Source of the DNA: Thermodesulfobacteriota bacterium
GTDB lineage: Bacteria > Desulfobacterota > Desulfobulbia > Desulfobulbales > SURF-16
NCBI GenBank assembly: GCA_039715015.1
Contig: JBDLIE010000021.1
Location: 1 to 41,572 of the forward strand
Reading direction: 5' to 3'
DNA length: 41,572 bases
Both the position numbers and the translations under genes were made by a program. This document shows, one piece after another, positions 1 through 41,572 of this stretch; position 1 is the first letter of the stretch; the number at the start of each line of letters is the position of its first letter. The notes under the pieces are model-generated. The model made no database searches and was not told where the DNA came from. It saw only the letters and a program-made list of their open reading frames with translations.

Positions 1-36
1 CATTTCTGAAGCAGATATGTGTTTGGTTTATATTTT

Positions 37-66
37 AAGCCTTCTCCTTTTGGAGAAGGCTTTTTT
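37..66 (+). terminator. Intrinsic terminator hairpin, probably for a convergent + strand gene outside the window; may also serve pgi
   Basis: aagccttctcc-tttt-ggagaaggctt stem running into a T6 tract on +; abuts the pgi stop codon. Confidence 0.65.
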
Positions 67-1687
67 ATTTCCTGGTCAGTCCGGTGGCCTTCATCAGGGC
101 CCAGCCCAGTTCGTCTGTGCTGCTGCCGTCATAGTTGTCATCCTCTTTCTGGGCCGCCATGTGGTCAAGCAGGCGAGTGGCCAGAGTTTTCCCCAGCTGT
201 ACCCCTTCCTGATCAAAAGAATTTATGTTCCACAAGAAACCCTGGAAGACGATCTTTGCCTCGTAGAGGGCAAGGAGCGCCCCCATGCTATATGGGGTGA
301 GGCGGTCTGCCATGAGGATGGAGTTTGGCCGGTTGCCGGCAAAGGCCCGGTTTGGGTTGTCGCTCTCTTGGCCGCTGGCCAGGGCCAGGGATTGGGCCAG
401 AAGGTTTGCGTTAAGCTTCTCTTGACTGGTGGTCTTTTTGATGGTGATGTCGTTGCCCAATTGGTTGTTACGGAAACCGATGAACTCCACTGGGATGATG
501 GTGGTGCCTTGATGGATGAGCTGGTAGAAGGCGTGCTGGCCGTTGGTGCCCGGTTCGCCCCAGATAACCGGGCCTGTCTGGTAGGGAGCCGTTTCTCCCT
601 GGCGGGTGCAGGTTTTGCCGTTGCTCTCCATGTCGCATTGCTGAAGATGGGCGGTGAAACGAACCAGCCCCTGGCTGTAAGGCAGAACAGCCACGGTTTC
701 ATGGCCTAGGAAATTATGGTTCCAGATACCGAGCAGGGCGAGAAGCAGCGGTGCATTGTTCCTGATCTCTCTCTCTTCGGCCGCCCTGTCCATGTCGTGG
801 GCGCCACGCAGGATTTCCCTGAAATTTTCATAGCCAAGGGCAAAGCCAAGCATGACGCCGCCCACCATGGAGGTAGCGCTGTAGCGCCCGCCTATATAGT
901 CAAACATATAGAAGGAGCGCAGATATTTTGCCGGATCATCCATGGGGCTGCCCTGACCGGTGACAGCCACAAAGTGGCGGGCCGGATCAAGGCCTTGGTT
1001 GATATAGGCAGCCTTAACCAGCTCTTCGTTGGTCAGGGTCTCCAGGGTGGTTCCACTCTTGGAAACAACATTTACCAAGGTGCGGGACAGGTCCAGGCCC
1101 TGGAGCACGGCAAGGCCGTCGTCTGGGTCAACATTGGAGATAAAGTGGACCCGCCGCCCTTCTTTACCGTAAGCTGCCAAAGCATAATAGAGGGCGCGGG
1201 GGCCAAGGTCTGAGCCGCCAATGCCGACCTGGATCATGTCAGTAAAAGGCTGCCCCTCAGCATTGGTGAGAGAGCCCTGGTCAAGCTCGGTGAGGAAGGT
1301 GGCGAGCCTGTCGTTTTCTCCCTGGGCCTGGCTGCTCGCCTGGGGGTTGTCGGGCTCTTTGCCAAAAACATCACGGCTGGCAGTGTGCAGAACCTGCCTG
1401 TTTTCGCAAGCAAAGCCTTCAATTTTGTTAATCACCGCGCCCTTTTTCATGGCCAGGAAGTGCTCAATGGCTCTTCCTTGGCCGGCCAAGTCTTGAAGGG
1501 CGGAAAGGATCGCCTCGTCGAGGCGCTGGGTGCCATAAAAAAGTTCAAAGCCTGCACTGTGTGCCCGGTAATCTCTGAGGCGCGCAGGAGTTAAGAGGCC
1601 TGGGGCTGTGAGGTCTGGAGCTTTGGTTGCAAGGTTCTGCAGCTCTTTGAAGGCCGGCAGGCTGTTGAGATTTTTATGAGGTGCCAT
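65..1687 (-). CDS. pgi: Glucose-6-phosphate isomerase
   Basis: 540 aa; GIGGSDLGP, SKSGTTLET, GGRYS, QQCDMESNGK, GTNGQHAFYQLIHQG and FDQEGVQLGK motifs. Confidence 0.97.
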   Translation of the reverse strand: MAPHKNLNSLPAFKELQNLATKAPDLTAPGLLTPARLRDYRAHSAGFELFYGTQRLDEAILSALQDLAGQGRAIEHFLAMKKGAVINKIEGFACENRQVLHTASRDVFGKEPDNPQASSQAQGENDRLATFLTELDQGSLTNAEGQPFTDMIQVGIGGSDLGPRALYYALAAYGKEGRRVHFISNVDPDDGLAVLQGLDLSRTLVNVVSKSGTTLETLTNEELVKAAYINQGLDPARHFVAVTGQGSPMDDPAKYLRSFYMFDYIGGRYSATSMVGGVMLGFALGYENFREILRGAHDMDRAAEEREIRNNAPLLLALLGIWNHNFLGHETVAVLPYSQGLVRFTAHLQQCDMESNGKTCTRQGETAPYQTGPVIWGEPGTNGQHAFYQLIHQGTTIIPVEFIGFRNNQLGNDITIKKTTSQEKLNANLLAQSLALASGQESDNPNRAFAGNRPNSILMADRLTPYSMGALLALYEAKIVFQGFLWNINSFDQEGVQLGKTLATRLLDHMAAQKEDDNYDGSSTDELGWALMKATGLTRK

Positions 1688-1810
1688 GGCTCGCTCCTGG
1701 GGGGAGGTGAGTTATTGCTAAGCGGTGGAGGTGGTAAGATGAAATCATCTCATCATAATGTGAGGCCACTGTCAAACAGGAGAGTGCGCGGCCGAAAAAA
1801 AAAGAGGAGG

Positions 1811-2119
1811 TTAGATTTTCTGGAGTGCTTTGCCCATGTCCTCCAGGCTGTTTAGCTGGTAGATCCTGACCTTGCGGCTTCGGGGAAATTCTCTTTTGAG
1901 AATGGCCTTTAAAAGTTTGCCAAGCTTTTCTTTGCCTACCTGCCACTTCTCTTCATGGTAGCCCCACTCCCGCACAGCAAGCTCATCATCTGCTGTTTTG
2001 ATGATCTCCACCCCGCGGTTACGTTTATAGGTCAGGACCTCAACACCCTGTTGGGGCGCTGCTTTTTTGATAAGGATGGCTACCTGTTTGGGGGCAGTGG
2101 CGATATTAACAAGGGCCAT
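1811..2119 (-). CDS. Hypothetical small basic protein
   Basis: 102-aa ATG ORF filling the gap between neighbours on the same strand; protein-like composition; no family recognised. Confidence 0.7.
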   Translation of the reverse strand: MALVNIATAPKQVAILIKKAAPQQGVEVLTYKRNRGVEIIKTADDELAVREWGYHEEKWQVGKEKLGKLLKAILKREFPRSRKVRIYQLNSLEDMGKALQKI

Positions 2120-2146
2120 GGGGGAAGGATGTGCCGGGGAGGGTAA

Positions 2147-2185
2147 TGAGCTGTTGGCCTGGTCAAAACGCCGGCCAACAGCTCA
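2147..2185. terminator. Hairpin downstream of the outer-membrane protein gene
   Basis: tgagctgttggcc (2147-2159) / ggccaacagctca (2173-2185), 13-bp inverted repeat; no clear U tract. Confidence 0.45.
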
Positions 2186-2196
2186 CAGGGGCAGTT

Positions 2197-2886
2197 TTAG
2201 AAAAACTTATAGGTCAGGCCAAGGGAGATAACAGGATAGTATTTGAAATCATCGAGATCATCCTGAAGCTCATCTTCTTCTTCTTTAAGGCTGCTCAAGA
2301 AGACTGGGTCGGTTGCCTCGGTACCAGTGGCTCTGAGGCTGACATCGGGTGAGCCCTGATAGGCGATACCGAAATCCATGAAGTAGCTCAGGTTGGAATC
2401 TTTATGGACAGGATTGCCCCAGCCGAAGCCGAAATAGGGGCCAACGCTGTTATAATCTATTTCGGTATCTAGGCTGCCAATTTCTGAAAATGTATAAGTT
2501 GAACCACCGATATTATAGGAAAACCCCAGCGTAATATCGGCCTTGCCATCGAAACTGTTGCCGTTAATAAAGGCCCCTGCGACGATATGAAAATCGCGGC
2601 CGCTGAAGGGGTACCACTCGGCGGTTACCAGGCCTGAGCGGAGATCAAGGTCTAAGTCATAATCGACCTCCTCACCGTCGCCGTCAACATCAATTTCGCC
2701 CCAATGGCCTGCAGCCCTGATGTTCAGGCTGTCAAGGAGACCAATGGTGATGTCGGGGCCAACCCCCAGGGTGCTTATCTTAGCACCCAGGGCGATGTCT
2801 CCTGTCTCTGCCTGGGCATCCTGGTTGAAACTCATCAGTATGAGTAAAAAAAAGAGTGGGGCAATAGCAAGAGGAATGTTTTTCAT
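2197..2886 (-). CDS. Outer-membrane beta-barrel protein
   Basis: Signal peptide ending AQA, alternating beta-strand pattern (PYFGFGWGN, YFMDFGIAYQG), C-terminal YPVISLGLTYKFF ending in Phe. Confidence 0.8.
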   Translation of the reverse strand: MKNIPLAIAPLFFLLILMSFNQDAQAETGDIALGAKISTLGVGPDITIGLLDSLNIRAAGHWGEIDVDGDGEEVDYDLDLDLRSGLVTAEWYPFSGRDFHIVAGAFINGNSFDGKADITLGFSYNIGGSTYTFSEIGSLDTEIDYNSVGPYFGFGWGNPVHKDSNLSYFMDFGIAYQGSPDVSLRATGTEATDPVFLSSLKEEEDELQDDLDDFKYYPVISLGLTYKFF

Positions 2887-3079
2887 CTGTATACCTTTGT
2901 AGTTTATTGATGGAAAAAAAGGGTAGGTGTTTATCTACTTAGAGTCCGCGCATCTTGTCAAGAGATGAGGGAAATTATTGGAAAAAGACTATCTTTTCAG
3001 GTTAAACTAAGAGGGTGTCGCTTTGCTGTTTTTTGGCAAGCTGCCGCCTTCAAAATGGGACCGAAAAATTGGAGAATAT

Positions 3080-3913
3080 ATGATGAAACTGCATTGTCCC
3101 CACTGTGATTTGCAGCGCGAGGTCGCTGATAAGTATGCCGGGAAAACGGTTAAATGCCCTTCCTGCAGCAAAAAGGTTACCCTTCCTGGTGGCGGGTCAG
3201 AGGTCGAGTTGACGGAGGGTTCGGGGCGTTACTCCCTTGAAGAATTTGTCAGGCGCACCGGCCAGCGTGATTTGGGGCAGGGAGTTTTTGAGCTGGAGCG
3301 TGACCGACTTCTTGCGATTAATCTTGATGGCCTGGTCTGGACTAAGATGGGCTCTATGGTCTCCTATCTCGGCGATATCACCTTTACTCGGGAAGGGATT
3401 CTGGAGCATGGGGTGGGCAGATTACTTAAAAAGGCATTAACCGGCGAAGGGGTCAACCTCACCAAGGCAGAGGGCAAGGGTAAGGTTTACCTGGCCGACT
3501 CTGGTAAGAAGATTTCCATCTTGAAACTCAACAACGATGCCATATTTGTCAACGGTAATGATCTGCTGGCCTTTGAGGATTCGATTAGCTGGGATATTAA
3601 AATGATGCGCAAGGTGGCCGGCATGATGGCTGGCGGTCTTTTTAATATCAAGCTGGAAGGCACCGGCATGATTGCCATTACCACCCATTATGAACCCCTG
3701 ACCTTGAAGGTAAGCCCCAATAGGCCGCTGATTACCGATCCCAATGCTACGGTGGCCTGGTCCTCAAGTCTGGCCCCGGAAATGAAGGCAGGTGTCTCTT
3801 TTAAAACTTTCCTGGGCCGCGGCAGTGGCGAATCAATCCAGATGAAATTTATCGGCAGTGGTTTTGTGGTGGTGCAACCCTTTGAAGAAGTCTATTTTCA
3901 GCAGGGTGGTTAG
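3080..3913 (+). CDS. AIM24 family protein with N-terminal zinc ribbon
   Basis: GGAG SD before ATG 3080; CPHC...CPSC ribbon, then AIM24-like GSMVSY.G, GGLFNIKLEGTG and GRGSGESIQMKF.GSGFVVVQP. Confidence 0.85.
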   Translation: MMKLHCPHCDLQREVADKYAGKTVKCPSCSKKVTLPGGGSEVELTEGSGRYSLEEFVRRTGQRDLGQGVFELERDRLLAINLDGLVWTKMGSMVSYLGDITFTREGILEHGVGRLLKKALTGEGVNLTKAEGKGKVYLADSGKKISILKLNNDAIFVNGNDLLAFEDSISWDIKMMRKVAGMMAGGLFNIKLEGTGMIAITTHYEPLTLKVSPNRPLITDPNATVAWSSSLAPEMKAGVSFKTFLGRGSGESIQMKFIGSGFVVVQPFEEVYFQQGG

Positions 3914-3939
3914 CTTGTAAAAAGGATTGAAGAATCACC

Positions 3940-3994
3940 GGCATAAAAAAACTCATCCAGGGATTTGTCGATCCTTGCTGAGTTTTTTTATGCC
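3940..3994. terminator. Bidirectional terminator between convergent genes
   Basis: 16-bp perfect inverted repeat ggcataaaaaaactca / tgagtttttttatgcc. Confidence 0.7.
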
Positions 3995-4012
3995 AGATAT
4001 AGAATTAATCCG

Positions 4013-4342
4013 TTACAGATGGTTTTTGAGGGTCTCCATGTCGGAGTTGCTGACATGGGTAAATTCAATGCCGGTGTGAAAATGATCGTCGTCAGCCGCC
4101 TTTGAGTGCGCCACAGTGCCGCGGGCATCGATTAAGTCATTTTGAAGAGCAATCTCCATGTCAACATTTTGGCCGGGGCTCATCTCTATGCTGGTTTCCA
4201 GCAGGATGCCTGTTTCAGAAAGATTAATGGTCCGTCCCATCCCCTGGGCCATGACATTGTCATCTTGGTCGATACAGAAGAAAGAGAGATTGAGTGAGTC
4301 AGTCCGTTCGTGTTTTCGTTGATTATCTGGAGTGTTTGCCAT
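4013..4342 (-). CDS. Single-domain PilZ protein (putative c-di-GMP receptor)
   Basis: QRKHER (RxxxR) and NLSETG ([D/N]xSxxG) motifs, terminal GIEF; start at ATG 4342 after AGGTGG. Confidence 0.88.
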   Translation of the reverse strand: MANTPDNQRKHERTDSLNLSFFCIDQDDNVMAQGMGRTINLSETGILLETSIEMSPGQNVDMEIALQNDLIDARGTVAHSKAADDDHFHTGIEFTHVSNSDMETLKNHL

Positions 4343-4514
4343 AATGTCCACCTGAAAAAATTGACCGAGTTGATCAGCGTATTGTACTAAAATACAATCC
4401 CGATCAGCTCGGGATTGCCCCTAAGATAAACTAGGTCTATTGGAAAGTTATGATTATCTTAGATAAATAATCTAAAATATTAAGGGCCTGAGCGTCAACC
4501 AAGAACTGCTGAAA

Positions 4515-5000
4515 ATGGCAAAAAGAAAAAAGCAAATAGATACAATGGCCCGGACGGGCATCCCCCTGATCAAGGGGGAGGAGTATCCCTTTGGCGAAAA
4601 GGGCAAGAAACCTTCCTCCTTTAGCGAGATTTTTGACGGTGATATTTTTGATGATAAGGCCTTGCTGAACGAGGCCGCCAGACGGGCTGAGGAGAAGAGG
4701 CAGCAAAGGTCGACGCCTCAAAGCTATCCACCCCCCCAGGAGACCCTTGATCTCCATGGATGCACGGCCCAGGAGGCTGAGGATAAGACCCGGCATTTTA
4801 TCGAAGACGCGCGCCATCGGGGTATACGCACCCTGCGAGTTATTACGGGCAAAGGCCTCCATTCCCCCGGCGGCCTGGCTGTGTTGCCGGATATTATTGA
4901 GCAGAAGCTCACCCTTCTCAAGAAGGAGGGAGGGATTGTTGCCTTTAGTTGGGAGAGGAAGGTCAAGAGCAAGAGTGGCGCTCTTCATGTCTATCTCTAG
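4515..5000 (+). CDS. Smr/MutS2-domain protein
   Basis: LDLHG, VITGKGLHS and terminal SGALHVYL motifs of the Smr domain. Confidence 0.9.
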   Translation: MAKRKKQIDTMARTGIPLIKGEEYPFGEKGKKPSSFSEIFDGDIFDDKALLNEAARRAEEKRQQRSTPQSYPPPQETLDLHGCTAQEAEDKTRHFIEDARHRGIRTLRVITGKGLHSPGGLAVLPDIIEQKLTLLKKEGGIVAFSWERKVKSKSGALHVYL

Positions 5001-5830
5001 GGGCGCCTTTTTGCCTGAAGTCGTTTGATGATATCTGTATCGGCCTGGAAGGGGTTTCTTGGCAGTTCCGGGATGGGAAGATAGTGGCTTAAGGCAAATG
5101 GGGTCGTGGCAATATGCAGGTTGTAGGCCATCACCATCAGGGGTTCGAGGTTGATGGTGTCGGCAACATTATAGGCCAGTAAGGTGTTAAGGAGTTCTGG
5201 TTGGCCGTTGCGCTGATATTCATTCCAAAGAATAACCGCGTCATAGCCGTTAACCCCTTGCAGCTCTGGGCGGTCAATGCCGAGCTGCCTTTCACAGCCC
5301 TTTAGTCCTCCCTTATAACCAAGGGCGGCAAGGATGGGTCGCAGGTCCAGGTGGGCCTGGCTTATCTTTATATTAAAATAGCGTTCCAGCATAGGCACGT
5401 CAAAGCCCTTGCCGTTATAGGTGACGATGGTCTCGTATCTGGCAAGATGGTCCGGGAAGGTGTTGAGGTTGGCGCCCTGGACAAAGGTAAGGATGTCACT
5501 GCCGTCATAGAGGGCAATGGTGGTTATGGTGCTCCTCTCCCGGTTAATGCCTGTGGTTTCAATATCAATAAAGGCGGTCTTGTCGCGGAAATGGGGAAAG
5601 AGCCGCCAATGCTGACTGGCGGGCAGGCGCTCGGAAAAATAAGATGGCGTTGCCAGGGAAGAGGCAGGTTGCCTGAGTAGGTGGTTTTCAACGAGGCGGC
5701 CTATTGCTGGACGCAGGGCTGTCGATGTTGCTGGTGTGAAATCACTCCAGCAGTGAATGCCCGCCTGCCAAATTTGCTCTTCAGTTTTTTTGCCGATGCC
5801 GGAGATATGGAGAAAGGTGTTTTTAAGCAT
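4997..5830 (-). CDS. RNase H-like (YprB-type) 3'-5' exonuclease
   Basis: FIDIETTG, VTYNGKGFDVP, GGLKGCERQLGI and LLAYNVAD motifs; N-terminal HhH-like GIGKKTE; ATG at 5830. Confidence 0.85.
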   Translation of the reverse strand: MLKNTFLHISGIGKKTEEQIWQAGIHCWSDFTPATSTALRPAIGRLVENHLLRQPASSLATPSYFSERLPASQHWRLFPHFRDKTAFIDIETTGINRERSTITTIALYDGSDILTFVQGANLNTFPDHLARYETIVTYNGKGFDVPMLERYFNIKISQAHLDLRPILAALGYKGGLKGCERQLGIDRPELQGVNGYDAVILWNEYQRNGQPELLNTLLAYNVADTINLEPLMVMAYNLHIATTPFALSHYLPIPELPRNPFQADTDIIKRLQAKRRP

Positions 5831-5856
5831 AATGTGGCATGTTTGTCTGTTAAAAT

Positions 5857-5895
5857 AAAAAAAGCCCAAGGCTGTTTAGGCCTTGGGCTTTTTTT
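5857..5895 (-). terminator. Intrinsic terminator of glnA (symmetric)
   Basis: aaaaaaagcccaaggc-tgtttag-gccttgggcttttttt, about 30 nt past the glnA stop. Confidence 0.85.
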
Positions 5896-5927
5896 AGCTG
5901 TAAAAAACGAAAAACGCTTCGTTTTTC

Positions 5928-7256
5928 TTAGTAGAGGTCGAGGTAGTTGTCGATCTCCCAGCAGGTAACGGCAGTGCGATAGCTGTCCCACTCCTTACGT
6001 TTGCCTTCAACGTATTTGCCTAAAATGTGGTCGCCCAGGGTTTCCTTGGCGATTGGGTTGGCCTCAAGGACGTCCAGGGCCTCTGCCAGGCTGGCCGGCA
6101 GGCTGGGGATGCCGGCGGCGTCCTTCTCCTCCTGGGTCATGGAGAAGATGTCAGCGTCAACGGAGCTTGGCGGAGTCAGGTCGTTCTTGATGCCGTCAAG
6201 GCCGGAGTTGAGCATCATGGCAATGGCCAGATAGGGGTTACAGGTTGGATCCGGGCAACGAACCTCAACACGGGTACCGAGACCGCGGGAAGCGGGGATA
6301 CGTACCAGGGCAGAGCGGTTAGATGCAGACCAGGCCACGTATACAGGGGCCTCATAGCCGGGAACAAGACGCTTGTAAGAGTTGACCAGAGGGTTGGTAA
6401 CAGCGGCAAAACCGCGGGCATTTTTGATAATACCGGCGATGTACTGGTAGGCTACCTTGCTCAGGCCCTGAGAGTCGCTGGTATCTTCAAAGGCGTTGGT
6501 GCCGTCGGAGTTAAACAGCGATTGGTTACAGTGCATACCAGAACCGTTGATGCCGAAGATGGGCTTGGGCATAAAGGTGGCGTGCAAGCCATACTTGTTA
6601 GCAACGGCCTTAACAACCCACTTGAAGGTCACGGTGTTGTCACAGGCGGTGAGAGCATCGGAGTACTTGAAGTTAACCTCGTGCTGACCCTCGGCAACCT
6701 CATGATGGGAGGCTTCGATCTCAAAACCCATGGCCTCCAGGGTCTCAATAATTTCACGACGGCAGTCGTTGCCAAGATCTTCAGGGTCCAGGGCGAAATA
6801 GCCAGCCACGTCGTTGGTAACGGTGGTGGAGTTGCCATCTTCGTCACGCTCAAAGAGGAAGAACTCAGCCTCGGTGCCGATATTCATGGTGTAGCCCATC
6901 TCTTTAGCGGTTGCCAGGCTCTTCTTCAAGGCGCAACGGGGGCAGCCGGTAAAGGGAGAACCGTCAGGCAGATGGACATCGCAGATCAGGCGGGCAGCAG
7001 CAATGCCGTCTTTATTACGCCAAGGCAGGACAACAAAGGTGTCAAAGTCTGGCTTGAGGAACATGTCGGACTCATCGATGCGGGCAAAGCCGTCAATGGA
7101 AGAGCCGTCAAACATGATGCCGCCGTCCAGGGCTTTCTCCAACTGGCTGCGGGGGATGGCAACGTTCTTCTGGAAACCGTTCACATCGATGAACTGCATG
7201 CGGAAGAAGTTGATTTTTTCTTTTTCGACAATTTTCAAGATGTCGTCTCTTGTCAT
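5928..7256 (-). CDS. glnA: Glutamine synthetase type I (GSI-alpha-like)
   Basis: FDGSSIDGF, HHEVAEGQHE, ATFMPKP, GSGMH, NSYKRLVPGYEAP and NRSALVRIP motifs; 442 aa; AGGAG SD. Confidence 0.97.
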   Translation of the reverse strand: MTRDDILKIVEKEKINFFRMQFIDVNGFQKNVAIPRSQLEKALDGGIMFDGSSIDGFARIDESDMFLKPDFDTFVVLPWRNKDGIAAARLICDVHLPDGSPFTGCPRCALKKSLATAKEMGYTMNIGTEAEFFLFERDEDGNSTTVTNDVAGYFALDPEDLGNDCRREIIETLEAMGFEIEASHHEVAEGQHEVNFKYSDALTACDNTVTFKWVVKAVANKYGLHATFMPKPIFGINGSGMHCNQSLFNSDGTNAFEDTSDSQGLSKVAYQYIAGIIKNARGFAAVTNPLVNSYKRLVPGYEAPVYVAWSASNRSALVRIPASRGLGTRVEVRCPDPTCNPYLAIAMMLNSGLDGIKNDLTPPSSVDADIFSMTQEEKDAAGIPSLPASLAEALDVLEANPIAKETLGDHILGKYVEGKRKEWDSYRTAVTCWEIDNYLDLY

Positions 7257-7429
7257 GACTTTTCTCCTAAAAAAGGGTTGAGGTGGCAGAAGAAGTTATA
7301 AAGACAGGTGCTGTTGTTTCAGCGTGCTGTTTGTCTAAAAAAATATAGGCTGGGTTATACACACTTTATGTGACCCGGACATATATTTTTTGTTGTTAAC
7401 TATCCTCTTAATAAAAACAAGTTGAAATT

Positions 7430-7447
7430 TATTACATTTTTGTACTG
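7430..7447. promoter_or_regulatory. Possible nitrogen-regulator site upstream of glnA
   Basis: TATTACATTTTTGTACTG shares the 12-nt core TTACATTTTTGT with the reverse complement of the amt-upstream palindrome at 11784-11801. Confidence 0.4.
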
Positions 7448-9979
7448 TCAGCTGGCGGCATGGGTCAGCCCCTGGCGAACCTCGCTGAGAAAATTTTTGT
7501 CCTGGATCTTCTTGCCTTCATGGTCCAGGACGTAAAAGACATCGACAACCTGGTCAGCTTGACTACCAATCTGGGCCCGATAGGTTGAGATTCCGAAATC
7601 TGCCAGGGTGCGGGTGATGTCGTAAAGCAGAGCCCTCTTATCCTCGGCGAAAACCTCGATGATGCTATATTTGTCTGAGCCATCCGGCTCAATGGTGACT
7701 CTGGTGTTGGTTCTTTTGTCTTTCTTAGGTTGAGCCTTTCGCCCTAAAGGAGCTAGTTTCTTGCTTAGACGGTGGGCAAGGCCAAGCCGGTAATCTATGG
7801 CCAACTCCAAATCCTTTTGAAAGGTCCGCCAGTCCTGATCGGCAAATTCATTATTCAGCGCCGAGGTAACCTGGAGAACATCCACAGCTGTGCCATCGCT
7901 CCAGGTGAAAATCTTAGCAGCCAGGACCTTGATATTGTGCAGGGCCAGAACGCCACAGAGACGATTGAGCAACCCTCGCCTATCTTTGGCCATGACCAGG
8001 ACATCCCAGTGATCCTCTTGGTCTGAGGCCTCCACCAAGGTGGGTTTGTTGTTTGCCATGCTGGTCGTATGATGTTTGATGTGAAGGGCCACCTCTTCTG
8101 TGGAGAAAGAGAGGAGGTAGTCATCCGGCAACATATCGAGGTCAAAATCTGGGGCGAGTTTCTGGGCAGCAGGCTCCAGTTTTTCCCTCATCCAGGCCAC
8201 GGCCTGTTTCCGGTCCGGGGCGACACGCTCATTGTGCTCCAGGGCGTGAGCAATCTTCAGGTAGAGCTCAAGGTAGAGGGTGGTTTTCCAATCGGTGAGC
8301 ACAGTGGGGCCGGTTGCCTTGGCGTCAGCGATGGTAAGCAGGTAGAGCATGGCCAGGCGGTCGGGGTCCTGGATATTCTCGGCGCATTTCAAGATGAGAT
8401 TCTCATCTTCAATGTCGCGGCGCAGGGCTATCTCCGAGAGGTAAAGATGGTTGCGCACCAGGAAGGAAAGGCAGTTGATCTCTTCCTCTTCCAGGTTGAG
8501 ACGCTTGCTGATGATCCTAACCAGGTCAGCGCCGTATTCAGAGTGGTCATTCTTGGTGCCCTTGCCGATATCATGGAGGAGGCCGGCTAAAAAGAGAATA
8601 TGGGGCGAGGCCAAGGTGATGAAGATGGAGGACGCTTCTTTCCGCAAAAGGCCTATTTCCTCAACGCATTGCAGGAGGTGGCGATCAACGGTGTAGACAT
8701 GGTAGACATCGTGTTGGGCCAGGGACTCCAGGTGCTCAAACTCGGGGATATAAGCTGAAAGCAATCCCGTCTCCAGCATGTCGGTGAGCACATTCAGGAC
8801 ATTGTTCCCCTGGAGGATTGACAGAAAGGCCTTGGACATCCGCTTGGAGCGGCAGACCTTGTCGTTGACCAGATGAAATTTTTGGCTGATAAGGGTTTTG
8901 GTGTTGTGGTGAATGGGCAGACCAGTGGCCCCAGATTGGGCAAAGACCCGCATAAACAGATGGGGGCGTTTGCTGACAAGGTCCGCCTCGCTAATCTGGA
9001 TGCGGCCCTGACGCACAGTAATTCCTGGTTCCAGGGTTCTATCTCCTGCAGCAGGAGGAGTTAGGCCAACCACATCCTGAACATGCTCGAAAAAGAGTTC
9101 GGTTACCACGGCAATGGACTGCAGATGGTTGTGGACCTCGCGCATGAAGAGCTCAACACCAAGCATGGCCTTGGTTGTCTTGTAACCAAAGGCCCCGGCC
9201 ATCTCTTCCTGGTGTTCGAAAAAGAGTTGGTCATTTTTGCGGCCACTGATGTAATGAAGGCGATTACGGATACGAATAAGGGCATTGATGGCCTCTTCGA
9301 ATCTTTTCCGGTCTTCGCTGGTGAGTAAGGCTGAGTTTTCCAGGTCGTCGAGGCTCTGAAGGCCAAAGACAACCTGGGAAGACCAGAGCATGGCCTGGAT
9401 ATCGCGAAATCCGCCCCGGCTCTCTTTGATGTGAGGCTCAAGCAGGTAGCCATGGTTGCCAAAACGTTCGTGGCGTAGCTGGCAATGGCTGAGCATGGAC
9501 TCAAAAAAACCTTTGCGATGGCCGGTCACGAAAAAACGGTTGAATTTTTCCATCAACTCGTCAAAAAGAACCTGGGAGCCGACAAGGAGGCGGGCATCAA
9601 GCAAGGAGACCTGAAAGAAAAAATCTTCCCTGGCGTCTTCAAGGCAAATCTCCACGGTGCGAACCCCGTGGCCAACCTCAAGACCAGCATCCCAGAGCGG
9701 GTAAAAAACGGCTTCAGCCACATCGTTTAAGCGATCTTTGGCCTCGGGCCTGTGGAGCAGCATTAGGTCAATGTCCGAAAAGGGAAAAAGCTCCTCACGG
9801 CCATAACCGCCCAGGGCAACGAGCGCCATATCGTCGGTGTCAACCCGGCATTCGCTAAACGAGTGGCTCAGGGACGAGTCAATGAGCTTGGTGTGTTCAG
9901 AAAGAAGGGCCTGGCCACTTAGTCCTTTCTGCCACAATGCCTCAAGGGCATCTCGTTTTGTGCGTAATTCCGAATTCAT
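7448..9979 (-). CDS. glnD: [Protein-PII] uridylyltransferase / uridylyl-removing enzyme
   Basis: ALGGYGREELFPFSDIDL nucleotidyltransferase motif, HVYTVDRH, LLHDIGKG HD domain, two C-terminal ACT domains (DVFYV). Confidence 0.96.
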   Translation of the reverse strand: MNSELRTKRDALEALWQKGLSGQALLSEHTKLIDSSLSHSFSECRVDTDDMALVALGGYGREELFPFSDIDLMLLHRPEAKDRLNDVAEAVFYPLWDAGLEVGHGVRTVEICLEDAREDFFFQVSLLDARLLVGSQVLFDELMEKFNRFFVTGHRKGFFESMLSHCQLRHERFGNHGYLLEPHIKESRGGFRDIQAMLWSSQVVFGLQSLDDLENSALLTSEDRKRFEEAINALIRIRNRLHYISGRKNDQLFFEHQEEMAGAFGYKTTKAMLGVELFMREVHNHLQSIAVVTELFFEHVQDVVGLTPPAAGDRTLEPGITVRQGRIQISEADLVSKRPHLFMRVFAQSGATGLPIHHNTKTLISQKFHLVNDKVCRSKRMSKAFLSILQGNNVLNVLTDMLETGLLSAYIPEFEHLESLAQHDVYHVYTVDRHLLQCVEEIGLLRKEASSIFITLASPHILFLAGLLHDIGKGTKNDHSEYGADLVRIISKRLNLEEEEINCLSFLVRNHLYLSEIALRRDIEDENLILKCAENIQDPDRLAMLYLLTIADAKATGPTVLTDWKTTLYLELYLKIAHALEHNERVAPDRKQAVAWMREKLEPAAQKLAPDFDLDMLPDDYLLSFSTEEVALHIKHHTTSMANNKPTLVEASDQEDHWDVLVMAKDRRGLLNRLCGVLALHNIKVLAAKIFTWSDGTAVDVLQVTSALNNEFADQDWRTFQKDLELAIDYRLGLAHRLSKKLAPLGRKAQPKKDKRTNTRVTIEPDGSDKYSIIEVFAEDKRALLYDITRTLADFGISTYRAQIGSQADQVVDVFYVLDHEGKKIQDKNFLSEVRQGLTHAAS

Positions 9980-10020
9980 TTCGTGCCAGGTTCTTTTTTG
10001 TCAGGGAGCAGTTAAAAATG

Positions 10021-11618
<1,598 letters not shown>

Positions 11619-11692
11619 CAAATTTCTCCGGTAATGAAAAGAGCCTAGGCTCTGAGTGGGTCGGCAAATGGTTAATGGTTTGCGATCTTTTT

Positions 11693-11708
11693 AGCAAGAT
11701 GCGTGCCC
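11693..11708 (-). promoter_or_regulatory. Sigma54 (-24/-12) promoter of amtB-glnK-glnD
   Basis: Minus strand GGGCAC-GCATC-TTGCT matches TGGCAC-N5-TTGC, about 75 nt upstream of amt. Confidence 0.8.
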
Positions 11709-11783
11709 TTGGCTATAAAGAGGGGAATGCCTTGATCTTTCGGAGAAAATCTCGTGAAGGGTGGAAACGCAAGAAGGGGATTT

Positions 11784-11831
11784 TGTGACAAAAATGTAAC
11801 AATATGGAGGCTTTGTTACATAAATGTGACT
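11784..11831. promoter_or_regulatory. Tandem palindromic enhancer-binding-protein sites
   Basis: TGTGACA-AAAA-TGTAACA (11784-11801) and TGTTACA-TAAA-TGTGACT (11814-11831), 30 bp apart, upstream of the sigma54 promoter. Confidence 0.65.
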
Positions 11832-12739
11832 TTTGGGGCGAGGGGAGGGGAGGTTTGGATGACTTGGTAGTGGGAGAATGTGATGGTGTCGATGGGGTTA
11901 TTTTGCCATTGCTTATTAAGCCAAGCCTTGAGTTGGCTGATCATTTCGCCACGGGCCAAGGCAAAGCGCTTAAGCTCGTAGGCAGGCCTGTTGGCGTAGA
12001 ATTGGTAGATGACATCCTTTACAAATGTTGTCTTTTCTGCGGGGAGATCCTGGCCTTTTTCGAGTTTAGCAATAAGGGTCAGGTCAATATTAATCACCAG
12101 GTTATTATTGTTATCCGCCTTGGCAACAATAATAAAAGAAGGGAGTTTCCATTTCTCGTGGACGGTTTCCACCTCAGCGACAGGGCCAGGCGCTGGGATG
12201 GTTTGCAGGTGTTTTTTGGCTCCTGGTTCAGGCTTTCTTTCCTGGGGCTGAGTGGTGGTGATTTGAGTTTCAGTCACCAACGCCTGGTCTTCAAGGGAGG
12301 CAAATTCGTCATTGGTTGAGCGAAAAAACTGGGTGCTGGAAATAATGAGAATGAGGACGATGGGCAGAGCGCCGATCAGTAGGCGCTGGGGGAGAGGGCG
12401 ATTCTGAAAAAGTTGAAGAAGTGAGGCCGCCAGGATCTGAACCTGGCTGGGAAATTCAAGAACGGTGGATGTTTCTGGCCCAGCTTCAGCGCCCGACGAG
12501 TCTGGAGCGGCGCCATCCGTGCCCCCTTTTTTCCCTTCATCGCCGTTGAAAAGGCCGGAAATATCATCATTGTCGTCAGGAGTGTCTTCAAGGAGAAAAA
12601 AATCAGCGGACTCCTCTTCAGGAGAAAACATGAAATCTTCGGCCTGAAAGGCAGATTCCCAATCATCACCGAGATCATCATCAAGGTCGGTCAGCGGGTC
12701 ATGTGAGGTGGCGGTTTTTTTTTCGGAGGGGGGAGTCAT
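11816..12739 (-). CDS. FliL-like membrane protein with a long acidic N-terminal extension
   Basis: Acidic N-terminus, one TM segment (LLIGALPIVLILIIS), C-terminal FliL-like pattern (LPSFII..., VKDVIYQF..., IDTITFSHY); last gene of the flagellar run. Confidence 0.65.
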   Translation of the reverse strand: MTPPSEKKTATSHDPLTDLDDDLGDDWESAFQAEDFMFSPEEESADFFLLEDTPDDNDDISGLFNGDEGKKGGTDGAAPDSSGAEAGPETSTVLEFPSQVQILAASLLQLFQNRPLPQRLLIGALPIVLILIISSTQFFRSTNDEFASLEDQALVTETQITTTQPQERKPEPGAKKHLQTIPAPGPVAEVETVHEKWKLPSFIIVAKADNNNNLVINIDLTLIAKLEKGQDLPAEKTTFVKDVIYQFYANRPAYELKRFALARGEMISQLKAWLNKQWQNNPIDTITFSHYQVIQTSPPLAPKVTFM

Positions 12740-12804
12740 TATGGAAGTAAAAAGTCTCCGCCATGACCGCCGTTATGGTGCCGTCATGGAGAAAGCCAAG
12801 GTGG

Positions 12805-13185
12805 TTAGCTGAAAATTTTGTCAATCTTTTCGCCAAGGGTTTCAGCAGTAAAGGGCTTCACAATGTACTGGCTCACCTTGGCTTTAACGGCGAGGATAAT
12901 GTTGTCCTGCTGGGCCTCTGCAGTGACCATGATAAAAGGGGTGGCAGCCAGATCGGCGTCGGCCCGCACATGTTTAAGCAACTCCAGGCCGGTCATCTTG
13001 GGCATGTTCCAGTCGGAAATAATCATGTCCACCTTTTCATTTTTCAGGATGTCAACAGCGGTGGAACCGTCATCGGCCTCAATGATATTTTTGTATCCTA
13101 ACTGGGTGAGGATATTTTTTACAATGCGACGCATTGTGGCAAAGTCATCAACAACAAGGACTTTCATACTTGTATCAACCGGCAT
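12805..13185 (-). CDS. cheY: Chemotaxis response regulator CheY
   Basis: VLVVDDFATMRRIVKN, SDWNMPKMTG, MVTAEA, YIVKPF; GAGG SD before ATG 13185. Confidence 0.95.
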   Translation of the reverse strand: MPVDTSMKVLVVDDFATMRRIVKNILTQLGYKNIIEADDGSTAVDILKNEKVDMIISDWNMPKMTGLELLKHVRADADLAATPFIMVTAEAQQDNIILAVKAKVSQYIVKPFTAETLGEKIDKIFS

Positions 13186-13325
13186 GGTTATTCCCTCAAT
13201 ACTCTTTTTAAGTTTCACCCGGGGGCATTAATGGCAGAACAGTAAAATCTGTAAATATTATAGATATGTTAAGCAGAAAAGCTGGCAAAGGAAAATACTT
13301 ATTTCAGTCGCATGGTGATAATCAA

Positions 13326-14168
13326 TCAGGCTGCAAGCGCTTTTTTAATTTTAGTGCGCAAACGAAGCATGGCCTTGGTGTGCATCTGTGAAATTCGAGA
13401 CTCTGTGTAGTTTAAAACCTGGCCAATCTCTTTCATGGTCAATTCGTTAAAATAATAGAGTGACACAGTCAGGCGTTCCTTCTCAGGCAGACTGTCGATG
13501 GATTGGGCCAGAAGATTTCGAATCTGCTTGAGGTTAATAGCTGCAAAGGGGTCATTGGCATCCATGGATATGGCGGCCAGCCCATTGCCGGTTTCAATCT
13601 GGTCCGGGCTTTTCTGGCGGAGAAGCTCAATGTCCATAAAGGTGATGGTCTTGGTCTCGTCAAGGAGCTTGTGGTAGTTCTCAAGGTTGATGCCCATTTC
13701 CGCGGCAGTCTCTTCATCGTTGGCTGGCCGGCCTAATTTTTTCTCAAGCTTGCTGTAGGCATGCTCAAGGTCGGTGGCCTTGCGCCGCACAGAACGAGGT
13801 ACCCAGTCCAGGGAGCGGAGCTCATCAAGCATGGCGCCCCGGATACGAAATTCGGCATAGGTTTTGAACTGAACTTTCTTGCTGAGGTCAAACTTGTCAA
13901 TGGCGTCAATGAGACCGATGATGCCGCTGGAAACCAGGTCGTCAAAGGCAACCTGGGGCGGAAGGCGAGAGGCAAGACGGCTGGCGATATACTTGATGAG
14001 CGGTGTGTAGGCCAAGATTAACTCGTCCCTTTTGTCCGCATCCAGTACCGTGTCGGCCTTAAAATAGGCGTTGGTGTAATCCTTGAGTTTGCCTGGTTGC
14101 GGTTTGCTCATCTGCGTTCTAGGGCCTGGGGTAATGTTATTGGCTCTGAGGTGGGGAGGCTTATACAT
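13326..14168 (-). CDS. fliA: Flagellar sigma factor sigma28 (start could be 14111)
   Basis: FKTYAEFRIRGAMLDELRSLDWVPRSVR and ELTMKEIGQVLNYTESRISQMH; follows flhG. Confidence 0.95.
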   Translation of the reverse strand: MYKPPHLRANNITPGPRTQMSKPQPGKLKDYTNAYFKADTVLDADKRDELILAYTPLIKYIASRLASRLPPQVAFDDLVSSGIIGLIDAIDKFDLSKKVQFKTYAEFRIRGAMLDELRSLDWVPRSVRRKATDLEHAYSKLEKKLGRPANDEETAAEMGINLENYHKLLDETKTITFMDIELLRQKSPDQIETGNGLAAISMDANDPFAAINLKQIRNLLAQSIDSLPEKERLTVSLYYFNELTMKEIGQVLNYTESRISQMHTKAMLRLRTKIKKALAA

Positions 14169-14185
14169 CTGATACCTAAAGTATA

Positions 14186-15064
14186 TTATACGTTAAAAAG
14201 ACCTTTCCAGAAAAATTTAATGTTTCCATCCGTATGGGGATCCGGCCTCTCTTGAATCAACTGTTCAGCTAAATCAAAGAATTTTCCGCTTGAGGTGGAT
14301 CTCGGCGACATATCCACCACCAGCCTCTGGGCCCGTACTGATTGCGGAAGCTTGCTGTCAAAGGGGATGAAGCCGAGATAGTCAAGGGACAAGGAGTCCA
14401 GGAAACGATCCGCCACCAGGGTGAGCTGGCGAAAGACGGCCAAGGCCTCTTTCTCTGTACGGGCCGAATTGACGAGGATACGGAAGCGCTTGACGTCATG
14501 GCGCGACGAGAGCACCTTGATCAAGGCGTAGGCATCGGTGAGAGAGGTGGGTTCCGGAGTAAGGACAACTATTTTTTCCTGGGCAGCCAAGGTGAAGTAA
14601 ATCACATTATTGTTAATGCCTGCGGCTGTATCAATGAGCATGACATCGATGGCATTGCCTAAAGCGCTTATCTCCGAGAGAAAGAAAAGTTTCTGTTCTT
14701 CGCTAAGTTCAGCAAGCTCCATGATGCCGGAGCTGGCCGGCAGGATCTGGAAACCACCCGGGCCGCTGACCAGAATGTCCGGCAGCTTTTTTTCGCCGAG
14801 CAGGACATGGTGGAGGTTAAACTTTGGCGTCAGGCCAAGCAGGACATCGACATTTGCCAGGTTGATGTCAGCATCAAGAACCAGCACTTTTTTACCTTTA
14901 CGGGCAAGGGAGTAGGCAAGATTGGTGACGACGTTGGTCTTGCCGACACCGCCTTTGCCGCTGGTAACGGCAATGACCCGGGGCGGTGAGCCCTGGTAGT
15001 CGGATGCAGCTTTTTTTAAAGGGGTGCGAGCCATGATCTTTTCCAATGTGTCTGCCTGGTTCAT
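14186..15064 (-). CDS. flhG: Flagellar number regulator, MinD-like ATPase
   Basis: N-terminal NQADTL, SGKGGVGKT deviant Walker A, TPEPTSLTDAYALIK; lies between flhF and fliA. Confidence 0.92.
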   Translation of the reverse strand: MNQADTLEKIMARTPLKKAASDYQGSPPRVIAVTSGKGGVGKTNVVTNLAYSLARKGKKVLVLDADINLANVDVLLGLTPKFNLHHVLLGEKKLPDILVSGPGGFQILPASSGIMELAELSEEQKLFFLSEISALGNAIDVMLIDTAAGINNNVIYFTLAAQEKIVVLTPEPTSLTDAYALIKVLSSRHDVKRFRILVNSARTEKEALAVFRQLTLVADRFLDSLSLDYLGFIPFDSKLPQSVRAQRLVVDMSPRSTSSGKFFDLAEQLIQERPDPHTDGNIKFFWKGLFNV

Positions 15065-15160
15065 AAAATTGTAAACTCTCTTGACTGACTATACTTCATT
15101 GCGGCCCATGCCTGGGCTGAAAAACTACCACCTTAGGAAATCCTGCGGTAAAAAAAAATC

Positions 15161-16261
15161 TTAATTGGTCAGCTGTTGTTCCATGGCCGGCCAGCCCTTT
15201 TTAAAAAAGGAAACAAGGAATGGCTTGTCGGCCACCATAAAATCTTCGGGGACCCGTTGGCCCATGGTGAGATAACCCACCGGCATTTTAGCAGCAGCTA
15301 CCTGCTGGCAGATGGCTGCATAGGCCCTGGTTTCATCAAGCTTAGTAAGGATAACACTGTGCGGGGCCAAGGCCCGATAGGAGTCGACGATCTGGGAGAG
15401 GTCTTCTTTCTTGGTGGTTGCGCTCAGGCAAAGAAGGGGCTGGACATTGGTCACTGGAGCAAACCAGTCCGCCAATTCGGCAACATGTTTTGTGTCATGG
15501 GGGCTCTTGCCTGCGGTATCAATAATTATGAGATCAGCGTCACGGTGGCGGGCAACAGCCGCAGCAAGATCTTTTTTGCGAATGGCGATCTCGCAGGGTA
15601 AGCGCATGATTTTGGCATAGGTGCGGAGCTGGTCAGTGGCGCCGATCCGGTAACAATCCATGGAAAGCAGGGTCACCTTCTTGTCCTCGTTAAGATGATA
15701 CCAGGCGGCAAGTTTCGCGGCAGTGGTTGTTTTGCCGACACCGGTGGGGCCCACCAGGGCGATAATGTCTGGACCACCGTCGGGGGTGTGGCTTAAAAGA
15801 TGCTCTACCTCAATCTGGCCGATGAGGTCATCACGCCATTTTTTGACCTGTTTGCGGTGGATGGCCTTGGGTAAAGGAGCCTCTCCGCCCTTCTTTTTTT
15901 CCGGCGGCCAGGGGCCGGTTTTTTCCTCAAGGAGTTTGGCAAAGTTTTTTCGCAACTGCTTACTCTCACGATCCGCTTTCTGCTTCTGGGCCTTGGCGCG
16001 TGCTTTCTGGGGTTTACGGATAGCATCATACCCGTAGGTGGCAGGGGGGGCATCTGTCATATCTAATTCTGGCAGCAGCGGGGCGGGGCTGGGTCTGCTG
16101 TCCATATCGTAATCCATGGCCGCCATGATTTCCACTCTCTGGTACGGAGTACCCTTGTCCAGGGTCTTTTGGGAAAAGATAACGGCATTTTCCCCCAGGG
16201 TTTTTTTTACAAGTTCCATGGTTTTTGGCGCTGTCGATGCTTCAAATCTTTTAATGATCAT
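15161..16261 (-). CDS. flhF: SRP-family GTPase FlhF
   Basis: GPTGVGKTTTAAKLA, DCYRIGA, DTAG, TKLDET and GQRVPED motifs. Confidence 0.93.
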   Translation of the reverse strand: MIIKRFEASTAPKTMELVKKTLGENAVIFSQKTLDKGTPYQRVEIMAAMDYDMDSRPSPAPLLPELDMTDAPPATYGYDAIRKPQKARAKAQKQKADRESKQLRKNFAKLLEEKTGPWPPEKKKGGEAPLPKAIHRKQVKKWRDDLIGQIEVEHLLSHTPDGGPDIIALVGPTGVGKTTTAAKLAAWYHLNEDKKVTLLSMDCYRIGATDQLRTYAKIMRLPCEIAIRKKDLAAAVARHRDADLIIIDTAGKSPHDTKHVAELADWFAPVTNVQPLLCLSATTKKEDLSQIVDSYRALAPHSVILTKLDETRAYAAICQQVAAAKMPVGYLTMGQRVPEDFMVADKPFLVSFFKKGWPAMEQQLTN

Positions 16262-16302
16262 AGTCGTCGTTCTCAGGAAGAATCATGGCAGTAATGCCTT
16301 TT

Positions 16303-18405
16303 TTAGGTTTGCTGGTTGATGGCAACGGTTCCCAGGGAGTTTATTTTTACATTTGTTGTCAGTTCACTTGCCGAAAGGACAATCACCTGAGGGGCAAAGC
16401 GTTCAATGAGCTGGCGCAGATGACGGCGGATGGTGGGGGTGGAAAGCAGTACCGGCTGATAGCCCTCCGTGGCCACCCGTTCCGTTTCCGTAATAACCGA
16501 CTCGACAATGCTTTGGCCCAGGTTGGGCTCCAGGGATAAAAAGGAGCCCTGTTCGGTTGTGTGGACCGATTCCCGGATGAAGTCTTCAATCTGGCTGTCC
16601 ACAGTGAGGAGGTGGAGTTCTCCTTGCTCATCCACCAAAGAGCCAACCAGGGAGCGGGCCATCTTCTGGCGCACATATTCGGTGAGCAGGTCAGGGTCCT
16701 TATTAATTGGCGCAAAGTCAGCCAGGGTCTCACAGATGGTGAGCATGTCGCGGATAGAGACCCGTTCCCGCAGCAGGTTCTGCAGCACCTTCTGGACAGC
16801 GCCCAGGGTAAGAAGGTTGGGGACCAGCTCTTCCACCACCTTGGGATGGCTCTTGGCCAGGTGGTCCAGAAGCTTTTGGGTATCCTGGCGGCCAAGGAGT
16901 TCATCGGCATGGCTGCGCAGCACCTCGGTGAGATGGGTGGCCACCACCGTGGAGGGGTCCACCACGGTATAGCCGGCCAGCTGGGCCTCGTCTCTCTTCT
17001 CTTCACTGATCCACAGGGCCGGCAGCTGGAAGGCGGGCTCAGTGGTGGGGATGCCCTCAATCTCTCTCTTGGCTGCGCCGGAATCCATGGCCAAATAATG
17101 GCCCATGAGTAATTCACCCTTGGCAAGCTCCACCCCTTTTAAGAGCAGGACATACTCATCAGGTTTGATCTGCAGGTTGTCGCGGACATGGAGGGGCGGC
17201 AGGAGCATGCCGATCTCAGTGGCAAACTGGCGGCGGATGCCGCGGATGCGCTCCAGGAGATCTCCCTGCTGGTTTTCATCAACCAGAGGAATCAGGCCGT
17301 AGCCCACCTCTAGTTCCAGGGTATCCATGGAGAGCAGGGCCTCCACTGTTTCAGGGGAGCCGGGCTGCGGCTCCTGGGCTCTGCGTTCCTCTTCTTCTTG
17401 TTTTTCAGCGCTCTCGTCCGTTTTTGCCTTCTGGGCAAAGGCAAACCACGACAAACCCCCCATAATTGTACCCAGCAGTAAGAAAGGGACATGGGGCAGG
17501 CCGGGGATCAGGCCAAAGAGAATAATAATGGCGGAGGAGACGGCCAAGGCCTCTGGTTGCTTACCGAACTGTTTGGTGAGTTCAAGGCCCATGCTGTGCT
17601 CGGAGGCGGCCCGGCTGACAATAATACCTGCTGCCGTGGAGATGATCAGCGATGGGATCTGGGAGACCAGGCCGTCACCAATGGTGAGCAGGGTAAAGGT
17701 CTCGGCTGCTTCCATGAGGCCCATGTTCTGGAGTACTGTGCCGATAAAAAGACCGCCAACAATATTGATGGCCATGATCACCAGGGAGGCCACGGCTTCG
17801 CCGCGCACAAATTTTGAGGCACCATCCATGGCCCCATAGAATTCGGACTGGCGGGAGATTCTTTCGCGGCGGCTTTTGGCAGTGGCCTCGTCTATGAGGC
17901 CGGCGTTAAGGTCGGCGTCAATGGCCATCTGCTTGCCGGGCATGGCATCAAGTGTAAAGCGGGCAGCTACCTCGGCAATACGACCAGAACCCTTGGTGAT
18001 AACGATAAAGTTAATAAGCACCATGATCAGGAAGATGATCAGGCCCACGGCAAAACTGCCGCCTACAACGAAATTACCAAAGGACTGAATAACCCGGCCC
18101 ACAGCCCCGGGACCCTCATGGCCATGGAGCAGGATCAATCTGGTGGAGGCGATGTTCAATGACAACCTGAACAGGGTGGTCAACAGGAGCAGGGACGGAA
18201 AGGCGGAGAATTCAAGGGCGTCGGTGTTGTACATGCTCATCAGCATGACCACCAGACTCATGGTAATGCCCAGCGACAGCAGAAGGTCCAGGACCATAGT
18301 AGGCAGGGGCAGGATCATGATCATCAGGATCGCCACCACGCCAAGGGCCACCACCAGGCTGGTGGTTTCAATCTTTATAGGATTTAAGGTCTTTTCAGCC
18401 GCCAT
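16303..18405 (-). CDS. flhA: Flagellar export protein FlhA
   Basis: RIAEVAARFTLDAMPGKQMAIDADLNAG and FYGAMDGASKFVRG motifs; 700 aa. Confidence 0.97.
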   Translation of the reverse strand: MAAEKTLNPIKIETTSLVVALGVVAILMIMILPLPTMVLDLLLSLGITMSLVVMLMSMYNTDALEFSAFPSLLLLTTLFRLSLNIASTRLILLHGHEGPGAVGRVIQSFGNFVVGGSFAVGLIIFLIMVLINFIVITKGSGRIAEVAARFTLDAMPGKQMAIDADLNAGLIDEATAKSRRERISRQSEFYGAMDGASKFVRGEAVASLVIMAINIVGGLFIGTVLQNMGLMEAAETFTLLTIGDGLVSQIPSLIISTAAGIIVSRAASEHSMGLELTKQFGKQPEALAVSSAIIILFGLIPGLPHVPFLLLGTIMGGLSWFAFAQKAKTDESAEKQEEEERRAQEPQPGSPETVEALLSMDTLELEVGYGLIPLVDENQQGDLLERIRGIRRQFATEIGMLLPPLHVRDNLQIKPDEYVLLLKGVELAKGELLMGHYLAMDSGAAKREIEGIPTTEPAFQLPALWISEEKRDEAQLAGYTVVDPSTVVATHLTEVLRSHADELLGRQDTQKLLDHLAKSHPKVVEELVPNLLTLGAVQKVLQNLLRERVSIRDMLTICETLADFAPINKDPDLLTEYVRQKMARSLVGSLVDEQGELHLLTVDSQIEDFIRESVHTTEQGSFLSLEPNLGQSIVESVITETERVATEGYQPVLLSTPTIRRHLRQLIERFAPQVIVLSASELTTNVKINSLGTVAINQQT

Positions 18406-18415
18406 GTTTTTTTCT

Positions 18416-18494
18416 AAGGATGAATTATCAAGGATGAAGGATGACCAGGGGATGCTGATCGTTTTTCATCCTTGATAATTCATCCCTCATCCTT
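18416..18494. repeat. Heptamer (AGGATGA/TCATCCT)-based palindrome between flhB and flhA
   Basis: Perfect 21-bp inverted repeat ggatgaattatcaaggatgaa (18418-18438) / ttcatccttgataattcatcc (18465-18485), plus extra heptamer copies. Confidence 0.8.
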
Positions 18495-18499
18495 GGTTG

Positions 18500-19570
18500 T
18501 TATGCTGCCCTATTTCTGACACTGTAGACGTGGGCAAGTATCTCGGCCACGGCCTGGAAGAGGTTGGCAGGGATCTCCTCACCAATCTCAACAGTTTTAT
18601 ATAATGCGCGGGCCAGGGGTTTATCTTCCATGAGGGGGATATTATGCTCCTTGGCAATTTCCTTGATTCTGTTGGCAATCACACCTGCACCTTTGGCTAC
18701 CACCTGAGGGGCTATCATGGTGCTGTTGTCATACTTGATGGCAATGGCCAACCGGGTAGGGTTGGTGATGATGACATCTGCCTCGGGGACCTCGGCCATC
18801 ATTCTTTTTCTGGCCATTTCCATCTGGATGGAGCGGATGCGACCCTTGACATGGGGATCACCCTCGGTGTTTTTGGCCTCTTCCTTGACCTCCTGCTTGG
18901 TCATCTTCATTTTTTTCATGAATTGCCAACGCTGGAAAAGCCAGTCTATGAAAGCCAGCAGGGCAATGATCAGCGCTGTTTTTAAGAACATCCAAAAAGA
19001 GACCTCGGCGTAGAAAATGAAAATAGCCAAGGGTGGCTGATCCATGAGAGGTAGGAGGTTATAAACGTTTTCTCTGACCACACTGTAGGCCACCCAGCCG
19101 ATAATGGCCAGTTTGGCAATGGACTTGATGGTATTAAACACCGTCTGCATGGAAAAGAGGCGTTGGATACCTTTTAAGGGGTCGATCTTCTCATATTTAG
19201 GGGCAATTTTTTCGGTGGTAAAAAGGACACCGACTTGGGCGTAGTTTGAGCTGAGTGCCGTGAGAAATATAACAGCCATCAGGGGGCCCACCAGGATGGC
19301 GAAAAAGGTCATGGCTTCAATGGTGAGGGGCATCATATTGCTGGGAGTAATAGTATAGCTATGGATCTGGCCGAGATAATGGCGCATTACCAGCAGAAAC
19401 CTGTCAAAGAGATAGGTTCTCATCATGAACAGAGCCAGAAGACCGAAGAGGAGTACGGCTGCAGAAGGAACCTCCATGCTTTTCAGCACATCACCCTTTT
19501 TCCGGGCCTCTTGGAGGCGCCGGGAGGTGGGTTCTTCAGTTTTTTCTTGTCCGCTGGACTCTTCCGCCAT
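18500..19570 (-). CDS. flhB: Flagellar export protein FlhB
   Basis: EKTEEPTSRR, MKMTKQEVKEE..TEGDP, NPTR cleavage loop, LARALY. Confidence 0.96.
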   Translation of the reverse strand: MAEESSGQEKTEEPTSRRLQEARKKGDVLKSMEVPSAAVLLFGLLALFMMRTYLFDRFLLVMRHYLGQIHSYTITPSNMMPLTIEAMTFFAILVGPLMAVIFLTALSSNYAQVGVLFTTEKIAPKYEKIDPLKGIQRLFSMQTVFNTIKSIAKLAIIGWVAYSVVRENVYNLLPLMDQPPLAIFIFYAEVSFWMFLKTALIIALLAFIDWLFQRWQFMKKMKMTKQEVKEEAKNTEGDPHVKGRIRSIQMEMARKRMMAEVPEADVIITNPTRLAIAIKYDNSTMIAPQVVAKGAGVIANRIKEIAKEHNIPLMEDKPLARALYKTVEIGEEIPANLFQAVAEILAHVYSVRNRAA

Positions 19571-19612
19571 GATTTTTCTCTACATGTTTTTTAAAGTTGC
19601 TTCTTAAAAGTT

Positions 19613-19649
19613 AGGATGAGGCTGGAATTCATCCTTCATCCTTCATCTT
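19613..19649. repeat. Heptamer tandem repeat between fliR and flhB
   Basis: AGGATGA (19613-19619), then TCATCCT TCATCCT TCATCTT (19629-19649). Confidence 0.7.
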
Positions 19650-19650
19650 T

Positions 19651-20439
19651 TTACCCCATGCCCTGGGCTAGTCTGGGCAGGGAGCGACCAAGTATCTCAA
19701 ACTGACCGATCATCAATGGCAGAAAGTATCCCATGGAAAGTCCTACAAAGAGCAGGCCAATGACAATGTTCATCGGCATACCGACGATAAGGATGGGGAT
19801 CTGCGGCACGGTCTTGGCGATAATGCCCATGGCAATATGGGAGAAAAAAATGGCCGCTGATGCCGGCGCCATTATTTTGATAGCAAGAATAAACATCCGT
19901 CCCACTGCCCCCAAGATTCCATTATAGGTAACCTCAGTGAGGTGCAGGCTGCCTGGCTTAACCCATTTATAACTCTCCACCAGGGTGGTGAAAAAAATGT
20001 GGTGGCCGTCAATGGCCAGAAAAATGAGAAAAGCTGTCATGGTCCATAATTGTCCCACCAGGGTCACTTGATTACCGAACTGCGGATCCATAACACCAGC
20101 CATACTCATGCCCATCTGGATACTGACCATCTGGCCGGCCAGTTGGATGGCATCAAAGATCAGGCGGGCAAAGAAAGCGAGGATGGCGGCAAAGCATATT
20201 TCATTTAGGGAAAAAAGAGTGAAACCCAGGGTGGTTGTGGGTAACTGGCTGCTGTTTACCGCCACAGAGGGTGCCAGGACGAGGGAGACGGCAAACACCA
20301 GCAGCGTCTTGACCTGATTTGGGACGTTTGTTGCCCCCAGGACCGGCATGAAGAAAAGAAGCGGCCCCACCCTGATCAGAACAATGACCAGGGTCAGCAG
20401 GCTGTTAAGTGTCCAGTTAAGAAGTGTGCTGTCGACCAT
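19651..20439 (-). CDS. fliR: Flagellar export protein FliR
   Basis: Hydrophobic; AGQMVSIQMGMS..DP, FLAIDGHH, KTVPQI motifs; ATG at 20439. Confidence 0.93.
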   Translation of the reverse strand: MVDSTLLNWTLNSLLTLVIVLIRVGPLLFFMPVLGATNVPNQVKTLLVFAVSLVLAPSVAVNSSQLPTTTLGFTLFSLNEICFAAILAFFARLIFDAIQLAGQMVSIQMGMSMAGVMDPQFGNQVTLVGQLWTMTAFLIFLAIDGHHIFFTTLVESYKWVKPGSLHLTEVTYNGILGAVGRMFILAIKIMAPASAAIFFSHIAMGIIAKTVPQIPILIVGMPMNIVIGLLFVGLSMGYFLPLMIGQFEILGRSLPRLAQGMG

Positions 20440-20443
20440 GGTT

Positions 20444-20713
20444 TTACCTGAGGAGCATGGGGATGCTCTCAAAAAGCTCCCTGGTGTAATCGGTTAATTT
20501 AAGCAGCATCCAGGAGGAGAAAAAAAGCATGGCCACCATAACGGCGGCAATTTTAGGGACAAAGGTCAGGGTCATTTCCTGGATTTGGGTGGTTGCCTGA
20601 AAAAGAGCAATGAGCAGGCCCACCACCATGCCCACCAGCAGGAGGGGGGCGGAAAGCAGCAGGGTGATGGTGACGGCGTTTTGTCCTAAAGTGGCAGCTT
20701 CCAAGGGGGTCAT
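20444..20713 (-). CDS. fliQ: Flagellar export protein FliQ
   Basis: FQATTQIQEMTLTFVPKI; 89 aa; AAGGAG SD. Confidence 0.96.
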   Translation of the reverse strand: MTPLEAATLGQNAVTITLLLSAPLLLVGMVVGLLIALFQATTQIQEMTLTFVPKIAAVMVAMLFFSSWMLLKLTDYTRELFESIPMLLR

Positions 20714-20724
20714 GATTATCTCCT

Positions 20725-21486
20725 TTACACCCCAAAACTCTTGACCAGGGAGCCGACAATGAGATACCAGCCGTCCACCAGGACAAAGAGGAGAAGTTTA
20801 AAGGGGAGTGATACCATTACCGGTGGTAACATCATCATACCCATGGAGAGCAAAACACTGGCCACCACCATATCGATGACCAGGAAGGGCAAAAAGAGGA
20901 TGAAACCGATCTGAAAGGCGGTTTTAAGCTCGCTGATCATAAAGGCTGGAATCAGCACCGAGGTGGGGATGGCCTCTTTATTCTGCGGTTTTTCCATTTT
21001 GGTAAAGGAGAGAAAAAGGGCCAGATCTTTTTGCCTTGTCTGCTTAAACATGAAGGCGCGCAGGGGCTTGATTCCCTCCTGAAAGGCATCCTCCAGGCCG
21101 ATTTTTTCGGCCATATAGGGCTTTACGGCTGCGGTGTTAATTTGGGAGAACACCGGGCTCATGATAAAAAGGCTTAAAAAGAGCGCCAGGGCGATGAGCA
21201 CCTGCGAGGGCGGCATCTGCTGAGTTCCCATAGCATTTTTCAGGAAAGAGAAGGCCACCACCAGACGGGTAAAGCTGGTGGTCATCAGCAGGATGGCCGG
21301 TGCCATGGAGAGGACAGTGAAGACCAGGAGGATCTCAATAATGGTCGCCATCTGCTTGGGGTCATCTGTTTCCGTCACTCCCACCTGGATAGTGGGCAGG
21401 GTGGCGGCCAGACTCAGCTTGGGCAGGATAATGATGGCCAGGACAGCTAAAAACAGGCAGGTGGCAGGATGCTTGACGTTACCCAT
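20725..21486 (-). CDS. fliP: Flagellar export protein FliP
   Basis: TSFTR, GTQQMPP, PAFMISELKTAFQIGF, LPFKLLLFVLVDGW; GGAGGAGG SD before ATG 21486. Confidence 0.96.
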   Translation of the reverse strand: MGNVKHPATCLFLAVLAIIILPKLSLAATLPTIQVGVTETDDPKQMATIIEILLVFTVLSMAPAILLMTTSFTRLVVAFSFLKNAMGTQQMPPSQVLIALALFLSLFIMSPVFSQINTAAVKPYMAEKIGLEDAFQEGIKPLRAFMFKQTRQKDLALFLSFTKMEKPQNKEAIPTSVLIPAFMISELKTAFQIGFILFLPFLVIDMVVASVLLSMGMMMLPPVMVSLPFKLLLFVLVDGWYLIVGSLVKSFGV

Positions 21487-21922
21487 GGGCCTCCTCCAGG
21501 TTGCCGGCAAATTGGGAGTCTTCGGTCTTTTTCTTCTGGGGGGTAACTGCAGGACCAAGTTTGCACAGGAGTGAGAGGTTGCTGTCGGAGATGCCGATGG
21601 CAAGATCTTCTCCGGCCACCCTGACCACCGAGATGTATTTCTTGGGGGCAATCATTCTGGTGTCCAAGACGGAGATCAACCCTCCTTTGCTAGGGGAGCC
21701 ATGGCCCAGGCCCATTTTCTTCATGCCCTTAAAAAGCAAGGCCATGAGGGCGCCAATAATCAGAAAGGCAACCAGAAGCTTGCCCATGGCCGCCATGGAC
21801 TGCATGGGGGCAAATTGGGGGGTGACCACGGCAAGGGGCGTTTCTTCGGCAGCCCAGGCGCTGAGAGGAAGGCTGAGCAGGAGGCTGCCTGCTCCTGTGA
21901 TATGGAAGAGAGGATTATTCAC
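21479..21922 (-). CDS. fliO: Flagellar biogenesis protein FliO
   Basis: TM segment followed by ISVLDTRMIAPKKYISVVRVAGEDLAIGIS; lies between fliN and fliP. Confidence 0.85.
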   Translation of the reverse strand: MNNPLFHITGAGSLLLSLPLSAWAAEETPLAVVTPQFAPMQSMAAMGKLLVAFLIIGALMALLFKGMKKMGLGHGSPSKGGLISVLDTRMIAPKKYISVVRVAGEDLAIGISDSNLSLLCKLGPAVTPQKKKTEDSQFAGNLEEAHG

Positions 21923-21926
21923 AGTT

Positions 21927-22379
21927 TTAACTCATGTTTTTGATACGGTCTGCCTGGCTGATAATCTCTGTGATCCTGACGCCGAAACGGTCGTTGACCA
22001 CGATTACCTCGCCCTTACCCAGCAGCTTTTTGTTAACATAGATTTCCACGGTCTCGCCGGCTGCCTTTTCAAGCTCAATAACCGAGCCTTGGGTGAGTTG
22101 GAGCATCCGGTCAATGATCATGCTGGATCGACCAAGTTCAACGCTTACCTCAAGGGGGATGTCGAGCAGAAAATCAAGGTTTTGACTTCCTCCCTTGCCC
22201 ATCTCTCCGGCCCCAAGTTCTTGGAAGTCGGCGGAGTCAGGCGCGGCGCTTTCCTCGGAAAGGGCGCCCCAGTCGCCATCGCCACCCTGATTTTTAGCTT
22301 CTTCATTGTCGTTTAATTCAGGATTTGCCTCTTCCAGGGCATCTGCCCAGGCATCATCCAATGATTCTTCATCAGCCAT
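21927..22379 (-). CDS. fliN: Flagellar motor switch protein FliN
   Basis: LLDIPLEVSVELGR and GEVIVVNDRFGVRITEI SpoA domain. Confidence 0.96.
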   Translation of the reverse strand: MADEESLDDAWADALEEANPELNDNEEAKNQGGDGDWGALSEESAAPDSADFQELGAGEMGKGGSQNLDFLLDIPLEVSVELGRSSMIIDRMLQLTQGSVIELEKAAGETVEIYVNKKLLGKGEVIVVNDRFGVRITEIISQADRIKNMS

Positions 22380-22466
22380 ATCTTTTCTCCTTTACGTTCC
22401 CTGCTAATCCTGATTTTTTTTTAAAAGTCGCTGGCCCTCTTTTGATTTTCGCTCTCTACGCAGCCA

Positions 22467-23459
22467 TCAATCTTTTTCTTGGTCCAGAACTTTACGTTTA
22501 ATCAAAAAGGCCTTGTTGCCCCGATGCACTCCAGGGGAGCCCATATATTTTCTAACCCCGGCGATATAGGCCGGCAGTAAGTCATCCTTACGTTTGTCGA
22601 GCTGAATGATGTCGCCTTCTTCCAGGGCAACGATGTCTCCAGCGGAAATTTCTGCCGTGCCGAGCATAATTCTTATTTCAGAGGGGATGTTCTTGACGTT
22701 TTCAGTGAGAACACGTTTTAGGCTGATATCCTCCTCGCTCTGCTCCCTGCTGAAGGTCGTCATCAGCTTTGCCTTAACAGACTCCAAGTTGGCCAGGGGG
22801 ATGCAGCTGGTTATGGAGCCCACTGCCCTGTCCATGTCCACCTCATAGCGGTTGATAATGACCACGTCTTCCGGTTCGCATATTTTGGCAAACTGGGGGT
22901 TGATCTCGCTGCGGACATATTGAACTTTGATGGGATGGAGGGAGTACCATGCCTTTTCCAGGTCGCTTATCAGCAGGTTGACCACCCGGTGGATCAGGCG
23001 CTGCTCAATGGCGGTGAAGTCGCGGCCTTCGATGCGGACATTACGCAGGCCACTACCACCTAAAAAGCTTTCCACCAGGGCAAAAACAAGCTTTGGTTCG
23101 ATGACGAAAAGGGCATGGCCCCGGAAAGGGTCCATTTTGAAGATCTGCAGGCTGCTGGGAACCGGCAGAGTCCTGACAAAGGCGCCAAAACGGTCAAGCT
23201 CCATGGGCACGGAGCTGATGTCAAGGATTCGGCGAAGGGTTGCAGAGAGCGATCCGCGGATGGAGCGCAGAAAGACGTCGTTAATAACGTCCAGGGCCGG
23301 CATTTTGACCTGGACGATGCGTTCTTGGCGGCTAAAGTCATAGGCTGAATATTCGAGCGCTTCGTCATCAAGGGCTTCTTCTTCCGGCTCTTCAATGTCA
23401 CCGCCGGAAATACCTTTTAAGAGGGCATCAACTTCATCCTGGCTGAGAATCTGTTCCAT
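22467..23459 (-). CDS. fliM: Flagellar motor switch protein FliM
   Basis: ILSQDEVDALL CheY-binding peptide, GRDFTAIE, RSEINPQF. Confidence 0.96.
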   Translation of the reverse strand: MEQILSQDEVDALLKGISGGDIEEPEEEALDDEALEYSAYDFSRQERIVQVKMPALDVINDVFLRSIRGSLSATLRRILDISSVPMELDRFGAFVRTLPVPSSLQIFKMDPFRGHALFVIEPKLVFALVESFLGGSGLRNVRIEGRDFTAIEQRLIHRVVNLLISDLEKAWYSLHPIKVQYVRSEINPQFAKICEPEDVVIINRYEVDMDRAVGSITSCIPLANLESVKAKLMTTFSREQSEEDISLKRVLTENVKNIPSEIRIMLGTAEISAGDIVALEEGDIIQLDKRKDDLLPAYIAGVRKYMGSPGVHRGNKAFLIKRKVLDQEKD

Positions 23460-23480
23460 GGATCTCTCGTTGTTCTGGTT

Positions 23481-23960
23481 TTATTGGACGACAAAGTCGC
23501 TAAAATAAAGGTTTTTAATCCGATCAGGCCGGACTGCCTGGTTAAAGCGCTCAAGGAGTTCATCGCGGATGCGGATCTTGCCCTCCGGGGTCATGACCTC
23601 TTCAAAGGCCAGGCTGGTCAGCAGCATGATGACGATGTCGCGGAGCTTGGGTTCGATCTTCTGCACCCTTTCCACAGCCTCGGCGCCTTCCACCTCTACA
23701 CTGATTTTACATTTGAGATAGCGTTTGCCCTTGGGGTCGGAAAGGTTGACGACAAATTCGCCAAAGGTGACCATCTCCCCGACCATTTCCACTTCTTCTT
23801 TTGGTTTTTCTACATCTTTATCGCCTGCACTCATAAGGGTGGTGTAGACAAAAAAACCACCGCCGCCAGCCAGGAGTAAAAGTGCACCAAGGATGACAAG
23901 GAGCATTGTCTTGGATTTCTTTTTAGGCTCCTCGGGGGTTACGTTTTCTTCTTCTGCCAT
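23481..23960 (-). CDS. fliL: Flagellar basal-body protein FliL
   Basis: N-terminal TM, FVVNL, RYLK, LRD, LYFSDFVVQ terminus; AGGAG SD. Confidence 0.93.
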   Translation of the reverse strand: MAEEENVTPEEPKKKSKTMLLVILGALLLLAGGGGFFVYTTLMSAGDKDVEKPKEEVEMVGEMVTFGEFVVNLSDPKGKRYLKCKISVEVEGAEAVERVQKIEPKLRDIVIMLLTSLAFEEVMTPEGKIRIRDELLERFNQAVRPDRIKNLYFSDFVVQ

Positions 23961-24014
23961 GGTACAGATCTCCTGCTGGTGAGTGTTTGTTGGTTTTAGG
24001 CTACGGCTTATTTA

Positions 24015-24030
24015 AACAAATATTGTGCCA
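24015..24030 (-). promoter_or_regulatory. Sigma54 promoter of the fliL operon
   Basis: Minus strand TGGCAC-AATAT-TTGTT (perfect -24, -12 variant), about 55 nt upstream of fliL. Confidence 0.7.
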
Positions 24031-24547
24031 TGAATATTCGCGAGGGTTTTTTAGTATTGTAAGTTTCCTATTTTATAGAGATATTTTTATATTTCATTTG
24101 CGCGTATTGTTGATGTGGAAAGAGCTTGTCGAGTTTTGTGGTCATTTTATTGACCTTACTTTTTCACAAGGAGTCAAGAATCCGATACCTGTTCTCTATC
24201 AAAGAAACTTAGATGCTGGCGGTGGCTCGATCCAAAGGGAAAGATTCGCACTCTTGGTAAAGGTGGTAATAAAATTTGTACTTTTCGTTCATTTTTAACG
24301 ACAGGTATTTAAGAAAAAGCTGAATCTTTGCGTTGTCTGACAACGTCTCCGGGGGAGAGGTTTGCTGGTATAAAAAACTAAAAATGACATTAAGTAGCTG
24401 TTCTTTCGATGCAAATAAGATCTGTAGTTGCGGTATTCTGGGGAGAGTATAAAAAGTTGAATAGAACGAACAGGCGGGATTGTTGTCCTGCTTTTGAGAA
24501 ACCCACTGTTGGCGCTTTCTTAGCGGGGAGTCATTTTTTTCTCCGTG

Positions 24548-24563
24548 TGGCACGGTAATTGAA
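24548..24563 (+). promoter_or_regulatory. Sigma54 promoter driving a putative sRNA
   Basis: TGGCAC-GGTAA-TTGAA (perfect -24, -12 variant). Confidence 0.7.
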
Positions 24564-24573
24564 TTAAATAACT

Positions 24574-24646
24574 TTCGAGTAATAACTCATATCTCCTTTC
24601 TCCTGAAAAAGGCTACCTTGTCCCCCCAAGGTGGCCTTTTTCTTTT
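24574..24646 (+). ncRNA. Putative sigma54-dependent small RNA with an anti-SD seed
   Basis: Promoter, ~70 nt with no + strand ORF, CU-rich CAUAUCUCCUUUCUCCU segment, then an intrinsic terminator; 5' end inferred from promoter geometry. Confidence 0.6.
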
Positions 24647-24647
24647 T
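24606..24647 (+). terminator. Intrinsic terminator of the putative sRNA
   Basis: aaaaaggctaccttg-tccccc-caaggtggccttttt followed by cttttt; the stem has a U-G pair on + that is an A-C mismatch on -. Confidence 0.8.
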
Positions 24648-24802
24648 AATGGATACGCCTTGTTCGCTTTTCCTTGCTCCCCCTTGTTCAGGTTTTTCTA
24701 TACCTTAGAAATATGGTAGGTTCATTTCCCATGTCTTTCGCTTTTTGAGCTAACGGCTATGAGGTGAGCAACTCTTTTTGGAAGGTGTAAACAAGGCCTA
24801 GC

Positions 24803-25774
24803 ATGCAGAATAACCATACAAAAATTCCGGCAGCCATTTCTCGGTGTTCGTCCTATGAGCGTTCAGAGCTTATGGAAGGCGTTGAGCGGTTGATGACTTC
24901 CCTCTCTTTTAACCTGTCCAGGGGAAGCAAGGTCCTTTTGAAGCCAAACCTCGTTGCTGCTGGTTACCCTGCTGATTTGGCCTGCACCCATCCTGAGTTG
25001 GTCGCCGCGGTTGCCCAATGGTTTGTTGACAAGGGAGTCCATGTTGCCGTTGGGGATTCTCCGGCCACCGGTTCTGGAATGCGTGCCATGCGGATATCGA
25101 AAATGACAGGGGCCCTCAAGAATCTACCTGTTACCTTTGCTCCCTTTCGGGAAGTGAAAAAGCTTACAACAAGGGGCGGTGTTGAGGTTGCCGTGGCGGT
25201 TGATGCCCTGGAATGTGATTATTTCATAAACCTCCCCAAGCTTAAGAGCCACAGCCAGGCCCGGCTTACCCTGGCTGTGAAAAATCATTACGGTATTGTG
25301 AAAGGATGGCGCAAGGCCTGGGGCCATCAGGTGCATGGCAAGGGTAATGCCCGGCCTTTCTTCGACCTTCTTGCCGATCTGCCTTCACTGGTGCCGCAGG
25401 GTATTTCTCTCTGTGACGCAATAACCGCCATGCATGTCACCGGTCCCATCCATGGCGACCCATATAGCCTGGGGTTGATTGCCGCCAGCCCGTCAGCCCT
25501 GGCGCTGGATAGGGCCTTTCTGGAAGTTGTCAATCTTGATCCCGAGTTGTCGCCATTGTGGTGCGCCAGTCGTGACTATCAGGACCCGGGGTATGATTTG
25601 GACACTCTGCATTTTCCTCTGCTTTGTCCTGACCAGGTACAGGTAGATGATTTCAGGGTCCCGGATCACCTGAGCCCCGTGCATTTTGATGCCAGCCATG
25701 TTTTGGGCAGTCTGGCCGGGAGGTTCAAGGTTTGGCTGACTCGTAAAAGAGATAGGAAAAGAGACTGCTACTAA
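24803..25774 (+). CDS. DUF362 domain protein
   Basis: VLLKPNL, THPELV, VGDSP, INLPKLKSH and TLAVKN motifs. Confidence 0.88.
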   Translation: MQNNHTKIPAAISRCSSYERSELMEGVERLMTSLSFNLSRGSKVLLKPNLVAAGYPADLACTHPELVAAVAQWFVDKGVHVAVGDSPATGSGMRAMRISKMTGALKNLPVTFAPFREVKKLTTRGGVEVAVAVDALECDYFINLPKLKSHSQARLTLAVKNHYGIVKGWRKAWGHQVHGKGNARPFFDLLADLPSLVPQGISLCDAITAMHVTGPIHGDPYSLGLIAASPSALALDRAFLEVVNLDPELSPLWCASRDYQDPGYDLDTLHFPLLCPDQVQVDDFRVPDHLSPVHFDASHVLGSLAGRFKVWLTRKRDRKRDCY

Positions 25775-25889
25775 TGGATAAAACCCTTTGCTTCGCCAAC
25801 CTATCCTGATACAATCGCCCTTTGTCTTATAATGAATGTTGCATCAGCAGACGCCCTGCAGGGCTCTACGATTATAGAGGATTTGACCT

Positions 25890-26642
25890 ATGTTTGATTT
25901 ATCAGGAAAAGTAGCATTGATCACCGGAAGCTCCCGAGGTATCGGCAAGGCCATAGCCCTGCGTTTTGCAGAAAATGGTGTGAATATTGTTGTCAACTAT
26001 GTCCGCCACCGTAAGGATGCCGAAGAGACGGCCCGCCTCGTTGAGGAGCGTGGTGCAGAGTGTATGGTGGTGAAGGCAAATGTGGCCAATGACGATGATG
26101 TGGTGGCCATGTTTGAGCAGATTCGTGAACGCTATGGCCGTATGGATCTTCTGGTTTCAAACGCGGCCTCCGGCGTCTTGAAGCCGGTGATGGAGCTTTC
26201 AACCCGCCATTGGAACTGGGCCATGGATATTAATGCCCGGGCCTTGCTTACCCTTACCCAGCAGGCCGTGCCATTGATGACTCATGGCGGCCGGATCATG
26301 GCTGTTTCCAGCCTTGGCTCGGTGCGCGCTGTGGAAAACTACACAGCTGTCGGGGCCTCCAAGGCGGCCCTGGAATCCCTGGTTCGCCACCTGGCTGTTG
26401 AGCTGGGGGCAAAGAAGATTACCGTCAACACCATCAGTGCCGGGGCCGTGGACACCGAGGCCTTGAAGAAATTTCCTAACCGGAAACAGATTCTTGACGG
26501 AGCGCTGGAGCGGACCCCCATAGGTGTTTTAACTACTCCGGATGATGTTGCTGATGTCGCCCTTTTCCTGGCCAGTGACTTGGCCAAGATGATCCATGGC
26601 CAGACCGTGGTGGTTGATGGGGGATATTCCATCCGGGCTTAA
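25890..26642 (+). CDS. fabL: Enoyl-ACP reductase, FabL-like SDR
   Basis: TGSSRGIG, NAASGV, catalytic Y-x6-K (YTAVGASK), VVDGG; resembles the Bacillus FabL pattern. Confidence 0.75.
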   Translation: MFDLSGKVALITGSSRGIGKAIALRFAENGVNIVVNYVRHRKDAEETARLVEERGAECMVVKANVANDDDVVAMFEQIRERYGRMDLLVSNAASGVLKPVMELSTRHWNWAMDINARALLTLTQQAVPLMTHGGRIMAVSSLGSVRAVENYTAVGASKAALESLVRHLAVELGAKKITVNTISAGAVDTEALKKFPNRKQILDGALERTPIGVLTTPDDVADVALFLASDLAKMIHGQTVVVDGGYSIRA

Positions 26643-26644
26643 TC

Positions 26645-27277
26645 ATGGAAAAGCCCGTTTTTAAAAATCTGCGCCCCCTGATCCTGGCCTCTGCTTCCCC
26701 CCGGAGGCGTGACTTTCTAACGAAACTCGGTCTTCAATTCTTGGTTGAAACAGCAGTGGTGGACGAGAGCGCCCTGCCCGATGAAGCTCCTGAGGCCTTT
26801 GTCCGGCGCCTGGCCTCTGAAAAGGCCCGGGCCGTGGCTACACATCATCCAGACCATGTCGTTTTGGGGGCGGACACCATTGTCGTCCGCGATGGAGTTC
26901 TTCTTGGTAAACCAGTGAGTCGTCAACAGGCAAAAGAGATCCTGACTTCTCTGTCAGGGCGCTGGCATGAGGTGTGGACAGGTTTCAGCATCTGTTGCCA
27001 GGAGTCTCATCTTGAGGAGGTGGGAGCGGTGGTGACCCGGGTCCGTTTTGCCGGTTTGGACCCAGGAGTTATTGCCGCCTATGTGGCCTCTGGTGATGGT
27101 GACGATAAGGCTGGTGCGTATGGAATCCAGAGCGGCGGAGGCTTTCTGGTTTCAGAGATTTCCGGTTCCTATACCAATGTCATTGGTTTGCCGGTGGCGG
27201 AGGTGGTTGCGGCGCTTGTCAAAGTTGAGGCCTTGGAGGTAGCTGGGCCATCTTGCCGGAAAAGGACTCAAAAATGA
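26645..27277 (+). CDS. maf: Maf family nucleoside triphosphate pyrophosphatase
   Basis: LILASASPRR, GADTIV, LGKP, DKAGAYGIQ and GSYTNVIGLP motifs. Confidence 0.93.
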   Translation: MEKPVFKNLRPLILASASPRRRDFLTKLGLQFLVETAVVDESALPDEAPEAFVRRLASEKARAVATHHPDHVVLGADTIVVRDGVLLGKPVSRQQAKEILTSLSGRWHEVWTGFSICCQESHLEEVGAVVTRVRFAGLDPGVIAAYVASGDGDDKAGAYGIQSGGGFLVSEISGSYTNVIGLPVAEVVAALVKVEALEVAGPSCRKRTQK

Positions 27278-27286
27278 AAAGGGTTT

Positions 27287-27315
27287 TTGACAAGCGAGAC
27301 GGGGTAACCTAGGAT
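27287..27315 (+). promoter_or_regulatory. Sigma70-type promoter of the EAL-HDOD gene
   Basis: TTGACA-N17-TAGGAT. Confidence 0.55.
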
Positions 27316-27370
27316 ATAGCATGTTTCCTGAATATGAAACCAAGCAGGGAAACCCTTTGTAAGGAAACAT

Positions 27371-28624
27371 ATGCCCCCCGAAGAACCAAAAAAGAAAATA
27401 GATACCAGCCAGGTCTTTCTTGCCCGGCAACCTATTTTCCGTCCCAATATGAAGGTCTTTGCCTATGAGCTGCTCTTCCGCTCCGGCCTTCAGAATTTCT
27501 GCAGCGCTGCCATTGATTCCATGGCGGCTACTTCAACGGTTATTACCAACAGTCAGTATCTCCTTGGCCTGCAAAAGGTCACAGGCGGCAAACGGGCCTT
27601 TATTAATTTCCCCCAGGAGATGCTTAATCGCCACACCCCTTTCCTCTTTTCCGCCCGGAGCACTGTGGTGGAGATTCTCGAAGACGTTAAGGTGACTCCC
27701 GCCCTGCTTAAGAGCTGCGACAAGCTTGCCAAGAAGGGCTATGTTTTCGCCCTGGATGATTTTAGGTACCGGCCAGGGTTGGAGGCCCTCATGGAGATCG
27801 CCAAGATTGTCAAGTTTGACGTGCTTGAGATGAGCTGGCAAGAGCTTGAAAAAGAGGTGGTACGGGCCAAGAAGTTTAACCTGAAGCTGCTGGCCGAGAA
27901 GGTTGAGACCAGGGAGCAGTTTCAACGTTTGCAGGAGATGGATTTTGATCTGTATCAGGGCTATTTTTTTGCAAAGCCTGAGATCATGAGCAGCAGGGAT
28001 ATTCCTGGCTCCAAGCTCCAGTATCTTAATATGCTTAGCCAGCTTCAGGACCAGACCACTGATTATGAAAAGATGACAGAGCTGGTCTCCCACGATGTTT
28101 CACTGGCCTACAAACTTTTACGGTATGTAAATTCAGCGGCCTTTGCTGTCCGGGTTGAGGTGAAGTCCCTGCAAAGCGCTATAGCTTTAGTGGGCGAAGA
28201 GAAACTGCGGCAATGGATCAGCATCATGATGCTCTCCTATCTTGCCGAGGATAAGCCAAACGAACTTCTCCGCCTTTCTGTGCAGCGGGCCCGATTTTGC
28301 CAGGGTTTGAGCGATCTTGTTCCGGGGGTGGGCTCAAGGGCCACCTGTTATACCTTAGGTATGCTCAGTCTGCTTGATGTCATCTTGGAAAGAAAGATGG
28401 AGAATATTCTTGATGGCCTGCATCTGGACCAGGATCTCTCTGATGCCCTGGCTTCGGGAACTGGTAGTATGGGTGTGCTTCTCGCCCTCACCACGGCCTA
28501 TGAACAAGGCGATTGGGAGACGGTGGACAAGGTCTGCCAGAGCCTCTCTGTGAATATTACGGCCCTGCCGGAGCTGCTTGCCTCCTCCGTTGAGGCGGCA
28601 AGCCAGATCTATTTCGGCGATTAA
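27371..28624 (+). CDS. EAL-HDOD domain protein (YuxH/PdeH-like c-di-GMP phosphodiesterase)
   Basis: ARQPI, YELLFR, VVEILE, ALDDF, LAEKVET, QGYFFAKP, then HDOD (LAYKLLRYVNSA). Confidence 0.9.
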   Translation: MPPEEPKKKIDTSQVFLARQPIFRPNMKVFAYELLFRSGLQNFCSAAIDSMAATSTVITNSQYLLGLQKVTGGKRAFINFPQEMLNRHTPFLFSARSTVVEILEDVKVTPALLKSCDKLAKKGYVFALDDFRYRPGLEALMEIAKIVKFDVLEMSWQELEKEVVRAKKFNLKLLAEKVETREQFQRLQEMDFDLYQGYFFAKPEIMSSRDIPGSKLQYLNMLSQLQDQTTDYEKMTELVSHDVSLAYKLLRYVNSAAFAVRVEVKSLQSAIALVGEEKLRQWISIMMLSYLAEDKPNELLRLSVQRARFCQGLSDLVPGVGSRATCYTLGMLSLLDVILERKMENILDGLHLDQDLSDALASGTGSMGVLLALTTAYEQGDWETVDKVCQSLSVNITALPELLASSVEAASQIYFGD

Positions 28625-28639
28625 CCGCCTTTTTCAATT

Positions 28640-30715
28640 CTAGCCCTTCAGGGTGTACATCTTAGAAAAGTCGCCGATCTGCAGAAAGAGGTGGGCAATG
28701 GCCGCCAGCAGTGACAGTCTGTTGTGTTTGACCGCCTCATCCTCGGCCATCACCATTACTTCGTCAAAGAAACAATCCACCGGCTCTTTCATCTTTAAAA
28801 TAGCCTGCAATGCCTTATTGTAATCCCGTTTGGCAAGAAGGGGCCGGCACTCTTCGGCTACCTTGGTAAAGGCTGCAAAAAGTTTTTGTTCCGCATCTTC
28901 GCTGAGAAGTTTTTCCTGGACCTCTCTGTCCTCATGGTCCTTGATGATGTTGGTAACCCGCTTAAAGGCGCCTGCCAACAAGGTGAAGTTTTCATGGCTT
29001 GAGATTGCGGCCAAGGCGGCAAGACGTTGTCGGCAGTCGGTGATGTCGTCAAAATGACCTGAGGTGGCAGCTTCAACGGCCCCGGCCGCATTGCCTGCGG
29101 CAACAAGATCATTAATATAGCGGCCTTTGATAAAGTTGATGATGGTGGCGAGGGTTTTCTCTTTGTTCATCTCAACCTTAGCGTCATACTGGTCAAGGGC
29201 CTTGCTGAAAATAGCAGACAAGGAAAGGTGCCAGTCTTGGTCGCTGATAATATGGATGAGGGCCAAGGCATGACGGCGCAGTCCGTAAGGGTCGGTGGCG
29301 CCGGTTGGGGCCTTGCCAATGGCAAAACAGCCTGCCATGGTGTCAATGCGGTCTGCCATGCTGACCAGGGCTCCTGCCTTGCCGGAAGGCAGGGCGCTTC
29401 CTGAGCGCAGCGGTTTGTAATGGTCCATGATGGCCTCGGCCACCTCTGCTGTTTCACCGTCATGGAGAGCGTAATATTTGCCCATCACCCCCTGGAGGGA
29501 AGGGAATTCACCCACCATGTCGGTGACCAGGTCGGCTTTGCACAGTTCAGAGGCCCTTTTGGTCGTCTCAAGAAGATCGGGCTCAAGCTCCCTGGCCAGC
29601 TGGGTGGCCAGGCTGGTGAAACGCTCATTCTTTTCTGCCATGGTGCCGAGTTGGGCCTGGAAAACAACGCCGGACAGGGAAGCTTTATACTCTTCCAGAC
29701 GGCGTTTACGGTCTTCGTTAAAGAAGAAGAGCCCATCTTCAAGGCGGGCCCGGAGGACGCGTTGATGACCCTCTCTTGAAATGGCTTCGTCCTTTACCCG
29801 GGTGTTGTTCACCGCCACGAAATAGGGGAGCAGGTCGCCGTTTTTGTCGGCCACGGTAAAATACTTCTGGTTAACCCGCATGGAGGTAGTGAGCACCTCC
29901 TTTGGCAGTTCGAGAAATTTATCATCAAAGGAGCCGCCAATGGCATTTGGCAACTCCACAAGTTGGGTCACTGTATCAAGAAGGTCAAGGTCAAGGACCA
30001 CGCTGCCGCCGGAGGCGCTGGCCGCCTCTTTTACCTGGCTTTCGATCAGTCCGCGCCGTTTGTCAATGTCAACCAGTACGTCCATGTCAAGGAGAGCCTC
30101 CTGGTACTGCTTGAAGTCGGTGATCTCACGGGTTTCGGGGCTCATGAAACGATGGCCGCGGGTGGTGTTGCCACTCTGGTGATCATCGATTTTAAATGAA
30201 AGGGTTTGGCCACCAAAGAGGGCGAGAAGCCATTGGAGGGGACGGGCAAAATGGGTGGCCTTGTCGGCCCAGCGCATGGATTTGGGAAAGGGCGTTGACA
30301 GGATAAGCTCGGGAAGAAAGTCCTGGAGGAGAGCAGAGGTGTCCTGGCCCTTAATCTCCTGGACCACCATGAGGTAATCGCCTTTATCCGTACTCACCAC
30401 CTGAATATCGTCAACAGAGGCTCCCCGTGACTTGGCAAAACCAATGGCCGCCTTGGTGGGTTTGTTGTCTGCGTCAAAACCAGCCTGTTTCGGGGGGCCC
30501 ATGACTTCCTTGCTCTGGTCTTCCTGGCGTTGGGCAAGATCACTGACGCTAATGGTCAGTCGCCGCGGGGTGGCAGCAGTGCGGATGGCGCTAAAGGGGA
30601 GGGAAAGCTCGCCAAGTTTTTTCTCCATTCCTTTTTTAAGGTGGGCAAGGGCAGGGTCTATATAGCTGGCCGGGATTTCTTCCGTTCCTATTTCAAGTAA
30701 AAGTTCGTGCTGCAT
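28640..30715 (-). CDS. glyS: Glycyl-tRNA synthetase beta subunit
   Basis: LLLEIGTEEIP, ATPRRL, PKSMRW, CKADL.T.MVGEFP.LQG.MG, DPYGLRR, NRL; ATG at 30715. Confidence 0.96.
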   Translation of the reverse strand: MQHELLLEIGTEEIPASYIDPALAHLKKGMEKKLGELSLPFSAIRTAATPRRLTISVSDLAQRQEDQSKEVMGPPKQAGFDADNKPTKAAIGFAKSRGASVDDIQVVSTDKGDYLMVVQEIKGQDTSALLQDFLPELILSTPFPKSMRWADKATHFARPLQWLLALFGGQTLSFKIDDHQSGNTTRGHRFMSPETREITDFKQYQEALLDMDVLVDIDKRRGLIESQVKEAASASGGSVVLDLDLLDTVTQLVELPNAIGGSFDDKFLELPKEVLTTSMRVNQKYFTVADKNGDLLPYFVAVNNTRVKDEAISREGHQRVLRARLEDGLFFFNEDRKRRLEEYKASLSGVVFQAQLGTMAEKNERFTSLATQLARELEPDLLETTKRASELCKADLVTDMVGEFPSLQGVMGKYYALHDGETAEVAEAIMDHYKPLRSGSALPSGKAGALVSMADRIDTMAGCFAIGKAPTGATDPYGLRRHALALIHIISDQDWHLSLSAIFSKALDQYDAKVEMNKEKTLATIINFIKGRYINDLVAAGNAAGAVEAATSGHFDDITDCRQRLAALAAISSHENFTLLAGAFKRVTNIIKDHEDREVQEKLLSEDAEQKLFAAFTKVAEECRPLLAKRDYNKALQAILKMKEPVDCFFDEVMVMAEDEAVKHNRLSLLAAIAHLFLQIGDFSKMYTLKG

Positions 30716-30868
30716 GGTGATTCCGTCTTGATGAATGAATAACAAAGAGGCCTCGGGGCATTATGAAACCGTGTAATATACCCTACTTGCCGCAATAGAC
30801 CAGAGGAAAACGAGAGAAATTTGGTGGCATGAACCAGCATTTCCATCAGGAAAGGAGGTGAAGATGGT

Positions 30869-31618
30869 TTACTGCGAAGTGTCCTGGGGCCCCTCAATGG
30901 TTGCAAAGGTAGAAAAACCTTCTGAGAGGTTCTCCACTGTCACCGAAAACCAGGAGATGGCTGAATGATCGTTGAGGCGTTTGCCAAGATCCTTGGCCAG
31001 TTGCTCCACGGAGAGATGGGGCTGGTTTGGTTTGGGCTGGGCGGCGGACCACTGAAGGTCGTGACTGGTGACCTCTTCCACCACCTCGATAAGATCCTCG
31101 ATCCAGATGAAATGACGGAAGCGCACACAGATATCAGCATTACCCCAATGTCCCAGAGACTCAGGAAGTCCTTTGCCGGTTTGCTCCACTCCAGGCGGCG
31201 CAATGGGCACCCGAAACTCCAAGGTGAGATCATCCTCCGAGTCATAGGTGCCGTGCATCTTGCAACTATACTCCCTAAGCAGGCCGGTCTTGCTGGTGGT
31301 TTCTTTTTGGAGAAAATAGGGGAATTCTACCTCCATATGGGCCTGCTCCGCCTCTAGTTTTTCCTTCATCTCTTCAAGGATGAGGTGAAAGCTGCGCAGA
31401 TTGATCTCGCCATGAAAACGGTTGAGAATCTCCACAAAGCGGCTCATGTGGGTCCCCTTAAAATGATGGGGGAGGTTTACTGACATATTGACGGTGGCCA
31501 CACTGCGCTGGTGACGATGGGCCTTATCCAGAACCGTGATCGGGTAGGAGATTTCTTTTACCCCTACCTTTTCAATGCTGATCCGGCGATGGTCGTGTTG
31601 GCTCTGGATATCTTTCAT
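30869..31618 (-). CDS. folE2: GTP cyclohydrolase IB (FolE2) homolog with degenerate active-site motifs
   Basis: N-half canonical (DIQ, IEKVGVK, KGTHMSRF, FPYF); C-half keeps WIEDLI and WFSV.VEN but lacks CPCS, HNQR, LLKR.DE and ESIHxH. Confidence 0.8.
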   Translation of the reverse strand: MKDIQSQHDHRRISIEKVGVKEISYPITVLDKAHRHQRSVATVNMSVNLPHHFKGTHMSRFVEILNRFHGEINLRSFHLILEEMKEKLEAEQAHMEVEFPYFLQKETTSKTGLLREYSCKMHGTYDSEDDLTLEFRVPIAPPGVEQTGKGLPESLGHWGNADICVRFRHFIWIEDLIEVVEEVTSHDLQWSAAQPKPNQPHLSVEQLAKDLGKRLNDHSAISWFSVTVENLSEGFSTFATIEGPQDTSQ

Positions 31619-31648
31619 GGCTTAGAAGGTGTGCCAAAGGGCTGGCAA

Positions 31649-31999
31649 TTACCCAAGATGTTTCTGGACAGACTCAAGGAGTTCAGTGAGGTCGGCTGAT
31701 TTGACGATATAATCGTCAGAGGCCCAGGATGCCAGGTCCTGCTTAAACTCTTGGTAGGCGGAGCTTAGAATGACGGGCATGGCAGGCATTTTTTTTTTCA
31801 TGATGCGTAATGTGTCGATACCGTTAAGCCCTGGCATATTGATATCAAGGATGACCAGGTCAGGTTTAAGGATATCAAGGGAGTTTAAGGCCTCATCGCC
31901 GGAGAGGGCGGAGTGGACTTCATAACCTGCATCTTCAAGCTCATCGCGGTAGAGGAGATGGATGGACTCTTCGTCATCAACAAGTAAGATTTTTTTCAT
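31649..31999 (-). CDS. Single-domain response regulator (receiver)
   Basis: ILLVDDE, LVILDINMPG phospho-Asp, SSAY, YIVKS. Confidence 0.92.
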   Translation of the reverse strand: MKKILLVDDEESIHLLYRDELEDAGYEVHSALSGDEALNSLDILKPDLVILDINMPGLNGIDTLRIMKKKMPAMPVILSSAYQEFKQDLASWASDDYIVKSADLTELLESVQKHLG

Positions 32000-32050
32000 G
32001 ATGTACCTTGCTTTGCTTACTGATCAATCCAGATTGAACTCTGGGCGTGG

Positions 32051-33052
32051 TTAAGAAACGCTGACCTCGCGCAGAAATTTAGCGGCATCTTCAGGGGGGA
32101 TGGGGTTAATGTAAAAACCGGAACCCCATTCAAATCCGGCAATACTTGTGAGCTTGGGCATGATCTCAAAATGCCAGTGGTAATGGCGCATAGGCTCAGA
32201 GCGTAACGGCGCACCGTGCAATACAAAATTGTAGGGCACATTGGGGATACAGCTCTCCAGGCGATACATGGCCTCGCCAAAAATCCGGGTCAGGGCCTGG
32301 AACTGCTCATCACTCTGGGTGATATAGGATGAGGCGTGCTGCTTGGGGAGTACCCACATCTCAAAGGGGGAGCGCGGTGCCCAAGGAGTGGTGACGACAA
32401 AGTGATCGTTTTCACAGACCAGGCGGGTCTGTTGTTTGATCTCCTGGCGGATAATGTCACAATAAACGCAACGCTCTTTATACTTGTAATAGGAGAGGCT
32501 GCCCGCTAGTTCGGAAACAACCATTCGGGGTAAAATGGGCAGGGCGACAAGCTGGGAGTGGGAATGCTCCAAGGAAGCGCCGGCAGCCCGTCCTTGATTT
32601 TTGAAGATCATCACGTATTTGAAGCGTTCATCTCTGCCCAGGTCAACCAAGCGGTCCCGGTAGGCAAGAAAGACATCCATCATCCGGTCAAAAGGGAGCT
32701 TGGAAAAGGTCTCGTCATGATTTGGCGTCTCAATGATGACTTCATGGGCGCCAATGCCGTTCATTTTGTCGTAGAGCCCTTCACCTTCTTTGTTTAGATC
32801 TCCCTCAATAACTAAAGCAGGGTATTTGTTGGGCACGGCCCGCAACGTCCAACCCGGGGTATTGGGAAGACGGCCTGAACTGCCGTAACCAAGAACCTCT
32901 GAAGGGGTTGTTTTTTCGTTGCCTGGACAGAGGGGGCAGAAACCACCCGTGCTGGCTGGTTCGTTGATGATGAAGTCTGTGGGGCGCTTGCCACGCTCCT
33001 GGGCAATAATGATCCAACGGCCCAAGACAGGATCTTTACGTAACTCAGGCAT
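32051..33052 (-). CDS. galT: GalT-family nucleotidyltransferase (Gal-1-P uridylyltransferase / ADP-glucose phosphorylase-like)
   Basis: ELRKDP, CPLCPGNE, NKYPAL, GASLEHSHSQ (HxHxQ), AGFEWGSG motifs. Confidence 0.9.
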   Translation of the reverse strand: MPELRKDPVLGRWIIIAQERGKRPTDFIINEPASTGGFCPLCPGNEKTTPSEVLGYGSSGRLPNTPGWTLRAVPNKYPALVIEGDLNKEGEGLYDKMNGIGAHEVIIETPNHDETFSKLPFDRMMDVFLAYRDRLVDLGRDERFKYVMIFKNQGRAAGASLEHSHSQLVALPILPRMVVSELAGSLSYYKYKERCVYCDIIRQEIKQQTRLVCENDHFVVTTPWAPRSPFEMWVLPKQHASSYITQSDEQFQALTRIFGEAMYRLESCIPNVPYNFVLHGAPLRSEPMRHYHWHFEIMPKLTSIAGFEWGSGFYINPIPPEDAAKFLREVSVS

Positions 33053-33134
33053 TGTTATCCCCGCTTGAAATCATGTGCAGTCAGCGCTGTGCTGTGAAAT
33101 GCAGATAGTTTCATGTGGAGGCCAGAGGGGGAAA

Positions 33135-33497
33135 TCAACCGGCCTTGGCCTTTTCATAATTTTCCTGCTTGGTCTTGCAGTTGATGCACAGAGTGGTCAC
33201 AGGACGGGCCTCAAGACGTTTGTCACTGATATCATCGCCGCAGTCGTCGCAGATACCAAAGCTCTCATCTTCAATACGCTCTGATGCCTCTTTAATTTTG
33301 GAGAGGAGTTTGCGCTCGCGATCGCGGATACGCAGCTCGAAATTGCGGTCTGACTCCGCAGTTGCTCTATCCGCAGGGTCGGGGTAATTGCCGGCGCTGT
33401 CGTTCATCTCATGGAGGGTCTTGTCAGCTCCAGCAAGGATTTCTTCACTCATTTTTTCAAGCTTTTCTTTAAAATAGGCCAGTTTCTTTTCGTTCAT
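33135..33497 (-). CDS. dksA: RNA polymerase-binding factor DksA
   Basis: DPADRA (DxxDxA), RDRERKL, C4 zinc finger CDDC...RLEARP.TTLCINC. Confidence 0.94.
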   Translation of the reverse strand: MNEKKLAYFKEKLEKMSEEILAGADKTLHEMNDSAGNYPDPADRATAESDRNFELRIRDRERKLLSKIKEASERIEDESFGICDDCGDDISDKRLEARPVTTLCINCKTKQENYEKAKAG

Positions 33498-33608
33498 GGC
33501 TTATCTCCATATCATGCTGGCGGAAAACATGAGCCAGACTTTTCTTAATGTCAAATTAGAAGCCATTGCTTCTTGTAAAACCGATCAAAAAAGCAGAGCC
33601 TTATGAAA

Positions 33609-34091
33609 CTATCGTACATAGGTGCCGCTTTTGCCACCTGTTTTTTTGAGCAAATAAATATTTGAAATTTTCATTCCCTTGTCCACTGCCTTGCACATGT
33701 CGTAAATGGTCAGAGCTGCGACGGAAACTGCGGTGAGGGCTTCCATTTCAACCCCTGTCTTACCGGTAATGCCAACTGTGGCCCTGACGGTGATAGCCGA
33801 AGAGGCTTCAGCCAGCTCAAACTCAACATCTGCTTTGGTGATGGGCAGGGGATGGGTGAGAGGGATGAGGCTGTCTACCTTTTTGGCGGCCATAATCCCG
33901 GCCAGCCTGGCAACACCAAGAACATCACCCTTGGCAATGGAACCCTGCTGCACCAGGGCAAAACATTCCGGGCTCATGGTGATGGCACCCTGGGCTGTAG
34001 CCTCTCTGGCGCTGTCGGTTTTGCCGCTGACATCAACCATGCGGGCATTGCCTGCATCATCAAAATGGCTAAATTTAGTGTCGTCTGTCAT
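33609..34091 (-). CDS. moaC: Cyclic pyranopterin monophosphate synthase
   Basis: [43 protein letters not shown]. Confidence 0.96.
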
Positions 34092-35200
34092 GTTTCTTTT
34101 TCAGCCTTCTTAAAGAGGCGCGAAAAAAAGCCTTCGTCCGTATCTTTGGCATCTTCAATCTCGCCAAATTCTTCCAGGAGTTCCACCTGTTTTTTGGTGA
34201 GCTTTATTGGGGTAACAACCTGCACCTCGACAATCATATCGCCGGTACTCCGGGTGCGGAGGCTGGGAGCCCCTTTGTCTTTGAGATGAAAGGTCTGGCC
34301 TGACTGGACACCTTTGGGGAAGGTGAAAGATGTGTCACCATGGGCAGTGGGGATATCCAGAGTGCAGCCCAGGGCCGCCTGGGTCATGGTCAGTGGTAAC
34401 TGACAGTAAATACGGTCGCCGTCCCGTTCGAAAAATTCGTGGGCTTCAACGTGGATGACAACATAGAGGTCGCCAGCGGGTCCGCCGCGGCGGCCACCTT
34501 CACCTTCGCCGCGTAGACGCATGCGGGCACCGGTGTCAACGCCGGCAGGGATTTTCAGAGAAACGGTTTTGTTCTTGCGAACCAAGCCGCCGCCGTTGCA
34601 ATCTGTGCACGGTTCCTTGATCACCTGGCCTTGGCCCCGGCATTCGGGACAGGGGGTGGCAACCCTGAAGAAACCTTGGGAACGAGTAACTTGGCCAGTG
34701 CCTTGGCACATACCGCATGTCTCAGGTTTATGGCCGGGACGGGCACCGGAACCCTCGCAGGTCCAGCAGGTATCACGTTTGGTGATTTCGACTTCTTGTT
34801 CACAGCCATGGATGGCATCCATGAAGGGGATGGTGAGGTCGTAGCGCAGGTCAGCACCTTTGGCAGGACCGTGTTGTTCGCGGCGTCCGCCGCCAAAGCC
34901 GAACAGGTCACCAAAAACATCGCCAAAGCTTGAGAAAATATCTTCGAAGTTGCCAGGGCCGCCTTGGAATCCGGTGCTCCGGAGGCCCTCAGCGCCGTAC
35001 TGGTCGTAGATGTTTCTTTTCTCGCTGTCGCTGAGTACCTCGTAGGCCTCAGCGGCTGCCTTGAATTGGTCTTCAGCCTCTTTATCCCCCGGATTGCGGT
35101 CCGGGTGATACTTCATCGCCAGCTTGCGATAGGCTTTTTTGATTTCGGCGCCAGACGCAGAGCGATCAATCCCAAGGGTATCGTAAAAATCTTGATCCAT
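34088..35200 (-). CDS. dnaJ: Chaperone DnaJ
   Basis: J domain with HPD, G/F region, four CxxCxGxG repeats. Confidence 0.97.
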
Positions 35201-35289
35201 AAAAAAGCTAAAAAAGGACTCATGTTACTGTGAAAGATTGGCGCCAGAAACAGATGGACGCCAACAGTAAGAGCCTGTCTTGAAATTAT

Positions 35290-35556
35290 TTAGGTGGTTT
35301 CAGCTGCGGAGGCTTCAGTCTCAGCTTCCTCTGTCTCAACCTGTGGCGGCTGTCCCAATGATCTGATGTTGTCAAAAGTTACCTGGCCGGCAGCAATCTC
35401 CCGCAGGGTCATGACGGTTTCTTTGTTCTTTCCCTTGGCCAAAAAAGGCTGTCCTTTGCGGTGTTGCTTCACGCGGGCAACGCCGAGGTGGATGAGGGAA
35501 AAACGATTCTCATTACCAATTTGACTCAAGCAGTCTTCAACAGTAATTCGGGCCAT
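35290..35556 (-). CDS. rpoZ: RNA polymerase omega subunit
   Basis: MARITVEDCL...NRFSLI...NK...LREIA; GGAGG SD. Confidence 0.93.
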   Translation of the reverse strand: MARITVEDCLSQIGNENRFSLIHLGVARVKQHRKGQPFLAKGKNKETVMTLREIAAGQVTFDNIRSLGQPPQVETEEAETEASAAETT

Positions 35557-35756
35557 AAATACATTTCCTCCAGGGAAATTGTGAGAGGTCTATAGGGGTT
35601 GCTCTGGGGCTTATTTGTTAAGTGTCTGAAACAAAAAGAGAAAAACGAAAAAGCACCTTTCCCCGCACCAGAACCAAATAAATATATACAACTTTTTATC
35701 TTTGGCAATAGCTTTTTGAATAAAGTTGCGGGCCAACGTTATTCGTGTCTTTTTGC

Positions 35757-35772
35757 TGGCATGAGACATGCA
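35757..35772 (+). promoter_or_regulatory. Candidate sigma54 promoter of the FlgO/lipoprotein operon
   Basis: TGGCAT-GAGAC-ATGCA with exact GG-N10-GC spacing, about 200 nt upstream of the first gene. Confidence 0.5.
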
Positions 35773-35975
35773 AGTATGGGGTTGGTATAAAATATCGATA
35801 TAATGGGTGTGGATCATCATATCTTTGTAAGTTGTCGATGTTTAACAGTATTTATGGATTGTTTCCGGCCTGTCCTATGCTGGATAAGTGGGAAAAAAAT
35901 GCCCTTACCGTCAGCAATCTGTCGGTAAGGGGATGAAACAATGACGCTTTGGAAAGGATTTGTGGGGAGGTGGGA

Positions 35976-36209
35976 ATGAGGATTGTTTATCTGGTTTTAT
36001 GTTGTGCCTTGGCTGGTTGCACTTCTTCTTCACGCCTGGCAAACCCCCTTGGTCTTGATATGGATCCGCTTCTCAGGCTTGTTGATGGACAGCGGCCGGT
36101 AGAGGTGATTTATCCGGCAGGAGCACCGCGCACCTCCTTGGCGGACAGCTATGGTCCAGAATGGGAAATAATGAGACATGGCTACCCGCCCTATAAATAT
36201 GAAGAATGA
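35976..36209 (+). CDS. Small putative lipoprotein
   Basis: GGAGGT SD; MRIVYLVLCCALAGC signal with LAGC lipobox; 77 aa. Confidence 0.65.
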   Translation: MRIVYLVLCCALAGCTSSSRLANPLGLDMDPLLRLVDGQRPVEVIYPAGAPRTSLADSYGPEWEIMRHGYPPYKYEE

Positions 36210-36234
36210 TGGGATTGATTTTACGGTGAGAAAG

Positions 36235-36996
36235 ATGAAAAAAAATATCTACGGTATGGGCCTTGTTGCGGCGGCAACCCTTTTATTGGGAAATGGCCCG
36301 GCCCTGGGATCAGATGCCGTTGTCTTGAAACAATATGCCTTGGATCATCCCCATCAGGTGCCCAGTGATTATGTCTACCGGACCCCCCGTGTTTTTTCTG
36401 GAGACAGGGGAGGGGTTAATCTCTCCTGGGACTGGTTGAAGGGAGGCAAAAAAAAGATCATGCCGGCAGAAACAGGTACCCAGTTGAAACTGAGGGTGCG
36501 GGAGCTCGTCGTTCAGCTCCTGGCAGGAAGCACGGAACCAGTGCCCGGCGAGTTACGGGTTACAGTGGCAAGCTTTGTTAATCTTGATGAGGTGTACGAA
36601 ACATCGGCCCTTGGCCGCTACCTGGGCGAACAGATGCTCCATGAGTTGCAGCTGGCTCGAGTGGATGCCGTTGATGTTCGGATGATGCCGGCCATGCAGA
36701 TCAGCAAGGGACACGGCGAGTATGTCCTGTCGCGGGACATGAATGAGCTGAATTACGCGCATCAAGCCGATGCCGTGGTGGCAGGCACTTATTCCGTGGC
36801 TGATGGTCAAATTTTTGTCAACGCCCGCCTCCTTGAAAATGGCACCGGGCTCCTGCTCTCCAGCAGTTCCATTGTCTTTGATGTGGATGGACTGTCTGCA
36901 GCCATGCTTAAAAATGCAAGTAAACCTTTGCAGGCACCGACCTACGAGGTGGGAATTGAAAAATTTCCCGTTTCTAAAGAGGGGGGGCAGAGGTGA
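36235..36996 (+). CDS. FlgO-family exported protein (start uncertain: 36199 or 36235)
   Basis: Signal peptide; VASFVNLD...TSALGRYLGEQ...GEYVLSRD...VVAGTYS...VNARL FlgO pattern. Confidence 0.78.
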   Translation: MKKNIYGMGLVAAATLLLGNGPALGSDAVVLKQYALDHPHQVPSDYVYRTPRVFSGDRGGVNLSWDWLKGGKKKIMPAETGTQLKLRVRELVVQLLAGSTEPVPGELRVTVASFVNLDEVYETSALGRYLGEQMLHELQLARVDAVDVRMMPAMQISKGHGEYVLSRDMNELNYAHQADAVVAGTYSVADGQIFVNARLLENGTGLLLSSSSIVFDVDGLSAAMLKNASKPLQAPTYEVGIEKFPVSKEGGQR

Positions 36997-37292
36997 AAAT
37001 GATGAGTTGGGATATGAAAAAAGTAGGTCTCGTTCTTGTTCTCTTATCGTTGACAACCTCTGGCTGTGCCGGCAATTCAGGGTCGGACCAGTTTTCTCCA
37101 AGGGAGATGGCCATTGAAAGAAAGGCTCGCAATAGCTACGAACACGCAATTGCCTATATGGGTAAAGGCCATTATCTCCTGGCCAGACAGCAGTTTTCCG
37201 AAGCTGCAGCCATGGCCATGAGTCAGGAGCTTCACGATGACTCCCTGGCAGGACTTGCCCGGGTCGAAAAAATTATCGCAGCCCGGAGGTAG
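36993..37292 (+). CDS. Putative lipoprotein with TPR-like helices
   Basis: MKKVGLVLVLLSLTTSGC lipoprotein signal; YEHAIAYMGKGHYLLARQQFSEA is TPR-like; GTGA overlap with the upstream stop. Confidence 0.7.
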   Translation: MKMMSWDMKKVGLVLVLLSLTTSGCAGNSGSDQFSPREMAIERKARNSYEHAIAYMGKGHYLLARQQFSEAAAMAMSQELHDDSLAGLARVEKIIAARR

Positions 37293-37298
37293 ACTGTT

Positions 37299-37892
37299 TT
37301 GAAGAGAATGAACAGCAAGATAAAAACAGGAGCACTTCTCTTGCTCCTGCTGACAGGCTTGACTGGTTGTTTCTGGTCAAAGCCGGGCGGCACGGTGTCA
37401 GCGGCGTCGCCTGATTTTTTCGGCTTTGGCGATTATTTGGCCCGTCAACTTGTCGCCAATAGGGGCTATGGGCCCGACAGTGGCGAACGAATTATCCTGA
37501 CCAGTATGGTCAATCTCGATAATCTTTATGAAACCTCGGCATTTGGCCGCACTATGACCGAATCCCTCTCCACCTGTCTCTTTCGGTATGGTTTCCGGGT
37601 GGCTGAGGTGCGTAAGGCGCCATCACTATTTATCCGCGACAAGGAGGGCGAGCTGCTGCTCAGCCGCGATGCCGCCCTGGTTGCCAAAAGCCAGCAGGTG
37701 CAGAGCATAGTCACCGGCACCTACTCCCTGACCCCCACCACAGTAATTATTAATGTTCGCCTTCTTGACGCTGGATCGCAGGAGGTACTTTCTGTGGCAG
37801 GTATGGAATTACAGCGCAGCCATAATGTCAACTATCTGCTGGCTGGTGATGGCTCCTTGGTGGATGGCCGGTTGTCGGCATATGAACGGTAG
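37299..37892 (+). CDS. FlgO-family lipoprotein
   Basis: LTGC lipobox; TSMVNLDNL..TSAFGR...GELLLSRD...IVTGTYS...INVRL. Confidence 0.8.
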   Translation: MKRMNSKIKTGALLLLLLTGLTGCFWSKPGGTVSAASPDFFGFGDYLARQLVANRGYGPDSGERIILTSMVNLDNLYETSAFGRTMTESLSTCLFRYGFRVAEVRKAPSLFIRDKEGELLLSRDAALVAKSQQVQSIVTGTYSLTPTTVIINVRLLDAGSQEVLSVAGMELQRSHNVNYLLAGDGSLVDGRLSAYER

Positions 37893-38537
37893 GTGAGTAT
37901 GATAAAAAACTGGATATATATTTTACTGCTTATAGGATGCCTTTTTGCCAGCGGCTGCGCCATCAAGGAGGCAGATCACGTTGCTGTCCGTACCGGGGCG
38001 CCGGTGGTCCATATCTATCCCATGGGCGCGCAGTATGAGCAGGCCACAGCCCTTGTTTTACCTTTCCATGTGCCGGCAGGAACAGATCCTGCCTATGGTC
38101 AGCGGGTGGGCGCCCTGTTTCATGAGGTCTTTTTGTCGAAGCAGGTTTTTCAGACAGTACGTTTCACAGAGAATTTTTATGGCAATTTCGATGAGGCCCT
38201 GGAGATGGGGCAGCAGGCAGGGGTTGATCTCGTTGTTGCCGGCCGGATTAATTATGCCATGTCCGGCGGTCAGCTGGGCGGGGCCCGGGTGGATGTCTCC
38301 CTCAGGGTGCTCAACGTCAAGAGCGGCAATACGGTTTGGTTTATCAGTCAGGTGATGGATCAACTCATGGACCACCCCGATATCTCCCTGCCCAATCGCC
38401 TTCTTTCTGTTTTTAGTATCCAGGATGTCAGATCTTCCAGCGGCGCGGCCACCTTGCCCAATATGCTGGCCCATATCGCTGTTGATATGAGTGAGGTTAT
38501 GGGGGGGGCACGCTTAGTAAGTCGGAAGATGCGCTAG
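37893..38537 (+). CDS. Putative lipoprotein, possibly CsgG/TolB-N-like fold
   Basis: FASGC lipobox; ALVLPF, GVDLVVAGRI and VSLRVLNVKSGNTVW patterns. Confidence 0.7.
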   Translation: MSMIKNWIYILLLIGCLFASGCAIKEADHVAVRTGAPVVHIYPMGAQYEQATALVLPFHVPAGTDPAYGQRVGALFHEVFLSKQVFQTVRFTENFYGNFDEALEMGQQAGVDLVVAGRINYAMSGGQLGGARVDVSLRVLNVKSGNTVWFISQVMDQLMDHPDISLPNRLLSVFSIQDVRSSSGAATLPNMLAHIAVDMSEVMGGARLVSRKMR

Positions 38538-38706
38538 CCGGATGTTGAAAAACTACTGCACTCGGAAATACAGGGTTAAAAGAGGCGGAAAAATGTTCCC
38601 TTACGTAAAGTAAGCTCCGCTATCTCACTTCCTTTTGCAGCCCAAGGGCATTTGTTTCACGGCACCTTGTCTTTCCATCCCTCGCTGCGTTTTTCAATCA
38701 TCCAGC
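38537..38706. mobile_element. MITE-like non-autonomous element with terminal inverted repeats
   Basis: gccggatg-ttgaaaaac (38537-38553) vs reverse complement of the right end gctggatgattgaaaaac (38689-38706); internal nested inverted repeats; no ORF. Confidence 0.6.
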
Positions 38707-38745
38707 AGGATTTTTTAAGGGGGTTGGTTGATTTGTAATCCCAAC

Positions 38746-38785
38746 AAAAAGGGGGGTGATGCCGATTCGGCATCACCCCTTTTTT
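38746..38785. terminator. Bidirectional terminator (purA and the lipoprotein operon)
   Basis: ggggtgatgccg-att-cggcatcacccc 12-bp stem flanked by A5 and T6 tracts. Confidence 0.85.
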
Positions 38786-38808
38786 GTTTTTTATACTCTC
38801 AGATCAGG

Positions 38809-40197
<1,389 letters not shown>

Positions 40198-40200
40198 TCA

Positions 40201-40229
40201 AAGATAGCCAACCAAGGGCTAAATGTCAA
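40201..40229 (-). promoter_or_regulatory. Sigma70-type promoter of purA
   Basis: Minus strand TTGACA-N17-TATCTT. Confidence 0.6.
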
Positions 40230-40311
40230 TACGATGAGCGCCGGAACTATTTTGCCGGCTCGTTGTTGAAAAAGGGCGCTTTTTTAATGGAAAGAGGAGT
40301 GCCAAGCCTGC

Positions 40312-40340
40312 TTGACACCGTCTTGTAAATACCGTAGATT
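40312..40340 (+). promoter_or_regulatory. Sigma70-type promoter of tatBC
   Basis: TTGACA-N17-TAGATT. Confidence 0.6.
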
Positions 40341-40449
40341 TCCACTGTGCACCCCGCCGCTGGAGCAGGTGTTTCTCCTTTTAAAATTACTCGTGCTGGT
40401 TTTGCAGGTGGTTGATGCCGCCATGCTGAACCGGCCCCTGAGAAGATCT

Positions 40450-40836
40450 ATGTTTGGTATTGGACTGCCGGAATTTATTTTGATTATGGCCCTGGCCCTT
40501 ATTGTGGTTGGTCCAGACAAGTTGCCAGGCCTGGCCAAGACCGTGGCCAAGCAGATTCTGGAGTTGAAGCAGGCGGCAAATTCCCTGAAGGATTCCCTCC
40601 AGGATGAGCTTGCCGAAGAAAAGGAGAGTCTCAAGGAGCTGACAACGACCCTTGATGATGTCGATGTTTCTTTGGCTGATCTGGCCAGTGCCAATACTGC
40701 CAAGGAGGAAGAGATTTCTTCTGGAGAGGCGGATGATGAGGGTGCCATTAAAAAAGCTGAAGAGGCGGCCCCGGCTCAAGACGCGCAGCCTGCCGCAGAA
40801 CAGTCTGAAAGAGACGACCCGGCCCCCAAAGCATGA
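40450..40836 (+). CDS. tatB: Twin-arginine translocase subunit TatB (TatA/B family)
   Basis: MFGIGLPEFILIMALALIVVGPDKLP; ATGA overlap with tatC. Confidence 0.88.
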   Translation: MFGIGLPEFILIMALALIVVGPDKLPGLAKTVAKQILELKQAANSLKDSLQDELAEEKESLKELTTTLDDVDVSLADLASANTAKEEEISSGEADDEGAIKKAEEAAPAQDAQPAAEQSERDDPAPKA

Positions 40837-41567
40837 ACGAGGCATTGACAGGCCATTTTCAGGGCCATCTCCTGGAGCTGCGGCGCAGGATCACCATCTC
40901 TTTTTTGGCCGTTGCCCTGGCAAGCGGCATTGCCTACCTTTTTTCCGAAGCCATTTCCCGTTTTTTCATAGCACCCCTTTTTGCCTCTTGTCCAGAGCTT
41001 TCCCATCTGGTTTACACCAATCTCACCGAGGCCTTTGTCAGTTATCTGAAAATCTCCGTAATGGTGGGAGTGATCACCGCTTTCCCGGTGGTGCTGTATC
41101 AGGTCTGGATGTTTGCTGCCCCTGGCCTGCATAAGCATGAGAAGCGTTTTGCCCTGGTGGTGGTGTTCTGGGCCACCTTTCTCTTTGCCTTTGGTGTGGT
41201 GTTTTCCTATGTGGGCGTCTTACCGCGGGCTCTCACCTATCTGATGAGTTTTGCCGGTGATGAGCTGACGGCCATGCCCAAGCTTGACTCCTATCTTAGT
41301 TTTGTGGCCCGTTCGGCCCTGGCCTTTGGTCTGGCCTTTGAAATTCCTTTTTTGATGGTCATGGCCGGCAAGGCAGGGTTTGTTGATCGCGCCTATTTCT
41401 CCAAACAGCGTAAATATTTCTATCTGGCCATTATCGTCCTTTCCTTTTTGCTGGCAGCAGGGGACCTCATGTCCACCATGCTTCTTGTTTTGCCGCTCTT
41501 TGTGCTCTATGAGCTGGGTCTCACCGTGATGCGGATTTTCAGCCCTAAGAAAGAGCTGTCCGCGTAA
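40833..41567 (+). CDS. tatC: Twin-arginine translocase subunit TatC
   Basis: HLLELRRR, EAF..YLK, YQVWMFAAPGL..HEK, GLAFEIP and LYE motifs. Confidence 0.95.
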   Translation: MNEALTGHFQGHLLELRRRITISFLAVALASGIAYLFSEAISRFFIAPLFASCPELSHLVYTNLTEAFVSYLKISVMVGVITAFPVVLYQVWMFAAPGLHKHEKRFALVVVFWATFLFAFGVVFSYVGVLPRALTYLMSFAGDELTAMPKLDSYLSFVARSALAFGLAFEIPFLMVMAGKAGFVDRAYFSKQRKYFYLAIIVLSFLLAAGDLMSTMLLVLPLFVLYELGLTVMRIFSPKKELSA

Positions 41568-41572
41568 CCGCT

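Follow-up and report, generated by a model that had tools for sequence, protein, structure and literature searches.

A conserved sigma54-type small RNA of Desulfobulbales predicted to pair with a porin translation start

A promoter, a seed and a terminator between fliL and a DUF362 gene

What is transcribed from a sigma54-type promoter that points away from a flagellar operon and is closed off by a terminator before the next gene? The question is raised by the window analyzed here, the whole of contig C21 (41,572 nucleotides) of a 3.0-Mb, 99.99% complete genome (G000), where an 842-nt gap separates fliL (23481-23960, minus strand) from a DUF362 gene (24803-25774, plus strand). The initial annotation had placed in this gap a terminator-bounded anti-Shine-Dalgarno (anti-SD) RNA of sigma54 type and had assigned it to the flagellar hierarchy as a post-transcriptional layer. 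The RNA, about 74 nt long, proved to be conserved in relatives; its assignment to the flagellar hierarchy did not survive the comparison of genomes.

The promoter lies at 24548-24563 on the plus strand, where it had been proposed, and differs from the consensus (TGGCAC-N5-TTGC) in its -12 element, which is TTGA rather than the usual TTGC. The motif by itself is weak evidence, because TGGCAC-N5-TTG occurs 46 times in the G000 genome; we accept the element as real because it is conserved in relatives. Judging from promoter spacing, the RNA would start at about 24574. The predicted small RNA (24574-24647, plus strand, about 74 nt) matches our covariance model at 86.5 bits, which is the only strong match in this genome (the R1 model also gives weaker ones). 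The -12 element has drifted throughout the genus, reading TTGA, TTGT or ATGT in all eight genus loci, and TTGT is also found at the fliL promoter of G000 (24016-24030) and at the promoter at C78:2064.

Along the plus strand lie a small 5' hairpin (24577-24588), a CU-rich seed (24585-24604) predicted to pair with the SD and AUG of a porin mRNA, and an intrinsic terminator (24605-24647) consisting of a 16-bp stem (24605-24642), a UCCCCC loop (24621-24626) and a U run to 24647. The 74-nt plus-strand fold has an energy of -28.4 kcal/mol (z -7.7), which was equalled by none of 200 shuffles; it leaves the seed unpaired, as had been claimed, and the terminator forms in 82% of the predicted ensemble, without a rival structure. 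The strand preference of the terminator was likewise borne out (-25.3 on the plus strand versus -22.8 on the minus strand, with a G-U pair only on plus), and no plus-strand ORF of at least 20 aa was found across the seed; a 33-aa TTG frame begins within the terminator. The GAGU-AAUA-ACUC hairpin fared less well: it is present in the predicted fold, but only 39% of its cells are paired among 93 distinct homologues, no better than in shuffles, and as a conserved structure it was rejected in the single register tried, leaving a lineage-local feature. The C-rich terminator loop (24621-24626) is 73-84% conserved and is lost in family f17; it may be a second seed.

Read on the minus strand, the seed is an SD followed by ATG, that is, the plus-strand seed is the reverse complement of an SD plus start codon. 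This raises the question of whether the minus strand is the working one, either through a tiny ORF behind the SD or through its three GGA motifs, which could titrate CsrA, and csrA is present in G000. However, ATG follows the SD in only 15 of 98 homologues, and the promoter, the U tail and the upstream palindromes described below all indicate the plus strand, so there is hardly any chance that this reading is correct. The terminator folds better on the plus strand in 62 of the 98 homologues and on the minus strand in 34, and GGA motifs, the mark of CsrB/RsmZ-type RNAs, are absent from the plus-strand RNA. Besides csrA, the genome contains rpoN and one flagellin gene, and hfq was not found in it. 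The csrA sequence lies at the ends of two contigs (C45:3-143 and C68:2-112) that overlap in sequence, and these pieces are probably one gene split by assembly.

Conservation and distribution of the RNA

When positions 24400-24800 were compared with 40 relatives by BLAST, the match was essentially confined to 24533-24647 and reached E<=1e-4 in 20 of them. We built a covariance model from 21 RNAs (G000 and 20 relatives), leaving the promoter out; at E<=0.1 it matches 121 of the 150 Desulfobulbales genomes searched. A further 77 matches, down to 37 bits and picked from the top of the list or because the porin was known, were inspected, bringing the set to 98 loci from 97 Desulfobulbales genomes. 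The promoter, although absent from the RNA model, is found at the expected distance in all 98 loci (with the canonical TTGC in 73), always together with an unpaired CU-rich seed and a covarying terminator. All 17 pairs of the model show two-sided changes, with 95% of cells paired versus 39-62% in slid controls, in an alignment that had been fitted to the model. The seed columns are 73-100% conserved, more than the stem.

A miss by the covariance model is not an absence, because family f16, which the model mostly misses, has the RNA by synteny: in all seven f16 genomes examined it was located upstream of DUF362 via synteny or the palindromes, with promoter, seed and terminator in place. The phylum was sampled with 150 genomes, of which 145 lie outside the order; among the latter, the model matches 21 at E<=0.01. 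Ten of these have the promoter and the enhancer, and some of the others look like plain terminators. A pattern scan of GTDB returned at least 120 matches, with the enhancer in at least 102 among the matches listed; 80 of the matches listed are mostly from Desulfobulbales or unassigned deltaproteobacteria, and the scattered unrelated taxa among the matches listed lack the enhancer. Cultured bacteria among the matches listed include Desulfopila sp. IMCC35008 and Hydrosulfovibrio ferrireducens CB1MN.

The RNA was described as unannotated, and Rfam agrees: no family reaches its gathering level in the window or in 10 homolog-bearing loci, and the best match in the window (ctRNA_p42d, 25 bits versus 50) covers the terminator only. 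In the full text of open PMC and bioRxiv papers, our searches found neither this RNA nor its enhancer described, nor any pairing of an sRNA with a porin reported for the group, nor any sRNA-target pair described for Desulfobulbales. Its own promoter and terminator enclose a short region without a conserved ORF, and its conserved unpaired seed has a conserved complementary site in a distant mRNA. The sRNA family is real and previously uncatalogued, and the gene, as far as sequence can tell, is almost certainly that of a conserved, transcribed sRNA.

Paralogs that share the design of promoter, enhancer and terminator and differ in the seed were also observed, both in family f15 (L214-L217, L084, L071, L091) and in other orders (L503, L507, L508). 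In two genomes (G167 and G208), a second copy of the RNA bears an extra 5' hairpin with a C-rich loop. A second R2 match in G000 (C14:65153) was rejected as a paralog; it is an ordinary terminator, because it has neither promoter nor palindrome and is positioned after a gene.

The downstream neighborhood offers another reading. DUF362 is the next gene in 52 of 77 loci, often less than 100 nt away, and the commoner layout is aconitase, RNA, DUF362, fabL, maf; the element could therefore be a cis-acting leader or attenuator of DUF362-fabL-maf, or a mere insulating terminator. Yet many loci have a different or a convergent next gene, the part that is best conserved is the unpaired seed and not the stem, no fold competes with the terminator, and the DUF362 start pairs poorly with the seed (median -7.1). 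We give this reading a very small chance. Generously scored, five neighboring genes have seed-pairing medians of -7 to -13.

Enhancer palindromes upstream of the promoter

A palindrome with the consensus GGTACAAAATTTTGTACC (hereafter UAS) precedes the RNA in 77 of 78 loci, usually as two or three copies, versus 1-4 of 78 in shuffled sequences. Its positions peak near -104, -190 and -285, and the bin from -110 to -101 alone holds 57 sites from the 78 loci. Palindromes spaced upstream in this way are typical of sigma54 promoters that an enhancer-binding protein activates. In the window, the distal UAS (24265-24282, no strand assigned, as for the others) scores 18.6 bits, the best site of the genome, and lies 283 nt upstream of the promoter, a position kept in homologs. 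The middle copy (24367-24384) is degenerate, falls below the 8-bit threshold in G000 and was read by eye; in homologs it is found at about -180 to -200. The proximal copy (24446-24463, 10.3 bits) is 102 nt upstream of the promoter.

Strict UAS patterns retrieved few sites, and genome-wide there are 11 UAS matches in G000. Three copies precede an operon with cytochrome c-like and DUF3373 genes (C16:57443-57650), one stands before the sigma54 promoter of a NifX-like gene (C78:2177), and one lies within the leader of a molybdopterin oxidoreductase operon (C39:10057). The DUF3373 gene or its operon is preceded by UAS both in G000 and in G133.

The RNA does not track flagella

On the one hand, there are reasons to suspect a flagellar role, in which the RNA would be made with the middle flagellar genes and would repress a flagellar mRNA. 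In G000 it is divergent from fliL, and the distal UAS is also 234 nt upstream of the fliL sigma54 promoter. The flagellin leader of G000 contains a purine-rich stretch that pairs with the seed at -21.3 kcal/mol (rank 26 of 2,649 long windows), and the starts of cheW-like, flgF-like and fliN genes rank 17, 75 and 87. On the other hand, only 11 of 77 loci have fliL as the immediate neighbor; in seven more it is about 2.7 kb away, mostly past an aconitase gene. The RNA also remains where flagellin does not. In our census by Pfam family, flagellin is found in 106 of 150 genomes (a 26-aa query, which found 34 of 150, was too insensitive). Genus g16 has no flagellin in any of 13 genomes and an RNA model match in 12, with the promoter intact in 10 of these 12 (those checked). 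One of them (G029) is 100% complete in 20 contigs. Similarly, g32 has flagellin in none of eight genomes and a match in seven, and its RNA, too, is intact.

Pairing gives the same answer. The 86 flagellar and chemotaxis start regions of G000, a set that includes some bystander genes, are not enriched (4 of 86 in the top 5%; median rank 1,536 of 2,653). Flagellin start regions pair with the seed at only -5 to -14 kcal/mol, and no conserved flagellar mRNA target was found when fliL and flagellin were compared across genomes. The flagellin leader was rejected as a target, its pairing varying from -9 to -25 across 30 leaders taken from genomes with and without known RNA. Furthermore, the other flagellar sigma54 promoters of G000, on C45 and C9, have no UAS. 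Altogether, a flagellar layer is highly improbable.

The second sigma54 site in the gap (24016-24030, minus strand) serves fliL, and about 110 nt upstream of it is a palindrome (24140-24155) that resembles the Pseudomonas FleQ box; the flagellar operon thus likely has an activator site of its own. Many flagellin leaders contain a strong SD-like GGAGGUG stretch some 95-125 nt before the start codon (L144, L104-L133), in G000 behind a sigma28-like promoter (C15:27900-27940, L144). The stretch is present irrespective of known RNA in the genome and is possibly a CsrA site or an mRNA stabilizer. Elsewhere in the window, amtB, glnB, glnD and glnA (5928-11621) come after the genes for flagellar export and chemotaxis and share their strand.

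The seed and the porin translation start

One of the UAS matches in G000 precedes a signal-peptide gene that starts at C51:149 (minus strand, start region AAGGAGAAAGAGAUAUG) and is truncated at the contig end. The remainder is very likely on C83, because a same-genus orthologue matches both parts, which do not overlap. The model of this orthologue is an 18-strand barrel (pLDDT 83) nearest to AlgE and Campylobacter MOMP, and the family has weak matches to DESULF_POR1 and porin models, below the cut-off. Its likeness to known porins suggests that the protein is the major porin.

We took start regions from our own simple gene caller (2,653 predicted starts in G000). The G000 seed pairs with the porin start through 17 bp and one bulge at -24.3 kcal/mol, rank 4 of 2,653, three other starts ranking higher; with target accessibility included, the porin is 14th of 150 rescored starts, at an opening cost of 8.9 kcal/mol. 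Across 50 genomes, cognate seed-porin pairs reach -15 kcal/mol or better in 46 (median -19.5) and are weak in G016, G053, G080 and G050. Ranked against 350 sampled G000 starts that contain an SD core, the porin falls within the top 10% with 45 of the 50 seeds, within the top 5% with 32 and within the top 1% with 18. Seven more genomes, in which porin-like genes were recognized by profile, gave pairing at -17.8 to -25.4. In f15, the paralog type of G084 and G096 pairs at -26 and -22, other types at -11 to -13, and other signal-peptide genes in those loci at -3 to -16.

Seed and porin start also change together. The common seed and the common start, AGGAGAUAAGAG-AUG, are perfectly complementary. 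Both are altered in f8 (seed CUCUUUUCUCCU, start AGGAGAAAAGA) and in f17 (AUCUCUUCUCUCC and GGAGAGAAGAGAU), and in G133 and G152 a shifted seed, UUCUUCAUCUCUUC, matches a correspondingly shifted porin start, GAAGAGAUGAAGAA, the match running into the coding sequence, with cognate pairing at -32 and -30 kcal/mol. A permutation at the level of 11 families, run after removal of row and column effects, gave p values of 7e-4 for energy and 2e-5 for the longest perfect run, which are too optimistic because the families are related; in terms of energy, cognate pairs have no edge in two of the families. Before ATG, a perfect 12-nt complement to the common seed turns up 26 times in 150 genomes, versus twice for the reversed control: 14 of these sites belong to this porin, two to TorF-like porins, one to the RNA itself and nine to unrelated genes.

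Could the RNA instead be a broad anti-SD repressor with many targets, the porin being one of them, or matching well only because strong purine-rich starts are a feature of abundant proteins? Strong matches in G000 do include Pal and the DUF3373 protein, as well as ATP synthase subunit a-like and CheW-like genes (named by eye), paralogs with other seeds exist, and the RNA persists where the porin target is not found. Yet the pairing extends across the normally free spacer and on into coding sequence, and it moves along with the seed from one family to another; no other gene appears more than twice among the exact-complement matches. We therefore consider the broad reading unlikely, while noting that it is partly compatible with the porin explanation. 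The complementarity points to the porin as, most probably, a main target in Desulfobulbales.

This statement is limited to Desulfobulbales because outside the order neither a porin target nor another target was found. Searches of 14 genomes from other orders with the porin profile found no porin, in 12 genomes from other orders the UAS sites lie at RNAs and unrelated genes but at no porin, and the seed-complement pattern has two matches in 13 f47 genomes, neither of them in the four with verified RNA. In five f16 genomes, the exact 14-mer complement matched no porin; its sites are inside hemA-like and TetR-like genes and a non-gene (named by eye). The porin profile found a porin in one of these five, with pairing at -19.8. 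In L451 (G097), the seed matches a hemA-like coding sequence at an internal AUG (20 bp, -32 kcal/mol).

A proposed circuit and its candidate activator

These computed features, namely the structure of the element and how well it is conserved, the complementarity, the concerted change of seed and porin start, and a palindrome shared with many porin promoters, are best explained by a sigma54 sRNA whose seed blocks porin translation independently of Hfq, a reading to which we assign a probability of about 0.75. From the sequence we infer that the RNA is made, that sigma54 and a regulator drive it and that its pairing represses. Specifically, sigma54 and an enhancer-binding response regulator would drive the RNA from about 24574, and the CU-rich seed would pair with the porin ribosome-binding site and start codon, blocking translation without Hfq. 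Across 150 Desulfobulbales genomes, no member of the Hfq family was found (control rings: 5 of 14).

A candidate activator is suggested by gene order. In G191, G260 and G294, genomes from three other families, the gene for an NtrC-type response regulator stops some 220 nt short of the RNA; in the two long contigs (G191 and G260), a membrane kinase gene stands before it. The best G000 match to the regulator is C35:9623-11017, near lpxC-, lpxK-, kdtA- and murJ-like genes, and that to the kinase is C22:10267-11727, after ftsQ-, ftsA- and ftsZ-like genes (neighbors named by eye). The recognition helix of the regulator is identical in G000, G011, G029, G054 and G086. Two facts sit less easily with it: G054 has the regulator, yet no RNA or UAS match, and Desulfovibrio vulgaris DVU3305 has nearly the same recognition helix and a different validated site, which counts against the candidate. 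On balance, we lean slightly toward the C35 regulator, one of 25 enhancer-binding proteins, with the C22 kinase, as activator of the RNA. The trigger may be an envelope-related signal, as the target and the neighbors of the regulator and kinase genes suggest.

The same palindrome occurs at many porin promoters. A UAS of at least 12 bits is found in 19 of 50 porin upstream regions versus 6 of 2,545 G000 genes. No sigma54 site follows it in any of the 19, and a TTGAC box lies within 60 nt downstream in 11; 28 of the 50 porin promoters lack a UAS of 8 bits or more. The regulator might thus also act on the sigma70 promoter of the porin itself, so that the porin would be shut off in a feed-forward manner; direct repression there is possible, if somewhat less probable than not. 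More doubtful is the idea that membrane kinase, sigma54 activator and CU-seed RNAs form an ancient Desulfobacterota module, an envelope-control circuit of its own standing in for sigmaE/MicA and OmpR/MicF without Hfq, in which the porin would be shut at promoter and ribosome, seed and target would have co-evolved by family, and duplicated RNAs would have gained new targets.

For an order involved in sulfur and iron cycling, the system supplies an sRNA with a specific predicted target, together with an enhancer motif and a two-component system as its candidate control. Porin abundance sets envelope permeability, so the RNA is a point of entry for studying how uptake and stress tolerance are adjusted in these anaerobes, and the family-by-family covariation of seed and porin is a natural series of compensatory mutations.

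Comparison with known regulatory RNAs

MicA and RybB are sigmaE-driven porin sRNAs. In the OmpR-MicF-ompF system of E. coli, the regulator induces an sRNA that blocks translation of the major porin and also represses the porin promoter (PMC2013925). The circuit proposed here is similar in that a regulator-induced sRNA would act against porin translation, its promoter arm being suggested by the shared sites, and like the RNAs of the MicF/MicA/RybB type it would target an outer membrane protein mRNA near its start, going by predicted pairing and barrel fold. Unlike those, it has a sigma54 promoter with enhancers, belongs to an order in which hfq was not found, is predicted to target an unrelated 18-strand barrel and has no Rfam match to them. 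It works like MicF by prediction and is not a member of the MicF family, given the sigma54 promoter with enhancers, the lack of Hfq and the lack of a sequence link. If the prediction is true, the MicF design would have been reached independently, by a porin repressor that is driven by sigma54 and does without Hfq. NcS25 of Burkholderia cenocepacia is likewise a conserved sRNA with conserved predicted pairing near a porin mRNA start; it differs in that no sigma54 motif was found upstream of it, it is expressed constitutively and it occurs alongside Hfq (PMC10117139).

Closer in promoter type are four sigma54 ncRNAs of D. vulgaris, namely Dv_sRNA2 (DVU0679) and those near DVU0653, DVU3282 and DVU2357 (PMC3333781, PMC4641369). 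They share the sigma54 promoter, the enhancer-binding activator and, sometimes, a position just downstream of the regulator gene. The candidate activator has a DNA-binding domain unlike those of DVU0653, DVU0679, DVU1419 and DVU2359, and the sites listed for DVU0653, DVU0679 and DVU2359 are not the UAS, which sets those RNAs apart by activator and site; the DVU3381 site resembles the UAS and is one base shorter (PMC3333781, PMC4641369). FlmE (CJnc230) and FlmR (CJnc170) of Campylobacter jejuni are also RpoN-linked and repress translation of target mRNAs, but they are tied to flagellar operons, with targets such as flgM (PMC11187230), whereas the present RNA is confined neither to flagellated genomes nor to flagellar operons. 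Finally, RsaE/RoxS (RF01820) is likewise short, with unpaired UCC-type stretches and a terminator; at 20 bits versus a gathering level of 79, the resemblance is one of design only.
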